Positions 1-64,000 of a stretch of DNA of 64,000 bases are shown here, one piece after another. The notes beneath the pieces are model-generated. The model saw only the letters and a program-made list of their open reading frames with translations, was not told the DNA's origin and made no database searches. How positions within the stretch are numbered: the stretch's first letter is position 1; the number at the start of each line of letters is the position of its first letter. The position numbers and the translations under genes were made by a program. The stretch comes from Syntrophales bacterium (GTDB taxonomy: Bacteria > Desulfobacterota > Syntrophia > Syntrophales > UBA6807): NCBI GenBank assembly GCA_040767195.1, contig JAXGPA010000003.1, forward strand, positions 160,001 through 224,000, read 5' to 3'.

Positions 1-608
1 CGGCCTCACTGGATAACGGCAAAACCGTTGAAATCGGCGTTTACACCTGGGAAATCTACCGTTTCTTCCTGAAGGACGGGGAGCTTGTCTCCGAGGCCGT
101 CGGTTCCTTCAGCCAGTACCCGGTGCGGCTGGCCTTTGCCGTCACCATCCACAAGAGCCAGGGGAAAACCTTTGAACGGGCCGTCATCGACGTGGGCCGG
201 GGCACCTTCGCCCATGGGCAGATGTACGTGGCGCTCTCGCGGTGCGTATCCCTGGACGGGATCGTTCTGAGGCAGCCGCTCAAGAAAAGCCATATCCTCA
301 TGGACTGGCGGATTGTCCGGTTCCTGACGGGCCTCCAATACGACAGGGCGGAACAGAAGTGTTCCCAGTCGGACAAGCTGGCGATGATCCGTTCGGCTAT
401 CGAGGAAAAGAGAACCCTGGACATCCTCTACCTGAAGGCGAAGGACGTGAAATCCCGTCGCACGATCCGGCCCCTTTCCGTGGGAGACATGGAATACAAC
501 GGGCATCCCTATGTGGGGATGAATGCTTATTGCCTGATGCGCAGGGAAAAACGGGTTTTCAACGTGGACCGGATCCTGGAAATCGGCTGGTCGGAAAAAG
601 ACGGGTGA
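1..608 (+). CDS. Pif1/RecD-like SF1B helicase with C-terminal WYL domain (5'-truncated by window)
   Basis: Frame open from position 3; helicase motifs QYPVRLAFAVTIHKSQG and GQMYVALSR; C-terminal ~75 aa (ILYLKAKDVKSRRTIRP...AYCLMRREKRVFNVDRI) is WYL-like. Confidence 0.85.
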   Translation, partial: ASLDNGKTVEIGVYTWEIYRFFLKDGELVSEAVGSFSQYPVRLAFAVTIHKSQGKTFERAVIDVGRGTFAHGQMYVALSRCVSLDGIVLRQPLKKSHILMDWRIVRFLTGLQYDRAEQKCSQSDKLAMIRSAIEEKRTLDILYLKAKDVKSRRTIRPLSVGDMEYNGHPYVGMNAYCLMRREKRVFNVDRILEIGWSEKDG

Positions 609-653
609 GGCAGGCCGTCGACGGCCTCCCCCGGAAGACGTGGAAGGAAAAAG

Positions 654-690
654 AAAAAGGGGCTGACGGTCATACGCCGGCCCCTTGTTT
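654..690. terminator. Probable bidirectional intrinsic terminator between helicase and tRNA-His
   Basis: AAGGGGCTGACG...CGCCGGCCCCTT hairpin flanked by A-run and T-run. Confidence 0.6.
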
Positions 691-696
691 TATTTA

Positions 697-773
697 TGGG
701 GTGAGTGATGGGACTTGAACCCACAGCCTCCGGGGCCACAACCCGGCACTCTAACCTTTGAGCTACACCCACC
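697..773 (-). tRNA. tRNA-His (GTG)
   Basis: Reverse complement GGTGGGTGTAGCTCAAAGGTTAGAGTGCCGGGTTGTGGCCCCGG...GGGTTCAAGTCCCATCACTCACCCCA; anticodon GTG, G-1:C73 pair, encoded CCA. Confidence 0.97.
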
Positions 774-1076
774 ACAGGGCTTTTCCGGGATTATCCTTTA
801 AAAAAAGAACTCTCCCTCTGAAAGAGCCGATTTCTATCACAAGACAGGGGGTTCGTCAAGAATCGTTTCCGCCGTCCTGGCGCGGATACCGGTCCACCGC
901 CATGGAAGGAAACTCGTCCTGCTGAAACGCCAGGCGGAGGAAGTGTTATGCAAAAGAGACTCTCCATGCAAAAGACCCTGAAGGGCCGGTCTGCGTCTTC
1001 TGTTTTCCGCTGAGACTCCGGCCCGGAGGTCCCGGGTTACCCGTTTCCCAGGTCCTCCCGGAGAGAGCCTGAAGGT

Positions 1077-2720
1077 TTATCTCCCGAAGACCCTCCGGAT
1101 CATTTCCGTCGCCGCCTCCTGGATGTCGTTGAGATGGGCCCTCCCCCTGAAGCTCTCCGCATAAATCTTGTAGATGTTCTCTGTCCCGGAAGGACGGGCG
1201 GCGAACCAGCCGTTTTCGGAAACGACCTTGAGCCCGCCGATGGGCGCCCCGTTGCCCGGCGCCTCGGTCAGGATGGCCAGGACAGGTTCTCCGGCGAGGG
1301 TTTCTTCCCGGACGTCCCGCGATGACAGCCGGGAGAGCCGTTCTTTTTCCTCCGCCGTCGCCGGGATGTCCCGGCGCTCGTAGAGAGGTTCCCCGAACCG
1401 ATCGGCCAGGTCTTTGTAGTGTTCCCCGGGATCCCGCCCGGTGACGGCGAGGATTTCCGCCGCCAGGAGATCCATGAGGATGCCGTCCTTGTCCGTCGTC
1501 CAGACCGTCCCGTCTTTCCGGAGGAAGGACGCGCCCGCGCTCTCCTCGCCGGAAAACCCGCACCGCCCCGATCTGAGGTCCTCCACGAACCACTTGAATC
1601 CCACGGGGACTTCCACGACGTTTCTTCCAAGATGGGCCGCCACCCGGTCGATCAGGGTGCTGCTCACCAGGGTCTTCCCCACGGTCACCTCCGGTCCCCA
1701 GAGGGGGCGATGCTGAAAGAGATACCACACGGACACGGCCAGGTAGTGGTTCGGGTTCATGAGCCCTCCGTGGCGGCACACGATGCCGTGACGGTCGCTG
1801 TCCGGGTCGTTTCCGAAGGCGATGTCATAGCCGCGGCTCAGGTCGATGAGGCTCGCCATGGCGTAAGGGGATGAGCAGTCCATCCGGATTTTCCCGTCGT
1901 GGTCCAGGGTCATGAAACGGAAGGCGGCGTCGACGGTCTTGTTCACGACGGTGAGATCGAGCCCGTATTTTTCGGCGAGAGGTTCCCAGAAAGGGAGAGA
2001 GGCCCCTCCCAGGGGATCCACGGCCATCCGGATGCCCGAAGCCCTGACGGCTTCCAGGTCGACGGCCGTGGAAATGTCGTCGACATAGGGGCCGACGAAA
2101 TCGTGAAACCGCACGTTTTCGCTTTTCAGGGCCTTTTCGTAGCTGACCCTCTTGACGCCCCGGTTGCCGTCGGCCAGATAGCGGTTCGCCTTCTTTTCGA
2201 TGGCGCCCGTCGTTCCTGTCGGTGCCGGCCCGCCGTCGGGGGGGTTGTATTTGAATCCGCCGTCCTCGGGGGGGTTGTGAGACGGGGTGATGACGATGCC
2301 GTCCGCCGGGGCGTCCGGGTCGCGCCGGTTGTGGGTCAGGATGGCATGGGAGATGACCGGCGTCGGGGTGTACCCGGAATCTTTCTGGATGCGCACGGCG
2401 ACGCCGTTCGCCCCGAGGACCTCGAGGGCCGTCCTGTGGCTCGGCTCGGACAGGGCGTGGGTGTCCATGCCCAGAAAGAGAGGACCGCTGATCCCTTCTT
2501 CCCGGCGGTAGTCGCATATGGCCTGAGTGACGGCGACAATGTGGTCTTCGTTGAAAGACCCCGTGAATGACGATCCCCGGTGTCCCGACGTCCCGAAAGC
2601 GATCCGCTGTGCTCTGTCGTCAGGGTCGGGACGCTCCGTGTAGTAGGCCGTTACCAGTCTTGGAATATTGACGAGCATGGAGGGGGGAACGGGTTTCCCC
2701 GCCAGAGGGTGGGTCTTCAT
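1077..2720 (-). CDS. pgm: Phosphoglucomutase (alpha-D-glucose-1,6-bisphosphate dependent)
   Basis: [29 protein letters not shown] motifs; ATG at 2720 with GGAGG RBS. Confidence 0.95.
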
Positions 2721-2911
2721 GGGGTCCTCCTTCAATGTCTGTCCTCTTCACAGGCTTCGTAGCATTTTAACAGCAAATCCCGTCCCTGAAAACGAAAATC
2801 CTTTGATTCTCCTGAAAAACACTTGACAAAAAGGTGAGGCCCGTCTATGTAATCCTTCACTTTCGAAATCGCCGCCGGCGGATCGCGAGAAATTCAACGG
2901 GTCGTTCTTCC

Positions 2912-3154
2912 ATGACTAAAAAAGGCAAAAAGGGGCGAATCACCGTCGACCGGGAGTTTTGCAAAGGCTGTTATCTCTGCATTGCCGTCTGCCCCACCGA
3001 ATCTATCGGCATTTCCAGCGAGCTGAACCAGAAAGGGTATTACCCGGCGGAATTCCTCGACGGGAAAACGCCTGGACAGGAAATCCGCTGCACCGGCTGT
3101 GCCACCTGCGCCCTTGTCTGCCCGGATGTGGCCATCGAGGTTTATCGTGAATGA
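2912..3154 (+). CDS. 2x[4Fe-4S] ferredoxin, delta subunit of 2-oxoacid:ferredoxin oxidoreductase
   Basis: CKGCYLCIAVCP and CTGCATCALVCP motifs; first gene of operon. Confidence 0.92.
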   Translation: MTKKGKKGRITVDREFCKGCYLCIAVCPTESIGISSELNQKGYYPAEFLDGKTPGQEIRCTGCATCALVCPDVAIEVYRE

Positions 3155-4229
3155 AAAGGTCCTGATGCGGGGGAGCCACGTGATCGCCGAGTCGGCGATC
3201 CGGGCGGGATGCCGGTTCTATGCCGGGTATCCCATCACACCACAGAACGAATTTACGGAATACATGGCCGGCGCCATGGCGAAACTGGACGGGGGAACCT
3301 TTATCCAGGCCGAGAGCGAGATCGCGGCCATCAACATGGTCATCGGCGCGTCCATGGCCGGGGCCCGGGCCATGACGAGTTCCTCCAGCCCCGGCGTGAG
3401 CCTCAAGCAGGAAGGGATCTCTTTTCTCGCCTCCCAGGAACTTCCCGCGGTCATCGTCAACACCATGCGCGGCGGCCCGGGAATGGGCAACATCGCCCCG
3501 TCCCAGGGGGATTACTTCCAGGCGACCCGCGGGGGCGGTCACGGCGATTACCGGACCATCGTTCTCGCGCCGGGCGGCGGGCAGGAACTGGCGGACCTGA
3601 CGACGAAGGCCTTTGACTACGCCGACCAGTATCGAACGCCCGTGGTCATCCTCGCCGACGGCATGATGGGCCAGATGATGGAACCGGTGGTGCTTCACAG
3701 GCCGGTGGAGCTTTCCGAACTCCCCCCCAAGCCTTGGAAACTGGACGGTGCCGCCGGGAGACCGAGCCACTTCATCCGTTCCCTTCTTCTCAACGTCTCC
3801 CAGGAAGAGGAACTCAACTGGAAACTTGCCCGTAAATACGACAATATCTCCCGGGAAATCCCCCGGGCCGAATCCTACCTCACCGACGACGCCCGGTTCG
3901 TCGTGGTGGCCTACGGCACGGCGGCGCGGATCGCCAAGGGGGCCATCAAGCGGGTTCGGGAAATCGGGCTCAAGGTGGGTCTTTTCAGGCCCATCACCCT
4001 GTGGCCCTACCCGAAACGGGTCCTTTATGAAATGAGCCGTTTCGCCCGGGAGTTCCTGGTTTTCGAGATGAACACCGGCCAGATGGTGGAAGACGTGAAG
4101 CTGTCCCTCGAGGGCCGGGGCAACGTACACTTCTATGGCCGGCCCGGCGGCAGCATCGCCACGCCCGACGAGGTCGCCAAGGTCATCAACAGCCTCTATC
4201 ACCGTCAGCACCTGGAAGAGGAACCCTGA
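3147..4229 (+). CDS. vorB: 2-oxoisovalerate-type 2-oxoacid:ferredoxin oxidoreductase, alpha subunit
   Basis: YAGYPITPQ, QAESEIAA, TSSSSPG, RGGPG, RGGGHGDY motifs; GTG start overlapping delta gene. Confidence 0.88.
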   Translation: MNEKVLMRGSHVIAESAIRAGCRFYAGYPITPQNEFTEYMAGAMAKLDGGTFIQAESEIAAINMVIGASMAGARAMTSSSSPGVSLKQEGISFLASQELPAVIVNTMRGGPGMGNIAPSQGDYFQATRGGGHGDYRTIVLAPGGGQELADLTTKAFDYADQYRTPVVILADGMMGQMMEPVVLHRPVELSELPPKPWKLDGAAGRPSHFIRSLLLNVSQEEELNWKLARKYDNISREIPRAESYLTDDARFVVVAYGTAARIAKGAIKRVREIGLKVGLFRPITLWPYPKRVLYEMSRFAREFLVFEMNTGQMVEDVKLSLEGRGNVHFYGRPGGSIATPDEVAKVINSLYHRQHLEEEP

Positions 4230-4984
4230 TGGAAAAAAAGGTGTTTCAGAGACCGCGATACCTGAAGAAGGTGTCGAACCACTACTGTCCCGGATGCGGC
4301 CACAGCATCATTCATCGCCTCGTGGCCGAGGTCATCGAGGAACTGGGCATCCGCGACCGGACCATCGGCGTTCCCCCGGCGGGCTGTGCCGTTCTGGCCT
4401 ATGACTACATCGACGTGGACATGGGCGAGTCCCCTCACGGAAGAGGCGTGGCCCTCGCCACGGGGATCAAGAGGGTCCTGCCGGACCGGATCGTTTTTTC
4501 CTACCAGGGAGATGGAGACATCGCCGCCATCGGCACCGCCGAGACGATCCACGGGGCGAACCGGGGTGAACGGATCACCGCGATTTTCGTCAACAACGGC
4601 TGTTACGGGATGACGGGCGGCCAGATGGCCCCGACAACGATCGTGGGCCAGTCCTCGACGACCACCCCGGGCGGGCGCCATGCCCTGAGAGACGGCCATC
4701 CCGTGGACCTGAGCGAGATGCTCGCCGTGGCGAAGGGAAGCGTCTACATCGAGCGGACGGCCGTCAACTCGCCGAAGAACATCCTCCGGACCAAGCGGGC
4801 CCTGACCAAGGCCTTCAAGACGCAGATGTCCGGACTCGGTTTTTCTCTCGTCGAAGTCCTGTCCCCCTGCCCCACCAACTGGAAACTCAGCCCCGTGGAG
4901 GCCAACCGCTGGGTGGAGGAAACGATGACGAAGATATTTCCCCTCAAGGTGATCAAGGACGAAACGGGGAAAGAGGAACAGTAA
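4229..4984 (+). CDS. 2-oxoacid:ferredoxin oxidoreductase beta (TPP-binding) subunit
   Basis: YCPGCGH, QGDGD...NNGCYGMTGGQ, LSPCPTNW. Confidence 0.92.
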   Translation: MEKKVFQRPRYLKKVSNHYCPGCGHSIIHRLVAEVIEELGIRDRTIGVPPAGCAVLAYDYIDVDMGESPHGRGVALATGIKRVLPDRIVFSYQGDGDIAAIGTAETIHGANRGERITAIFVNNGCYGMTGGQMAPTTIVGQSSTTTPGGRHALRDGHPVDLSEMLAVAKGSVYIERTAVNSPKNILRTKRALTKAFKTQMSGLGFSLVEVLSPCPTNWKLSPVEANRWVEETMTKIFPLKVIKDETGKEEQ

Positions 4985-5004
4985 ACCAGCGACAGGAATT
5001 CCTG

Positions 5005-5559
5005 ATGAAAAAAACGATTTTTGCCGGGTTCGGCGGCCAGGGCGTTCTCATGATGGGCTACGCCTTCGCCGTGGCCTCCATGCTGGACGGGAAACACGTC
5101 ACCTACCTCCCCTCCTACGGTGCGGAAATGCGCGGAGGAACGGCCAACTGCACCGTGGCGGTGTCGGACGAGGAAATCTTCTCTCCCGTGGCATCCTCTC
5201 CCGACTACGGCGTCATCATGAACAAGCCGTCCATGATCCGTTACGAAAGCGCCATGAAACCGGGCGGAACCATTCTTCTCAATTCAAATCTCGTTGACAT
5301 GGAGCCCTCGCGGCGGGACATCGAGATCTTCAAGGTTCCCGCCAACGACCTGGTCAGGAAGGCCGGAAGCGATCAGACGGCAAACATGATCATGCTCGGC
5401 GCCTTCACGACCCTGACGGGGATGACCTCCCTCGATTCCATCCTGCGGGGCCTGGAAGAAATCACCCGGGGAAAGAAGGCCGCCCTGATGAAACTGAACA
5501 GGGCCTGCCTCGACCTGGGTGCCGAATACGTGAAAAACAGCCTTGCCCAGGGCGGCTGA
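5005..5559 (+). CDS. 2-oxoacid:ferredoxin oxidoreductase gamma subunit
   Basis: AGFGGQG, PSYGAEMRGG, NMIMLGA. Confidence 0.92.
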   Translation: MKKTIFAGFGGQGVLMMGYAFAVASMLDGKHVTYLPSYGAEMRGGTANCTVAVSDEEIFSPVASSPDYGVIMNKPSMIRYESAMKPGGTILLNSNLVDMEPSRRDIEIFKVPANDLVRKAGSDQTANMIMLGAFTTLTGMTSLDSILRGLEEITRGKKAALMKLNRACLDLGAEYVKNSLAQGG

Positions 5560-5590
5560 AACCTTTTATGATGCAGCGAGGAGTGCTTTC

Positions 5591-6019
5591 ATGAAAACGG
5601 TTAAACAGATCGATCTCTCCGTGGAAAACGTTCCCGGATCCCTTTCCCGGGTCAGCGATCTTTTGAGCGAGTATCGGATCAACGTCATCGCCTGTTATGC
5701 CACGGCCCAGGAGCAGGAGTTCAATTTTCACTTCATCGCCAACGACCCCGACAAGGCCATCAATGTCCTTAGCACGGCGGGATACCGCTTCGATGTCCGT
5801 GAGGTCATCGCCTGCGAGATCCCCCATCACCCCGGCGGCCTGAACGCCATCCTGAAGCCCCTGAAGAAAGCGAACATCAACGTGGATTTCATGTATCCCT
5901 GCATCGCCACGGGAGACATCGCCGTCCTCATCGTGGGTCTTCAGGCGCTGCGGGAAGCCCTGAAAATTTTTGAGGACAACTGGATCCGGATCCTCGGAAA
6001 CGAGCTCTACCACATCTGA
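5591..6019 (+). CDS. Tandem ACT-domain (amino-acid-binding) protein
   Basis: KQIDLSVENVPGSL and EIPHHPGGL ACT starts; GGAG RBS. Confidence 0.85.
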   Translation: MKTVKQIDLSVENVPGSLSRVSDLLSEYRINVIACYATAQEQEFNFHFIANDPDKAINVLSTAGYRFDVREVIACEIPHHPGGLNAILKPLKKANINVDFMYPCIATGDIAVLIVGLQALREALKIFEDNWIRILGNELYHI

Positions 6020-7228
6020 TCACGTCAAAGGAAGGTCTTCCCCGTCCGGCGGCTCCTCGTCGGGCAGATTCTTTGCCTTTCTCATTTCCTCGATCTTCAG
6101 GAGAGACCGCTCCAGCTGGTTTCTCCTGACCGAAACGAGGGCCTCGTATTCCCTCTGGGCCTCTTCGATTTTTTTCCCCATCCGCTCCATGGTTCCCACA
6201 AAACCGTTCCATTGCCTGTAGAAAGAGGAAAAGAGCGTGAGAATCCGGGAGGCCGTCTTTTCAAGGTGGAAGTTCTCCACGCCCCGCCGGATCACCGCGA
6301 GAACGGCATAGAGGGTGACGGGCGAACACAGGACCACCTGCCGGGCCATGGCTTCATCCATGATGGTGGTGTCGCACTCGTGGATGAAGGCGAAAACCTG
6401 TTCATTGGGGATGAAAACAATGAGACAATCCACGGTCTGGTCCTCCGGCCGGACGTATTCGCGGGTCGACACGTCCCGGATCCGTAGACGGACGTCCCGG
6501 AGAAACTGGGTTTTGCAGCGCTCCCTTTCCTCGTCACCTTCCGCCTCCACGAAACGGAGATAGTTGTCCAGGGGAAATTTGACGTCCATGTGAACCTTCT
6601 TTCCCCCGGGGAGGAAAAAAGTGTAATCGGGTCGTTTTCCCGTAGACTCCTGGGTTTCCTGTTTCACGTAATTGACGCCTTCGACGAGGCCCGAAGCCCG
6701 GAGCACGTCTTCCGCCATCCGCTCCCCCCACTGTCCCCGTATTTTCGTGTTCGTCAGGGCCGAACGGAGCCCTTCGGCGGTCTCACGAAGCATCCGGGTC
6801 TGTTCCGCCGCGTGACCCATCTGGAATTTAAGTTCCCCGAATTTCTGTTCCCGGTCTTTTTCGAATGTCGTAATAAGTTCCTGGACCTTCAGGAGATCGC
6901 CCTTCATGCCTCCGAGAACCTGGTCGATGAGGGCTTTTTTGCTCTCCAGTTCCCTTCCCCCCATCTCCATCTGGTTTCCCAGGGTTTCCCGGGCCATTTT
7001 CAGGAATTCCTCCGAATTCCGGTACAGGGCCTGGAGGGACAGGGCCCCGAAGGAATCCTTCATGTGGTTGCTCAGGCGGTCGAACTCGGCGGAGCGGTGA
7101 CGGTCCGTTTCATCGAGGATGCTCCGGGCCAGCCCTTCCGCGTTCTGCCAGCGGACGGAGACGAAAACGAGAGCGCCGGTGGCCCCCATAACCATGCCTG
7201 CCATGAAGTAGAAAATCGAGGAATCCAT
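6020..7228 (-). CDS. rmuC: DNA recombination protein RmuC
   Basis: N-terminal TM and coiled coil; RGQWGE, RPD, DVKFPL, FIPNE motifs. Confidence 0.92.
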   Translation of the reverse strand: MDSSIFYFMAGMVMGATGALVFVSVRWQNAEGLARSILDETDRHRSAEFDRLSNHMKDSFGALSLQALYRNSEEFLKMARETLGNQMEMGGRELESKKALIDQVLGGMKGDLLKVQELITTFEKDREQKFGELKFQMGHAAEQTRMLRETAEGLRSALTNTKIRGQWGERMAEDVLRASGLVEGVNYVKQETQESTGKRPDYTFFLPGGKKVHMDVKFPLDNYLRFVEAEGDEERERCKTQFLRDVRLRIRDVSTREYVRPEDQTVDCLIVFIPNEQVFAFIHECDTTIMDEAMARQVVLCSPVTLYAVLAVIRRGVENFHLEKTASRILTLFSSFYRQWNGFVGTMERMGKKIEEAQREYEALVSVRRNQLERSLLKIEEMRKAKNLPDEEPPDGEDLPLT

Positions 7229-7446
7229 TCATTTCTCCTGAAATATGATCTGTTTGCAGCGGCCTCAAAAACGCGGATCGACCCGGGTGGCGAGTCGTTC
7301 AAAAACCGGAGGTCTCCTGCCCTGCTTGAAGGTTGGCGGATTTGTTAAAATTGCATTGATCCTCCCAGGGGTTATATGTTATGCAATTAAATGATGATTT
7401 TTCTCCACGGATACCATGAAAAACATTCCTTTTGGGGGGAAAGGCA

Positions 7447-8670
7447 ATGAAGAAATTCGAAAACCTCATCAGTCTGGCCGTCAAGTCCGAATTTTCCGAC
7501 GTTCACATTGCCGGCGGGTATCCCGTCGTGTTTCGCCATCACGGCACGATCCGGGCCGAACCGGACCTCATCTGGACCCACGAGGAAATCGACCGGCTCG
7601 TCTACGATCTTCTCGATAAAAGACAACTCCAGATGCTCCGGTCCCGGCATTCCGTTGACTTCGCGAAAACCGTTCATTTCACGAGACTCCGGATCAACGT
7701 CTTCAACTCCGTGCGGGGTCTCGCCCTCGCCGTCCGCCTCCTTCCAGGGAAGGTCCCCACCTTTGAAGACCTCAACCTCCATCCCTCCCTCGAGGAGATA
7801 ACCAAGCTCCCTTCGGGCCTCGTTCTCATCTGCGGGCCGACAGGCCAGGGAAAAACCACGACCATCGCGGCCCTCATCGAACGGATCAACCAGACCCGGT
7901 CCGTTCACATCATCACCCTCGAGGACCCCATCGAATACCGCTATTACTCAAAAAGAGCCTTCGTGGAACAGCGGGAGCTGGGAGCCCACATGGTAACCTT
8001 CGAGCAGGGCCTTCTCGACGCCCTCCGGCAGGACCCCGACGTCGTCGTCGTGGGCGAGCTCCGTGAAAGAGGGACCATGCGCCTCACCCTGAACGCGGCG
8101 GAAGGGGGAAACCTCGTCATCGCGACCCTCCACGCCACGACCCCCGAAGACGCCATCTACCGCATCTGCAACGCCTTCCCCCTGGAGGGGCAGGACGAGG
8201 TCCGGTTCCAGATGGCCTCGACGCTCCGGTGGATCATCGTCCAGAACCTCGTCTACCAGGAGGGACTTCGCTACAGGCTTCCCGTTCTTGCTATTCTCAA
8301 GAACACCAGCCCCGTCCGGGGGATCATCAGGGACAACAAGCTCTACCAGCTGGAGAGCACGATCCAGATGGGAAAAGCCGACGGCATGTTCACCAAGGAA
8401 CGGTACCTGAAGGAATTCCTTGAAACCCGTAACGATTTCACACCCCCCGTGAAGGTGTTTCAGCCCTCCGAGGAAGTCAGCCGGGAAAGAATTTACGAGT
8501 CCCCCGTGATGGACGAGGACACGGCGGTCCCGGCGCCCGCCATGAGGGCGATGCGGACGATCGCCGAGACAAAAATGACGGAGGAAACCCTGTCCATCAG
8601 CGCCGACGACGAACCCCTGGTGATCAGTGACAGCCCGCCGCTCCAGGATATCATCGATCGGCTGAAATAG
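7447..8670 (+). CDS. PilT/PilU-family type IV pilus ATPase with C-terminal extension
   Basis: SDVHI, Walker A GPTGQGKTTT, ITLEDPIEY, LRQDPDVVVVGELRE, ATLH. Confidence 0.88.
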   Translation: MKKFENLISLAVKSEFSDVHIAGGYPVVFRHHGTIRAEPDLIWTHEEIDRLVYDLLDKRQLQMLRSRHSVDFAKTVHFTRLRINVFNSVRGLALAVRLLPGKVPTFEDLNLHPSLEEITKLPSGLVLICGPTGQGKTTTIAALIERINQTRSVHIITLEDPIEYRYYSKRAFVEQRELGAHMVTFEQGLLDALRQDPDVVVVGELRERGTMRLTLNAAEGGNLVIATLHATTPEDAIYRICNAFPLEGQDEVRFQMASTLRWIIVQNLVYQEGLRYRLPVLAILKNTSPVRGIIRDNKLYQLESTIQMGKADGMFTKERYLKEFLETRNDFTPPVKVFQPSEEVSRERIYESPVMDEDTAVPAPAMRAMRTIAETKMTEETLSISADDEPLVISDSPPLQDIIDRLK

Positions 8671-8689
8671 GGCGCCGGAAACGCCCCGG

Positions 8690-9685
8690 TCAGAAGGCGA
8701 ACCGGAGATTCGCCGTCAGAAAGGGACCATCCCCGAGGTCAAGGCGGTTCCTGTCCCGGTCACCGTAGTCCTCCCCCTCGAAATAGAACCGGTCGAAGGC
8801 ATAGCCCCCGGTGATTTCGAGGAATACGCGCTTTTTGTAATCAGCGACGATACCGGCGCTGACGCGCTTCTCGTAGTAAAACAGCCGGTCGTCCTCTTCC
8901 CTGCGATCGGCCCTGAAATAGGCGTCGTTCCGCCAGTCAAAACCCATTTTTACCGTGACATGATCGGCCGCCTTCACTCCCAGGGAAGCGCTCACCGTCC
9001 GAACGGGATAATAGAGGAAGGAGAGGGTTACCCGATCGAGGGGGCGCCAGGAGAGGTACGCCATGGGAATGCCCGCCACGGCCAGAAACCGTTCATTGGG
9101 GGAATACCAGTAGAGGAGCCCCGGCAGGGGGATGTTGTTCAGGAACTCGCGGTTGCTCGAATAGAAGACGGAAGCGACCCATCCGTTTCTTTCTCCCCGG
9201 GGAAACCGGATAAAAGCGATTCCGTTGACCACCGATTCGGCTTCTCCTCGAAAGGGCCTGTCGCTGGCGGAGCCCACGGACAGGAGCCCCCCGGCGATCC
9301 GTCCGCCGCTGAGACGCTGCCGGTAAACGCCTCCCAGGTTCAGGTCCCAGAGTGTCCCGGGAAATTCGTCCTTCGTGTCGGGAAAGCGGACATCCGTGTC
9401 GACCTGCACGACACCGGCGTCAGCGACGGCGACGATCTGTCTTTTTTCGTCCTGGAAGCAGGGCGCCGCCACGGAAAGGACCTGCCGGGTTTCCTGAAAT
9501 TTCTCGTTCGTTTGTTTGGTTTCCACTTCCTTCGAATAGTGACCGTGGTACCGAATCTGGAATTCCTGTTTCTCCATGTCGGGACCGATCCACTGAAGGA
9601 GGCCCGATGACTGGGCGAACAGGACACCGGGGAAGAAGATCAAAAAAAAGGCGGAAATGACAGGACCTGTCACAAAAGATTTCAT
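8690..9685 (-). CDS. Putative outer-membrane beta-barrel protein
   Basis: Signal peptide, alternating amphipathic strands, C-terminal ...ANLRFAF (terminal Phe). Confidence 0.7.
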   Translation of the reverse strand: MKSFVTGPVISAFFLIFFPGVLFAQSSGLLQWIGPDMEKQEFQIRYHGHYSKEVETKQTNEKFQETRQVLSVAAPCFQDEKRQIVAVADAGVVQVDTDVRFPDTKDEFPGTLWDLNLGGVYRQRLSGGRIAGGLLSVGSASDRPFRGEAESVVNGIAFIRFPRGERNGWVASVFYSSNREFLNNIPLPGLLYWYSPNERFLAVAGIPMAYLSWRPLDRVTLSFLYYPVRTVSASLGVKAADHVTVKMGFDWRNDAYFRADRREEDDRLFYYEKRVSAGIVADYKKRVFLEITGGYAFDRFYFEGEDYGDRDRNRLDLGDGPFLTANLRFAF

Positions 9686-9722
9686 GATGCCTCTCCTTTT
9701 TAACGGCGAGCGGAAAGAATCG

Positions 9723-10349
9723 TCAACGTTCCTCCGCCGGCCGGATCAATAGGCCGCTCGTGGAAATCCACAGGACCAGTTCTTCTTCAACGCCGGCGGG
9801 CACAAAGGTTGCCGACCCGTACCGGGCGTCGACAAACCATTTCAGAAAAGAGCAGCGGCGGCGCAGATCGAAAAGGTCGATACCCTGCCTTTCCGAAAGG
9901 GCGTAAACCGTCCGTGGTTTTCGTCTTTCCTCTTCCAGGCTGCGGTAACGCCCCGAAACCCTGTCAAGCTCGTAGAGCGTGTGGAGACCGAGAAGATTTC
10001 CCACGGGGGTCCACTTGAGAACATGGGCGTCCACGTAAAGCTCATCGCCTAAAAGTTCGAATGTTTTGACGGCACCGTCTGGAAACTCGAACAAAACGGT
10101 AAAACGCTCTTCCCCGGCGGGATGAACGGACATCCGGGCGACCGCTTCTTCCCGGGTGAACGCCTCATACCCCCGAATCCCAAGGGCCGTCATGGCAAAG
10201 AACCCGGTCATGGCGAGAAGCAGAAGGCATTGAGCCGTCTTTCCGGCGCCCTTGAGCCATTTTCTTTCTTTCACGGTCACGGCCAGCGTGATCAGGGAGA
10301 GAAGGAAAAAAACGGCGAAAAGGATAAAGAGAACGAGGAGAAGGTGCAT
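9723..10349 (-). CDS. Hypothetical membrane-anchored protein
   Basis: Two N-terminal TM helices then soluble domain; ATG at 10349 just after upstream stop. Confidence 0.7.
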   Translation of the reverse strand: MHLLLVLFILFAVFFLLSLITLAVTVKERKWLKGAGKTAQCLLLLAMTGFFAMTALGIRGYEAFTREEAVARMSVHPAGEERFTVLFEFPDGAVKTFELLGDELYVDAHVLKWTPVGNLLGLHTLYELDRVSGRYRSLEEERRKPRTVYALSERQGIDLFDLRRRCSFLKWFVDARYGSATFVPAGVEEELVLWISTSGLLIRPAEER

Positions 10350-10354
10350 GATTC

Positions 10355-11032
10355 TCACTCCATGCAGCAATTCTTGTATTTCTTTCCGCTCCCGCAAGGA
10401 CAGGGGTCGTTTCGCCCCACCGGAACGCCGGCCTCTTTTTCCCTGCGGCGGTTAAAAAATGTATACGCACCGAGGGAAAGAAAAATGGCCACCAGGGAAA
10501 GGAACTGTTTCCCGCCGTTGTTCAGGACGTGTCCCCAGAACTGGATGAGACCCGCTGACAGTGTCTCGAGAGGAATCCCGTTTTCCACCTTCCACAGGAT
10601 GTGAAGGGGAATGTCGAGAAGTTCGGCGGCGAGAATGAAGGGGAGCGACAGGATGACAAGGGTTCCCTTTTTTTTCCAGGGCACCGTCGGCCAGGCGAGA
10701 AGGGCGGAAAGGACGAGGATAGGGTGAATGGCGACGTTGCTTGCGGGAAGGCGCCCCTCTTTCACGATCCCTTCCTGCCGTTTCCCCGCTTCATCCCTCC
10801 AGACGAAAGGAATGGCTATTTTGTAAGCGATCCTGGCCGGCTCCCCATAGGAAAGGGCGATGTCGTAGTGCGGCCTTATGATACGCATTTCCGTTTCCAT
10901 GACGGGAATAAACCCTCGGGAAATCAAAGGGCCCGCGAGGAAGAATAGAAAAAGAAAAAGCGGGAAAAAAACGAGAAGCCGGCCCAGGAAGCGGCTGAAA
11001 GAAAAGCGAGAGATGTCAGTGGCCTTTTTCAT
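10355..11032 (-). CDS. Exosortase-associated membrane protein with C-terminal SEC-C motif
   Basis: About 4 TM segments; C-terminus VGRNDPCPCGSGKKYKNCC; overlaps exosortase stop. Confidence 0.8.
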   Translation of the reverse strand: MKKATDISRFSFSRFLGRLLVFFPLFLFLFFLAGPLISRGFIPVMETEMRIIRPHYDIALSYGEPARIAYKIAIPFVWRDEAGKRQEGIVKEGRLPASNVAIHPILVLSALLAWPTVPWKKKGTLVILSLPFILAAELLDIPLHILWKVENGIPLETLSAGLIQFWGHVLNNGGKQFLSLVAIFLSLGAYTFFNRRREKEAGVPVGRNDPCPCGSGKKYKNCCME

Positions 11033-11543
11033 GGGTTCCCGAAAAAGCGCTGATCCAGAAAAGGAAAAAGAGAAGGCCGATGACGATGATAAACGTCTGG
11101 CCTACGAAGATGTGCATGAAATCGAAAAGGCCCGGGCGGTATTTCAGGACATAGTAGAGGGAGATGATCCGGAGGATGTTGGCCCCGTAAATGACGAGGA
11201 ATCCCGCCAGGATCCCCAGGATTTTTTCCCGCAGGCCCATGGCGAAGGCGAGTATGGCCGAGGCGATAAGGAGAATCCCCTCAATCCCCTCGCATCCCTG
11301 GGCGACATTGAGCCGGAACGTCCCCGAAACGATGACGTTCCCGTCAAGGCTTGTTTTTTCCCAGGGCGTTACGGCGTTGATGATTTTTGAACTGACGCCG
11401 GCGTTCAGGAAATTGACGAGGAAGGGCGCCGTATAGGATCGGGTGGCGTAGTGAATCCCCTGCCCCAGGAAAAAAAACAGCACGAAAAGGAGGAGGAAAC
11501 GGAGTTCCCGCCGGTAACTTTTCAAGAAGACCTTCACGTTCAT
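11016..11543 (-). CDS. Exosortase/archaeosortase family protein (short, XrtH-like)
   Basis: Catalytic Cys-Arg-His triad context: VAQGCEG, GANILRI, FMHIFVGQ; multi-TM, 175 aa. Confidence 0.85.
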   Translation of the reverse strand: MNVKVFLKSYRRELRFLLLFVLFFFLGQGIHYATRSYTAPFLVNFLNAGVSSKIINAVTPWEKTSLDGNVIVSGTFRLNVAQGCEGIEGILLIASAILAFAMGLREKILGILAGFLVIYGANILRIISLYYVLKYRPGLFDFMHIFVGQTFIIVIGLLFFLFWISAFSGTHEKGH

Positions 11544-11983
11544 GAACCCTCGTCCCCACCTTGTCCGGAAAACCCTGTTTCAGGGCCTTCAACGTACCAG
11601 ATACATGAACCATTTTCAAGGTTTCCTGCAGGTTGCCAATGGCCTCACATCAAATGTAGCCAAAGGGAGAAGATTTTCAAGGGTTGGCTTAACCGACCGC
11701 TGAAAAAATTTTCGCCCGCTTTTTCAATTTACCTTATCATGATGATACAAGGATAAGGCCTTTTTCGATGGAAAAATCAATCCTGTAAATGGCAGAGGAA
11801 TCCCCATGCGGCGATTCTTGTTAATGAATCTGTTCCGGTCTCTTACATGCGCGTCGTTTTGCCGGGACAAAACATACAAATATGTTCTGTCCGGGCGGCT
11901 TCTCCACCGGTGCGCTCCAGGAAAGATGAACCTTCGCAGCCTTTTAACGGTATTTCCAGGTCTTTCGGTCCCCCGCGGGGACG

Positions 11984-11999
11984 CGGCACGGAACTTGTA
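11984..11999 (+). promoter_or_regulatory. Possible sigma54 (-24/-12) promoter of the PPDK-like gene
   Basis: CGGCACG-GAAC-TTGTA; GG-N10 spacing correct but -12 is GT rather than GC. Confidence 0.4.
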
Positions 12000-12082
12000 A
12001 ACTTAACCTTTGAAGATTATTTATAGCCCGGGAGTTGCCTGTCCTGGAGACGAAAACGGCCATTTTTTGAGGTGATGATGTG

Positions 12083-14689
12083 ATGCCCCTATTCGCGAAA
12101 GTGAGCACGGGAATTCCGAGCCTCGACGAAATCATCGATTTTCTTCGCATGGGAGACAACGTCGTCTGGCAGGCGGACAGCGTAGAGGATTACCGGCGCT
12201 TCGTCGTCCCCTACGTCCGAAGAGCCCTCGCCGACAAACGGCGGGTCGTCTACATGCGGTTCGCCCATCACGAGGCCCTTCTGGCACCCGATGACGGGAT
12301 CGCCGTCTATCGCCTGGAAGCTGACGCGGGCTTCGAGTCCTTCTCGAGCCAGGTTCACAATATCATCACCCGGGAAGGCCGGGATGTCTTCTATGTCTTT
12401 GACAGCCTGTCCGATCTCCTCATGGCCTGGGCCACCGACCTCATGATCGGAAATTTTTTCGCCATCACCTGCCCCTATCTTTTCGAGCTCAACACGGTCG
12501 CCTATTTCGCCCTGCTGCGGGGGCGCCATTCCTTCAAGACCATTGCCCGGATCCGGGAAACGACCCAGGTTCTCCTCGACATACACAACAACGACGGTCG
12601 TCTTTACGTGCACCCGCTGAAGGTCTGGCAGCGGTACTCCCCAACCATGTTTCTCCCTCACCTCCAGGAAGGGGACGCCCTGACGCCCATCATCAACAGC
12701 ATCGAGGCGACGACGCTCTTCTCCATGCTGGCCGCCAGGCGCGAGACCGTAGCGGAACGCAAGCTGGATTTCTGGGACCGCATTTTCCTCCAGGCCAAGG
12801 ACATGCTGTCCCGCCCGGAGACGGCCGACGAGCGGCGGGCCATGGTGGATCAGTTGAGCCGGATTCTCCTGGGGCGGGAAAAAAGGATGCTCGGCCTCGT
12901 CATGGCCTATTTTTCCCTGGAAGACCTTCTGAACATCAAGGAACATCTCATCGGGACCGGTTTCATCGGCGGGAAATCGGTGGGAATGCTCCTGGCGAGA
13001 AACATACTGGCCCGGGACCCCGACTTCGACTGGGGGCGTCATCTCGAACTTCACGACTCCTACTACGTCGGCTCCGATGTTTTTTATTCGTACATCGTCC
13101 AGAACGGGTGGTGGAAACTCCTCATGAAACAGCGGACCCGGGAAGGATATTTCACGGCGGCCGAGGAACTTCGCGGCAAAATGCTTCAGGGCGCCTTCCC
13201 CGACGAGGTCAGGGAGCAGTTCCAGCTCATGCTTGAGTACTTCGGCCAGTCGCCCATCATCGTCCGTTCGAGCAGCCTCCTGGAGGACGCCTTCGGAAAC
13301 GCCTTCGCCGGTAAATACGAGAGCTACTTCTGTGTCAACCAGGGCTCACCGGGGGAGCGCTATGCCTATTTCGAAGACTGTGTCCGGCGGATTTTCGCCA
13401 GCACCATGAACGAGGACGCCTTGAATTACCGCCGGCAGAGGGGTCTTGACGAGCAGGACGAACAGATGGCGCTCCTGGTTCAGCGTGTCTCGGGAACCTA
13501 CCGGAATCACTTTTTCTTTCCAGTTCTGGCGGGTGTGGGCCTGTCTTACAACCCCTTTGTCTGGAAACCCGGCCTGGACGCCCGGGCGGGAATGCTCCGG
13601 CTTGTCCTCGGCATGGGGACCCGGGCGGTGATGCGGGTCGAAAACGATTATCCGAGAATCGTCGCCCTCGATTCGCCTCTCCTGAAGGCGCATGCCGGGC
13701 TGGAGGACACGCGCCGCTTTTCCCAGCACTACGTGGACACCCTGGACCTGGAGGAAAACCGCATGAAAAGCGTTTCTCTCCGTGATCTGACCCGGAAAGA
13801 CATGGGCTTTGACTGGCCGCTTTTCGCCGTGAGGGATCGTGAAACGGAGTCGAGGCTCCGTGACCTGGGAAAGTCGGATGAGGACATCTGGGTGTTGACC
13901 TTTGACGACCTGATGACAAAAACCGATTTCCCCGCCCTCATGGGCCGGATGCTGAAACGGATAGAATCGGTTTATCGCTACCCGGTGGATATCGAATTCA
14001 CCGTGAATTTCGACCAACAGGGACGCCCCCAGATCAATCTTCTCCAGTGCCGTCCCTTTCAGAGCCGGGACATCCAGGTTCGCATGGACCTGCCCGAAGA
14101 AGCGGATGACGAAGACATTCTTCTTCGCATGGAAGGGAATTTCATGGGCGGAAGTGTTTCCAGGAAGATCGACCGGATCATCTACGTGGACCCGCAACGT
14201 TACGCCGGTCTCTCCCGGTCGCAGCGGTACGACATTGCCCGGGCGGTGGGCAGGCTGAACAGGCAGATCCGGGAACGGGACAACCCGGCCACCATGCTGC
14301 TTGGGCCGGGACGGTGGGGAACGACGACCCCCACCATGGGTGTTCCCGTTCGTTTCTCCGAGATCAACAACATCGCCGTTCTGGGAGAAATCGCCTATCA
14401 GGAGGGGAGTCTCATTCCCGATCTTTCCTTCGGGACCCACTTTTTCCAGGACCTGGTGGAAGCGGAAATATTTTATCTGGCCATCTATCCAGAAAGACAG
14501 GCGGTGCGGTTCAACCGGTCATGGTGGGACGATTCTCCGAATCTCCTCGGTAACCTCTCTCCGGGGGACCGAAATCATGAAGACACCCTCAAGGTCTTTG
14601 ACGTCGGGGACAGGAATTTGAGGCTTATTTCCGACGTGGTTTCCCAGAAAGTCGTCTGCCTGAGTCTTCCAAAAAACCGGGAATCATAA
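12083..14689 (+). CDS. PEP/pyruvate-binding (PPDK_N, ATP-grasp) domain protein with degenerate KaiC/RecA-like N-terminus
   Basis: IGGKSVG, IVRSSSLLED, AFAGKYES, DIEF, LLQCRP; N-terminal KVSTGIPSLD without Walker A. Confidence 0.8.
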   Translation: MPLFAKVSTGIPSLDEIIDFLRMGDNVVWQADSVEDYRRFVVPYVRRALADKRRVVYMRFAHHEALLAPDDGIAVYRLEADAGFESFSSQVHNIITREGRDVFYVFDSLSDLLMAWATDLMIGNFFAITCPYLFELNTVAYFALLRGRHSFKTIARIRETTQVLLDIHNNDGRLYVHPLKVWQRYSPTMFLPHLQEGDALTPIINSIEATTLFSMLAARRETVAERKLDFWDRIFLQAKDMLSRPETADERRAMVDQLSRILLGREKRMLGLVMAYFSLEDLLNIKEHLIGTGFIGGKSVGMLLARNILARDPDFDWGRHLELHDSYYVGSDVFYSYIVQNGWWKLLMKQRTREGYFTAAEELRGKMLQGAFPDEVREQFQLMLEYFGQSPIIVRSSSLLEDAFGNAFAGKYESYFCVNQGSPGERYAYFEDCVRRIFASTMNEDALNYRRQRGLDEQDEQMALLVQRVSGTYRNHFFFPVLAGVGLSYNPFVWKPGLDARAGMLRLVLGMGTRAVMRVENDYPRIVALDSPLLKAHAGLEDTRRFSQHYVDTLDLEENRMKSVSLRDLTRKDMGFDWPLFAVRDRETESRLRDLGKSDEDIWVLTFDDLMTKTDFPALMGRMLKRIESVYRYPVDIEFTVNFDQQGRPQINLLQCRPFQSRDIQVRMDLPEEADDEDILLRMEGNFMGGSVSRKIDRIIYVDPQRYAGLSRSQRYDIARAVGRLNRQIRERDNPATMLLGPGRWGTTTPTMGVPVRFSEINNIAVLGEIAYQEGSLIPDLSFGTHFFQDLVEAEIFYLAIYPERQAVRFNRSWWDDSPNLLGNLSPGDRNHEDTLKVFDVGDRNLRLISDVVSQKVVCLSLPKNRES

Positions 14690-14691
14690 AT

Positions 14692-14733
14692 AAAAAAGGC
14701 CGTCCGGCCCGGGAGATGGGGACCGGCCGGCCT
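14692..14733 (-). terminator. Intrinsic terminator of gdhA
   Basis: GC-rich hairpin followed on the minus strand by TTTTTT. Confidence 0.6.
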
Positions 14734-14751
14734 CTGAAAGCGATCGGATCT

Positions 14752-16209
<1,458 letters not shown>

Positions 16210-16466
16210 TCAACAAAAAATGATCTTGAAAAATCAGAAAATTAAGCGTATAGGTCGTCCGGTGTTCCGGCAAAAAAAGCCGGGATGAATGTGTCATTTT
16301 TGCCGGATAATTTTCAGAGAGGCACGGTTCGTGATTTCAAAAGCCCAATATGAAAAGAAAACCCGTTTCAGCCACCCCTTCCATAGGCCGGGTGCCTTGA
16401 AACCTGATCCGGCAATATTGCCACAAGCGGATAATCGAAAGTCAAAACCCCCCTGGAGGAGGACCC

Positions 16467-17468
16467 GTGGAAAAAACTGAAAAAAACCGCCTGGCCATTT
16501 TGAGGATACTCGAGGTGTCCGACGGGCCCTTGAGCAGTGCGTCCATCGCGGAACAGCTTCATGCCCGGGGCCACGACATGAGCGAACGGACGGTCCGCTT
16601 TTATCTTCTCCGGGCGGACCGGGAAGGACTGACGGAAAACCTGGGCAGGCGGGGACGGGTCATCACGGAAAAGGGTAAAAAGGAACTCACCGAGGGACGG
16701 GCCTATGACAAGGTCGGCCTCATCGCCGCCAAGATCGAGGAAAAAACCTACGGCATGAAATTTGACCTGGAAACCCGCACGGGAAATGTGGTGATGAATG
16801 TCAGCCTTATTGATCTCGAGGACCTGCCCAGGGCCGTCCCGCTTATTCAGCGCGTCTTTTCCGCCGGGTATGCCATGGGAAAGCTCATGAATCTCTACCC
16901 TCCGGGACGAAAGTTCGACAGCCTCAGGATCCCCGACGGATTCGTCGGGATCGGTACGGTGTGTTCCGTCACGCTGAACGGCGTCCTTCTGTCCTCCGGA
17001 ATCCCGTCCAATTCCCGCTTCGGCGGCCTTCTCGAAATCAGAAATAAAAAGGCCCTGAGATTCGTCGAGCTCATTCACTACGAAGGGACGACCCTGGACC
17101 CCCTGGAAATTTTCATCAAGAGCGGCATGACCGATTACAGCGGCGCGACCACGACAGGAAACGGCCTCATCGGGGCGGGGTTTCGGGAGCTCCCGGCGGG
17201 AAGCCGCGGAAGGGTCGAGGAAATCGCCGGGGAACTTGAAAAAATCGGGCTCGGCGGGTTCATGGCCATCGGCTGGCCCGGCCAGCCCCTGCTGGAGATT
17301 CCCGTGAGTGAGGGGCGGTTCGGTGCCGTCGTCATCGGCGGGCTCAACCCCGTGGCCATTTTAGAGGAACGGGGAATCCGGACCCAGTCGAGAGCCCTGG
17401 CCGCTTTCGATGATTTTTCATCTCTTTTTCACTACGAGGAGCTTGACGAGAGAATCAGGAAAACGTAA
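16467..17468 (+). CDS. nrpR: NrpR-family nitrogen repressor (wHTH plus one NRD/DUF128 domain)
   Basis: MSERTVRFYL HTH, GTVCSVTLNG, GTTLDPLEIF, GGLNP motifs; divergent from gdhA. Confidence 0.88.
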   Translation: MEKTEKNRLAILRILEVSDGPLSSASIAEQLHARGHDMSERTVRFYLLRADREGLTENLGRRGRVITEKGKKELTEGRAYDKVGLIAAKIEEKTYGMKFDLETRTGNVVMNVSLIDLEDLPRAVPLIQRVFSAGYAMGKLMNLYPPGRKFDSLRIPDGFVGIGTVCSVTLNGVLLSSGIPSNSRFGGLLEIRNKKALRFVELIHYEGTTLDPLEIFIKSGMTDYSGATTTGNGLIGAGFRELPAGSRGRVEEIAGELEKIGLGGFMAIGWPGQPLLEIPVSEGRFGAVVIGGLNPVAILEERGIRTQSRALAAFDDFSSLFHYEELDERIRKT

Positions 17469-17517
17469 GCGGGATCGGGCAACCGTTTTTTCCTGTCTCA
17501 GCCTCCAGGAGGCCCTT

Positions 17518-17799
17518 TCAATTGACCGCGAGCCTGTCCCTGTTCGCTTCGAAGACCTTGGGCCCTATCCCCTGGACCTTCAGGAGGTCTTCCGTTTTCG
17601 AAAACCCGCCGTTTTCTCCCCTGTACGCTATGATCCGCTCGGCCAGGCCGGAGCCGATCCCATCGAGGGTGACCAGCTGTTCCATCGTGGCCGTGTTGAG
17701 GTTCACCTTGCCGGCCGCCTCCTCCGCCAGGGGGATAGCGGTCCAACCAAAAAGAATGAGCAGCGTTAAAAACCCGATGATGATTTTTCGTACCTTCAT
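17518..17799 (-). CDS. comEA: ComEA-like helix-hairpin-helix DNA-binding protein
   Basis: Signal peptide; KVNLNTAT, LDGIG, VQGIG HhH motifs. Confidence 0.88.
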   Translation of the reverse strand: MKVRKIIIGFLTLLILFGWTAIPLAEEAAGKVNLNTATMEQLVTLDGIGSGLAERIIAYRGENGGFSKTEDLLKVQGIGPKVFEANRDRLAVN

Positions 17800-18032
17800 G
17801 CCTGTCCCTCCTGTGTCTGTCATGGTATTTTTTTTGTGGTAATTTTCCTCACCCGCTTACGTCCCGACCGGGCATGGGGAATCCCTGTCGGGGCCGCAGA
17901 CTACCGGCGTTGGAAAGCCGTTTCAACCCAATGGTGACCATCCCGGCAAAGAATGTGATGAAACAGCTTCGTGCCGGTTTCAGGAGCGTACCTTGCTCGG
18001 TTTGGCCCTCGTAATCTTTCTCATAATCTTTC

Positions 18033-18061
18033 TTGACACAGTCCGACAGCCTCTCTATACT
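18033..18061 (+). promoter_or_regulatory. sigma70 promoter of lipoprotein/pqi operon
   Basis: TTGACA-17bp-TATACT. Confidence 0.8.
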
Positions 18062-18179
18062 TCGGGCAGTCCGTTGAAAACTCTTTCAAATTTCTAAAAA
18101 AACAGGATTAAATGCAAAGGCGGCCGAGGGTGCTCAAGGGCTTTGAAAAAAACATCATTGAGAAACGGGGGGTAACGTT

Positions 18180-18869
18180 ATGAAGCGCTTGTTTTCCGTA
18201 ATCCTGTCATCTTTCTTTCTCCTCGGCTGTGCGGCATCCCTCACGGCGGAGAAGGATAACCGGTTTTCAGGGTTTTTGGGCGATCCCTCGGTTTATGAGC
18301 GGCTTGTTCCCGGGCCGGAGGGCGGGGTCGCTCTGCGCTGGGTAAAGGAGGGACAGGCTTCGAAAACATATGACAAGTTCATGGTGGACAGTGTCATTTT
18401 CTTCCTCGCCGACCAGGCGGACTACAAGGGCATCGACCCCCAGGAGATGAAGGAACTGGCCGACGGGTTCAACCAGGAGATCGTGGCGGCTTTCAGGGAC
18501 AGGTACCCCATCGTGGCGGAGGCTGGTCCCGGGGTGGCCCGAATCCGCATCGCCATCACGAAAATCGAACCGAGCAACCCGGGAAGGAGCGCCATTACAA
18601 CAATTATTCCCGTCGGACTGGGCGTCAGTCTCGTGAAGAAAGGCACAACGGGCGGCTGGACCGGGAGCGGTGAAACGGGCATGGAACTCATGGCTCTCGA
18701 CAGCGTGACCGGGGAAATACTGGCCCTCGCCGTGGACCGGCAGAAGGCCGCCTTCGAATCGCGGTTCTCCAAGTGGGGCGCCGCCGGCGACGCCTTCAAG
18801 TTCTGGTCGATAAGGATCGTGTCGTTCCTCGACGGCGTCAGGGGCGCGGGACAGGAACCCGGTGGATAG
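18180..18869 (+). CDS. Lipoprotein (DUF3313-like)
   Basis: Lipobox LLGC; FSGFL, RIRIAIT, DSVTGE..AVD motifs. Confidence 0.75.
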   Translation: MKRLFSVILSSFFLLGCAASLTAEKDNRFSGFLGDPSVYERLVPGPEGGVALRWVKEGQASKTYDKFMVDSVIFFLADQADYKGIDPQEMKELADGFNQEIVAAFRDRYPIVAEAGPGVARIRIAITKIEPSNPGRSAITTIIPVGLGVSLVKKGTTGGWTGSGETGMELMALDSVTGEILALAVDRQKAAFESRFSKWGAAGDAFKFWSIRIVSFLDGVRGAGQEPGG

Positions 18870-18969
18870 AAGCCGTTCCACCCCGTTCAGCTTTCTCCAA
18901 TGAACTGGAACCCGCCTCGTCGTGAAGGGAACGACGGGGCGCTCCGTCACCGTGTTTCCGAGAGGTTAT

Positions 18970-20283
18970 ATGGTCTCTTCTTCCCAGGAGGTCATCGCCT
19001 GCGGCGATTGTGACCTGTTGCAGCGTCTTGCCCCCCCTCCCCCCGGCGCCGCGGCCCGGTGTCGCCGCTGCGGCCACACCATTGCCCTCAACAGGCCCGA
19101 TTCTCTGAACAGAACGCTGGCCCTGGCGATTGCCGCGTGCATCGTTCTCATCGTGGCCAACCTGTCACCCCTGATGGTGCTTTCCGTGTCCGGGCGCCAG
19201 GCAAGTACGACCATTCTGGGGGGCGCCAGGGAGATGTGGTTCACGGGACAGGCAATTACGGCCATTCTCGTTGTGTTCTGCACGGTCATCGCTCCCGCCG
19301 TCCATATCGGGATCATGTCCACCGTCCTCATTGCCGTGCGGCGGCCCCCGGCGCCGCAGTGGGTGGGAACACTGCTGCGCTGGTCCGAGTGGCACCAGTC
19401 CTGGGCCATGGTCGAGGTGATGATGCTTGGTATCCTGGTGGCGCTGATCAAAATTGCCGACCTCGCGACGGTGATTCCCGGGATCGGTATGTTTGCGGCT
19501 GGCGCCCTGGTAATACTCGTAGCGGCCATGACCGTCAGCTTCGACCCCCGCGAGGTGTGGCAGCGGGTAGCGTGGGCCGGCGGCGCCGCCCCCTCTTCGT
19601 CACCGTTCAGGACATCAACGGTTCCCGCGAAAAGGAAATCCCCCTGTGCTCGCTTCCTGACAGCGATCGATGCTGGGCTTGTCTCCTGCGAGGTCTGCGG
19701 TCTTTTGTCAAGACCTGCGGACATTCACAAACCCGGACGATGCCCCCGTTGCAACGGGACGCTCAACTTCCGGCACCACACCGCGATACAGCGGACCTGG
19801 GCGCTCATCATCGCGGCCCTGATCTGCTATATTCCCGCGAACCTGCTGCCTGTGATGGTCACAAACACTCTGGTTTATTCGGAAAAAGATACCATTATGA
19901 GCGGCGTCGTCATGTTTTACAAAACCGGGTCGTGGCATCTGGCGATCATCATATTGATCGCCAGCGTGGTGATCCCCCTCGCCAAAATTATGGCGCTGGC
20001 CTATCTGCTCGTAACGGTCCAGCGCCGTTCCGAGAGAGGACAGAACGAGAGGCTCCGGCTTTACCGGCTGGTCACGTTTGTGGGGCGGTGGTCCATGGTC
20101 GATGTATTCGTCGTCACGTTCACCGTTGCCCTGATTCAAATGCGGCCGCTCATGTCGATTCAGCCCGGGGCCGGTATCCTGTTTTTCGCGGCCGTGGTCG
20201 TCCTGACCATGATCGCCTCCGAAAACTTCGACCCCCGTCTGATCTGGGATTGCACGAACGCACAAAGAGGTCCAAATGACTGA
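18970..20283 (+). CDS. pqiA: Paraquat-inducible protein A (two PqiA domains)
   Basis: CGDCD/CRRC and CEVCG/CPRC Zn ribbons; WAMVEV and GRWSMVDVFV motifs. Confidence 0.92.
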   Translation: MVSSSQEVIACGDCDLLQRLAPPPPGAAARCRRCGHTIALNRPDSLNRTLALAIAACIVLIVANLSPLMVLSVSGRQASTTILGGAREMWFTGQAITAILVVFCTVIAPAVHIGIMSTVLIAVRRPPAPQWVGTLLRWSEWHQSWAMVEVMMLGILVALIKIADLATVIPGIGMFAAGALVILVAAMTVSFDPREVWQRVAWAGGAAPSSSPFRTSTVPAKRKSPCARFLTAIDAGLVSCEVCGLLSRPADIHKPGRCPRCNGTLNFRHHTAIQRTWALIIAALICYIPANLLPVMVTNTLVYSEKDTIMSGVVMFYKTGSWHLAIIILIASVVIPLAKIMALAYLLVTVQRRSERGQNERLRLYRLVTFVGRWSMVDVFVVTFTVALIQMRPLMSIQPGAGILFFAAVVVLTMIASENFDPRLIWDCTNAQRGPND

Positions 20284-21901
20284 AAACATCGATCTCGAGG
20301 ATGTCCCCGAGACCACCGTCGTACCGAGGAAGAAACTGAAGGTTTCCGTGGTGTGGATCATTCCGCTCATCGCCGCAATCGTCGCCATCGGAATCGCGGT
20401 CCAGCGTATTCTCATGGAGGGGCCGACAATTACGATCGTCTTTAAAAAAGCCGAAGGCATTGAAGCGGGGAAAACCTTCATCAAATACAAGGAGGTGAAT
20501 GTCGGCCAGGTAACGGAAGTAAAGCTTTCCGAGGATTTTCGCCAGGTTGTCATAACGGCGAAAATCGACAGGAGCGCGGCGGGACTCCTCGTCGAGGACG
20601 CGTGCTTTTGGATCGAACAACCCCGTGCCACCTTGAGCGGAATAACCGGCATAAGCACGCTTCTTTCTGGAAACTACATCGGTCTCGAGCCCGGCGAATC
20701 GAAGGTGGAACGGCGGGCCTTTACCGGCCTGGAAGAGCCGCCGGCAATTACTTTCGATGAACCGGGACGCCGCTTCATCCTTCGAACGGAAAGCCTCGGG
20801 TCGGTCGGTAGCGGCTCCCCGCTTTATTATCGGAGCTTGAACGTGGGACAGGTCATCGGCTATGATCTCTCGGAAGATGGCGAATCCGTGAGAATCCAGG
20901 TTTTCGTTCGGGCCCCTTACGACAGGTATGTCACCGTTCGCACCCGCTTCTGGCAAGCCAGCGGTATCGATGTGTCCGCCGGGACGGAAGGTTTTTCGGT
21001 ACGCACCGAGTCGTTTCTCTCCATGCTGATCGGCGGGATCGCCTTCGAACACCCCCCTTCGGAAAAAAACCCGAAACCCGCCGGGGAGAACAGCGTCTTT
21101 ATCCTCTTCGGCAGCCGCGCCGAGGCGCTGGCGAACCCCGAAACGATTGCAAGTCCTTACGTCCTCTATTTCAACGAAACCTTGAGAGGGCTCAGCGCCG
21201 GCGCGCCGGTCACGTACCTGGGGTTGACGACGGGCGAGGTCACCGATGTGGGGTTCGACCAAGACGACCGGACAAACCTGATCCGGCCCCGCGTGGACAT
21301 CGTGCTGTATCCCGAAAGGTTCATGGCGTATGCCAAACCATTACCGGGTCAGGATGCCGTGGTCCCGAGCGTTACGGATCGCCGCGCGTTCATGGAGCGC
21401 GCCGTCAACCTGGGGCTCCGGGCCCAGTTGAAGAGCGGGAATCTCTTAACCGGGCAGCGGTTTGTCTCCCTGGACATTTTTCCCGACGCGCCCGACGTGG
21501 AAATCGACTGGAGGAAGGTTCCCACAGAACTGCCTGTCGTGCCCAGCGGCCTCCAGGATATGGAGACGAAGATCCACAACCTGCTGGCCAAGCTGGAAAA
21601 AATGCCCCTGGACGGTCTGGCTGCGGATCTGAAAAAAACACTCGTCACCGTTGACAAACTTCTCAAGCGCATAGACGAGGAAATACTGCCCGACGGGAAA
21701 GCAACACTGGCGAAACTGAAGCAGAGTCTTGAAAACATCGATGCCACCCTTATCGGCAAAGACGCGGCGGCACAGCAGCAACTACGGGAAGCGCTACAGG
21801 AAATCGCCAGGGCGGCCCAAGGTGTCAGCCGCCTCACCGAGTATCTCGAGAGAAACCCCGAAGCCCTCATCAGGGGCAAGGCACAGGAGAATCGACGATG
21901 A
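20276..21901 (+). CDS. pqiB: MCE-domain intermembrane transport protein PqiB
   Basis: VWIIPL TM, three MCE domains, GLRAQLKSGNLLTGQ, C-terminal NPEALIRGK. Confidence 0.92.
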   Translation: MTENIDLEDVPETTVVPRKKLKVSVVWIIPLIAAIVAIGIAVQRILMEGPTITIVFKKAEGIEAGKTFIKYKEVNVGQVTEVKLSEDFRQVVITAKIDRSAAGLLVEDACFWIEQPRATLSGITGISTLLSGNYIGLEPGESKVERRAFTGLEEPPAITFDEPGRRFILRTESLGSVGSGSPLYYRSLNVGQVIGYDLSEDGESVRIQVFVRAPYDRYVTVRTRFWQASGIDVSAGTEGFSVRTESFLSMLIGGIAFEHPPSEKNPKPAGENSVFILFGSRAEALANPETIASPYVLYFNETLRGLSAGAPVTYLGLTTGEVTDVGFDQDDRTNLIRPRVDIVLYPERFMAYAKPLPGQDAVVPSVTDRRAFMERAVNLGLRAQLKSGNLLTGQRFVSLDIFPDAPDVEIDWRKVPTELPVVPSGLQDMETKIHNLLAKLEKMPLDGLAADLKKTLVTVDKLLKRIDEEILPDGKATLAKLKQSLENIDATLIGKDAAAQQQLREALQEIARAAQGVSRLTEYLERNPEALIRGKAQENRR

Positions 21902-22491
21902 GAAAATTCATGTATGGCCTGGTTTTCCTCACTTTTTTTACTTTTATTACGGGGTGTGCGTCATCGTCACCATCTCATTTTTATACACTGACTCCGGTAT
22001 CTGTTCCGGCTTTGACGACCGGGGCGGACTACGCCGTGTCGGTCGGTCCCGTTGTGGTGCCCGCCATGGTCGACAGACCCCAGATCGTTCTTCGGACAGG
22101 TCCTAACAGGGTGTTCATCGACGAATTTGATCGCTGGGCGTCGTCACTCAAGGACAACATTCAGCAGGTCGTTGTGGAGAACCTCATTTCCATGCTCGGG
22201 ACGACCCGGGTCACCATGTTTCCCAAATTCACGGCGGCTGACGCGTCCTATAGAACCCTCATCGAAGTTCTGCATTTCGATTCGGAGCTGGGGAAAAAGG
22301 CCACACTCGACGCGCTCTGGGAGGTCAAGGCCTTGAAAAAGGAACTCTCCCATCGAGGGCGCACGACCCTTTCAGAACCGGTGAGCGGAGAAGATTATGA
22401 AGCCCTCGTCGCGGCGCACAGCCGCGCTCTGGCCAAATTGAGCGCGGACATCGCCGAGGCGATCCGGGCGTTTGAAAAAGGAACCCCTTGA
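21898..22491 (+). CDS. pqiC: PqiC-family lipoprotein
   Basis: Lipobox ITGC; FYTL, VDRPQIV, DRWA motifs. Confidence 0.88.
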   Translation: MRKFMYGLVFLTFFTFITGCASSSPSHFYTLTPVSVPALTTGADYAVSVGPVVVPAMVDRPQIVLRTGPNRVFIDEFDRWASSLKDNIQQVVVENLISMLGTTRVTMFPKFTAADASYRTLIEVLHFDSELGKKATLDALWEVKALKKELSHRGRTTLSEPVSGEDYEALVAAHSRALAKLSADIAEAIRAFEKGTP

Positions 22492-22557
22492 TCCGGGCCG
22501 GTGCCTGCAGAGTGACGCCCGTGGCAAGGGCGGCGAATTTCATCGGGGGCCATCTTC

Positions 22558-23097
22558 ATGAATAACGTGTTCATCATTCCCACGGGCCAGGAATCTTTAG
22601 GCAAACCTTCCCTTGCCCGGTCGGCCGTGTGCGATATGGAAATGCTCCTCACGTTCATACCCCCTGGACGGTTCGCCGAGGATTTGAAAGGACTCTGCCC
22701 CGACGGGGTCTGCTACATCCGGGGGGTGCGGGAACGAAGGGGCGACAACGAGGGGATATGGGAAACGATGACCCAGGGCGACCTCATCCTCGAATACAGG
22801 GATGGCACCATTCTCTCAGCGTCCTTTCTTGTCGCGAAAAAAAACGACCCTCTCCTGGCGGAAAAACTGTGGAACGGAGACGGGCCTTTCGGGCTTTTGT
22901 GCTTCACCGACAAACCGCGGGTGGGTGACGTCCCTATCCTTCCCCAGATGCGGCGGTATCTTGACGGGGAATACGGGGATTTCACAAAACTCGACGCCGA
23001 CAAGGTCGCAAACATCGTGGCCGATTACGGGTCCCTGGAAACGTTCGTCAACCTGTGTCTCAGGTACGATTTTCCATTCAGCTTCCGCCATTCGTGA
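22558..23097 (+). CDS. Hypothetical protein, possible PUA/EVE-like fold
   Basis: WETMTQGDLILEY and LAEKLW resemble PUA-like N-terminal domains of some restriction nucleases. Confidence 0.6.
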   Translation: MNNVFIIPTGQESLGKPSLARSAVCDMEMLLTFIPPGRFAEDLKGLCPDGVCYIRGVRERRGDNEGIWETMTQGDLILEYRDGTILSASFLVAKKNDPLLAEKLWNGDGPFGLLCFTDKPRVGDVPILPQMRRYLDGEYGDFTKLDADKVANIVADYGSLETFVNLCLRYDFPFSFRHS

Positions 23098-23195
23098 CGG
23101 GAACGCGGGAAGCCTTATAAAGCAACACGTCAAGCTCACGGTAAAAAACCCTCTCGTGCGAGTCAAAAAAGACACCGCCACGGCGAACTAAATGC

Positions 23196-23224
23196 TTGAC
23201 ATCAACGCAAATGCCTATTATACG
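23196..23224 (+). promoter_or_regulatory. sigma70 promoter of CoA-transferase gene
   Basis: TTGACA-17bp-TATACG. Confidence 0.55.
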
Positions 23225-23406
23225 AAGTGAAAGAGTTTCCAAGCTTCACGAGTCAAAAAACGGTAAGAAAAGGGGGTGGGTAACGAATAATACAGTGATT
23301 TTAAGATCTATCCGGAAAAGTTGTAGAAAGTGAATGGCATCATTCGAGTTGGAGTCTGCCAGTCAGATTCGGGCTAATATCAGGTATTGATTTAGGAGGG
23401 TAAGAA

Positions 23407-24951
23407 ATGGCGCAAGAGAAAATCAAGGAACCGTTGAAAATCAGGATGACCCCACCCACCCAGCAGAAGCTCAGGGACAAGACGATCACGGCGAAACAGT
23501 GGGCCGACATGGTAAAGCCCGGCGACTGGATCAACCGCGGCGGTCCCGGCGCTGACTCGCTTCCCAGCATGGAAGCCCTGGCGGCGCGTTTTCATGACGG
23601 CCCCGGCGGCCTGCATAACATCGAGATCTGGAACCAGGCCATCATGCTCGGTCACAATTTCTTTTTTGCCGCCGACCCCGAGGGGAAATACCATGTGAAC
23701 CACGAGGCCTTCCTTCTGCCGACCCTTCGCGGCATCCTGAAAAAGGGATACAAGGCGTTCGACTGGAAGCACTGGGGATGGGCCATCGGCATGGACGCCG
23801 AATACGCCCGCTTCTACCGGAAGGATAAATCCAAGAGGGCCATGGACTGGAGCGTTCAGGCCATCGCGGTACCCGAGGGCGGTTACGTCAACGCCAGTTA
23901 CGGCGTCAACAACTTCCTGCAGGTCGCCAAGTCCAGCAAGAAGGTAGTCTGCGAGATCCGTTCCGACTACGCCTGGTGCGAAGCCGGGCGGAGCATGATG
24001 CTTCCCATCGACGAGGTCGATTACTTCATCGAAGTCGATGTGAACGACCCGAAATACCAGTGGATGTACATTCCTGAAAAAGACATCAAGCCCAAAGATG
24101 TGGAAATGGCCATCGCCAATCACTGCCTCGAGATCATGCGGGACGGCGACTGCATCCAGGTCGGCATCGGCGGCCTTCCCACGGCCGTGGTCATCGCCCT
24201 GGCGGGGTCCAACCTGAGGCACCTGGGCGTGCACAGCGAAATGATCGGCGAATACGCCTTCACCCTGACGGAACGGGGCGTCGTGGACAACTCGCGGAAG
24301 ACCATCGACCCGGGTCGGTGCGGCTGGGCCTACATCATGCCCGTCGACACGCCGAGGTACTACGAGTGGATGCACCGGAACCCCTATTTCGCCGGGTTCG
24401 ACATCGGCTACACGAACAATATCCAGACCCTCTCACAGCTGGACAACATGGTGACGGTGAACAACTTCGCCGCCATGGACCTCCGTGGCCAGGACTGTGC
24501 CGGTAACGTCGGCGGGAAGGTCATCTCCAGCACGGGCGGCCAGTTCCAGTTCACCATCGGCGCTTCCATGGCCAGGGGCGGCCGGGCGATCATCGCCGCG
24601 ACGTCTCGGGATGCCGCGGGCCGGTCCCGCTTCTTCCCCAAGCTGCCTATGGGAAGCGTCATCACCGTTCCCGACCAGCTGGTCACCTGGGTGTGCACGG
24701 AATACGGCATCGTCAACCTCATGGGCTGCACCGATGCTGAAAAAGCGAAGAAGATCATCAGCATCGCCCATCCCGATGACCGGGAGCTTCTGGAAAAAGG
24801 CGCCGCGGAAATGGGCATCATGGAGAAACACTGGATGTTCGACTCCGCACCGGATCGCCGTTTCCCCACATCCTTCGACCTGGTCGACCACAAGTACGGT
24901 TATGCGCAGGTTCAGACAGCCCCCGCTCCCATTGCCAAGCTGTTTGATTAA
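23407..24951 (+). CDS. Acetyl-CoA hydrolase/transferase family CoA-transferase
   Basis: CIQVGIGGLP, LGVHSEM, ISSTGGQ, TEYGIVNL, IAHPDDRE; AGGAGG RBS. Confidence 0.9.
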   Translation: MAQEKIKEPLKIRMTPPTQQKLRDKTITAKQWADMVKPGDWINRGGPGADSLPSMEALAARFHDGPGGLHNIEIWNQAIMLGHNFFFAADPEGKYHVNHEAFLLPTLRGILKKGYKAFDWKHWGWAIGMDAEYARFYRKDKSKRAMDWSVQAIAVPEGGYVNASYGVNNFLQVAKSSKKVVCEIRSDYAWCEAGRSMMLPIDEVDYFIEVDVNDPKYQWMYIPEKDIKPKDVEMAIANHCLEIMRDGDCIQVGIGGLPTAVVIALAGSNLRHLGVHSEMIGEYAFTLTERGVVDNSRKTIDPGRCGWAYIMPVDTPRYYEWMHRNPYFAGFDIGYTNNIQTLSQLDNMVTVNNFAAMDLRGQDCAGNVGGKVISSTGGQFQFTIGASMARGGRAIIAATSRDAAGRSRFFPKLPMGSVITVPDQLVTWVCTEYGIVNLMGCTDAEKAKKIISIAHPDDRELLEKGAAEMGIMEKHWMFDSAPDRRFPTSFDLVDHKYGYAQVQTAPAPIAKLFD

Positions 24952-24975
24952 AAGAATCGAAACAAACCTTTGAGG

Positions 24976-25017
24976 AAAAAGGGCAGGGTTTTTCACAAAC
25001 CCTGCCCTTTTCTTTTT
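24976..25017. terminator. Bidirectional intrinsic terminator
   Basis: AAAAAGGGCAGGGTTT-loop-AAACCCTGCCCTTTT between convergent genes. Confidence 0.85.
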
Positions 25018-26810
25018 CAGTCTCGTTCAATTACCTTGAGATTCAGCCGGGCGGCCTCGAGCCCGGGGTCGCAGGACAGGGCACGCCGGAAACTTTCGGC
25101 CGCTTCACCTCTTCTCCCCTCCTTCATGTAGACAACACCGAGGAGGTTGTGCGCTTCGGCATAACCGGCGTTGATCTCGAGGGCCTCCCGAAGCAACTGG
25201 GCGGCCTTTTCATTTTCCCCCCGGCTGACGAAGATCATGGCCATGTTGAACAGCATCCCCTCCTTCACGGGACCGTGCTTCAGCGCCTCGAGCAGATGCG
25301 CCTCCGCCCCCTCGAGATTGCCCTGGCGAAGAAGAACAACGCCCAGGTTGTTGTGGGCGGCGGTGTAGCCGGGATTGAAGCGGATGGCCTCGCGGTAGTG
25401 GAACACAGCCTGGTCCCCGCGCCCCAGGGCCACCAGGTGGTTGGCCAGGTTGAAATGGGCGCTGAAGTGACGGGGATTGACCCGGATGGCCTCCTGGAAG
25501 TGGTTGACAGCCGCTTCCCGTTCACCGTCATCGGCCAGGGCTACGGCGAGGTTGTTGTGGGCGAGAGCGTTGTTCTCTGTCACCTCGAGGGCGTGCGTGA
25601 AGAGGCTTCGGCTGTTCTTCCAGTGAGACAGTTGAAACCATGTCGTCGAGGAAAGTCCCGCCAGGAGTATCAGGACAAGGGAAGCCGAAGCGAAAACGGG
25701 AAATCGCCGACGGGAAAGGGTCTCATCGACAGCCCAGGTCAGGGCGATGAAAAGACCGATGAGAGGGATATAGGTGTACCGGTCGGCCATGCTCTGGGGG
25801 CCCACCTGGACGATACCGATGACAGGGAAAAGGGAAATGAGGTACCAGAGCCACCCGGTGAAGAACCAGGGCCGGCGGGCCTTTTCCCGGAAAACGAACA
25901 CGGTGATGAGAACCAGGAGGGCCGCCGCTCCCAGAACCTTCCAGAAAGGAATGGCCGCCGGGTAGGGGTAAAAGACGGACAAGCCGGCTGGCCAGAACAT
26001 CTTGCCCATGTATGTAACGGCGGAAACCAGGGCATTGGCGGCCCGATCCGCCAGGGGGATGGCCTCGAGGCTTCTCATGGCTCCCCCGGAAGCCTGGGCG
26101 TAGAGCGTTATCCCGGAAGACAGGACGGCAAGAGCGAAAAAGGGGATTTTTTCCATTTTTGAAGGTGGCCTGTCGGGAACAGGCCGGCGCCGCAAGGGCC
26201 ACACATCGAGAAGGAGCAGAAGGAAGGGTGCGCTGACGAGCATGGGCTTGGCCATGAGTCCGAGAGCGAAGAACACCAGGGCGATTCCGTATTTCCAGCG
26301 GCCCGGTCTCTCCACGTAAAGGGCGTAGGCCCCCAGCATGAGGAAAAGAAAAAAGGTGCTGAGGACGTCTTTTCGTTCCGCCACCCAGGCCACCGATTCC
26401 ACGTGCAGGGGATGAAAAGCGAAGAGTGCGGCCACGATGCCGCTTTTGCCCGGGGCGCCGGTCATCCGGGTCAGGATGAGAAAGAGGAGGACCGTGTTCA
26501 GGATGTGAAAAAAGAGGTTTGTCCCGTGGTGGCCCCCGGGATCGAGACCGTAGATCTCGACATCGATCATGTGGGAAAGCCAGGTCAGGGGATGCCAGTT
26601 GCTGGCGTGAAAAGAGGTGAACGCCCAGCCCAGGCCGCGAAGGGTCACCCCGGCGGTGACCTCCCGGTTGTTCAATACATACTGCCAGTCGTCCAGGTTG
26701 ATAAAATCGTGGTTAACGACGGGATGATACAGAAAAAGAGTCATCCCCGCCAAAAAAACAGAGACGGCCCAGAGCGTTTTCTTGAGGTCCGTCCGCGGCA
26801 ACGGGTTCAC
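25017..26810 (-). CDS. TMTC-like GT-C membrane glycosyltransferase with C-terminal TPRs
   Basis: NLDD, WHPLTWLSH, HPLHVESVAWVAERKD, MADRYTY, then several TPRs. Confidence 0.85.
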   Translation of the reverse strand: MNPLPRTDLKKTLWAVSVFLAGMTLFLYHPVVNHDFINLDDWQYVLNNREVTAGVTLRGLGWAFTSFHASNWHPLTWLSHMIDVEIYGLDPGGHHGTNLFFHILNTVLLFLILTRMTGAPGKSGIVAALFAFHPLHVESVAWVAERKDVLSTFFLFLMLGAYALYVERPGRWKYGIALVFFALGLMAKPMLVSAPFLLLLLDVWPLRRRPVPDRPPSKMEKIPFFALAVLSSGITLYAQASGGAMRSLEAIPLADRAANALVSAVTYMGKMFWPAGLSVFYPYPAAIPFWKVLGAAALLVLITVFVFREKARRPWFFTGWLWYLISLFPVIGIVQVGPQSMADRYTYIPLIGLFIALTWAVDETLSRRRFPVFASASLVLILLAGLSSTTWFQLSHWKNSRSLFTHALEVTENNALAHNNLAVALADDGEREAAVNHFQEAIRVNPRHFSAHFNLANHLVALGRGDQAVFHYREAIRFNPGYTAAHNNLGVVLLRQGNLEGAEAHLLEALKHGPVKEGMLFNMAMIFVSRGENEKAAQLLREALEINAGYAEAHNLLGVVYMKEGRRGEAAESFRRALSCDPGLEAARLNLKVIERD

Positions 26811-27250
26811 CGGTCCGGCAACGCCATGCCGCCTGTTTCATGCTTGACGGTGATGGGTTCGCCCCTGATACCGGCATAGAAAACAATTATTTCCGCCGTT
26901 TCATTGCCGTCGTTTTTCCCGTAGTGCCAGGTGTTCACAACCTCGACAATGGCCTCACCGGCTTTCAGGTTCAGTGTCCTGCCGCTTTTGGTGACGACCG
27001 TCAGTTCCCCTCGCAACAAAACACCCGCGTTAATAACAGGATGCCTGTGGAGCGGTAAAATCGCACCGGGGGGGATGGTGATCCTCAGGATGGTTATTTC
27101 AGGGTTTCCTTCCGGGTAATCAGGCAGAAGGTTTCCGTCCCAGCTGGAACCGGTTCTCGAAAGGGTTTCGACGTGAACGCCGCTTTCGTCCGCCGCCGCG
27201 ACATGCACCGACAGCAGTATCGCCAGCCCTACAAACAAAATCCTTTTCAC
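26807..27250 (-). CDS. Secreted cupin-domain protein
   Basis: Signal peptide; LPLHRHP, GEL, WHYG cupin motifs; GTG at 27250 abuts the mobile-element end. Confidence 0.8.
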   Translation of the reverse strand: MKRILFVGLAILLSVHVAAADESGVHVETLSRTGSSWDGNLLPDYPEGNPEITILRITIPPGAILPLHRHPVINAGVLLRGELTVVTKSGRTLNLKAGEAIVEVVNTWHYGKNDGNETAEIIVFYAGIRGEPITVKHETGGMALPDR

Positions 27251-28198
27251 GGGGTCGGACCAAGATAACATGTTGATTAATCGGGATATACTTCCCAAAA
27301 TAGGCTGTTTTTATGCCTTAAAAGGGCATTTTCGGGCCGGAAAACACTGTTGTAAGATTCATCAGGGTCTTTAAGAATATACAAATTCTCCGTCTTCAAA
27401 GAACGAACATCTCGCCCTGATCCTTGAAGTCCAAGATTTACTTTCACTCGGCTCACATAATCCCGGCTGCCCACGGCAACGCTATTTGACCAGAAGGCCT
27501 GTTTTACGGAACCTGCGGCAATGGCCTTCTGAATCCACTCTTCGTAGACATTATTAAAATTTTCATTCACAGCTACCAGTTCATTGAGTCTTTCCCTGGC
27601 GATGATTCGATATCGTTTTGGAGGGTTCATTAATTCGTGATAACCGCAATGCCTCCACTTTCCAGGATGATTGACGACTCCGGCACGAACCATATTCAGA
27701 TCTATGTAAAGGAGGCATCGAATCAAGTGTTCTTCCGTATCGATGGCTGTGGCATGATAACGATCCTCCCAAAAAGCACCGTTCCGTTTTTTCCGCCGGT
27801 TATATGCCTGGGCCGTTCTACCGGCGACAAGTTGAACAGATTTTGGAATAACCTCTCTGTCTTTCCCCCCGTATACCATGAGGTGAATGTGATTTGAGGT
27901 TATCGCGTAATTCAAGACCTCGAGGCCATACCGTTTTTTCGCCTCGAAAAGCCAACGGACCCAGGTACTGCGGTCAATTGAAAACTTAAGGAGAAAAGAG
28001 CTTTTATGGCAGCGGTGCGTTATGTGCCACACATTGTCCGGTAGGAAGTGTCTGTTCGCTCTGGGCATGTTCAAATATCAAGGAGCGTTTTTTTTAAACA
28101 AGCTTTTTTGACATCAAAAAGGGCCTTTTAAGGCCGATAATCGCAACAAATAAGATTGTTTAGGAAACTATTTCAAATAGTTAACTTGGTCCGACCCC
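27251..28198. mobile_element. HUH/Y1 (RAYT-like) element bounded by imperfect ~82-bp terminal inverted repeats
   Basis: Left GGGGTCGGACCAAGATAAC (27251) and right GTTAACTTGGTCCGACCCC (ends 28198); second shared block GCCTTAAAAGG at identical offset; lower GC than flanks. Confidence 0.85.
27277..28074 (-). CDS. REP-associated tyrosine transposase-like HUH endonuclease (Y1_Tnp)
   Basis: WHITHR, HUH motif NHIHL, FWEDRY, catalytic Tyr in LYIDLNMVRAG. Confidence 0.92.
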   Translation of the reverse strand: MNMPRANRHFLPDNVWHITHRCHKSSFLLKFSIDRSTWVRWLFEAKKRYGLEVLNYAITSNHIHLMVYGGKDREVIPKSVQLVAGRTAQAYNRRKKRNGAFWEDRYHATAIDTEEHLIRCLLYIDLNMVRAGVVNHPGKWRHCGYHELMNPPKRYRIIARERLNELVAVNENFNNVYEEWIQKAIAAGSVKQAFWSNSVAVGSRDYVSRVKVNLGLQGSGRDVRSLKTENLYILKDPDESYNSVFRPENALLRHKNSLFWEVYPD

Positions 28199-28214
28199 GG
28201 ATTCCCGGATTCCA

Positions 28215-28302
28215 TGGTGCCTGGGGCGGGAATCGAACCCGCACAGCCTCGAGGACCGAGGGATTTTAAGTCCCTTGCGTCTACCAGTTCCGCCACCCAG
28301 GC
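28215..28302 (-). tRNA. tRNA-Leu (TAA)
   Basis: GCCTGGGTGGCGGAACTGGTAGACGCAAGGGACTTAAAATCCCT...GGGTTCGATTCCCGCCCCAGGCACCA; long variable arm; upstream TTGACA-17-TATAGC promoter. Confidence 0.97.
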
Positions 28303-28389
28303 ACGAAAAATCACTTTAGCTATAGCCTCTCGAACAAGCGCTGTCAAGGATTACGTCCGGTTTCATGGGCCTCCTTACACCGTGGCGGA

Positions 28390-29301
28390 CTATCCTCTGG
28401 GATGGTATTTCCGGTGTGTCTCCCGCAGGCGCTCCCGGGTCACATGGGTGTAAACCTGGGTCGTTGAAATGTCGGCATGGCCGAGCATGATCTGGACTGA
28501 CCGGAGGTCCGCTCCCCCCTCGAGAAGGTGGGTGGCGAAAGAGTGGCGGAACACGTGGGGGTGTATGCGCTTCTGCAGTCCGGCAAGGCGGGCGCAGGCC
28601 CGGACAATCTTCCAGAACCCCTGGCGGGTGAGCCCCTTTCCCGAACGGTTCAGGAAGAGGACATCCGTCCGCGAGCCTTTCAGAAGCTTCGGCCGCACCT
28701 CCCCCAGGTACTGACGGATGTAGTTCTGGGCGGAACGCCCCACGGGAACGATCCGCTCCTTGTCGCCCTTCCCGCGGATGAGAACAAAACCCACCTGCCA
28801 GTTGAGCTGACCCAGGGTCGTCGATATGAGCTCCGTCACCCGGACCCCCGTGGCATACATGAATTCCATCATGGCCCGGTTGCGAAGCCCCAGGGGTGTC
28901 GTCACATCGGGCTGCTCGAGAAGACGGTCCATCTCCTCCCGGGAAAGCGTGTGGGGAAGGTGAACCCACTCCTTTCCAGAAACGATGTCCGAAATGGGGT
29001 TTTCGTCGATGAGTTCTTCTCTCAAAAGATATCGGAACAACCCCCGAATGGCGGCAATGGCCCGGTTGACGGACCGGCTGTTCAAACCATGAGAACGGAG
29101 ATGCCCGATGTGGGCGATGACATGGTCCGAGTTGACATGAAGAAAATCGCTTGCGGCTCCCGTTTCCTCGAGACAGGCGATGAACCGGCTGAGATCACGG
29201 CCGTAAGCCTCGAGGGTGTTCCGGGACACCCCCTTTTCGACGGCCATGAAATCCAGGTACGCATCCACCTGGTCATGAAGAGAAAGGGCCGGGCGTTTCA
29301 C
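28390..29301 (-). CDS. xerD: Site-specific tyrosine recombinase XerD
   Basis: NTLEAYGRDL, YATGVRVTEL, GKGDKER, LTRQGFW, HPHVFRHSFATHLL, LGHADISTTQVY, HPRG. Confidence 0.95.
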   Translation of the reverse strand: MKRPALSLHDQVDAYLDFMAVEKGVSRNTLEAYGRDLSRFIACLEETGAASDFLHVNSDHVIAHIGHLRSHGLNSRSVNRAIAAIRGLFRYLLREELIDENPISDIVSGKEWVHLPHTLSREEMDRLLEQPDVTTPLGLRNRAMMEFMYATGVRVTELISTTLGQLNWQVGFVLIRGKGDKERIVPVGRSAQNYIRQYLGEVRPKLLKGSRTDVLFLNRSGKGLTRQGFWKIVRACARLAGLQKRIHPHVFRHSFATHLLEGGADLRSVQIMLGHADISTTQVYTHVTRERLRETHRKYHPRG

Positions 29302-29315
29302 CGTCGGTCACCCCC

Positions 29316-30434
29316 CTATTCAGCAAGCCACTTTTTGTGACCTTTCAGTTCTTCCGTCTCCCACCGGGGGGACAGTCGAAGCGACAGGAAGTGGTCAAAA
29401 AGCTTTTCCACGGTTCCCAGAAGGGTTTCCACAAGCTGGATTCGCTCCAGGAGACGGCCTTCCCGGCTTTCTTCCTCGTCGGAAAAATCAACTGTCACGG
29501 GAAGCCTGAGGGTCTGGTAACGGAACGTTTCCGCCTTGAGGGTGAATTCCCACTGCTCAGAACCCAGGTCAACCCGAATACGGGCCTCCCGGATCTTCTT
29601 CCCTTCCCGGAGAGCCGCCTTCCCTTCCCGCAGGTCCGCGTGCATCCCCTGACAGGTCACCGTTTCGGCATACTCGCCTTCCCCGGACGAGAGAACCATT
29701 TTCCGTACAAAGATGAGCCCCATGTCTCCCATGCCCGGCAGAAGGATCGTGCCACCCCGCTCCTCGCTCTTATACCAGAGCCAGGAAAGAAATTCCTTGC
29801 CCAGGAAGGCGAAGTTCCTGTCCCCTTCCCTGTTGGACGGCGCCGCCGTCTCCCCGGGAAGGGCCCGCATTTTATCCACCGTCGCCCCGTCTCGGTCCTG
29901 GGGGTCCCAGGGGAACCAGGGCCTGAGTTTCATTTCAAAGGTCCTCCTGAAAAGGTCCTCGAAGTCTTCCAGGGTTTTCTTCCCCGATCCGCCGAAAAGA
30001 AGCCTCCCCTCCGAAAGGTTCCAGCAGATTTCGGAAAAAGACGGTGTGGGAGGAGTCTGTGAAAGGCAGGAAAGAAAAACGGCATCGCGAATGTCCTCCC
30101 GCTCGTTTTTGTAAAGTTTCTTCCGCCTGCTTTCCTCGAGGACCTTTTTTTCCCGTTCAAGGGTCCGGATCCTGAGCAGAGCCGGTGGGACGAGCCGGCG
30201 GTCGACCCGGAGCAGAAAGGTGAAATAATCCGCCACGGCATAGGAAAGGTAGGAAAAGGCCGTGTCCAGAGGGTTTTCCAGGCTTGTCCAGCCGAGCGAT
30301 TTTTCACCGGTCGGCATAAGTTCCTGAAAGGCGAAGCGCTTCAACTGCCTGTCGGCGAAGTCCCTGAATCCGACGGGGAGGTCCCCGTCGACCCGGTATA
30401 TGACGAAAGAAAGAGTTCCCTTCAGAAGACCCAT
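29316..30434 (-). CDS. RdgC-like recombination-associated protein (two fused halves)
   Basis: MGLLKGTLSF...LRVDRR N-half; FLGKEFLSWLW and EGKAALREGKK C-half. Confidence 0.7.
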   Translation of the reverse strand: MGLLKGTLSFVIYRVDGDLPVGFRDFADRQLKRFAFQELMPTGEKSLGWTSLENPLDTAFSYLSYAVADYFTFLLRVDRRLVPPALLRIRTLEREKKVLEESRRKKLYKNEREDIRDAVFLSCLSQTPPTPSFSEICWNLSEGRLLFGGSGKKTLEDFEDLFRRTFEMKLRPWFPWDPQDRDGATVDKMRALPGETAAPSNREGDRNFAFLGKEFLSWLWYKSEERGGTILLPGMGDMGLIFVRKMVLSSGEGEYAETVTCQGMHADLREGKAALREGKKIREARIRVDLGSEQWEFTLKAETFRYQTLRLPVTVDFSDEEESREGRLLERIQLVETLLGTVEKLFDHFLSLRLSPRWETEELKGHKKWLAE

Positions 30435-30641
30435 GAATACCCCTGTTCCCGATCTGGATTGAGACGAACCTTACGCAGTTTCGGGAGGGCTGTCAAGGCG
30501 ATTTCATCTTGGCCGGTCCCTTTCGCATGGACAGGAAATCCGTTTTTGTGATAGTCATAGAAAGCAAGTGGTCAATGGGAGCTTGAGCTTTTTCAAGACC
30601 CGTTTAAACCGCAACACCCCTTTCAGGAATCTTTTCAAACA

Positions 30642-31511
30642 ATGGCCAAGACATTGGAAAAAATCGGCATTATCGCCAACACGGACAAGAAGGACGCCGT
30701 CCGATGCACCCTCGAACTCCTTGAGTGGCTGGAAGAAAGAAACGTCGAAGTCCTGCTGGAAAGGGAAATCGCCGCAAAAACGGGGAAAGGCCCCGGAACG
30801 GAGAGGACCCTCCTTCCCGCCGCGGTGGACCTCATGGTGGTTTTCGGGGGGGACGGGACACTCCTGTCCGCCGCCCGAACGACGGCCGGTCACGAAGTGC
30901 CCGTCGTCGGGATCAATCTCGGCGGATTCGGCTTCATGACGGTGGTGAACCTGAACGAAATGCTCCCCACTATGGAACTTATCCTCGAAGGCCGGTTCAG
31001 GACATCGAAACGGATGATGCTGGACGTCACGTTGCCGGGCGAAGAAAAGGACGTCCCTTTCGAGACCGTTCTGAACGATGTCGTCATCAACCGGGGAAAC
31101 CTGTCCCGGATGATTCACCTGGAAACCTTCGTGGACGACTCTTATCTCAACACCTTCAAGGCGGACGGCCTCATCATCGCCACGCCCACGGGCTCCACCG
31201 CTTATTCCCTGTCGGCGGGCGGCCCGATCGTTTTCCCGGAGCTTCAGTCCATCATCGTCAACCCCATCTGTCCCCACACCCTGACGAACCGGCCCGTCAT
31301 GCTTCCACCGGACGCCACGATCCGGGTCATTCTGTGGACCAAGGAGGAATGCGCCACCCTGACCCTGGACGGGCAGATTTCCAGGGTCATCCGATCCGGA
31401 GAGGCCTTCGAGGTTCGGAGGTCGAATACCCTCATCCATCTTGTCGACTCGCCCTACCACAACTACCTGGAGATTGTCCGCAACAAGCTCGGCTGGGGGG
31501 GGCTGCCCTGA
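30642..31511 (+). CDS. nadK: NAD+ kinase
   Basis: GGDGT, LNDVV, DGLIIATPTGSTAYSLSAGGP. Confidence 0.95.
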   Translation: MAKTLEKIGIIANTDKKDAVRCTLELLEWLEERNVEVLLEREIAAKTGKGPGTERTLLPAAVDLMVVFGGDGTLLSAARTTAGHEVPVVGINLGGFGFMTVVNLNEMLPTMELILEGRFRTSKRMMLDVTLPGEEKDVPFETVLNDVVINRGNLSRMIHLETFVDDSYLNTFKADGLIIATPTGSTAYSLSAGGPIVFPELQSIIVNPICPHTLTNRPVMLPPDATIRVILWTKEECATLTLDGQISRVIRSGEAFEVRRSNTLIHLVDSPYHNYLEIVRNKLGWGGLP

Positions 31512-31517
31512 ACGGAC

Positions 31518-33212
31518 ATGCTGAAAGAGCTCAACATCCGGAACCTTGCCATCATAGACGACCTGAGGGTTTCCTTTGCCGACGGGCTCACCGTCATCTC
31601 CGGGGAGACCGGCGCGGGAAAGTCCATCATCATGGAAGCCGTCGGCCTTCTTCAGGGGGACCGGGCGACAACGGACTGGATCCGCTCATCGGAAGACGCC
31701 GCCGTGGTGGAGGCTTTATTTGACATCGGCAGCCGCCCCGGACTTCAGGAAAAACTCGAATCCCTGGGTTTTGAACGCCAGGACGAGATCGTCATAAGGC
31801 GCATCATCTCCAGGACGGGAAAGAACCGGGCCTATGTGAACGGGTCCCTGGCGACGCTGTCGGCCCTTTCCCTGCTCGGCGAGTCCCTGGTGAACATCTG
31901 CAGCCAGCACGAGCACCAGAGCATCCTGAACCCGGAACACCATCGGGCGATCCTCGACCGGTTCGGAAACCTGGAGGACCCGGTAGAGGGCTACGGGCGT
32001 CTCTACAACCGTTACCGGGATGTGGAGGAACGGATCCAATCCCTGGAAAAAAAAAGGGAAGAAAGGCTTCGAACGGAAGCGTTTCTCCTTTTTCAGCTGA
32101 AGGAAATCGATGATGGCAAGATCCAGAAGGGAGAAGATGAGGCGCTTCAGGCGGAGAGAACCGTTCTCGCTCACGGGAGAGCTCTCAAGGAGCGGGCTGA
32201 GGCATCCTTCGGGAGTCTTTATTCCGACGAGGGCGCCGTTTTGGAGAGGCTTTCTTTTGCCATATCAAATATTAAAGATATCTATAGGATAGACAGTAAC
32301 ATTAAACTATTGCTTGAACAAGTGGAGGGGGCCTACTACACCCTTCAGGATGCTGCTATCCGTCTCCGGGACTACGGGAAAGAAATTCTTATCGATCCCG
32401 ACAGGATTGAAAAAATCGAGGAGCGTCTCGAATATCTGAACCGGATGAAACGAAAATACGGCGGAACCCTGGAATCGGTCCTGGAAAAAAGAGGTCTCCT
32501 CAAAGAGGAGCTTCGGGCGTTGTCCGCCACCGAGTCGGATCTCGATAAAAGCCGGGCCGAAATAATTTCCCTTCAACCGCTTCTTCTCGAAAAGGCGAAA
32601 CATCTTTCGGAAGGGAGAAAGAGCGCGGCGGCCGTTCTCGAAAACCAGGTTGAAAAGGAGCTCGGCGGCCTCCGCATGGAAAACACCTCTTTCCGCGTCT
32701 TTTTTCACAAGGGCTACCGGGAAAGCACCGATCCGGCGACCTTGAGCCCATCGGGTGCCGACGAGATCGAGTTTTTCCTTTCCCCCAACACGGGAGAGGA
32801 ACTGAAACCCCTGAACCGCATCGCCTCGGGGGGCGAGCTTTCCCGCATCACCCTGGCCATCAGGAGGGTCCTGGCGGAAAAGAGCGACGTGAGGACCATG
32901 ATATTCGACGAGATAGACTCGGGCATCGGTGGCGCTGCCGCCGAACTTGTCGGAAAGAAGCTCCGGGAAGCGGCTTCTCACCACCAGGTCCTTTGCATCA
33001 CCCACCTTCCCCAGATCGCCGGGTTCGGGGAAAATCACTTTCTCGTGGAAAAGGCCGTGTCGGGAGGGCGGACGAAAACGATGATGAGGCAGCTCACGGA
33101 AGAAGAACGGCTCCAGGAGATGGCCCGCATGCTCGGGGGGGTCACCGTGAGCGACAAGGCCCGGGAACACGCCCGGGAAATGTTGAAGTCGGGAAAGGAC
33201 AAGCCTTCATAA
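31518..33212 (+). CDS. recN: DNA repair protein RecN
   Basis: GETGAGKS, coiled coil, ASGGELSR, FDEID, ITHLPQIA. Confidence 0.96.
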   Translation: MLKELNIRNLAIIDDLRVSFADGLTVISGETGAGKSIIMEAVGLLQGDRATTDWIRSSEDAAVVEALFDIGSRPGLQEKLESLGFERQDEIVIRRIISRTGKNRAYVNGSLATLSALSLLGESLVNICSQHEHQSILNPEHHRAILDRFGNLEDPVEGYGRLYNRYRDVEERIQSLEKKREERLRTEAFLLFQLKEIDDGKIQKGEDEALQAERTVLAHGRALKERAEASFGSLYSDEGAVLERLSFAISNIKDIYRIDSNIKLLLEQVEGAYYTLQDAAIRLRDYGKEILIDPDRIEKIEERLEYLNRMKRKYGGTLESVLEKRGLLKEELRALSATESDLDKSRAEIISLQPLLLEKAKHLSEGRKSAAAVLENQVEKELGGLRMENTSFRVFFHKGYRESTDPATLSPSGADEIEFFLSPNTGEELKPLNRIASGGELSRITLAIRRVLAEKSDVRTMIFDEIDSGIGGAAAELVGKKLREAASHHQVLCITHLPQIAGFGENHFLVEKAVSGGRTKTMMRQLTEEERLQEMARMLGGVTVSDKAREHAREMLKSGKDKPS

Positions 33213-33225
33213 AGCGGGAAGGGAA

Positions 33226-33684
33226 ATGCTTAAAAAAGCGAGAGTCAGCGACGTCAGAACGATACATCGGATGATCAACGCCTCGGCGGGAAAAGGGGAG
33301 ATCCTCCCACGCTCCCTCATGGATCTTTACAGCTCCCTCAGGGATTTTTACGTCTACCTCGACGGAGAAGGGGGACCCATCATCGGGATCTGCGCCATGC
33401 ACATTTTCTGGGAAAACCTGGCGGAGATCCGCTCCCTTTTCGTCAGCGAAAACCACCGAAGAAAGGGAATCGGGAGGAGCCTCGTGGAAGCGTGCATATC
33501 CGAGGCCATAACCCTGGAAATCTACCGCGTCTTCACCCTGACCTACCAGCGGGATTTCTTCCGAAGCCTCGACTTTCTGGAAAAGGATCGCTCTATCCTG
33601 CCGGAGAAGATCTGGTCCGACTGCTTCAAGTGTCCCAAGTATCCCGATTTCTGCGACGAAGTGGCCATGATCCTCGAGCTTTAA
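33226..33684 (+). CDS. GNAT N-acetyltransferase (short ArgA-like N-acetylglutamate synthase)
   Basis: ILPRSL, LAEIRSL, RRKGIG, LPEKIWSDC..C....CDE. Confidence 0.85.
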   Translation: MLKKARVSDVRTIHRMINASAGKGEILPRSLMDLYSSLRDFYVYLDGEGGPIIGICAMHIFWENLAEIRSLFVSENHRRKGIGRSLVEACISEAITLEIYRVFTLTYQRDFFRSLDFLEKDRSILPEKIWSDCFKCPKYPDFCDEVAMILEL

Positions 33685-33724
33685 TAGATCGGCGTCCCCC
33701 CGCCGAAGGGCATGAGCGTTTCTC

Positions 33725-34924
33725 ATGAAGGGAAAGACCCGCCTCATTTTCTTGTTTATCTCGATCGTCATCCTGGCCGCCTGCGCCCCCGTGAAGGAAG
33801 AACCCCTTGCGCCGCCCCCGACGGCCCTCGTCCCCGTTGATAAAAAGGACGTACCCGCTTTTTCCGACGACCTCAACTTCAAAAATCTGGAACTCGCGGT
33901 GGGCCGAAGCCTCCAATACTACGACGTCCTCCCCGCGGACATGGTCCTCGCCTTCGGCAGGGACCGATTCACCGTCGGGGAACTCCGGGAATCCCTCCAC
34001 GAATTCCTCCGGATCGTGAGAAGCGCGCCGACGGCCGGCGAGCTGCAGGACCGGGTCACCGAGTCCTTTCACATTTACCGGTCCGTCGGCCGGGACAGCA
34101 AAGGCTCCGTCCTTTTCACGGGATACTACGAACCGGTTCTGAAAGGCTGCCTGTTTCCCACCGACGTTTTCAGGTACCCCCTTTACGGAAAGCCGGAGGA
34201 TCACCTCGTCATCAACCTGGAAAAGTTCGACGACAAATACCGGGGACTGCGGCTGATCGGACGCCTCGAAAACGGTGAGGTCGTTCCCTACTACTCCCGC
34301 GCGGAAATCGACTCGGGGAAGGCCCTGGCCGGCCGGGACCTGGAAATTCTCTGGGTTTCCGATCCCATCGCCCTTTTCTTTCTGCACATCCAGGGCTCGG
34401 GCGTCATCGAGCTTCCCGGCGGCTCCCCCGTTCACGTGACTTACGCCCACACCAACGGCCGGCCTTACAGGAGCCTCGGAAAACGCCTCATCGACCTTGA
34501 AGCCCTCTCACGGGATGAGGTGTCTTTACCGAGCATTCGCCGTCACCTGGAGGAGCACCCGGAGGACATGGAGGACCTTCTCAACTACAACGAGAGCTAT
34601 GTTTTTTTCCGGACCTCCCGGGGAGCCATCGGGAGCCTGAACGTCCCGGTGACGGCGAACCGGTCCATCGCCACGGACGGGAAACACTTCCCTCGGGGTG
34701 CCCTGGCTTTCATTCACACGGAAAAACCCGTGATGGACGATGAGGGGAATATCCTGTCGTGGGTCCCTTTCACCCGGTTCGTCCTCAACCAGGACACCGG
34801 GGGGGCCATCAAGGGACCGGGAAGGGTAGATCTTTTCTGCGGGAACGGGCCTTACGCCGAGACCATGGCGGGGCACATGAAACACGAGGGCGCGCTCTAT
34901 TTTCTCGTCATGAAGAGGAAATGA
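33725..34924 (+). CDS. mltA: Membrane-bound lytic murein transglycosylase A
   Basis: Lipobox LAAC; FTGYYEP, LHIQGSG, NESYVFF, QDTGGAIKGPGRVDLF. Confidence 0.93.
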   Translation: MKGKTRLIFLFISIVILAACAPVKEEPLAPPPTALVPVDKKDVPAFSDDLNFKNLELAVGRSLQYYDVLPADMVLAFGRDRFTVGELRESLHEFLRIVRSAPTAGELQDRVTESFHIYRSVGRDSKGSVLFTGYYEPVLKGCLFPTDVFRYPLYGKPEDHLVINLEKFDDKYRGLRLIGRLENGEVVPYYSRAEIDSGKALAGRDLEILWVSDPIALFFLHIQGSGVIELPGGSPVHVTYAHTNGRPYRSLGKRLIDLEALSRDEVSLPSIRRHLEEHPEDMEDLLNYNESYVFFRTSRGAIGSLNVPVTANRSIATDGKHFPRGALAFIHTEKPVMDDEGNILSWVPFTRFVLNQDTGGAIKGPGRVDLFCGNGPYAETMAGHMKHEGALYFLVMKRK

Positions 34925-34933
34925 TCTCTCGCT

Positions 34934-36163
34934 TCACCGGATATAGCACCGCGGGTCCTCGGCGAGATAATCCCCCGAATAGGCGTGGGCCCGCCCCCGG
35001 CAGCCGCCGCATATTTTTTTGTAGCTGCACGCGGCGCATTTCCCCTTGAGCAGGGTTTCGCGGTTTCTCAGTTCCACGAAGACCGGGGATTCCCGATAGA
35101 TCTCCCGGAAGGGCTTCTCCCGAACCGATCCCGCCTTCACTTCCACGAAGGGGCAGGGCCAGATGTCACCGTTGGCCTTGATGTAAACGAAACCTCTTCC
35201 AGCAGCGCACCCGTGGAATACCTGTTCCGCCAGCTTGAGCCACCCTTTTCCCCTGGCGCCATTTTTCTCAAGGAGATAGGGCCAGTACTGCGGTCCCGCG
35301 ACGGGTTCGACGATAGTGGTTACGTCTTTCTGCTTTTCGGCGATGAGGCGGCTGAGCAGGTAGTTGGCCTGCTTTTTCAGCGTGGCCTTCTCGATCTTCC
35401 CTCCCCGGCCCACGGCGACAAGCTGGTACATGAGCATAATGGCGGCCCCGCAGCGGTCGACGAAGTCGATGAGGCCGTCAAGACCGGGGAGGTTCGTTTC
35501 CATGGCCGTGGTGTTCAGCTGGAGGAGAATTCCCGCCTTTTTGGTCGCCTCGATCCCCCGGAGGGCCAGGTCGAAGGCCCTGGGGTTGTTCCGGATGAAA
35601 TTGTGGACGTCCGGGTCTGCCGAGTCCAGGCTGATGGCGTTGCAGACAACCCCGTGTTCCTTCAGTTTCCACGCCGTCTCCTCGTCGATGAGCGTCCCGT
35701 TCGTGGCGAGAATGTTCGAAAACCCGACGTCCTTCGAATGCTTCAGGAGCTCGAAAATGTCGGGACGCACCAGGGGCTCGCCCCCGGTGAAAACGATGGT
35801 CCTGAATTCCTTGATTTCGGCGAGGCCGTCGATGAGCCGCCTGGCTTCATCGGTATCGAGATCATCCGGGGAAGGTTTCCCGCTCGTGGCATGGCAGTGG
35901 ATACAGCGCAGATTGCAGGCCGAGGTCACTTCCCAGGCGGGGTGACCGGGATAGCCGATACAGCCCATCCCCCAAGCGCCGTTGGAAACGGGGATGGATT
36001 CCAGGCTGTGGCGGACGAGCCAGTGAGGAAATTTCTTCCATCCGTTCAGGTAGCCCATGAGCAGGGCGCCCCCCAGTTGACGGAAAAGCAGGGAAGGCGG
36101 CCAGAAGACCGGGCGGACGGCCTTTTTTCGCGCCCTTTCCGTCTGTTTCGTCAGTGCTTTCAT
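34934..36163 (-). CDS. Radical SAM/SPASM protein (NirJ/AhbD-like)
   Basis: CNLRCIHC, TGGEP, SPASM cysteines CAAG...PC...CAAC...CGGCR...DPRC. Confidence 0.88.
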   Translation of the reverse strand: MKALTKQTERARKKAVRPVFWPPSLLFRQLGGALLMGYLNGWKKFPHWLVRHSLESIPVSNGAWGMGCIGYPGHPAWEVTSACNLRCIHCHATSGKPSPDDLDTDEARRLIDGLAEIKEFRTIVFTGGEPLVRPDIFELLKHSKDVGFSNILATNGTLIDEETAWKLKEHGVVCNAISLDSADPDVHNFIRNNPRAFDLALRGIEATKKAGILLQLNTTAMETNLPGLDGLIDFVDRCGAAIMLMYQLVAVGRGGKIEKATLKKQANYLLSRLIAEKQKDVTTIVEPVAGPQYWPYLLEKNGARGKGWLKLAEQVFHGCAAGRGFVYIKANGDIWPCPFVEVKAGSVREKPFREIYRESPVFVELRNRETLLKGKCAACSYKKICGGCRGRAHAYSGDYLAEDPRCYIR

Positions 36164-36200
36164 TCTAAAGTCCTGTTCGCTCCCCTCTCTTCTTTCCGGA

Positions 36201-37109
36201 TTACAGAAGAGCGATGATGTAGGATAAGGTGGTGCCGAGATTGACGACGATGGTCAACCCGCAGAAAAGTTTCAAAAGTCCGGGGTTTTCATGCTTTCCC
36301 CGGTACACCTGGAAGGCAAGGTACAGGGAAAGGACGGCGATCACCCCGAAGAGATAAAGGCCGTTGGCTCCGACATGCGCCTGGGTAAGGGAAAGGAAGA
36401 AGAACAGAACGGCGAGAACGGCGGCCCCGGCGTAAATTTCGGCCCCTCTCTTGAGGCCTGCCCGGACGAGAAGATTTTTTTTCCCCGTTTCCCGGTCCGG
36501 CTGGTAGTCGGGAAACTCGTTGAGCAGGATGACGTTGAAGATGGTCAGTCCCACCGGTACGGCCATCCAGTGGACCAGGGGGTGAATGAAACCCGCCTGG
36601 ATGTAAAAGGCGGCCGCGATGGGAAGCCAGCCGTAGCAGAACCCGATGAGAATCTCCCCCACGCCCCGGGCGACGAATCTCACGGGGCGGGTGGAATAGA
36701 AGAAACCGCAGAAAAGACCGATTCCGCCAAGCAGAAGGGTCCAGGGGCCGGTTTTCAAGCCGAACTGGAGAATAACGCCGGTCACCGCGGCGAGGAAAAG
36801 GGCGGCCAGGCTCGTTCGAAGGGCGGCAGCGGGCGAAATGAGTCCTTCCTGTATGGCCCCGGAACCGCCGGCGAACGGGTTGCTGTGAAGTCTTTTCGAG
36901 AGGCTGTCTTCCCGGCGGTCAAAATATTCGCCGCTCTGATAGGTGGAAAGCATGACGAGGAGAACCCCGGCGACGCCGAGAACAAAGACGGAACAACGGA
37001 TTTCCCCGGTGACCTTCCAGGCGAGAATCGTTCCGAGAATGAAGGGGAGAACGCCCACGGAGTGGAAGGGAAGACGGGAAAGCCGCAACCATGCGGTTAC
37101 TGTTCCCAT
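36201..37109 (-). CDS. MenA-like UbiA-family prenyltransferase
   Basis: EYFD...D, GGSG, NEFPDYQPDRETGKK; multi-TM. Confidence 0.85.
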   Translation of the reverse strand: MGTVTAWLRLSRLPFHSVGVLPFILGTILAWKVTGEIRCSVFVLGVAGVLLVMLSTYQSGEYFDRREDSLSKRLHSNPFAGGSGAIQEGLISPAAALRTSLAALFLAAVTGVILQFGLKTGPWTLLLGGIGLFCGFFYSTRPVRFVARGVGEILIGFCYGWLPIAAAFYIQAGFIHPLVHWMAVPVGLTIFNVILLNEFPDYQPDRETGKKNLLVRAGLKRGAEIYAGAAVLAVLFFFLSLTQAHVGANGLYLFGVIAVLSLYLAFQVYRGKHENPGLLKLFCGLTIVVNLGTTLSYIIALL

Positions 37110-37248
37110 GACAGCGGCTCTTTTCGTTTCCTTGATTTCCGCCGACCCGTCTTTTCCGTCACGGTCCTGTGGCCTTTCTCATAAGCATGGTTTCCCGGAT
37201 CTGAATGTAAGCGGTTCGCCCGGTTTCAATTGAAAGCGGCCATAGGGC

Positions 37249-37965
37249 CTAACACACCGGAGAGTTTTTGTCAATTTTCGCCCGCCTCGCCGTTCTCTTT
37301 TTGACCGGCCGGTTTCGGAGAAGGACATAGGTCGCCCCCGCCCCCCCGTCGCAGGGGCGGGCCGTCGAGAAAGCGGCGATCCATTTGTTCCAGGGGCTCC
37401 GGGTCAGGAAACGGCGGACCGTTTCCTTCAGCACCGGTTCGCCGGCACTGGAGAGCCCCCTTCCATGTATGACGAGAAGGGAGCGCTCCCCTCTTTCGAG
37501 AGTCTCCTGGAGAAAACGGGCCAGCGCGGCTTGCGCCTCCGGGGCGTTCAAACCGTGAAGATCGATGTGACGGCGGACTGAAAACTCCCCCCGGTGAAGC
37601 CGCCGGGCCAGATGATCGGGAACGCCGTGTCCCGTTCCCTCCATGTATTCCGGTGTAGAAGACAGAACGAAACCTTCGCCTTTTCGTATGAGAGCCTTCA
37701 GAAGCGTTATCTCCCCCAGGCCGCCCCCCCCGGAAACGGGATACACCCTCTTTTCCGGACAGGGTCCCACCGGACCGCCACCCTTCAGGGGTTTCACCCC
37801 CTCGGTGGCTTTCAGGAACAGGGCCTCATCGTCCTTCGCGTCCCCTGCCCCGTCTTTTTCCATCACCGGAACGGAGGAATCCCCTACGGCAAAGCCCCCT
37901 TCTTCGAGACGTTCCCGCAGATCCGAGAACGGCCGGTATCGAAAGGTAACCGGGCTTTTCTTCAT
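37249..37965 (-). CDS. Smr domain protein
   Basis: IDLHGL, VIHGRG, DGGAGATYVLL. Confidence 0.9.
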   Translation of the reverse strand: MKKSPVTFRYRPFSDLRERLEEGGFAVGDSSVPVMEKDGAGDAKDDEALFLKATEGVKPLKGGGPVGPCPEKRVYPVSGGGGLGEITLLKALIRKGEGFVLSSTPEYMEGTGHGVPDHLARRLHRGEFSVRRHIDLHGLNAPEAQAALARFLQETLERGERSLLVIHGRGLSSAGEPVLKETVRRFLTRSPWNKWIAAFSTARPCDGGAGATYVLLRNRPVKKRTARRAKIDKNSPVC

Positions 37966-38238
37966 GAAATACCTTCGCAACGTTTTATTGAGGATAAGCG
38001 GAAAAAAGATTTTCTGTCAAGGCGAGGAGAAGCGGTCAACATCAAAAAAAGAAACGGAGCGACAAAATTGTCGTAAACGATTCACCCAAGCCCGGCCTTG
38101 CATCGCCGCTCCCGCAGAAAGGGGTACATCTCAGAAAGTCGACAATTATTTCCTTCGTTTTTTTTCATCAGGTTCGAAGGTCTCGGAGGAGATCGCCCCT
38201 TTCCCATGTCCTGCCTGAAATATTTTTTTCTTCATCTC

Positions 38239-38254
38239 TGGCATGTTTCATGCA
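38239..38254 (+). promoter_or_regulatory. sigma54 (-24/-12) promoter
   Basis: TGGCATG-TTTC-ATGCA with exact GG-N10-GC spacing; palindrome CGACAA-AA-TTGTCG about 170 bp upstream. Confidence 0.75.
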
Positions 38255-38264
38255 TTATCAAAAT

Positions 38265-38420
38265 TCAAAGATGCGACCAGTACCATCGTGCATGGGATCC
38301 CCCCCCGATTCCATACGCGATCCGCCAGTGTGGCTATGTTCCCCCTCCTTGCGTAGGCACTGGCCGGCAGTCAGCATCTGTCACAAAAGGGGAGGCGCAA
38401 GCCTCCCCTCCCCCCTTATT
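38265..38420 (+). ncRNA. Candidate sigma54-dependent small RNA with C-rich loops
   Basis: Closing stem, two long hairpins with C7 and TCCCCCTCCTT loops, terminal hairpin AGGGGAGGC-GCAA-GCCTCCCCT; no credible CDS. Confidence 0.65.
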
Positions 38421-38448
38421 TCCGGCGGAAACAACTTCTTATGAGACC

Positions 38449-38585
38449 CCATCCACAACTCTGTGGGAAACCCTGTGGAAAAATCTGTTCATGGGTCCTG
38501 TAAGATATGAGAAACGGCCCCTTTTGACCGTTTTGCACGAATCTTGTGCACATATTTATTTAAATATATCAATATATTATTTAAA
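38449..38585. promoter_or_regulatory. DnaA-box-like cluster with AT-rich tract and IHF site
   Basis: CCATCCACA, TGTGGGAAA, TGTGGAAAA; TATCAATATATTA matches WATCAANNNNTTR. Confidence 0.55.
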
Positions 38586-38652
38586 CTTGCAGGGGATACG
38601 AAAGGTTAACGGGGGGTCTCGACGAAACGCCCCGCGAGGCCACCGTTCCCCT

Positions 38653-39570
38653 TTATCGGACCGGAAAGAGCCAGTGATGAAAGTTTTTCTCTTTTCCGGC
38701 GAGAATTTCTTCCATGAATTGATTGATTCGAAGGGTGATCGGCCCGGGTACGGGGGCCAGGCTCCGGTTTCCCGTTCGTTCGATGGGAACGACTTTCCCC
38801 AGGGTTCCCGAAAGGAAGATTTCATCGGCCTCTTCGAGGGCTTCCGGTGGAAGTTTCTCCTCCACGGGATTCAGGCCCAGTGCTCCGGCAACTTCGAGAA
38901 CGGATTTGCGGGTGATGCTGTCGAGAATGCCCCCAAGGGATGGCGTCATCAGTCGCCCTTTTTTCACCAGGAAAACCGATTCCGTTCCGCCCTCCGCCAG
39001 GTAACCGTCCCGGTCAAGAAGAAGCGTGTAATCGAACCCCTTCTTTTTCGCTTCCTGGCGGGCCAGCATGCCGTTCAGATAATTGGCGGCCACCTTCGCC
39101 TCCACGGGAACCGTCCCGGGATCGAGTTTCCGCCATGAGGAGAGACCCATGGAAAAACCCTTTTGCGATCCCCCCTGCTGATGGAGGGGGTCCACCGACG
39201 CCGGGATGACAAAAACCGCGAGATCCAGGTCCTCCTCCGGCGGGAGGATCTCGTAAGCGATCCCCCCGTAGTAGCCGACGACCTTGATGTATCCCGACGA
39301 GAGGCTGTTTCTCCTGATGGTCTCGCAGATCGCCCGGGCAATCTCCTTTTCCCCGAGGGGAAGGCGCATTTCCAGGAGACCGGCGGTCTTCATGAGCCGC
39401 GCCACATGCGCGTCAAGGCGGAAAATCGAGGGCCCTTGAAGACCTTCGTAGAAACTCAACACTTCAAAGATGGCGGAACCGCGGCTGACGCTGTGGGATA
39501 GCAGATGCACCGTCGCCTCATTCCAGTCAACGTAGCGGCCGTTCAAAAAAATCGTTTTGTGATGCTTCAT
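38653..39570 (-). CDS. ilvE: Branched-chain amino acid aminotransferase (class IV PLP)
   Basis: FRLDAHVARL, EAKVAANY, LAEGGTESVF, ILDSITRKS, ADEIFLSGT. Confidence 0.85.
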   Translation of the reverse strand: MKHHKTIFLNGRYVDWNEATVHLLSHSVSRGSAIFEVLSFYEGLQGPSIFRLDAHVARLMKTAGLLEMRLPLGEKEIARAICETIRRNSLSSGYIKVVGYYGGIAYEILPPEEDLDLAVFVIPASVDPLHQQGGSQKGFSMGLSSWRKLDPGTVPVEAKVAANYLNGMLARQEAKKKGFDYTLLLDRDGYLAEGGTESVFLVKKGRLMTPSLGGILDSITRKSVLEVAGALGLNPVEEKLPPEALEEADEIFLSGTLGKVVPIERTGNRSLAPVPGPITLRINQFMEEILAGKEKNFHHWLFPVR

Positions 39571-39599
39571 AACTCTCCGGGGGTCTCTCCCCTGTGCGT

Positions 39600-41285
39600 T
39601 CAGGGCCTCGTTAAGAGCCGATATTTAATCCGATGGGGCTGTTCCGCCTTCGCGCCCAGCCGGGCCCGGCGGTCAGCCTCGTATTCGCTGTAACTGCCCT
39701 CGAACCAGACCACCCGGCTTTCTCCTTCGAAACCCAGAATGTGGGTGGTAATCCGGTCGAGAAACCAACGGTCGTGGCTGATGACGAGAACGGACCCGGC
39801 AAAGGTCAGCAGGGCGTCTTCCAGGGCACGGAGGGTGTTGACGTCGAGATCGTTGGTCGGTTCGTCCAAAAGAAGAACGTTGGCCCCTTCCTTCAGCATG
39901 CGGGCTAGATGAACGCGGTTTCGCTCACCCCCCGAAAGCTCGGTTACCCTTTTTTGCTGGTCCGTTCCGGTGAACTGGAATCGGGCCAGGTAAGCCCTGG
40001 AGTTGACCTGCCTGCCGCCGAGGGAAAGAAACTCGTTTCCGCCGGAGATTTCCTCCCAGACCGTTTTTCCCGGATCCAGAACGTCCCGGCTCTGATCCAC
40101 CCAGGCCAGTCGCACCGTTTCGCCCTGTATGACGGTTCCGCTGTCGGGGATTTCAAGGCCGGTGATCATGCGGAACAGGGTGGTTTTCCCCGCGCCGTTG
40201 GGGCCCACGATCCCCACGATGGCTCCCGGGGGAACGGAAAAAGCCAGCCCGTCCATGAGAAGTCGGTCCCCGTATCCCTTGGTGACGCCGTCGGAGGCGA
40301 TGACGAGTTTTCCCAGACGGGGGCCCGGGGCGATAAAAATTTCCTGTTCCCGCTCCCTCTGTTCCTGTTCCTCGTTCAAGAGCTCTTCGTACGAAGCGAC
40401 CCGGGCCTTCGATTTCGCCTGCCTCCCCTTGGGGGACATGCGGATCCACTCCAACTCCCTTTCCAGGGTTTTCCGGCGCTGGGATTCCTTTTTTCCCTCC
40501 TCCGTCAGGCGCCTCTGCTTCTGTTCCAGCCAGGACGAATAATTGCCCTTCCAGGGAATCCCGTGACCCCTGTCCAGTTCCAGGATCCAGCCGGCCACGT
40601 TGTCGAGAAAGTACCGGTCGTGGGTGACGGCAATGATCGTCCCCGGGTAATTCCGGAGGTGATGCTCGAGCCAGGCCACCGTTTCGGCATCGAGATGATT
40701 GGTCGGCTCGTCGAGAAGAAGAATATCCGGTTTCTTCAGGAGAAGCCGGCAAAGGGCCACCCGCCGCCTTTCGCCTCCCGAAATGACCCGGACCGGCATG
40801 TCTCCCGGTGGGCATCGCAGGGCGTCCATGGCCATTTCCAGCCGGGCATCGAGATCCCAGGCGTCCTGGGCGTCCATTTTTTCCTGGAGGTCCCCCTGGA
40901 GGGCAATGAGACGTTCCATTTCATCGTCTGAAAGCGGTTCGGACAGTTTCTCCGAAACGGCGTTGTATGCGTCGACGGTGTCGACAATATCCCGCACCCC
41001 CTCCTCGACGACCTGGCGAACCGTTTTGTCATCGTCCAGACGGGGTTCCTGCTCGAGAAACCCGAGGGTGTATCCCGGGGAAAGAATGGTCTTTCCGATG
41101 AACTCCCTTTCCAGCCCGGCCATGATGCGAAGAAGGGTGCTTTTCCCGGACCCGTTGAGACCGATAACGCCGATTTTCGCTCCATAGAAATAGGAAAGGG
41201 AGATGTCTTTGAGCACCGTGCGGGTGCCGTACACCTTTCCCACGCCGAGCATGGAATAGATCACCTTGTTCGGTTCGTCCGCCAT
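39600..41285 (-). CDS. ettA: Energy-dependent translational throttle ABC-F protein EttA
   Basis: Two ABC cassettes, AMDALRCP, GRQAKSKAR linker, PHRIKY end. Confidence 0.95.
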   Translation of the reverse strand: MADEPNKVIYSMLGVGKVYGTRTVLKDISLSYFYGAKIGVIGLNGSGKSTLLRIMAGLEREFIGKTILSPGYTLGFLEQEPRLDDDKTVRQVVEEGVRDIVDTVDAYNAVSEKLSEPLSDDEMERLIALQGDLQEKMDAQDAWDLDARLEMAMDALRCPPGDMPVRVISGGERRRVALCRLLLKKPDILLLDEPTNHLDAETVAWLEHHLRNYPGTIIAVTHDRYFLDNVAGWILELDRGHGIPWKGNYSSWLEQKQRRLTEEGKKESQRRKTLERELEWIRMSPKGRQAKSKARVASYEELLNEEQEQREREQEIFIAPGPRLGKLVIASDGVTKGYGDRLLMDGLAFSVPPGAIVGIVGPNGAGKTTLFRMITGLEIPDSGTVIQGETVRLAWVDQSRDVLDPGKTVWEEISGGNEFLSLGGRQVNSRAYLARFQFTGTDQQKRVTELSGGERNRVHLARMLKEGANVLLLDEPTNDLDVNTLRALEDALLTFAGSVLVISHDRWFLDRITTHILGFEGESRVVWFEGSYSEYEADRRARLGAKAEQPHRIKYRLLTRP

Positions 41286-41569
41286 TTCAAGAAAACCTCC
41301 CGCCAGGACCCCACGAAACCGGTTCCGTGGAGACAGAAGGGGAAAATAGCAGTTTTTCAAAATCATTCAAGAAAAAAATCCTCTCATGGCCCGTGGAACA
41401 TTTCTTTATCCACTGGTAACCCCAAAACGGTAGGACCTTTCTGTCGTTTTCGTATTATCCCCGGAAAGGGGTCCTTTTCCCCTTTTTCCTTCTCACGGCC
41501 GTGTTGATTCCATTGACCAGTGAGGGGATCTTTTTTTCTGCGATTTCTAAACGGTTGAGAACCCTTGTT

Positions 41570-41832
41570 CCGAGCTGGACCAGAAATACAAGACGGCCGC
41601 CGCCGCTGGCCCGAAAAGAACCAGTGGACAATCGAAATGGACGCCTCCACCGACGACGGGCCTTTCGAAATCTTTATGGTACTGACCATAGTGAAAGATG
41701 AGGCGACTGGAAAATGGTGCCCGCTTTCGGAACCATGACCTTCACCGAACTGTCGACGGGGAAAACGACGACCCTCGTCTTCAGCAAAACGCGCAGAGCC
41801 AGTCGCCTTATGATTACATCGAGAGCCCGTAA
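41570..41832 (+). pseudogene. Possible frameshifted gene remnant
   Basis: Coding-like text spread across three frames, ending TAA 41832 just before a terminator. Confidence 0.3.
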
Positions 41833-41845
41833 CGAACCGTGAAAA

Positions 41846-41887
41846 CAGCCGGGGGCGGGCGGGAGCGGCCCCCGGCTGCCTTTTTTT
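41846..41887 (+). terminator. Intrinsic terminator (probably bidirectional)
   Basis: CAGCCGGGGGC...GCCCCCGGCTG followed by T7. Confidence 0.75.
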
Positions 41888-42588
41888 CAGCCCGGAAAAA
41901 GTTTCACCAGCACCTCTCCCGCGGGCCCGTAACAGGTGTCGTCGTAAAGGGACGACATCTCCGTTGGTTCCAGGTTTATCTCGACGAGCCTGGCACCGCT
42001 TTCCTTGGCGATGCCGGGGAATCCCGCCGCGGGCCAGACGACCGCCGAGGTCCCGACGGTGATGAAAAGATCGCACCGCCGGACAAGGCGGTCCGCCAGA
42101 TGGAGGACATAGGGGTCGAGCCTGTCCCGGAACCACGTCACATCGGGACGCAGCCAGGCGCCGCAGTCCGGGCAGCGGTCGGTTTCATAACGTTCCCCGG
42201 GGGCTTCCCGGACACCGTCTCGGGAGCACCGGACGCGCCAGAGACTTCCGTGGAGTTCCGTCACCTTCCTGCTTCCCGCCCGCTGATGCATGCCGTCGAT
42301 GTTCTGTGTTACCACCTGGACGTCGGGATGGTTTTTTTCGAGGGCGGCGATGACCCGGTGCCCCTCGTGGGGCTCGCAGGCCAGGATGGCCGCGCGCCGC
42401 ATTTCGTGAAACCGAAGCACCTTTTCCGGGTCGGCGTCAAAGGCCTCCTGGCAGGCATATTCCTCCCAGTTATACTGGTGCCAGACACCGCCTCTCCCGC
42501 GATAGGTCGGGATGCCGCTTTCCGCCGACATGCCCGCGCCGGTAAAAAAAACGATGTGCCGAAAGTCTTCCGGTCGAACAGGGTTCAT
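41887..42588 (-). CDS. cobB: NAD-dependent protein deacylase (sirtuin)
   Basis: TGAGMSAESGIPTYR, TQNIDGMH, ELHG, CxxD/CxxC, GTSAVVWPAA. Confidence 0.92.
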   Translation of the reverse strand: MNPVRPEDFRHIVFFTGAGMSAESGIPTYRGRGGVWHQYNWEEYACQEAFDADPEKVLRFHEMRRAAILACEPHEGHRVIAALEKNHPDVQVVTQNIDGMHQRAGSRKVTELHGSLWRVRCSRDGVREAPGERYETDRCPDCGAWLRPDVTWFRDRLDPYVLHLADRLVRRCDLFITVGTSAVVWPAAGFPGIAKESGARLVEINLEPTEMSSLYDDTCYGPAGEVLVKLFPG

Positions 42589-43019
42589 CCTTCCTCCTTT
42601 TTCGGGTCCTTCTTGAGAAGGGCCCCGTATTCCACGGCGCCCCCGGCCATGCCGTGCTCTTCCGCGACCCTGCCGCCGGGTCCGTACACCCGGCCGGCCT
42701 GGTGGTCGTAAATCACGCCCTTGAGGCGATCCGACAGGACCGCGGCGATGTGGTACATTCCCTCGCGAGAAGGGGTGTCTCCCCCCGAAGCCAGCAGAAT
42801 TTCATCGAGGGGCAGGAAGAAAAGATCGTCCAGGGTCAAGGAAACCCAGAAAGGGTCTTCCCGGGGGTTCTCCTCCAGGAAAAGAGACAGGAAGAAGGGA
42901 CCGGAAGAGCACCAAGCGCCCTGCCCGCTCCTTTCAAAACAGTTCTCCCTCAAGAGAAGTTCCATGTCTTCTTTTTCTTCCGCCGTAAGCTTCCGGGGAA
43001 ACAGAATGGAAAGATACAT
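42585..43019 (-). CDS. Hypothetical protein
   Basis: ATG 43019 with GGAG RBS; stop overlaps cobB start. Confidence 0.6.
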   Translation of the reverse strand: MYLSILFPRKLTAEEKEDMELLLRENCFERSGQGAWCSSGPFFLSLFLEENPREDPFWVSLTLDDLFFLPLDEILLASGGDTPSREGMYHIAAVLSDRLKGVIYDHQAGRVYGPGGRVAEEHGMAGGAVEYGALLKKDPKKEEG

Positions 43020-43030
43020 CGTTCCGCTCC

Positions 43031-44017
43031 TCAAGACCCCGGCGGCGCCGGGGGAAAGGACATGTTTTCCGGGGCATCCCGACGGGGAAGCTGGAGGGTC
43101 GCCTCGTGAAAAGACATCCGTTTCAGGGCCAGGGCGAAAAAAGCCGTCCCGAGAGCGTGGTTGAGAAGGCTTTTGACATCGTACCCCGGGTTTCCCGTAA
43201 AAAAACTCACCAGCGAATTGATGCGGAAAATGCTCTTCACCTCTTTTGCCCGCCGGGGCAGGCGAAGCCGGAGGGCGTGGCCCATGAGCGTCAGGGCGAA
43301 TTTCAGTTCCCCCGTCACCTGGAGGAGGACGTGGTGAAGGAACGCGGGATTTGCCTCTTCCCGGGCCAGCCGCTCGCAGACCTTCCATTGGATCAGGCGG
43401 CACCACCCCTCCCGGAACCAGCGGTCTCCCTGCCTGTGGCCGAAGAGGGTTCCATAGACATGGTGGGCGTACTCGTGGGCGAGATACGAGTGAAAGGGCG
43501 CCTCCTTCAGCTCTTCCATGAAGATGCAGGCCTCTCCCCCATCCACATGCCGGTAGTGACACCGATGTTCCAGGTTGAGCCGCAGCCTCCGGCGGTAAAT
43601 GAGGGGAAACAGAAGCAGAAAGACGAGGACGGCCCGGATGAACCAAACGGCGGGATCTGTCCCGGAATGATCCAGGGTCATGTAAAAGAAAAAAAGGCAA
43701 AGAGGGATAAAGACCCCATAGAGCCTCAAGGTCAGGAACCGGAGCCGGCGGAGATCGCGGAGAAGAACCAGGCGGGGCTTCCTTCCGGGAAGGAACGGTT
43801 CCCCGAGAAGATCCTCCATGACGGCCGACACCCGGTCGAGGCAGGCCGCCGCCTTTTCATCGGTCTCAACAGCCGGGCCGAAGCCCCCCGGGGAAGCGGA
43901 ACGTCGCATCCGGTCCGTGTCCAGAAGTACCTCGATGAGTTCGTAGAACCCGTCCACCGTGGTCAGGGCCTTCGGGAGAATGGCCTCGGGCCTGTCGGGG
44001 GATCTCTTTTTCGCCAT
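43031..44017 (-). CDS. Hypothetical membrane protein with HExxH zinc-metallopeptidase motif
   Basis: Two TM helices; LAHEYAHH followed by WFREG. Confidence 0.7.
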   Translation of the reverse strand: MAKKRSPDRPEAILPKALTTVDGFYELIEVLLDTDRMRRSASPGGFGPAVETDEKAAACLDRVSAVMEDLLGEPFLPGRKPRLVLLRDLRRLRFLTLRLYGVFIPLCLFFFYMTLDHSGTDPAVWFIRAVLVFLLLFPLIYRRRLRLNLEHRCHYRHVDGGEACIFMEELKEAPFHSYLAHEYAHHVYGTLFGHRQGDRWFREGWCRLIQWKVCERLAREEANPAFLHHVLLQVTGELKFALTLMGHALRLRLPRRAKEVKSIFRINSLVSFFTGNPGYDVKSLLNHALGTAFFALALKRMSFHEATLQLPRRDAPENMSFPPAPPGS

Positions 44018-44118
44018 GAGCGGCGGACCTCGCGGGGGTTTTTGTCACCGCACACCTTTTACATGATTTCCCGGTGAATTGTAAAGCCGCCGCGGATCGG
44101 AAGACAATGGCAGGCCGG

Positions 44119-45564
44119 TCACGGTACGGTGTAGATGCTCAGGCTGTCGGTCCCCCCCGAGGCACCGCCGTATTTTCCCTCCGTGATCAGGATACGGTCA
44201 CCCGGCACGGCCATACCCGATGCCAGAAGATCGGCCACCGTCCGCTCCCGCCAGCCTTCCGACCGGCCGTCTCGGCACAGGGGGTGAACGCCGTAGGAAA
44301 AGGCGAGGAACCGGCAGACGTCCTCACGGGCGCAAAGAGGAAGAACCCAGGCTTCGGGCTTGAAGCGTGAGATCCGCCGGGGGGTGTTTCCGCCTCGCGT
44401 CGGTGTCAGGATAAGGGAGGAGCGAAGGGCCAGGGCGGCCTCCGCCGCGTTGAGAGAAACCGTGTCATGCACGGACAGGTTCTCTTTCAGAAGCTCCCCC
44501 TTCAGAAGATCCAGGCTTCCCCGCCAGGCCGGCAGAGTCCCCCGGTTCGTCTCCACCGATCGGGCGATGCGGGCCATCATGGCCACCGACTCGAGGGGGA
44601 AACGGCCGACGGCCGTTTCTTCCGAGAGCATGAGGGCATCGGTGCCGTCGAGGATGGCGTTAGCCACGTCGGCCACTTCCGCACGGGTCGGTCTCGTGGC
44701 GCGAACCATGGCAAGCAGCATCTGCGTGGCCGTGATGACGGGCCGGCAGCGGAGATTGGCTTTCCGGATGAGCTTTTTCTGGAGAAGGGGAAGCTCGTCC
44801 AGGGGTACTTCCACGCCCAGGTCCCCCCGGGCCACCATGATGGCGTCCGCCCCGTCCAGGATGCCGTCGATTTCCTCCACCGCCTCCCGTCTCTCGATCT
44901 TGGCGACCACGAAGATGTTTCGGCCCTTTCTCCGGGCGTGATCCCGGATCTTTCGAACATCCGACGAATCCTTCACGAAAGAGAGTCCGAAAGTGTCCAC
45001 GCCCATGTCCAGGGCGGCGTCCATGAGAAAAAGATCCCGGTCCGTGACGGCTTCGAGGGCCAGGGCGCCTCCGGGGAGATTCACCCCCTTGCCCGAAAGG
45101 AGTTCGCCCCCCACGTTCACACGGCACGAAACGGCGTCGCCCAGGACCTCGAGGACCGCCAGCTCGATGTAGCCGTCGTTCATGAAAACAAGGCTTCCTG
45201 GACGCAGGCTTTCGGCCAGGGCGGGATAGGAGACGGGAATGAAAACGCCCGCCGCCCCGCTTTCCCGGGCCGACAGAACGACCCGGTCACCCTTTTCGAG
45301 AGAGAGGGACCCCCCGGGGAGCGTGCCCACGCGGATTTTCGGTCCCGGGAGATCGGCCAGAACGGTAACGGTTCTCCCCGTCGATTCCGCCGCTTCGCGG
45401 ATGCGCCGGACTGTTTCGCCGTGTTCCTCCAGGGTCCCGTGGGACAGGTTGATCCGGGCCACGGACATCCCCCGGAGGATCATTCCTTTCAGTATGGACG
45501 CGGACCGGGAGGCCGGACCGACGGTGCAGACGATCTTTGTCTTCTGTTCCGGCAAAGGGATCAT
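44119..45564 (-). CDS. pyk: Pyruvate kinase
   Basis: TKIVCTVGPAS, DLPGPKIR, AKIE, MVARGDLGVE, PTRAEVADV, LSEETA. Confidence 0.96.
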   Translation of the reverse strand: MIPLPEQKTKIVCTVGPASRSASILKGMILRGMSVARINLSHGTLEEHGETVRRIREAAESTGRTVTVLADLPGPKIRVGTLPGGSLSLEKGDRVVLSARESGAAGVFIPVSYPALAESLRPGSLVFMNDGYIELAVLEVLGDAVSCRVNVGGELLSGKGVNLPGGALALEAVTDRDLFLMDAALDMGVDTFGLSFVKDSSDVRKIRDHARRKGRNIFVVAKIERREAVEEIDGILDGADAIMVARGDLGVEVPLDELPLLQKKLIRKANLRCRPVITATQMLLAMVRATRPTRAEVADVANAILDGTDALMLSEETAVGRFPLESVAMMARIARSVETNRGTLPAWRGSLDLLKGELLKENLSVHDTVSLNAAEAALALRSSLILTPTRGGNTPRRISRFKPEAWVLPLCAREDVCRFLAFSYGVHPLCRDGRSEGWRERTVADLLASGMAVPGDRILITEGKYGGASGGTDSLSIYTVP

Positions 45565-45850
45565 GTTCGCCTCCTTACTTCCTGATACCATCGAAGGGCC
45601 GCCGGTGACAAGAATCCGTTGAAAAAAGCGGCCCGAACCGTTATAGTTCCCCTGTCCCGTCACGTTCATAAACCCGCCGCACCGCTCTTTAAAACCGTCT
45701 TCGATCCCTTTCCGGACCTTCCCGCCGCGATAAAAGGCTTTCAGGATCGTCCAGATCCTTCGGACAGCGGTGAACGGTCTTCGCTGTTTTCCGCATGATT
45801 TTCATCAGGGGGAAAAGGGGTGTCCCCCTGAAAACAATAAGGAGGGAACC

Positions 45851-47059
45851 ATGCTGCCACTGGAGGGAATGAAAGTTCTGGACCTGTCGAATTACGTGCC
45901 CGGTGCGCTTTGCACCATGATCCTCGCGGACATGGGGGCGGAAGTTGTCAAAGTCGAGCCGGCGAAACCCTTTCCCATGGAGGACATGGGCTACTCTTCC
46001 GGCGGGGAGGAAAAAAGAAGGAAAGCGGCCTTTTTCACCCTGAACCGGAACAAGAAGAGCATGGGCCTCAATCTTCGGGCGCCGGAAGGGCGGGAAATTT
46101 TCTACCGGCTGGCAAAAGACGCGGACGTGGTTATCGAGGGATACCGGCCCGGCGTCGTGAAGCGCCTGGGCGTCGATTACGACACCGTCCGGGCCTTGAA
46201 CCCGGGGATCATTTACTGTTCCTTGAGCGGTTACGGCCAGGACGGCCCCTACCGGCTCTACTCGGGCCATGACATCAACTACATTTCCATTGCCGGGGTC
46301 CTGGGGCTCATCGGCCCCGCCGAGGGCCCCCCGTCGGTCCCCCTCAACCTCATCGCCGATTTCGCCGGGGTCTCCCTTTACGGCGCCGTGGGCATTCTCC
46401 TGGCCACCATAGCCCGGCAGAAGACAGGAAAAGGCCAGTACATCGATCACACCTACATGGAGGGGGCCCTCCATCTTCTCACCTGGTTCACCCAGGATTA
46501 CCTCTACGACGGCACGGTGATGAAGCGGGGGGAATCCTGGGCCTCGGGCGTCTATCCTTACTATGCCGTCTACGAGACCAAGGACGGGAAATACCTGTCC
46601 GTGGGCTGCCTGGAACCCCATTTCTGGGAGAACTTGTGCCGGTTCATCGGCCGTGAAGACTTCATCGACCACGCCTGGAGCATGGACACGACCTTTCGGA
46701 AACCCGACGCCCGGCACGGGGAAATGTTCGCCCATCTCAAGGAGGTTTTCCGGACGAAGACCCGGGACGAGTGGTTCGATCTCCTGGCCCCCAAGGACAT
46801 CCCCGTGGGCAAGGTCTACGGCATGGACGAGGTCTTTTCCGACCCCCAGATCCTGGCCCGCCGGATGGTTCTCGACCTCGAGGACCCGAAACTCGGGAAA
46901 ATCCGCCAGGTGGGGATCCTTCCGAAACTTTCCGACACGCCGGGGTCCGTCCGGACGCTTCCCCCCCTCCACGGGGATCACACGGACGAGATTCTCCGGA
47001 ATGCCGGTTTCTCGAAGGAGGAGATCGACGGGTACCGAAAAGACGGCGTTGTCGGTTGA
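45851..47059 (+). CDS. Family III (CaiB/BaiF) CoA-transferase
   Basis: LADMGAEVVKVE, LNRNKKS, SLSGYGQDGPY, GHDINY. Confidence 0.93.
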   Translation: MLPLEGMKVLDLSNYVPGALCTMILADMGAEVVKVEPAKPFPMEDMGYSSGGEEKRRKAAFFTLNRNKKSMGLNLRAPEGREIFYRLAKDADVVIEGYRPGVVKRLGVDYDTVRALNPGIIYCSLSGYGQDGPYRLYSGHDINYISIAGVLGLIGPAEGPPSVPLNLIADFAGVSLYGAVGILLATIARQKTGKGQYIDHTYMEGALHLLTWFTQDYLYDGTVMKRGESWASGVYPYYAVYETKDGKYLSVGCLEPHFWENLCRFIGREDFIDHAWSMDTTFRKPDARHGEMFAHLKEVFRTKTRDEWFDLLAPKDIPVGKVYGMDEVFSDPQILARRMVLDLEDPKLGKIRQVGILPKLSDTPGSVRTLPPLHGDHTDEILRNAGFSKEEIDGYRKDGVVG

Positions 47060-47092
47060 GAGGACGCCGCGGCTGCCGATCCCGAAGGCGGC

Positions 47093-48823
47093 TCAACAGG
47101 GCCGATTGAGCCCGCAGCGGAGGACCTGGCCGGCCCGGCTGCCGTCCCGGTAGACGGTGATGCCCTTGCAGCGGAGTTCGTGGGCCAGGAGAAAAGCTTC
47201 CCGGACATCCTCCGGGGCAGCGGACGGTGGAAAGTTGACGGTCTTGGAAACGGCGTTGTCCGTGTACCTCTGAAAGGCCGCCTGCATCCGGATGTGAGTC
47301 TCCGGGGGAATTTCGAAAGCCGTCTCGAAGAGATCCCGAAGGGGACGGGGGATTCGGGTATCAGCGGGGATCCGCCCCGTCCGCCGGACCGACGCCGTCA
47401 ATTCCGGGGAGAGGAACCCTTCCTTCTTCATCCGCCCCAGGAACAGGGGGTCCGTTTCGGTGATTTCAATGTTTCCCGCTACGGTCCGCGACCACGACAG
47501 GGCGTAAAGAGGCTCGATCCCGGAAGAACACCCCGCGATGAGGGAGAGCGTCCCCGTCGGCGCGATGGTTGTCACCGTGGCATTGCGGACCGGTAGCGCC
47601 CCCTCCCGGTCCCGTGTGCTTCCCTTGAAGTTCGGAAAGGCCCCCCTTTCCCGGGCCAGCTGCCGGGAGGCTTCCCAGGCCTTGTCGCTCACGAAGGCCA
47701 TGACGGTTCCGGCGAGATCGACGGCGGCCTGCGACCGGTAGGGCAGGCCGAGCTCGATGAGAAGATGGGCGAATCCCATAACCCCCAAGCCGATTTTACG
47801 GTTTCCCCGGGTGACCGCCTCGATCTGAGGCAGGGGGAACCGGTTCACCTCGATCACGTCGTCGAGGAAACGAACGGCGACAAAAATCACGTCCTCCAGC
47901 TTCTCCCAGTCGACAGAGGTCCCGTTTTCCCGGCGACGGATCATCCGGGCCAGGTTGACGGACCCTAAATTGCAGGATTCGTAAGGCAAAAGAGGCTGTT
48001 CCCCGCAGGGGTTCGTCGATTCCAGGATGCCGAGACGGGGCGTCGGGTTGTGCCGGTTGATTTCGTCTAGAAAGAGAACCCCCGGTTCCCCGCCCTCCCA
48101 GGCGCAGTCCGCCGCGAGATCGAAAAGTTGCCGGGCCGGCCGGCTTCCCGTGGGCTGTCCCGTTCTGGGGTTGACAAGCGCAACGGGGCCGTCCCGGCGG
48201 ACCGCCTCCAAGAAGGCGTCGGTCATGGCCACGGACAGGTTGAAATTGGAGAAACGCCCGGGATCCCGCTTGGCGGTGATGAAGTTCTCGATGTCGGGAT
48301 GGTCCGCCCGAAGGACGGCCATATTCGCCCCCCGCCGCGTCCCGCCCTGGCGGACCACGTCGGTGGCCTCGTTGAAGATTTCCATGAACGAGACGGGACC
48401 ACTCGCTTCGCCTCCCGTGGTCGAAACCAGGTCGTTTCTCGGCCGGATCAGGCTGAAGGAAAACCCGGTCCCCCCGCCGCTCTGGTGGATGAGGGCCGTG
48501 TTTTTCAGGGCCTCGAAAATGGAGGCGAGAGAGTCCTCCACGGGAAGGACGAAACACGCGGAAAGCTGTCCCAGATCCCGTCCCGCGTTCATCAGGGTGG
48601 GCGAGTTGGGAAGAAACGCCCGTGACGCCATGACGGAGAAAAAACGGTCTTCCCAGGGGTTTCCCAAAGGATCCCGGCAAAAACGCTCTTCCGCCGACGC
48701 CACGTGCCGGGCCACACGCCGGAACATCTCTTCCGGTGTTTCCGCCACATGTCCCCGGCCGTCCTTTTTCAGGTACCTGGCCTCAAGGATTCTCAAGGCG
48801 TTTTCGCTGAGATCTTTTTCCAT
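47093..48823 (-). CDS. nrdJ: Class II (adenosylcobalamin-dependent) ribonucleotide reductase, short form
   Basis: PNSPTLMNAG, LSACFV, RRGANM, TNPCGEQPL, CNLGS, TIAPTGT, YRDGSR. Confidence 0.92.
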   Translation of the reverse strand: MEKDLSENALRILEARYLKKDGRGHVAETPEEMFRRVARHVASAEERFCRDPLGNPWEDRFFSVMASRAFLPNSPTLMNAGRDLGQLSACFVLPVEDSLASIFEALKNTALIHQSGGGTGFSFSLIRPRNDLVSTTGGEASGPVSFMEIFNEATDVVRQGGTRRGANMAVLRADHPDIENFITAKRDPGRFSNFNLSVAMTDAFLEAVRRDGPVALVNPRTGQPTGSRPARQLFDLAADCAWEGGEPGVLFLDEINRHNPTPRLGILESTNPCGEQPLLPYESCNLGSVNLARMIRRRENGTSVDWEKLEDVIFVAVRFLDDVIEVNRFPLPQIEAVTRGNRKIGLGVMGFAHLLIELGLPYRSQAAVDLAGTVMAFVSDKAWEASRQLARERGAFPNFKGSTRDREGALPVRNATVTTIAPTGTLSLIAGCSSGIEPLYALSWSRTVAGNIEITETDPLFLGRMKKEGFLSPELTASVRRTGRIPADTRIPRPLRDLFETAFEIPPETHIRMQAAFQRYTDNAVSKTVNFPPSAAPEDVREAFLLAHELRCKGITVYRDGSRAGQVLRCGLNRPC

Positions 48824-48923
48824 CCCCTTCCTTCCGGGATTTGCCGGAGACTGTCGGAATGCCGCTCTCCGCCCTTAAATACAAAAGCATGAAACGGGGA
48901 AATGCCTTTTTTGGAAAGCCCCT

Positions 48924-50111
48924 TTATCGAAAGCAGTTCCGGAAGATCGCTTCGACGTCCTCCTGGGTCAGCCTCACCGGCGTGAGGGTGTAGAGGCTCC
49001 CCATGGTTTCCATGGAATTCCTCGCGATCTCCCCCGCTTCTTCCTTTTTCAGCCCGAACCGTTCCGGCTTCAGCCCGTCCATGCCGATGTCCCGGATGAG
49101 CTTTTCCAGGGCCGCCATGAAGGCCGCGGGGCCTGCGTCGTCGTCCGCTCCCCCCGTGTCCACTCCCATAGCCCGGGCCATGGCCCCATAGCGGGCCGGG
49201 TCCCTCTCGGCCAGGTAGCTGAAATAGGCGATGGACGTCATGATGAGCCCGGCGCCGTGGGGGATCTCAGGGTGGCAGGCGCTCATGGCATGTTCCAGGG
49301 AATGGTGGGAAATGCAGGCCGACAGGGATTCGACGAAACCCGCTTCGGTACTCGCCCAGGCCAGGGCGGTCCGGGCCTCCAGGTCGCTCCCGTCCCGGAC
49401 CGCCACGGGCAGGAATCGGGTGATCTTTTCGATGGCGTCGAGAGCGAAGTGATCGCTTGCCGGCTGGCTTGCCCGGGCAAGGTATCCCTCCACGGCGTGG
49501 AAGAAAGCGTCCATGCCCTGATAGGCGGTGAAAGCCGGGGGAACGGAAAGCATGAGCTCCGGATCGACGATGGAAAGGGTGGGAAAGGTGCAGTCGGCCC
49601 CCCAACCGATTTTCTCGCGGGTTTCCGTCCTGGTGATGACCGTCCAGGGATCCGATTCCGTCCCCGTTCCCGCCGTGGTGGGAATAGCAACGATGGGCAG
49701 GGCCCCGCCCGAAGGCTTTTTCCCCTTTCCAGAACCGCCTACGATGTAATCCCAGTACTCTCCGGGGTTTCTGGCCATGACGGCAATGCTCTTGGCGCTG
49801 TCGATGCTGCTGCCGCCGCCAAGCCCGATGACGAAATCACAACCCTCTTCCCGGGCCCGGGCCGCCCCTTCTTCCACGTGCTCCGAGACAGGGTTGGGGA
49901 GAACCCTGTCGAACACCGCCGAGGAGACGCCGTTCTTCTCCAGGGCGTCGGCCAGGCGCTGCAGGTAACCGTTCGCCTTCATGGCCTTTCCCGCGCTGAT
50001 GACGATGAGAGCCTTTTTCCCGGGAAGAAAGGGCGTCTTCGCGAGGTCTCCGAGCCTGCCCGGACCGAAGAGGATCCTTGTGGGCATGAAGTACTGGAAT
50101 CGTTTTTTCAT
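48924..50111 (-). CDS. Iron-containing alcohol dehydrogenase
   Basis: GGGSSIDSAK, PTTAGTG, DAFFHAVE, HSLEH, HGAGL. Confidence 0.92.
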   Translation of the reverse strand: MKKRFQYFMPTRILFGPGRLGDLAKTPFLPGKKALIVISAGKAMKANGYLQRLADALEKNGVSSAVFDRVLPNPVSEHVEEGAARAREEGCDFVIGLGGGSSIDSAKSIAVMARNPGEYWDYIVGGSGKGKKPSGGALPIVAIPTTAGTGTESDPWTVITRTETREKIGWGADCTFPTLSIVDPELMLSVPPAFTAYQGMDAFFHAVEGYLARASQPASDHFALDAIEKITRFLPVAVRDGSDLEARTALAWASTEAGFVESLSACISHHSLEHAMSACHPEIPHGAGLIMTSIAYFSYLAERDPARYGAMARAMGVDTGGADDDAGPAAFMAALEKLIRDIGMDGLKPERFGLKKEEAGEIARNSMETMGSLYTLTPVRLTQEDVEAIFRNCFR

Positions 50112-50152
50112 GGGACCTCCTTTCACAGTAAGAGCGATTCCCTTTTACCGCT

Positions 50153-50203
50153 ATCCTAAGGGTTTCAAGGCGTCTCTTCAACCATAAAAAATACCATAAA
50201 AAA
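50153..50203 (-). promoter_or_regulatory. sigma70-like promoter of adh with tandem direct repeat at -35
   Basis: TTGAAG-17bp-TAGGAT on minus strand; ACCATAAAAAA x2 (50181, 50193). Confidence 0.5.
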
Positions 50204-50470
50204 GGGCCTTCCTGGAGACCACAGGGAAAAGACTTGCAAGGGGGCTCTTTTTTTCCTAAATTTCAATGTGGCGGTTCCTGAAAAGTCGAAGCCCCCCCGC
50301 ATCCCGGCGGATCCGCCGGGAGCCCCGGGGGCCGGCGCCCGTATCCCGGGATGGGGAAGGAACCCGTCGGCACGCCCCGGTAAGGGGAAAAAAGGTCGGC
50401 GCCGGGGCGTTCTTCGAAAAGCCGCCACGCACAAAAACCAGTCGTTGACTGATGGGGAGGAGACACAGCC

Positions 50471-50917
50471 ATGGCAGGGCTTATTATCTGGAAAAACGAG
50501 GAATTGAACAAGATGAAAAGAGACCTTGACCGTCTCATGAATCGCCTCCGGGATGAAATGGACGTGTCATTTTTCCCGGGCCTGGTGAAGAAACTCCCGT
50601 CCGTCGACGTGGCGGAAACGGAGCGAACCGTCATCATTCGGGCGGTCCTGCCGGATATGAAGGCTGAGGATCTTCAGGTCTCAGTACACGAAAACTTCGT
50701 GACCATCCGCGGCGAATCGCAAAAGGAATCGCAAAGCAGTGAAAAAAACGTCGTCCGAACAAACAGGGTGCGGAAAACCTTCGAGAGGGTGATCCCTCTT
50801 CCCTGCCGGGTGAACGCCGACGAGACGGAGGCCACGTTCAGTGAGGGTGTCCTCCGCGTCGTTCTTCCCAAGTGCGGACCCGACAGGGCGCGGACCGTGG
50901 AAATCAAGAAACGCTGA
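50471..50917 (+). CDS. Small heat-shock protein (Hsp20/alpha-crystallin)
   Basis: PSVDVAET, LPDM, FERVIPLP, ATFSEGVLRVVLPK. Confidence 0.92.
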   Translation: MAGLIIWKNEELNKMKRDLDRLMNRLRDEMDVSFFPGLVKKLPSVDVAETERTVIIRAVLPDMKAEDLQVSVHENFVTIRGESQKESQSSEKNVVRTNRVRKTFERVIPLPCRVNADETEATFSEGVLRVVLPKCGPDRARTVEIKKR

Positions 50918-50980
50918 AATGGAAACCTTTACCGTCCCGTTATCGCCGGATATCGAAAAGAGAAACGAAGGAGCCTGCTC

Positions 50981-53455
50981 ATGACAGAAAAATATGCCGA
51001 AAAGAAAGTGGCCGCGGAAAAATTGAGATGGTCCCTCGACCCAGCCACCCTGCCCTTCGAAACGACGGACATGATCGAACCGCTGCAGGAGATCATCGGC
51101 CAGGACCGGGGCGTCGAAGCGCTCCGCTTCGGAATCGGCATGAACAAGGAGGGTTACAACGTCTTCGTCACCGGCACCGCCGGATCGGGCCGTCTCTCCA
51201 CGGCGAAAAAGATCCTCGAGGAACTCGTGTCCAAAATGAAGCGGATCCCCGACGATCTCTGCTACGTCAACAATTTCAAAAACACGGAAGCCCCCATCCT
51301 TCTCGATTTCCCGGCGGGACAGGGGAGCCGTTTCAAAAAGGACGTTCACGAGTACCTGGAAACCCTGAAGAGAGAAATCCCCCGGTTTTTTGAAAGCGAG
51401 GATTACCTGAACCGCAAAAAGGAAGTCATGCAGGAATACGAGAACAAGAGCAAAGGGTTTTTCAAGGAACTGGACCGGAAAGTGCGCGAGGAGGGGTTCG
51501 CCCTTGTCGACGTCCAGGTGGGTCAGCTGACCCGCCCCGACGTGGTTCCCCTGATCGACGGCAACCCGACCCACCTGGATCAGATCGAACAGATGGTCGA
51601 GAAAGGTCGTTTCCCCAAGGAGGAATTCGAGGAATTGACGAAAAAGCAGGGGCGGCTCAAGGAGGAAATCAACCAGATCTTCAGGGAGATCCGCGTTCTT
51701 CAGAAGGAAATCCAGGAAAACGTGGAAAAGATGGACCGATACATGTTTCTCAAGGTGGCGGCGGAACTTCTGGCGCCTCTCCGGGAAACCTTTCCCGGTC
51801 CCAAGGTAAAGGCCTGGTTCGACGACTTGACGGAGGAGATGGCGGAGAATCTTCAGGCCTTCATGCCCCGCCCCCAGCAGGTACCCGGTCTTCCCTTTCT
51901 CATCCAGGAAGGGGATCCGCTTCAGCCCTACCGGGTCAACCTGCTCGTCGACAACAGCCACCTGGAAAAACCACCGGTCATCATCGAGTCTTTTCCCACC
52001 TATCGGAATCTTTTCGGCAGCATTGAAAGAGTCCTCGACAGAAGCGGCGTGTGGCGCACCGATTACAGCAGGATCAAGGTTGGGTCTCTCGTCCGCGCCA
52101 ACGGGGGATTTCTCGTGCTGAACCTTCTTGACGCCATCATGGAACCCGGTGTCTGGTCCGCCCTGAAACGCTCTTTGAAAACGAAAAAGATGGAGATCCA
52201 GACATACGATCCCTTCTACATGTTCACCACGACGGGACTGAAGCCCGAACCCATCGACATGGATGTGAAGGTGATCGTCATCTCCGACGCCCATCTCTAT
52301 TATCTTCTTTATGCCTATGACGAGGACGTGAAGAAAATTTTCAAGGTCCGGGCCGATTTCGACACGGCCATGGACAGAACGGAAACGTCCATCCATCAGT
52401 TCAGCGCCTTTCTCCGGTCGAAAACGGCCGAGGAAGGCCTGCGCTCCCTCGACCGCACGGCCGTGGCCGCCGTGGCGGAGCAGGCCGTTCGAATGACGGG
52501 AAGACAGGAAAAAATTTCCACGAGCTTCCCTGCCATAACGGACCTTCTTCGCGAGGCCGATTACTGGGCCGGACAGGCCAATGAACCGGTCGTCCAGTCG
52601 GGCCACGTCGACCGGGCCGTCGAATCGAAAATCTACCGATCCAACCGCGTGGAGAAACACATCCAGGAGATGATCGACCGGGGGACGCTTCTCATCGACG
52701 TCCGGGACAGTGTCGTCGGCCAGGTCAACGGGCTGGCCGTGTTCAACATGGGTGACTTCACCTTCGGCAAACCGTCCCGGATCACCGCCACCACGTCCAT
52801 GGGACGGGCGGGGATCATCAACATCGAGCGGGAGGCCGATCTTTCCGGGAACACGCACAACAAGGGAGTTCTCATTCTCGGAGGGTACCTGAGAAATCGC
52901 TATGCCCAGGACAAGCCACTGACCATCAGCGCCAGCATCGCCTTCGAACAGTCTTACAGCGGGGTCGACGGTGACAGCGCGTCGTCCACGGAAGTCTACG
53001 CCCTCCTGTCGAGCCTGTCCGGTGTTCCCCTCCGCCAGGACATCGCCGTCACCGGTTCCATCAACCAGAAAGGCGAAATTCAGGCCATCGGCGGCGTTAA
53101 CGAAAAAGTGGAGGGGTTTTTCGACTGCTGCCGCCACCTGGGATACACGGGGAAACAGGGCGTTTTGATCCCCGAAAGCAACGTCCGTGACCTGATGCTT
53201 CGAAAGGATGTGGTAAAAGCGGTGGAAGACGGGACCTTCCACATTTACGCCGTCGGGACCGTCGACGAGGGCATGGAGATTCTCACGGGCCTTGAAGCGG
53301 GGCGTAAAGGGTCGGATGGGACCTATCCCGAGGGAACCATCAACGGGCGCGTGGATCAGAAACTCAGGGAACTGGGGGAAGGACTTCGTAAACTGGGGGA
53401 ACCCCCGGAAGAGGAAGGCCGGAAGAGCCGATCTCGAAAAAAGAAGGAAACGTAA
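50981..53455 (+). CDS. LonC-type Lon protease (AAA-like plus Lon protease domain)
   Basis: IIGQDRG, atypical Walker A GTAGSGRL, GQVNGL, DGDSAS (Ser), GGVNEKVEGFF (Lys). Confidence 0.9.
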   Translation: MTEKYAEKKVAAEKLRWSLDPATLPFETTDMIEPLQEIIGQDRGVEALRFGIGMNKEGYNVFVTGTAGSGRLSTAKKILEELVSKMKRIPDDLCYVNNFKNTEAPILLDFPAGQGSRFKKDVHEYLETLKREIPRFFESEDYLNRKKEVMQEYENKSKGFFKELDRKVREEGFALVDVQVGQLTRPDVVPLIDGNPTHLDQIEQMVEKGRFPKEEFEELTKKQGRLKEEINQIFREIRVLQKEIQENVEKMDRYMFLKVAAELLAPLRETFPGPKVKAWFDDLTEEMAENLQAFMPRPQQVPGLPFLIQEGDPLQPYRVNLLVDNSHLEKPPVIIESFPTYRNLFGSIERVLDRSGVWRTDYSRIKVGSLVRANGGFLVLNLLDAIMEPGVWSALKRSLKTKKMEIQTYDPFYMFTTTGLKPEPIDMDVKVIVISDAHLYYLLYAYDEDVKKIFKVRADFDTAMDRTETSIHQFSAFLRSKTAEEGLRSLDRTAVAAVAEQAVRMTGRQEKISTSFPAITDLLREADYWAGQANEPVVQSGHVDRAVESKIYRSNRVEKHIQEMIDRGTLLIDVRDSVVGQVNGLAVFNMGDFTFGKPSRITATTSMGRAGIINIEREADLSGNTHNKGVLILGGYLRNRYAQDKPLTISASIAFEQSYSGVDGDSASSTEVYALLSSLSGVPLRQDIAVTGSINQKGEIQAIGGVNEKVEGFFDCCRHLGYTGKQGVLIPESNVRDLMLRKDVVKAVEDGTFHIYAVGTVDEGMEILTGLEAGRKGSDGTYPEGTINGRVDQKLRELGEGLRKLGEPPEEEGRKSRSRKKKET

Positions 53456-53464
53456 AGGTGCCAC

Positions 53465-53671
53465 ATGAATGAAAAAACAAAAAAGGGCCCTGCCCCTGCC
53501 GTGGCGTTTTCCGGCACGGGAAAGGACGAAGATAAAATTGAAGACGAAAACGTCCGGATCATGGCGTGGATCCTGAGAGACCTCGAGGAAGCGCGACGGT
53601 TCAACAAGGAATGCGACGGAAAGAACGGGGAGACCGCCGGTCCTCGGTACTTCTTCAATGTCTTCATCTAA
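53465..53671 (+). CDS. Small hypothetical protein
   Basis: 68-aa ORF with AAGGTG RBS filling the gap between two co-oriented genes. Confidence 0.4.
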   Translation: MNEKTKKGPAPAVAFSGTGKDEDKIEDENVRIMAWILRDLEEARRFNKECDGKNGETAGPRYFFNVFI

Positions 53672-53695
53672 ACCCCGCTGGCAGGAGAAAAATCG

Positions 53696-56095
53696 GTGAA
53701 AACCTTCGTCACGATCCTGGATCACATGAAGGACGGCTACTTCGAGGTGGACCCGTCGGGGAATATCCACGCCTTCAACACCGCCCTTTGCGAAATAGTG
53801 GGATATGCCGGGGAGGAACTCCTGGGAATGAACATCCGCCGGGTGACCCCGCCCGAGACGACCCGACTGATCCGTCAATACTTTCGTGAAACGATTCTCT
53901 CGGGATCCCCCCCCGCCATGATGGACTTCGACATCATCCGCAAGGACGGGGCGGTGCGGACGGTGGAACTGACCGTTCATCCCGTGGTGAACGAAAAAAA
54001 CGAGCTCGTTTCTTTTCGAGGCCTGGTCCGGGATGTGACGAACCGGAGAAAGGCGGAAGAGGCGCTGAAAAAATCGGAACAGCGCTACCGGACGATCTTC
54101 GAAACCGCCGGGACGGGAATGGCCATCATCGAGGAAGACACGACCGTTTCCATGATCAACCAGGAATTCGAGCGCCTGACGGGATTCGATAAAAACGACA
54201 TCCTCGGAAGGCCGTGGACGGAGTTCGTCGTCTCCCGCGACCTCGAGAGAATGAAGACCTATCACTATTTGAGACGGAGCCACCCGGAAGCGGCTCCAAG
54301 AAGATACGAGCTTTCCCTGGCCGACCGGAACGGCGGGGAAAAGGAAATGATCGCCATGGTGGATCTCATTCCCGGGACGGGCCAGAGCGTGGCGTCTTTT
54401 TTCGACGTGTCCCCCCTCAAGCGGTTGAATCGGGCCCTCGAGGAAAGCGAGAAAAAATACCGTCTCCTCGCGGACAACGTGAACGATGTCATCTGGACTC
54501 TCGATAGAAACCTGATCTACCGTTATGTCAGCCCGTCCGTGGAAAGGATCCGCGGCTACCGGGTGGATGAAATGCTGAATCAGCCTCTTCGGAATTTCCT
54601 CGCCCCCGGTTCCATCGAGACGGGCGAGGCTTTTTTCCACGAGGAAATCGACAGGCAGAGCCCTGACCGGGATATCCGCTACCGGGAACGAAACCTGGAA
54701 GTGGAGGTGACCCGAAAGGACGGCTCCACCATGTGGGTGGAAGTCAAGGTAACCGCCCTCCTTGACGATGAAGGCTTCCCCCGGGAATTTCTGGGAGTGA
54801 CCCGGGACATCACGGAACGCCGCCAGGCCGAACAGGCCCTCCGGGAAAGCGAGGACCGCTACCGGGCTATCGTTCAGGACCAGATGGAACTGGTCAGCCG
54901 ATGGCGTCCCGACACGACGCTTACCTTCGTCAACGACGCCTACTGCCGCTATTTCGGCGAAACGCGGGAAACCCTGCTGGGACAGAGCTTCCTCCACCAC
55001 CTTCCCGATGAGGACCGGGAAAGGTTCGAGCGTCACGCGGCGATTCTCGGCCCCGACAACGTTGTGGAAACCATCGAACACAGGATCATCGACGGGAACG
55101 GCCAAACCCGCTGGCTCCAGTGGACGGACCGGGCCATCGTGGACCGGGCGGGAAAAATCACGGAGATCCAGTCCGTGGGCCGGGACATCACGGAAAGACA
55201 GAAAACGGAAGAAGCCCTGAGAAAATCGGAGCGTCTCCTCGCCGACATCATCAACTTCCTTCCTGACGCCACGCTGGCCATCGACCTGAACGGTAAAGTC
55301 ATTTCCTGGAATCGCGCCATGGAGGAGATGACGGGGGTACCCGCCTCTGACATGCTGGGAAAGGATGACTATGAATACGCCCTGCCCTTTTACGGCCACC
55401 GCAGACCCATGCTTATCGATCTCGTCCTGAAAGAGGACCGGGAAATCGAAAAAAACTACACGTTTCTGCACCGGGAGAAGGACGTTCTCGTCGTCGAGAC
55501 GAATACCCCCTTCATGAAGGGCGCGAATCGCGTCATGTGGGGAAAAGCGAGTCCCATTTATGACGAGGACGGCCATATTGTGGGCGCCATCGAATCCATC
55601 CGGGACATCACGGAAAGGAAGGAAATGGAAGAGGCGCTCAAAAAGCGGGAAAGGGAACTGGAAAACAAATCCCGGTATCTGGAGGAGGCCAATACGGCCA
55701 TGAACGTGCTTCTCAAGCACATCGAAAAAGACAAGGAAGAGATCCAGGAAAACATGCTTGTCAACATGCGGAAGCTTCTTTTGCCCTATGTCGAAAAGAT
55801 CCGCCGGTGTTCCCTGTTACCGGAGCAGGAGGCCTACATCGACATCCTCCAGTCCAACATGGAAAACATCGCTTCCCCTTTTCTGCGGAACATGACCGTG
55901 CGCCATTACAATCTCACGCCGAGAGAAATCGAGGTGGCCCACCTCATCAAAGAGGGAAAGACGACAAAGGAAATTGCCGCCATGCTGAATCTTTCCTCGC
56001 GCTCCGTGGATTTTCACCGGCTGAACATCCGCCGGAAACTGGGGTTTTCCGATCGCCGGAAAAACCTGCGTTCCACGCTCCTTTCCCTCTCCTGA
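53696..56095 (+). CDS. Multi-PAS LuxR-family transcriptional regulator
   Basis: About five PAS/PAC repeats (RDVT/RDITER ends); C-terminal LTPREIEV...GKTTKEIA...FHRLNIRRKLG. Confidence 0.92.
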   Translation: MKTFVTILDHMKDGYFEVDPSGNIHAFNTALCEIVGYAGEELLGMNIRRVTPPETTRLIRQYFRETILSGSPPAMMDFDIIRKDGAVRTVELTVHPVVNEKNELVSFRGLVRDVTNRRKAEEALKKSEQRYRTIFETAGTGMAIIEEDTTVSMINQEFERLTGFDKNDILGRPWTEFVVSRDLERMKTYHYLRRSHPEAAPRRYELSLADRNGGEKEMIAMVDLIPGTGQSVASFFDVSPLKRLNRALEESEKKYRLLADNVNDVIWTLDRNLIYRYVSPSVERIRGYRVDEMLNQPLRNFLAPGSIETGEAFFHEEIDRQSPDRDIRYRERNLEVEVTRKDGSTMWVEVKVTALLDDEGFPREFLGVTRDITERRQAEQALRESEDRYRAIVQDQMELVSRWRPDTTLTFVNDAYCRYFGETRETLLGQSFLHHLPDEDRERFERHAAILGPDNVVETIEHRIIDGNGQTRWLQWTDRAIVDRAGKITEIQSVGRDITERQKTEEALRKSERLLADIINFLPDATLAIDLNGKVISWNRAMEEMTGVPASDMLGKDDYEYALPFYGHRRPMLIDLVLKEDREIEKNYTFLHREKDVLVVETNTPFMKGANRVMWGKASPIYDEDGHIVGAIESIRDITERKEMEEALKKRERELENKSRYLEEANTAMNVLLKHIEKDKEEIQENMLVNMRKLLLPYVEKIRRCSLLPEQEAYIDILQSNMENIASPFLRNMTVRHYNLTPREIEVAHLIKEGKTTKEIAAMLNLSSRSVDFHRLNIRRKLGFSDRRKNLRSTLLSLS

Positions 56096-56193
56096 TACTG
56101 GCATATCACTAGTATATGTTAAGTAATCAATTCGTATTGCATCGCCGGTGAAACCATTTTATACAGAAGCATCTCAACGAGGAGTCAGAATTC

Positions 56194-56397
56194 ATGCAGG
56201 AAGGCCGGGTAAAATGGTTCAACGACCGCAAGGGATATGGTTTCATCGAGATTGAAGATCAGGATGGAGACATTTTCGTCCACTACAACGCCATACAGAT
56301 GGAAGGCTACAAAAGCCTGAAGGGCGGTCAGCGGGTCGTCTTTGAAATGACCGAAGGCAAAAAAGGGCTCATGGCTCTGAACGTGCAGCCCCTGTAG
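56194..56397 (+). CDS. Cold-shock protein
   Basis: VKWFN, KGYGFI, DIFVHY; followed by hairpin 56419-56450. Confidence 0.95.
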
Positions 56398-56754
56398 GAC
56401 AATCGGGGAAAAGGAGGGGAGGCATCCCGGGTTTCCGGGATGCCTCTTTCCCGAAATCTTCGGGTTTTCTTTCCCCCTGCATATAACGGCCTATCTTCCT
56501 TCCAATCCTATTTCAGGGGCGGGTGTCACCGTCGGTATACCCGCCCCGTCCACTCACCCTTTATCAAACCTTCGCCCTTGTCCTCCCGCCTGTCCGGTGT
56601 TATTAAATACGGAGGGGTTTCGAAAAATCCGCGGGCGTTTTTCTCTTTCCCGACATGGGGGCGGCAACGTCCCGAAACGCGGGATGGGGATAGCCGGCCC
56701 TGTGTGAATTTGCCAACATCCTTTTTGAGAAACGGCGGGGGCTCAACGAATTTC

Positions 56755-57588
56755 ATGTCCCTGGAGAGCGGCACGAAAATAAACGTTACCGGGAAACGGC
56801 GCCGGGGGAGAAAAAGGTCCCTTTCCCCGTCCGATCTCTTGATGCTTGTCCTTTTCTGTTCCTTTTCAGCCTGGATCCTCTTGGAAGGAACAAGGGGACT
56901 GGGATACCACTGGCAGTGGTACCGGATTCCCCGGTACCTGCTCTTTTACGACAACAACGCGTGGCACCTCGGCCCCCTTCTTCAGGGCCTCGTCGTCACG
57001 CTTCAAATTTCTTCGGTCAGCCTTTTCGTGGCCCTTGCCATCGGGCTTCTCACCGCCCTTTTCCGCCTTTCCGATTCAGTCATGGCCCGGGCGGCAGCCC
57101 GTTTCTACCTCGAGATCATCCGCAACACGCCCCTTCTCATCCAGCTTTTTTTCATCTATTTCGTCATCTCGCCCATCCTGGGGTGGTCCGCCTTTTTTTC
57201 CGCCGTTCTCGCTCTCAGCCTTTTCGAAGGCGCCTATGCGTCGGAAATGATCCGCGCAGGCATCCTTTCCGTCCCCCGGGGACAGTGGGAGGCCTCCCGC
57301 AGCCTCGGCATCGGCACATACCAGACCTACGTGAGGGTCGTTCTCCCCCAGGCCGTCAGGAAGGTTCTTCCCCCCCTCACGGGGCAGGCCGTTTCCCTGG
57401 TCAAGGACTCGGCCCTGGTGAGCACCATCGCCATATACGACCTGACCATGGAAGCCCAGGCCATCGTCGCCGAAACCTTCCTGACCTTCGAAATATGGTT
57501 TACCGCGGCGGCCATCTACCTTTTCATGACTCTTGGGCTGTCCTTTTTCGCCCGTTTTCTCGAACGCCGGTTCAGGCTGGATTATTGA
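56755..57588 (+). CDS. Polar amino acid ABC transporter permease
   Basis: RNTPLLIQ, AYASEMIRAG, GQWEASRSLG, VKDSAL. Confidence 0.92.
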   Translation: MSLESGTKINVTGKRRRGRKRSLSPSDLLMLVLFCSFSAWILLEGTRGLGYHWQWYRIPRYLLFYDNNAWHLGPLLQGLVVTLQISSVSLFVALAIGLLTALFRLSDSVMARAAARFYLEIIRNTPLLIQLFFIYFVISPILGWSAFFSAVLALSLFEGAYASEMIRAGILSVPRGQWEASRSLGIGTYQTYVRVVLPQAVRKVLPPLTGQAVSLVKDSALVSTIAIYDLTMEAQAIVAETFLTFEIWFTAAAIYLFMTLGLSFFARFLERRFRLDY

Positions 57589-57684
57589 CAAGAATAAAAA
57601 GCCCGGTCCATCGTGAAGGAAAAAGGACGGGGCAAAGAAATAAAAAAGATGAAACGGAAACCACGCCAGAGGAGGGGTTAGAAC

Positions 57685-58515
57685 ATGAAAACACGACATT
57701 ATGTCATTGCCGTGGCCCTTGTTGCCCTGATGATTCTCCAGGCCTGGCCCGCCGGGGCCCAAAAAGTCCGGGAGGAACTGGTCAGGGAAAGCACGGTGGA
57801 GCAAGTCCTGAAAAGAGGGGTTCTCAGGGTCGGCCTGTCCACCTTTTTGCCCTGGGCCATGCGTGACAAAAAGGGGAACCTCATCGGTTTTGAAGTCGAC
57901 GTGGCCCGCCGTCTCGCCGATGACATGGGGGTCAAGGTGGAGTTTGTCCCCACCAAGTGGTCGGGCATCATTCCGGCCCTTCTGACAGGCAAATTCGATG
58001 TCATCATCGGGGGCATGGGTATTCGCCCGGACCGGAACCTGAAAGTCAACTTTTCCATACCCTATGATTACGCCGGCATGTCACTGGTCGCCCACCGGGA
58101 ACGGGCGGCGGGCTTCAGCAGGCTGGAGGATTTCAACAGGCCGGATGTACACATCGCCGCGCGGATCGGGACAACGGCGGTGACGGCGATCAAAAAACAC
58201 CTTCCCCTGGCGGGGCTCCGGCTTTTCGATGATGAATCCCAGGCGGTCCAGGAACTTCTCAACGGGCGGGTACACGCCATGGTCTCCCAGGCTCCCCTGC
58301 CCGCTTTCCAGGCCATTCGGAATCCCGACCGGCTCTTTCTCCCCCTGAAGGGGAACTTCACGAGAGAGCCCAACGGTTTTGCCGTGAGAAAAGGGGACGT
58401 GGACACGCTCAACTTTTTCGACAACTGGATCCGTGTCGTTGAAGCGGAGGGATGGATCGAGGAAAAACGGCACTACTGGTTCGAGACCCGGGACTGGGAA
58501 CCCCTGATTCAATAA
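57685..58515 (+). CDS. Polar amino acid ABC transporter substrate-binding protein
   Basis: Signal peptide; GFEVDVA, WSGIIPALLTGKFD. Confidence 0.92.
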   Translation: MKTRHYVIAVALVALMILQAWPAGAQKVREELVRESTVEQVLKRGVLRVGLSTFLPWAMRDKKGNLIGFEVDVARRLADDMGVKVEFVPTKWSGIIPALLTGKFDVIIGGMGIRPDRNLKVNFSIPYDYAGMSLVAHRERAAGFSRLEDFNRPDVHIAARIGTTAVTAIKKHLPLAGLRLFDDESQAVQELLNGRVHAMVSQAPLPAFQAIRNPDRLFLPLKGNFTREPNGFAVRKGDVDTLNFFDNWIRVVEAEGWIEEKRHYWFETRDWEPLIQ

Positions 58516-58540
58516 ATTTACTCCCGGAAAAGGACGAGCC

Positions 58541-59449
58541 GTGACAAAAAGACGAATCAGGATCGGTCTCCTCGACGGCATCATCCTGGCCGGTGTCGTC
58601 CTTGCCGCTTGTTATCTGTTCTTCAAGGTGCGGACGGGGATGGCCTACCACTGGAACTGGTCGGTCATCCCTCAATACCTTTTCCGTTACGACGCGGACC
58701 GGGAGCGGTGGGTGGCCAACCTTCTCATGGAGGGGTTCTTCACCACCCTGCGCCTGAGCGTCTGGGTCATGATCCTCGGAACGCTCCTGGGAACGATCAT
58801 GGGGCTTTTACGAGTGGCTCCGGGGCTCTTCGGGCGGTTTGTCGCAACAACCTACGTGGAGCTCCTTCGGAACATGCCCCCTCTCGTTCTCGTGTTCATT
58901 TTCTATTTCTTCATCGGGGACCGGATCTTCACCGCCCTCGGCACGGATGAATTCATCCGAAGCGTCTCGGAAGGCACGGGGGAAATCGTCGGGTTCCTTT
59001 TCGCCCCCCCGGCCCGGTTCTCCGCCTTCGTTTCCGGAATCATCACCCTCGTTCTCTACGAAGGGGCCTACATCACCGAAATCGTCCGGGGAGGGATTGA
59101 GTCGGTCGAGAAGGGGCAGCAGGAGGCCGCTGACGCCCTCGGGTTTTCCTGGGGCCAAAAAATGCGCCACATCATCCTGCCCCAGGCCTTTCAGAGAATT
59201 CTCCCGCCTCTTGCCGGTCAGCTTATTTCCGTCATCAAGGACTCGGCCATCCTGTCCGTCATATCCATCCAGGAACTGACCTTCCAGGGTCTCGAACTCA
59301 TGGCCGCCACGTACCGCACCTTTGAGGTCTGGATCACCATAACGGCCCTTTATTTCCTCCTGACCTTTTCCTGTTCTCTCCTGGTGAGACGGCTGGAGCT
59401 TCGGGTGAACCGCGGCGGCACCGTCTCAGGCGGCATTCTTCGGCATTAA
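58541..59449 (+). CDS. Polar amino acid ABC transporter permease
   Basis: RNMPPLV, AYITEIVRGG, GQQEAADALG, IKDSAI. Confidence 0.92.
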   Translation: MTKRRIRIGLLDGIILAGVVLAACYLFFKVRTGMAYHWNWSVIPQYLFRYDADRERWVANLLMEGFFTTLRLSVWVMILGTLLGTIMGLLRVAPGLFGRFVATTYVELLRNMPPLVLVFIFYFFIGDRIFTALGTDEFIRSVSEGTGEIVGFLFAPPARFSAFVSGIITLVLYEGAYITEIVRGGIESVEKGQQEAADALGFSWGQKMRHIILPQAFQRILPPLAGQLISVIKDSAILSVISIQELTFQGLELMAATYRTFEVWITITALYFLLTFSCSLLVRRLELRVNRGGTVSGGILRH

Positions 59450-59458
59450 CGAAGAAAA

Positions 59459-59731
59459 TCAGACGAACGTTATTTCCAGTCCTGGAAATTCTTGCCCGAA
59501 TTCCTTTTCCATATTTTTAAGGATCGTCGCCGACAGGGCCATGGCAATGCCCGCGCAGGTCACGCAGCCGGGCCTGTGGCTTCCGAAATCCGTAAAAACG
59601 TACAAGACCCCGGGGTCGGCGCTGTAACGGACTTTCTTCACGATCCCCAGCTGCGCCACGGACAGCCCGCTCTCGGGATCCTTCACCCTCTCCAGAACCG
59701 CTTCGATCCGGGCGATCATGCCCGCTTCCAT
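59459..59731 (-). CDS. DUF59/SufT-like Fe-S assembly domain protein
   Basis: LERVKDPESGLSVAQLG and CVTC. Confidence 0.7.
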   Translation of the reverse strand: MEAGMIARIEAVLERVKDPESGLSVAQLGIVKKVRYSADPGVLYVFTDFGSHRPGCVTCAGIAMALSATILKNMEKEFGQEFPGLEITFV

Positions 59732-59782
59732 GGACTCTTTCAAGGTGTGGACCTCCCTTTCTTACGTTTTGAGCCCGACCTT

Positions 59783-60895
59783 TCAGATCTCCCAGGGCAG
59801 GCCGGGCCTTCCGAAGTGACCGTAATTCGTCGTCATCCGGTAAATGGGCTTCATGAGGCCCAGCGACGTGATCATATGGGCGGGCCGGAAGTTGAAGGTT
59901 CTCACGAAAGCCTCGGCCCGGCCGTTGTCCCCCGTCCCGAAGGTGTCCACTTTCACGGAAACCGGGTCGGCCATTCCGATGGCATAGGCCACCTGGATTT
60001 CCAGGCGCTCCGCCAGCCCCTCCCGGACCACCTGCCGGGCCACATACCGGCAGTAATAGGCGGCGCTCCGGTCCACCTTGGACGGGTCTTTCCCACTGAA
60101 GGCGCCGCCGCCGTGGTGTGCCGCGCCGCCGTAAGTATCCACGATGATTTTTCGCCCGGTGACCCCGCAGTCCGCCGACGGTCCGCCCACAACGAAGGAC
60201 CCCGTGGGGTTGACGTAAAAACGGATGTTCCCGTCAAACCACCCCCCGAGTATCCGGGGCGCCAAGTCCCGGAGCACGTATTCCCGGATTTCAGCCTGAT
60301 TGACCGCCTGGTCATGATGGGAGGAGATCACCACATCGGTAATCTTTTTGGGTTTTCCGTTCTCATAGAGAACGGAGACCTGGCTCTTCCCGTCGGGCCG
60401 AAGCCACCGTACCCGGCCCGATTTGCGGTCTTCCGCCAGGCCCTCCGCGAGGCGGTGGGCCATGAGGATGGGCAGGGGCATGAGTTCAGGCGTTTCGTTC
60501 GTGGCATAGCCGAACATCATGCCCTGGTCCCCGGCGCCCTGATCGCCGCTTCGGCTCGTCTCCTTGTTGACCCCCAGGGCGATGTCCGGGGACTGGCGGG
60601 AAATGAGGGAGACGATGTTGACCCGGTCCCAGCAGAAAGGCATGGCGGGGTCGGTATACCCCACTTGCCGGATGGCCTCCCTTGCCGTCGCCTGAAAGTC
60701 GACGGGTGTTTTCGTGGTAATCTCACCGGCCAAAACGACCTGGTCCTCCTTGCAGAGGACCTCACAGGCCACCCGGCTGGACGGGTCCCCCGCCAGGCAG
60801 GCATCGAGAATGGAATCGGCGATGAAGTCGCACACCTTGTCGGGATGGCCTTCCGTAACCGATTCGGACGTGAGGATATAGGTATTGTTCATCAA
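59783..60895 (-). CDS. metK: S-adenosylmethionine synthetase
   Basis: SESVTEGHPDK, GAGDQG, GRKIIVDTYGG, GGGAFSGKDPSKVDRS, YGHFGR. Confidence 0.97.
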   Translation of the reverse strand: MMNNTYILTSESVTEGHPDKVCDFIADSILDACLAGDPSSRVACEVLCKEDQVVLAGEITTKTPVDFQATAREAIRQVGYTDPAMPFCWDRVNIVSLISRQSPDIALGVNKETSRSGDQGAGDQGMMFGYATNETPELMPLPILMAHRLAEGLAEDRKSGRVRWLRPDGKSQVSVLYENGKPKKITDVVISSHHDQAVNQAEIREYVLRDLAPRILGGWFDGNIRFYVNPTGSFVVGGPSADCGVTGRKIIVDTYGGAAHHGGGAFSGKDPSKVDRSAAYYCRYVARQVVREGLAERLEIQVAYAIGMADPVSVKVDTFGTGDNGRAEAFVRTFNFRPAHMITSLGLMKPIYRMTTNYGHFGRPGLPWEI

Positions 60896-60927
60896 AACCT
60901 CCTTCTGTGTTTTCGCTCTTCAGGGGC

Positions 60928-60958
60928 AAAAAAAAAGCCCCGTGCCAAAGCACGGGGC
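60928..60958 (-). terminator. Riboswitch-associated intrinsic terminator in metK leader
   Basis: GCCCCGTGC-TTTG-GCACGGGGC followed by T9 on minus strand, upstream of the RBS. Confidence 0.88.
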
Positions 60959-60980
60959 CGTAACAGGCAGTTCACGGCAG

Positions 60981-61030
60981 CGCTTTAGCACATTTTTATA
61001 GCGGAGCAATTTGCTGATCAAATCACCGCT
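60981..61030 (-). ncRNA. SAM-II riboswitch
   Basis: AGCGG-TGATTTG...TTGC-TCCGCT-ATAAAAATGT-GCTAAAG matches the SAM-II pseudoknot pattern; lies 5' of metK. Confidence 0.85.
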
Positions 61031-61120
61031 TCGCCTGAAAAGCCTATAAACCAAACCCTGCGGAAAAGCAACAGGATTTTGAGCCCACCACCGGCCTTTC
61101 CGCCGCGAGACGTTACGGGG

Positions 61121-62530
61121 TTACAGAAACGGCGTGTCGACAGGCGATAACATCCGGACTGAAACAAGCCTTTCGAGAAGGGACCCTTTTTTCGTTCCTT
61201 TCCCGAGGGTAAGATCGGAAAGAACCACACGGCCGGTCACCCGAACGCGATCCCCGCCCCAGGTTCTTTCCCGGTAGCCCCACAGGGCATGGACGGCGTA
61301 AGGAACGCCGTCGACATGACCGGTATAAAGAAGGATGTGTCCCTTCATGTACAGGAGCGTAAGCCCCCCCAGGGCACGTTCCGCCAGGATCGCGATTTTG
61401 CGTTCCGCCGGGGTGCCCCCGTCGAACCTGTCCAGGAGAAGGCCCGCCTCGGCCTGTTTCGATGAATTCCGGGGAAGGCGGACGCCCGCCGTGGCAAAGA
61501 CCTCCTGGACGAAACGGGAGCAATCCTGTTCTCCGTTCCGCCCTCCCCAGCCGTAAGGAGCGTTCACAAGCCGAAAGGCCTGTTCCAGCATATGTCGTCC
61601 CGTCAGGGCCAGGAACCCGCGATGGACTTCCGCCTCCGATGCATAGGCCTTTTCGATGCAAAGGCTCCCGTCTTCCCGCCGGAAAGGCAGAAGAAGAACG
61701 ACCCCGTCACCGTTCCCGCCGTCGTCTCCGGCGAGGGGAAAGGAAACACCCATGCGGGCGTGATCGTGATGAACCGTCCGTTTCGGGTCCCGGTAGAGAT
61801 CGCCTTTCGGGGAGATGACGACGGCTCTTTTTTCAGGACGGAGAAATCTCTCCAGGTCTTCCCGGGAAGCCGGTGCGACCCTGTTATTTTCCACCCAGCC
61901 GCGGTAAAGGGGATCGAAAACGTACACCCAGGCCTGGTCGCGGCTTTCATGGAGGATCCGGAGAGGGGTCCCGATGTCCAGGGCGCTTGTCTGCACCGCG
62001 TCGAAGTCCCGGTCGCCCCGTGTCCCGTAGAGGGACTCCGCCGTGGGGAAAACCCGCTGGTCGGCATAACGGGTGACCAGGGCAAAACGGGGCGGGACCC
62101 GGGGGGGAATATTCTCGAGGTTCATGTTCCCGTAAAGAGACTCAAAAAAATCAGCCCCCACCGCCAGGCCGTCCTTGTCGTAGCAGGCCGGCCCGGTGAA
62201 GTTCCTCATGTCTTCATCGAGGAGGGAACGGATTTCCTCTTGTGACATACTTTGATCGGAAGCGAGCATGTCCCGGGTCAGGCCGAGTTCCGCCTCAAGG
62301 TATCCGTTCAGTTTTTCGATTTGTCCCGGGTCCAGAAAGACCCGGTCCGGGTCGGGGTGGCGACCGATCCAGAAACCGGCGGTTTTCATCATCCGGTTCG
62401 TTCCGGGAAGAAGGGACGGCGCCGCCTGGTACCGTTTCTCCACCGGGACGCAACAGCCCCCGAAACAGAGAAGAAACAGAAAGATAATGACGGGAAGCTT
62501 CCGGGTCTTCAGAAAGGCCACAGGCAGCAC
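61121..62530 (-). CDS. NlpC/P60 cell-wall peptidase lipoprotein with SH3-like domains
   Basis: Lipobox-like FGGC; PYGWGG, DCSRFV, LPRNS, GHILLY. Confidence 0.88.
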   Translation of the reverse strand: MLPVAFLKTRKLPVIIFLFLLCFGGCCVPVEKRYQAAPSLLPGTNRMMKTAGFWIGRHPDPDRVFLDPGQIEKLNGYLEAELGLTRDMLASDQSMSQEEIRSLLDEDMRNFTGPACYDKDGLAVGADFFESLYGNMNLENIPPRVPPRFALVTRYADQRVFPTAESLYGTRGDRDFDAVQTSALDIGTPLRILHESRDQAWVYVFDPLYRGWVENNRVAPASREDLERFLRPEKRAVVISPKGDLYRDPKRTVHHDHARMGVSFPLAGDDGGNGDGVVLLLPFRREDGSLCIEKAYASEAEVHRGFLALTGRHMLEQAFRLVNAPYGWGGRNGEQDCSRFVQEVFATAGVRLPRNSSKQAEAGLLLDRFDGGTPAERKIAILAERALGGLTLLYMKGHILLYTGHVDGVPYAVHALWGYRERTWGGDRVRVTGRVVLSDLTLGKGTKKGSLLERLVSVRMLSPVDTPFL

Positions 62531-63153
62531 CCTTTCTCCCTGACGAATTGGGCCTCGCAGGAAGCGAGCTGATTTTCGTACATCTTCTTTCTCGTCAGGA
62601 CCTTGCCCGCCACGGCCAGAAGCCATTGCTTGGAGCGGTGCGTTTTCCTGGAATAGCCTCCCCACCCCTCGTGGTAGGCCAGGTAGAGGTTGTAGACGTC
62701 TCCCTTGTCGATGCCGCACCGGGCGTGACTCGTGGCGCAGTACCACCCGATGAAGTCGGCGGCGTCGGCGAAATCGTTCCTGTCCGCCCCGGTGTTGCCC
62801 GTGGCTTCCCGGTAGACGTTCCACGTGTCGTCGAGGGCCTGGGCGTAACCGTAAGCCGACGAGGGCCGGGGGCCGGGTATGATGAAAAGACAGGTTGTCC
62901 TTGGCGGCTTCGCCTCGGCGTCAAACTTGGATTCCTGGTGCATGATGGCCATGATGACCGGAATGGAAACCCCCCAGCGGTCCCGGGCCCGGGCGGCTCC
63001 CTCGTACCAGTTCTCGTTTTCGGTGAATATGTCACAAAGGTTGTCCGGGTTTCCGGAAACACGGCCGGCGGTGTGGCAGCAGCCGGCGAGCACGATCCAG
63101 GACAGGATGAAAGCGCCTGCAATAAGAAACCATCGGTGCTTCCGCTCTCTCAT
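62509..63153 (-). CDS. Transglycosylase SLT-domain lipoprotein
   Basis: Lipobox LAGC; IMHQES, SSAYGYAQA, YLAYHEG. Confidence 0.85.
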   Translation of the reverse strand: MRERKHRWFLIAGAFILSWIVLAGCCHTAGRVSGNPDNLCDIFTENENWYEGAARARDRWGVSIPVIMAIMHQESKFDAEAKPPRTTCLFIIPGPRPSSAYGYAQALDDTWNVYREATGNTGADRNDFADAADFIGWYCATSHARCGIDKGDVYNLYLAYHEGWGGYSRKTHRSKQWLLAVAGKVLTRKKMYENQLASCEAQFVREKGCCLWPF

Positions 63154-63175
63154 GACCCTCCCTGAAAGCCCGCCT

Positions 63176-64000
63176 TCACTTCCTGCTTTTTCCGGGCCCA
63201 CGAAGCTTCCGCTGGAGCAGATCACCCAGTGTACCGAGAGAGCCGCCCTGAACGGACACCGGGGAAAGGTAGTCCCCCCCATCCTGTTCTCCCGGAAGAC
63301 TTTCCTCCGCCGGCACGAGGGATATCTGCCTGCCGTCACGGTCCAGCCTTTCGATCCGAAGATCAAGAATCTGGCCCTTGTTCAGAACATCCCCGGGATG
63401 CTTTATTTTCTTTCCTTCGCCCAGGCGGGAGATGTGGAGAAGCCCCTCGATCCCCGGTTCCAGTTCCACGAAGGCGCCGAACCGGGCGAGACGGACCACT
63501 TTTCCCCGACACGGAGACCCTTCGGTGTAGCGCTGTTCCACGGTAAACCACGGGTCCGGCTGGATTTTCCGGAGACTCAGGGAAAGACGGTCCTTTTCGC
63601 GGTCCAGTTTCAGCACCTGAAGCTCCAGTTCCTGTCCTACGGTGAGCACATCACGGATGTCCTCCACGTGACCCCAGGAGATTTCCGATATGGGCAGCAG
63701 GCCCTCCACACCGCCGAGATCGACGAAAGCCCCGTATTTTTGAAAAGAAACGATCCGGCCCCGGACGGTCATTCCCTCTTCCAGGGCATTCATGAACGCT
63801 TCCTTTTTCTCTTTTCTCTCCGCCTCCAGGAGGGGTCTCCGGCTGACGACGATATTTCTTCCTTTGCCGTCGAATTCGATGAGCAGAAAAAGGTGTTTTT
63901 CACCGACAAGAGAAGCCGGGTCTCCGATACGCTCCAGGGACATCTGGGAAAAGGGGCAAAAGGCCCTGAAGGTCCCCGCTATTCTCACGGAAAACCCCCC
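63176..64000 (-). CDS. 30S ribosomal protein S1-like protein (5'-truncated by window)
   Basis: Repeated S1 domains YGAFVDLGGVEGLL and FGAFVELEPGIEGLLHIS; C-terminal GTLGDLL. Confidence 0.88.
   Translation of the reverse strand, partial: GGFSVRIAGTFRAFCPFSQMSLERIGDPASLVGEKHLFLLIEFDGKGRNIVVSRRPLLEAERKEKKEAFMNALEEGMTVRGRIVSFQKYGAFVDLGGVEGLLPISEISWGHVEDIRDVLTVGQELELQVLKLDREKDRLSLSLRKIQPDPWFTVEQRYTEGSPCRGKVVRLARFGAFVELEPGIEGLLHISRLGEGKKIKHPGDVLNKGQILDLRIERLDRDGRQISLVPAEESLPGEQDGGDYLSPVSVQGGSLGTLGDLLQRKLRGPGKSRK

Follow-up and report, generated by a model that had tools for sequence, protein, structure and literature searches.

A TIRtron-type Y1/HUH element whose long inverted ends may act as rolling-circle origins

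The element and its transposase

The stretch of Syntrophales DNA that we analysed (64,000 nucleotides, hereafter the window) carries a small mobile element of the TIRtron kind, which is widespread and already described; the copy here is intact. The element is situated between a cupin gene and tRNA-Leu-xerD, and comprises a Y1/HUH transposase gene between two inverted ends. Features of the locus are as follows, with offsets counted inward from each tip.

26807..27250, - strand: cupin gene adjoining the left tip; absent from one strain contig (variable neighbour or cargo)
27244..27250, + strand: carried flank 'tag' outside the left tip, by a rule taken from near-identical end pairs; contains the cupin GTG start
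27251..28198, no strand assigned: element, tip to tip; 948 bp, 44.5% G+C versus ~59% for the contig
27251..27268, + strand: left tip (gene 3' side, 'D'); GGGGTCGGACCAAG-TAA
27269..27316, + strand: left spacer of fixed length; A/T tracts phased at ~10.7 bp
27277..28068, - strand: Y1/HUH transposase ORF; ATG start, 263 aa, PF01797 Y1_Tnp match
27317..27356, + strand: left inner dyad at offsets 67-106, of the form CTTA-N8-TTTT-N8-AAAA-N8-TAAG; overlaps the GCCTTAAAAGG box reported earlier
28093..28132, - strand: right inner dyad
28133..28180, - strand: right phased spacer
28181..28198, - strand: right tip (gene 5' side, 'U')
28199..28213, - strand: period-8 stutter, GGAATCCG twice, running into the right tip
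28215..28302, - strand: tRNA-Leu(TAA), host neighbour, on the same strand as the transposase

The initial annotation described inverted repeats bracketing the Y1/HUH gene, and alignment of the two ends from their tips (27251 on the + strand, 28198 on the - strand) bears this out. Positions 1-19 are identical at 18/19, offsets 65-75 at 11/11, and offsets 65-82 at 16/18. The 14-mer GGGGTCGGACCAAG occurs twice in the window against 0.07 expected, a count reached in 0/100 shuffles. The description of a bipartite repeat with a divergent spacer was right about identity (only 16/45 at offsets 20-64) but missed the phased A/T tracts that the spacer carries, and the perfectly matched inner box forms one half of a 40-bp dyad that reaches offset 106. 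The right repeat, previously placed as ending at 28213, ends at 28198; the remaining bases (28199-28213) are a stutter of the flank and take up nearly all of the 16 bp separating the tRNA 3' end from the right tip.

Several minor features concern the neighbouring genes. The cupin GTG start is the three bases abutting the left tip, which in one strain contig seemingly start a TPR-domain membrane protein (26790). tRNA-Leu has no space for its own terminator ahead of the element (28199-28217), and a terminator-like hairpin lies within the right end (28122-28135, from a scan at chance level); for these two reasons, read-through from the tRNA into the element might control the transposase. A promoter scan also gave chance-level results, and no known RNA was found in the window apart from the tRNA. 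A tRNA-like direct repeat (D6), together with the adjacent xerD, was regarded as coincidental.

The transposase contains the motifs H60-I-H62, W100, and Y121 within YIDLNM, and we infer that Y121 is the catalytic tyrosine. An alternative TTG start at 28074 would give a protein of 265 aa. A structure model (pLDDT 87) has TnpA-REP 4ER8 as its best fold match (Z 15.5, rmsd 2.6, 156 aligned; Foldseek E 8e-7), which assigns the predicted protein to the HUH fold. NF047646 matches at E 1e-18 with 67.4 bits, under its cut-off of 80, and the NCBIfam IS200 profile scores 21.7 versus a cut-off of 55. The C-terminal part has no Pfam match, and a fold search with a model of this tail (pLDDT 76) returned a best Z of 3.4 and no clear match.

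Related proteins form a clade. The NHIH and FWEDRY motifs are present (compare HuH NH[VYF]H, with class 2 also allowing I, and W[EQ]), and among 59 clade proteins Y121, D123, and N125 are invariant, with M126 in at least 90%. None of the 59 has a Pfam HTH at E 0.01, whereas 6/8 other, more distant Y1 proteins of the same genomes, taken as a control, do. We also built a rough tree of 28 rows: the window protein, 8 others, and 19 of the 74 homologous ORFs. In it the clade is separate, on a long branch with 93/93 support.

The annotated placement of the stop and last codons inside the left repeat is correct: the stop codon occupies offsets 27-29 of the left end, and ~26 final codons lie within that end. 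We rejected the idea that the left end is kept for a conserved protein tail, because the three codon positions carry similar information (0.78/0.84/0.78), the profiles of U and D ends correlate at 0.77, and the ORFs end at points between -105 and +54 nt relative to the usual stop (74/80 ORFs). It is the end DNA that dictates the final codons of the protein.

End architecture and distribution

This genome contains 27 matches to the tip, with the inner motif at offset 66 in 22, at offset 67 in one, and absent in four. There are therefore 23 ends with an inner motif but one intact gene, and 22/23 keep the exact spacing. The remaining copies are solo ends, ~300-bp MITEs, and remnants – solo and MITE-like copies of the sort that the initial annotation had envisaged. 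Ends in this genome have a mean identity of 55% and are mostly intergenic, tight against genes.

Relatives are encoded in 594/611 candidate stretches; we analysed the best 80 of these, which share 48-59% identity and come from many phyla. A profile trained on this genome's ends called both ends in 51/80 loci (upstream 57/78, downstream 64/77), and many of the uncalled ends have a clear tip and a divergent interior. Spacing is unshifted in 41/57 upstream and 60/64 downstream ends. The paired, spacing-constrained ends proposed initially are supported, and the 51/80 loci with both ends called show their conservation in homologues. Across the order, relatives are present in 17/121 genomes at E 1e-30 and 10/121 at E 1e-40, and the end pattern is present in 18/121, with up to 3 control matches per genome. 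Plasmids gave distant matches only (21-35% identity, 17 records). The end pattern also occurs on 11 viral contigs (L276-L286).

Each end is a 106-bp site almost without indels, composed of a conserved tip, phased A/T tracts, and the 40-bp inner dyad. The tip reads GGGGTCGG, with GGGGTCAG in 1/22 aligned genome copies. The A/T tracts have a periodicity of 10.6-10.8 bp that exceeds all 500 column shuffles in both end types (computed on 41 and 60 ends). A role for the dyad as an obligatory hairpin is unsupported: its linker positions are only weakly complementary (114 ends), and for D ends (60 examined) shuffled sequences fold as well, with a mean z of -0.23. U ends show a slight excess, with 12/41 folding better than shuffles at z below -2, which leaves room for single-strand recognition at U ends; the window's own ends have z of -3.1 (right) and 0.4 (left). 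From these patterns we infer that protein binds the end as duplex DNA, probably bent, and not as a hairpin. Searches of the open-access literature yielded no description of this 106-bp anatomy.

Ends also lie in the same direction around other genes. At L357:5123-15080 (G043), 11 same-direction tips with A-rich, related tags alternate with genes for Fic, RHH-ParE, and unknown products, next to a type IV pilin-like locus. At L358:3560-6729 (G036), an HTH-HipA pair is flanked by two 262-bp MITEs in direct orientation. Co-oriented end clusters surround enzyme genes in G000 (C7:146093-152256, C7:314913-322989, and C10:77631-80398), with cargo that includes phosphatidylserine decarboxylase, a CBAH-family hydrolase, an S8 peptidase-PKD, and DUF1365-CMAS; the first of these clusters differs among strains.

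Scars outside the ends

As noted initially, no target-site duplication is visible at the element, and none above chance was found in homologues: direct repeats of at least 5 nt flank 7/49 two-ended elements versus 9.3 expected (the 51 two-ended loci minus two near-duplicates). The same 49 elements have no target consensus past a pyrimidine at -1. The HUH fold and the lack of a duplication excess do not fit a DDE insertion sequence.

We compared the bases outside near-identical ends at different sites. Among end pairs that are at least 95% identical, 14/19 share 5-9 outside bases (mode 6) and 5/19 share fewer than five, whereas 66/20,999 unrelated end pairs share such bases and 17/24 older pairs (85-95% identity) share 0-1; pairs and loci in these counts are not independent. 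Because near-identical ends carry these bases to new sites, the mobile unit extends ~5-7 nt past GGGG, and its boundaries coincide with those of the repeats approximately rather than exactly. Movement as a unit, an early suggestion, is supported by two 945-bp copies that match at 100% but stand in different flanks at their two sites (tags of 9 and 6 nt). Other whole copies, located at different sites and tagged on each side, are 97-99% identical.

At one site of the 945-bp copies, the 6-nt tag meets an unrelated 190-bp repeat at a sharp joint in that repeat's middle; the other half of the repeat is absent at the element's far side. Dispersed repeats of 190-197 bp, putatively attC-like, surround the elements at L179 and L180 (G041), where one end cuts into one of them. 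No part of the first 110 nt of 140 ends covaries with the tag (best z 2.9 in 2,200 tests), and an internal guide in that region was therefore rejected.

A second type of scar is the stutter. A perfect tandem unit is present at the junction of 52/206 ends, the window's right end among them, versus 0.7% in shuffles. Stutters start at -2 to -13 (mode -5 to -7) and include 0-32 tip bases; the units run inward, and 29/52 have no microhomology. At least 7 flank bases are duplicated at 36/143 ends versus 0.7-0.8% in the null, and a control in which the G-rich tip was grafted onto other DNA gave duplications in 0.7%. Duplications wholly outside the tip occur at 8/206 ends, several within iterated stutter arrays. 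Longer one-ended units (119, 194, 286, 431, 804, and 888 bp) start at tags and involve both end types, and neighbouring extra ends near a gene are co-oriented in 23 cases and opposed in 1. As the one-ended copies show, the ends also act singly.

Strain variation was assessed in metagenome contigs. Contigs from 4 of the 24 runs listed cover the element, which is present at this site in those 4. One strain contig keeps 27244-27250 but joins it to 26790 (joint at -7), dropping the cupin gene. At the C7 four-end cluster, four other runs place an unchanged 5-nt tag at a new site, with and without one extra stutter; variants of this cluster also include a stutter insertion of 12 nt and joints by which cargo is left out or reordered, some of them joining like ends, though joints from metagenome contigs may reflect paralogous ends. 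Contigs of 8 runs, which drop rare variants, contained no tip-to-tip joint, and no clean filled/empty pair was found in these contigs, in a same-genus genome, or in an XerD-based metagenome scan (best identity 62%). The same-genus genome lacks the element at this site; other genes stand behind its tRNA-Leu, and a 240-bp MITE lies ~5 kb away.

Relation to known systems and a proposed mechanism

The suggestion that this element represents a distinct, undescribed class is not supported. TIR-flanked RAYT-like genes were named TIRtrons or TIRYTs by Di Nocera, De Gregorio, and Rocco in 2013 (PMC3733652), who described moderately abundant TIR families with a GGGGWSAS motif in some or most, though not all. 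A later study linked them to TnpA-Y1 subclass 2.1, remarking 'further analyses necessary' (Quentin 2018, PMC6006769), a subclass that is among the commonest RAYT-like genes (14.9% of strains; PMC6006769). Within the searched literature, as far as the available text of each source extends, both names are confined to PMC3733652 and PMC6006769 and no mechanism is reported. In the searches made, the end architecture and scar-based mechanism look new, while the TIRtron class itself is known.

As in TIRtrons, a RAYT-like Y1 gene lies between TIRs that are unrelated to GTAG REPs and start with GGGG, the TIR can overlap the gene, and a TIR family is present elsewhere in the genome (PMC3733652). The tip matches GGGGWSAS at 7/8 positions (PMC3733652). 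The HTH-bearing TIRtrons that we checked have near-perfect TIRs of 16-30 bp, unlike the 106-bp phased sites with an inner dyad seen here, and tags, stutters, and a mechanism are absent from the portions of the TIRtron account available to us (PMC3733652). Subclass 2.1, which corresponds to RAYT group 1, resembles our clade in length, in its W[EQ] motif, in lacking REPs, in Deltaproteobacteria-type hosts, and in some duplication (PMC6006769; Bertels 2017, PMC5581495). The clade differs in that YIDLNM replaces the class 2 Y---NP, in having no Pfam HTH match in the C-terminal part, where subclass 2.1 has Bac_DnaA_C, HTH_23, or HTH_28 (PMC6006769), and in its separate position in our rough tree.

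More distant comparisons are also informative. E. coli TnpA-REP shares the closest fold and 5'-phosphotyrosine chemistry (PMC8266576), but the flanks here, read directly, have no GTAG or REP hairpin, and the gene moves with its ends, whereas REPtrons reportedly do not move as one unit (PMC3333891, PMC8266576). IS91/ISCR elements similarly combine an HUH enzyme with presumed rolling-circle movement, no target-site duplication, and one-ended events that move adjacent DNA (PMC13181058). In IS91 the two ends differ, one being ori and the other ter, terminal inverted repeats are lacking, and the target is a tetranucleotide (PMC13181058), unlike the two inverted, apparently equivalent ends and the lone pyrimidine preference observed here. 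IS200/IS605 elements share the Y1 core and absence of target-site duplication, but our element lacks their conserved subterminal hairpin, guide, Y---Q motif, and TnpB (PMC6006769, PMC5027513), and its protein is not of the short core-only type.

The carried flank bases and the tandem duplications beside ends suggest that each end is likely a rolling-circle nicking origin. In the reading that we favour, which on the sequence evidence stands at roughly an even chance, this is a TIRtron-type element whose Y1/HUH enzyme would nick one strand ~5-7 bases outside each end, creating inward rolling-circle origins. The protein would bind the tip and inner dyad of a double-stranded, A/T-phased, and probably bent or wrapped end, and this dual binding would explain the fixed tip-dyad spacing. 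The flank-to-GGGG strand would be nicked, with the tyrosine holding the 5' end of the tag and tip, and host polymerase would extend the flank 3'-OH inward. A 3'-OH would then attack the phosphotyrosine: attack by the extended strand would yield a stutter or one-ended duplicate, and attack by another DNA's 3'-OH would provide a new flank, resulting in adjacent deletions, new sites, or direct-repeat arrays around cargo genes. Both ends would have to fire to give a complete copy, and the single intact gene would serve solo ends and MITEs in trans.

HUH enzymes form a 5'-phosphotyrosine and leave a 3'-OH able to prime synthesis or attack the linkage (PMC8266576), nick-extend-rejoin has already been put forward as the way in which TnpA-REP amplifies BIMEs (PMC3333891, Fig. 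7B), and one-ended IS91 events resemble the scheme (PMC13181058). Nick-extend-rejoin predicts a tag plus a variable length of element outside an intact end, with no microhomology, as observed. Against it, stutter starts range more widely than one fixed nick predicts, 5/19 near-identical pairs have fewer than five outside bases in common and most older pairs 0-1, no empty site was found in the genomes and contigs compared, the resolution of complete two-ended copies is unaccounted for, and the nick site, strand, and dyad role are read from scars.

Whole copies at different sites, up to 100% identical and tagged on both sides, also fit a non-replicative process in which paired ends are synapsed and cut ~6 nt outside the tips, donor 'coupling' bases are carried along, and solo ends are decay products. 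Tn916-type elements leave as a unit with donor coupling bases. MITEs that retain both ends, and long spacing-fixed ends suited to a synaptic complex, are in keeping with such paired-end movement, which nonetheless leaves unexplained the tag-anchored partial copies from either end, the iterated stutters, the 11-tip same-direction array, and the 23:1 co-orientation; the 8 runs without a tip-to-tip joint also count against it, and we consider it unlikely. Peel-and-paste transposition of the IS200/IS605 kind, by a single-strand circle formed at the replication fork with hairpin recognition and a guide-chosen target, shares the catalytic fold and the absence of target-site duplication, and draws further support from the leading-strand gene orientation implied by 21/23 ends in this genome (where ends are clustered) and from the mild folding excess of U ends. 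It is nevertheless quite improbable: the ends are inverted rather than functionally distinct on one strand, D ends fold like shuffles, dyad linkers are weakly complementary, no guide covaries with the tag, and the skew bias of homologue flanks (36/50) is not beyond the xerD control (28/37).

A further possibility is that repeated invasions left the ends behind as inert relics, with stutters made by polymerase slippage at G runs and arrays by RecA recombination. The low average identity of this genome's ends and the strain joints that unite like ends agree with this, and conservation could be explained by independent invasions because homologues elsewhere have the same motifs. That so many stutters lack microhomology, that a grafted G-rich tip rarely gives duplications, that tags travel to unrelated sites, and that 22/23 ends keep exact spacing make decay and slippage a very improbable explanation. 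One intact gene alongside 23 mostly intergenic ends tight against genes, and an element at this site in 4/4 runs covering it, could reflect a domesticated REP-like system in which the host keeps the ends as sites for DNA bending or protein binding and the enzyme passes mainly by vertical inheritance. We find domestication hardly credible given the patchy distribution (clade-level matches, E below 1e-40, in 10/121 genomes of the order), the spread of homologues at 48-59% identity across many phyla, the recent identical duplicates, and the site lacking the element in the same-genus genome.

An extension of the rolling-circle reading, which we offer tentatively and regard as somewhat doubtful, is that the element is a rolling-circle transposon with two origins that also serves as a gene-capture platform. 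Each inverted, helically phased 106-bp end would be nicked independently and read as bent double-stranded DNA by the non-HTH tail, and its tyrosine-held 5' end would be joined to any 3'-OH without a target sequence. Same-direction solo-end arrays would then collect and shuffle cargo (toxin-antitoxin pairs, Fic, enzymes) in an integron-like manner. This extension would supply a mechanism for all TIRtrons, because classical TIRtrons also stutter.

The scars predict the position (~5-7 nt outside GGGG), strand, and polarity of the nick, which makes the question testable with one purified protein and short substrates. If the scheme is true, an HUH enzyme that needs no target sequence and works from inverted, double-stranded origins would represent a new mode of DNA movement, one by which genes of anaerobic bacteria could be shuffled locally.

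Similar scars are present at more distant Y1 loci. Stutters were seen by eye in 4 of the 12 such loci examined, and TIRs, where found, are 16-30 bp. A broken, more distant Y1 gene follows a GGGGACAG-type motif at L115:4198 (G000 C1:462197) and is probably a decayed classical TIRtron. The distant TIRtron-like loci L159, L163, L168, and L173 have tandem stutters outside their tips, and three of them have a DnaA-type HTH; the stutter scar may thus be general to the class.

Follow-up and report, generated by a model that had tools for sequence, protein, structure and literature searches.

In methanogenic communities, members of the Syntrophales break down fatty acids and aromatics. Of the bacterial small RNAs (sRNAs) that bear on the present locus, Qrr depends on Hfq, and GlmY acts as a decoy for RapZ. 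Five related systems have been described. In Desulfovibrio vulgaris, the sigma54 response regulators DVU1419, DVU0679 and DVU0653 have non-coding RNA targets, and DVU1419 is autoregulated and labelled envelope stress (PMC3333781, PMC4641369). In Salmonella, the ZraP-ZraSR system responds to envelope stress and is expressed from divergent sigma54 promoters (PMC4987338). The Qrr RNAs of Vibrio (PMC10162802) and Pxr of Myxococcus (PMC5684412; PMC11928866) are driven by sigma54, and the cuckoo/CcsR RNAs display C-rich loops, a signature of repressor sRNAs (PMC4615179).

We compared these systems with a locus in a 64-kb window, the whole stretch of DNA analysed (64,000 nucleotides), from the source genome G000 (2.39 Mb, 98.8% complete). 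G001 denotes a relative of the same genus (g1), and L-numbers denote other loci. The RNA type of 38265-38421 in the window is called type A; types B-E are other sequence types. The features of the type A locus are as follows.

38060-38073, no strand: enhancer site 1, palindrome CGACA-N4-TGTCG, a predicted sigma54-activator site
38140-38153, no strand: enhancer site 2, imperfect, with the CGACA half-site kept, from the alignment of type A loci
38239-38254, plus strand: sigma54 -24/-12 consensus TGGCATG-N4-ATGCA, with a predicted +1 near 38265
38265-38421, plus strand: predicted small RNA, type A, about 155 nt, from fold and conservation, both ends predicted
38269-38277 with 38370-38379, plus strand: closing stem of a three-way junction, from the fold
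38285-38299 with 38307-38321, plus strand: hairpin 1 (14 of 15 pairs), C7 loop at 38300-38306, from the fold
38324-38364, plus strand: hairpin 2, the predicted seed, with the 11-nt loop TCCCCCTCCTT (that is, UCCCCCUCCUU) at 38340-38350, from fold and alignment
38388-38421, plus strand: terminator-like end, comprising a hairpin (38388-38409), a C6 run and a short U-tract, from sequence and fold

An earlier note had proposed a sigma54-dependent sRNA here from the letters alone, and the sigma54 site, the palindrome, the three-way junction, both hairpins and the final hairpin all lay at the positions it had given. Its enhancer-like palindrome at 38060-38073 stood, but it had not reported the second site (CGACA at 38140), which is conserved. 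The structure that it had drawn by eye was identical to both the minimum free energy (MFE) fold and the centroid fold of 38265-38420 (-65.8 kcal/mol, z -5.49), which none of 200 shuffles equalled. The strict sigma54 consensus occurs seven times in the 2.39-Mb genome, and the palindrome eight times; the palindrome followed by a spaced half-site occurs twice, and both of these enhancer pairs precede a sigma54 site and a hairpin RNA. The note had also asked for a genome-wide count of paralogs, which gave a divided answer: the type A sequence is single-copy by blastn and nhmmer, ruling out a multicopy repeat, but the enhancer pair with a sigma54 site recurs once, at a type B locus on C1. Two other strict sigma54 sites, at C1:561064 and C1:628479 (both minus strand), have no obvious start codon nearby.

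Searches against Rfam returned nothing near threshold for the window, for nine type B, type C or other loci, or for ten further loci. The lone CcsR1 match (21.1 bits vs a gathering threshold of 65.3) fell at 37383-37450, outside the RNA element. The element itself was without a match, a result that the note had counted in favour of novelty. The literature searched contained no regulatory RNA described for Syntrophales, nor this RNA or its enhancer; motif catalogues such as PMC11109978 could include it. The RNA gene appears to be undescribed, and the kind of system is already known. The present system resembles the cuckoo/CcsR RNAs (PMC4615179) in having two hairpins with anti-SD-like C-rich loops and several copies per genome, but the loops themselves differ (CCUCCUCCC in cuckoo/CcsR, CCCCCCC and UCCCCCUCCUU in type A). 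Moreover, the cuckoo/CcsR hairpins are adjacent and form no multiloop, in contrast to the three-way junction here, and both promoter type and taxon differ.

Could the transcript encode a short peptide? A 57-codon plus-strand frame starts at 38271. It has no ribosome binding site, however, and it is the only long frame on that strand; a 1-nt indel shifts it in G001, L064 and L067. Because of this frameshift between relatives, we regard a peptide as extremely improbable, and the earlier statement that no credible open reading frame (ORF) follows the promoter was borne out.

Type A was found in one genus only among the genomes searched. A DNA search of 61 genomes, which made no use of the loop-2 motif, yielded one homolog, in G001; the loop-2 motif with three or fewer mismatches was present in 2 of 251 class genomes, and two of 150 genomes gave covariance-model scores above 100 bits. 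Synteny through the Smr or aminotransferase genes led to no type A element in other genera. Ten metagenome contigs also carried type A; these were selected by the exact loop-2 motif, and the invariance of loop 2 among them is therefore a product of selection. Between G000 and G001, the RNA was 88% identical and the spacers 49% and 44%, and the neighbouring gene agreed at 53 of 117 four-fold sites. Across three comparisons with relatives, identity was 88-91% for the RNA, 88-94% for the promoter and 44-61% for the spacers. Promoter, both CGACA sites, RNA body and terminator were thus kept across type A loci, and the spacers drifted.

Each of seven homologs, folded singly, gave the same plus-strand structure. 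In G001, L064 and L067, hairpin 1 has undergone substitutions and an indel, yet its stem pairs anew; the loop is C-rich and 7-9 nt long. As to the check for homologs and covariation proposed in the earlier note, relatives had the conserved structure and the sigma54 motif, but two-sided changes were seen at 0 of 45 type A pairs in the seven sequences, and shuffles were not beaten. Covariation was absent because the sequences were too few and too close; for the closing stem, eight of nine pairs were invariant, hence the lack of covariation support.

Both flanking genes lie on the minus strand: 37249-37980 encodes an Smr-domain protein, and 38653-39570 a class IV aminotransferase, whose gene converges on the RNA. 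The aminotransferase gene was downstream in all 12 type A loci and the Smr gene upstream in 10 of 12; of the other two, one is truncated, and L067 has no Smr gene and still retains the whole type A unit. The constant downstream neighbour, together with a T-run directly after the last hairpin on the minus strand, would suit a reading in which no independent RNA exists, this hairpin terminating the aminotransferase gene and the rest being conserved DNA-level or 3' UTR sequence. We consider this very unlikely, given that the same terminator, promoter and enhancer stand at loci with quite different neighbours, and that the plus-strand fold is common to all seven homologs, whereas the minus-strand fold is not. 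The hairpin at 38388-38409 may also end the converging gene. A terminator scan called it on neither strand; on the plus strand six C's separate it from the short U-tract, making an atypical terminator.

Our preferred reading is that of a real sigma54-driven non-coding RNA, which we hold to be very likely. It has its own (predicted) promoter, is non-coding and has a conserved structure, the attributes of a trans-acting base-pairing sRNA. We also compared contigs from four public runs with 37200-39600, at contig level only. RNA contigs from X1 covered both flanking genes, with none over 37973-38662. In X5 (RNA), contigs of relatives crossed the intergenic region into the neighbouring gene and may represent DNA or read-through. 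Contigs from X9 covered 37506-37746 only, and X6 is probably DNA. On the minus strand, a sigma70-type promoter (10/12) for the Smr gene lies at 37991-38020, only 40 bp from enhancer site 1, and for this reason the activator could also affect Smr.

Weak covariance-model matches led to a sister locus in the source genome at C1:336178. At this type B locus the promoter is nearly identical to that of type A and both CGACA sites recur; the hairpin there has a AAUCUCCUC loop, and the terminator is similar.

C1:335986-336312 in G000 (L140), and C45 in G001 (L141): sister sRNA candidate, type B, about 110 nt, between NUDIX and hypothetical genes

The similarity between the 5' hairpins of types A and B was not significant, with 189 and 181 of 2000 shuffles scoring as high. 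Four other palindromes in G003 and G008 had no sigma54 site at any of them, and thus gave no extra paralogs. The hairpin-plus-C-run terminator end was present in 27 of 321 class genomes, with a sigma54 site upstream, judged by eye, in 20 of the 27 and absent in seven. In 17 of 19 chosen loci, a perfect or near-perfect palindrome lay at -179 to -194 and a half-site at -98 to -106 from the -24 element. A looser promoter pattern matched mostly unrelated sigma54 promoters. The pattern combining enhancer and sigma54 site occurred in 7 of 11 genomes of the same order and in 1 of 290 others in the phylum; a reversed control gave 0 of 301.

Scanning GTDB for enhancer plus promoter produced at least 120 loci. 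Titles among the matches listed (80) were mostly Smithella, Syntrophus, Syntrophaceae, Syntrophales and unnamed Deltaproteobacteria; the few distant taxa look like chance or mis-binning. By motif class, the 120 matches listed comprised 84 type D, seven type B, six type C and three type E loci, nine that led into ORFs and 11 others, so that 100 of 120 were short structured non-coding units of types B-E. Among the matches listed, a hairpin followed by a T-run closed 92 of these 100 RNA-type loci (median 127 nt); of these 92, 73 had an unpaired CUCC, CCUC or CUCUUC. The commonest form was as follows.

L142-L261 (e.g. L154:1720-1844): type D, three stem-loops with a conserved ACGGGCAUG loop

Type D sits between a kinase gene and, in 42 loci among the matches listed, a converging AAA+ gene, which we take to be RarA/MgsA. 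Two-sided changes were seen in 11 of 15 predicted type D pairs, seven of them in the terminator (50 of 74 usable sequences aligned). The most conserved type D loop is not C-rich. Types A-E have layout and terminator in common; their RNA bodies are not clearly shared. We regard type A as a real, conserved sRNA gene, apparently the genus-level version of a sigma54 regulon slot that recurs across the order. Conservation, the sister locus and the order-wide layout give good support to the earlier proposal of a sigma54-dependent non-coding RNA that is under enhancer control and has no Rfam match. Two observations from these scans stand apart. In L226, what follows the enhancer pattern is an ORF that, from its start, is presumably nifH-like; this is probably a chance match. 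In L113-L115 (family f6), a conserved 250-nt intergenic unit with the same terminator type and no sigma54 site is possibly another non-coding RNA.

The order-wide loci also point to a regulator. A divergent histidine kinase gene was upstream in 75 of 120 loci among the matches listed; types B and C have a ZraP-like gene there. For 63 loci among the matches listed the best match was one and the same G000 kinase, C1:773852-775663. In G000 this kinase gene is followed by one for a receiver-AAA-HTH activator (C1:772437-773798) and preceded by a weak PF13801 gene (23.6 vs a cut-off of 29.2); PF13801 scored over its cut-off in L162 and L135 (61 and 36 bits). The activator missed the cut-offs of both AtoC (526 vs 714) and ZraR (447 vs 760), AtoC being nearest, and the kinase missed that of ZraS (206 vs 479). 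All four non-g1 genomes in which both were placed (G002, G003, G007 and G013) have an ortholog of the activator no more than about 3 kb from the RNA. Because most loci are head-to-head with its partner kinase family, often beside a ZraP-family gene, an AtoC/ZraR-like activator is the likely regulator. For type A, synteny makes it likely that the regulator is the activator C1:772437-773798 with the kinase C1:773852-775663, in a ZraP-family-led operon.

In the operon of G000 and G001, the ZraP-like gene has one palindrome and a sigma54 site in front of it. The same enhancer also stood before a ZraP-like ORF in five loci among the matches listed, two of them titled Desulfobacterales, and in G008 the RNA lies between the enhancer and a phytoene-synthase-like gene, with no RNA there in G000 or G001. 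We infer that the operon is autoregulated and that the RNA gene was relocated to two sites in genus g1, where it would have left the sensor operon to give two sisters, A (in the window) and B (on C1), whose loops differ. By analogy, the signal would be envelope or periplasmic stress. The 11 bases before the start codon of the ZraP-like gene (G000 C1:776113-776125) are identical to the 5' arm of the type B hairpin, probably by chance, as the identity is not kept in G001.

This arrangement can be set against the regulatory precedents. D. vulgaris is the nearest, with a two-component sigma54 activator driving a non-coding RNA in the same phylum. Its motifs TGTGC-N8-GCACA (DVU1419) and GTATA-N5-TATAC (DVU3381, ZraR-like) differ from CGACA-N4-TGTCG, in a comparison that covered these two motifs. 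As in ZraPSR (PMC4987338), a ZraP-family gene stands beside a kinase and a sigma54 response regulator, but the divergent output of the Syntrophales type is a non-coding unit, and the regulator is nearer AtoC and passes neither cut-off. Qrr has in common with type A a sigma54 promoter, two upstream activator sites, a receiver-type activator and post-transcriptional repressor logic (PMC10162802), all of which are predicted here; by contrast, the LuxO site is TTGCAWWWTGCAA, no Rfam match was obtained for the present RNA, and Hfq was not found in its genome. Pxr is likewise a sigma54 sRNA and is connected with an NtrC-like two-component system; it has three stem-loops, and its host is without Hfq (PMC5684412; PMC11928866). 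However, the pxr gene immediately follows pxrR, which encodes its regulator, whereas the RNAs of types A-E are head-to-head with the operon or dispersed and are without an Rfam match. Type A is an RNA with predicted Qrr/Pxr-like control and cuckoo-like loops that belongs to none of these families.

In the mechanism that we propose, the AtoC/ZraR-like activator would bind the two CGACA sites, and sigma54 polymerase would transcribe a trans-acting sRNA of about 155 nt, whose exposed C-rich loops would pair with G-rich ribosome binding sites and repress translation. The seed would be loop 2, which would recognise sites that match AAGGAGGGG(G/A), and Hfq would probably not be needed. The CCUCCUU of loop 2 is shared with the 16S tail of the genome, a 7-nt copy of the anti-SD, and the C-run extends the loop match. 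On balance, we favour repression of translation mainly by SD pairing as the action of type A.

Our home-made target scan covered 1948 called genes, with ungapped helices and accessibility on both sides. Genes ranked near the top encode an enoyl-CoA hydratase (C1:620677), a 2-oxoacid oxidoreductase subunit, a MaoC dehydratase (C10:97040), a pyridine-nucleotide disulphide reductase, an SLT-LysM protein, an acyl-CoA ligase (C6:162282) and a class IV aminotransferase other than the one beside the RNA. The top predictions are mostly metabolic rather than envelope genes. Because the crude gene caller chose starts by SD strength, SD enrichment is circular and the targets form a lead list. Feedback on the kinase mRNA was not predicted (rank 1147). 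The CaiB/BaiF ribosome binding site AAGGAGGG (45839-45846), put forward earlier as a target, did not stand out: the gene family was confirmed and the site was present, but it ranked 75 of 1829, and the same 8-mer occurs at 47 of 1949 called starts. The extended site was kept in both G000 and G001 in three of eight ATG-start ortholog pairs (from 30 of 39 G001 matches), and similar target sites also occurred in genera where type A was not found.

Several top duplexes fell just inside coding starts, the C7 loop 1 prefers G-runs over SD cores, and two co-regulated sisters in one genome would allow RNA-RNA cross-talk. The RNA might then pair with G-rich RNA in ways other than blocking ribosome binding sites: as an RNA sponge, by opening an inhibitory stem so as to activate a target, or by pairing within coding sequence. 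We regard this as distinctly unlikely in view of the anti-SD copy in loop 2 and of the use of loop 2 in 77 of the top 100 predictions, a figure subject to the circularity of SD-chosen starts.

Alternatively, a real sigma54-driven RNA could serve to titrate an RNA-binding protein through its C-rich loops or its fold, a decoy role like that of GlmY towards RapZ. Stems that are near-invariant like the loops would suit a shape read by a protein, and no specific mRNA target stands out. Hfq, CsrA and ProQ were not found in the 98.8% complete source genome; genes for RapZ and for KhpB, which we take a Jag_N match to represent, are present. We nevertheless think a decoy unlikely: RNA bodies vary widely between types under one enhancer, which changing pairing targets fit better, and the loops match the anti-SD signature of repressor sRNAs (PMC4615179).

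Returning to repression by SD pairing, we offer a wider scheme tentatively. Across Syntrophales, a ZraP/ZraSR-like sensor might have an sRNA as its main output, with enhancer and promoter fixed and the RNA body remodelled or replaced at least five times. In g1, two dispersed, Hfq-independent sisters with different anti-SD seeds might throttle the translation of acyl-CoA and amino-acid metabolism genes, linking envelope sensing to syntrophic carbon flow. The system would provide a defined circuit across an order, with predicted sensor, activator, DNA site, promoter and RNA; a natural series for the evolution of sRNA bodies under a fixed promoter; and a predicted example of anti-SD pairing in a genome in which the searches located neither Hfq nor CsrA nor ProQ.

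The 3' flank of the type A gene has features of its own. A 55-nt AT-rich inverted-repeat insertion follows the terminator in L058, L059 and L062, and thus in some strains only. Between the terminator and the 3' end of the aminotransferase gene lie DnaA-box-like repeats (38462 and 38474) with flanking motifs, at 38450-38493 and 38522-38545, which are kept in all type A loci. An oriC at these boxes was ruled out, since dnaA, perfect boxes and the skew minimum all lie near 942 kb on C1. Part of the stretch has a 14/15 match beside the palindrome at C1:776493, and 10 other one-mismatch matches occur genome-wide.
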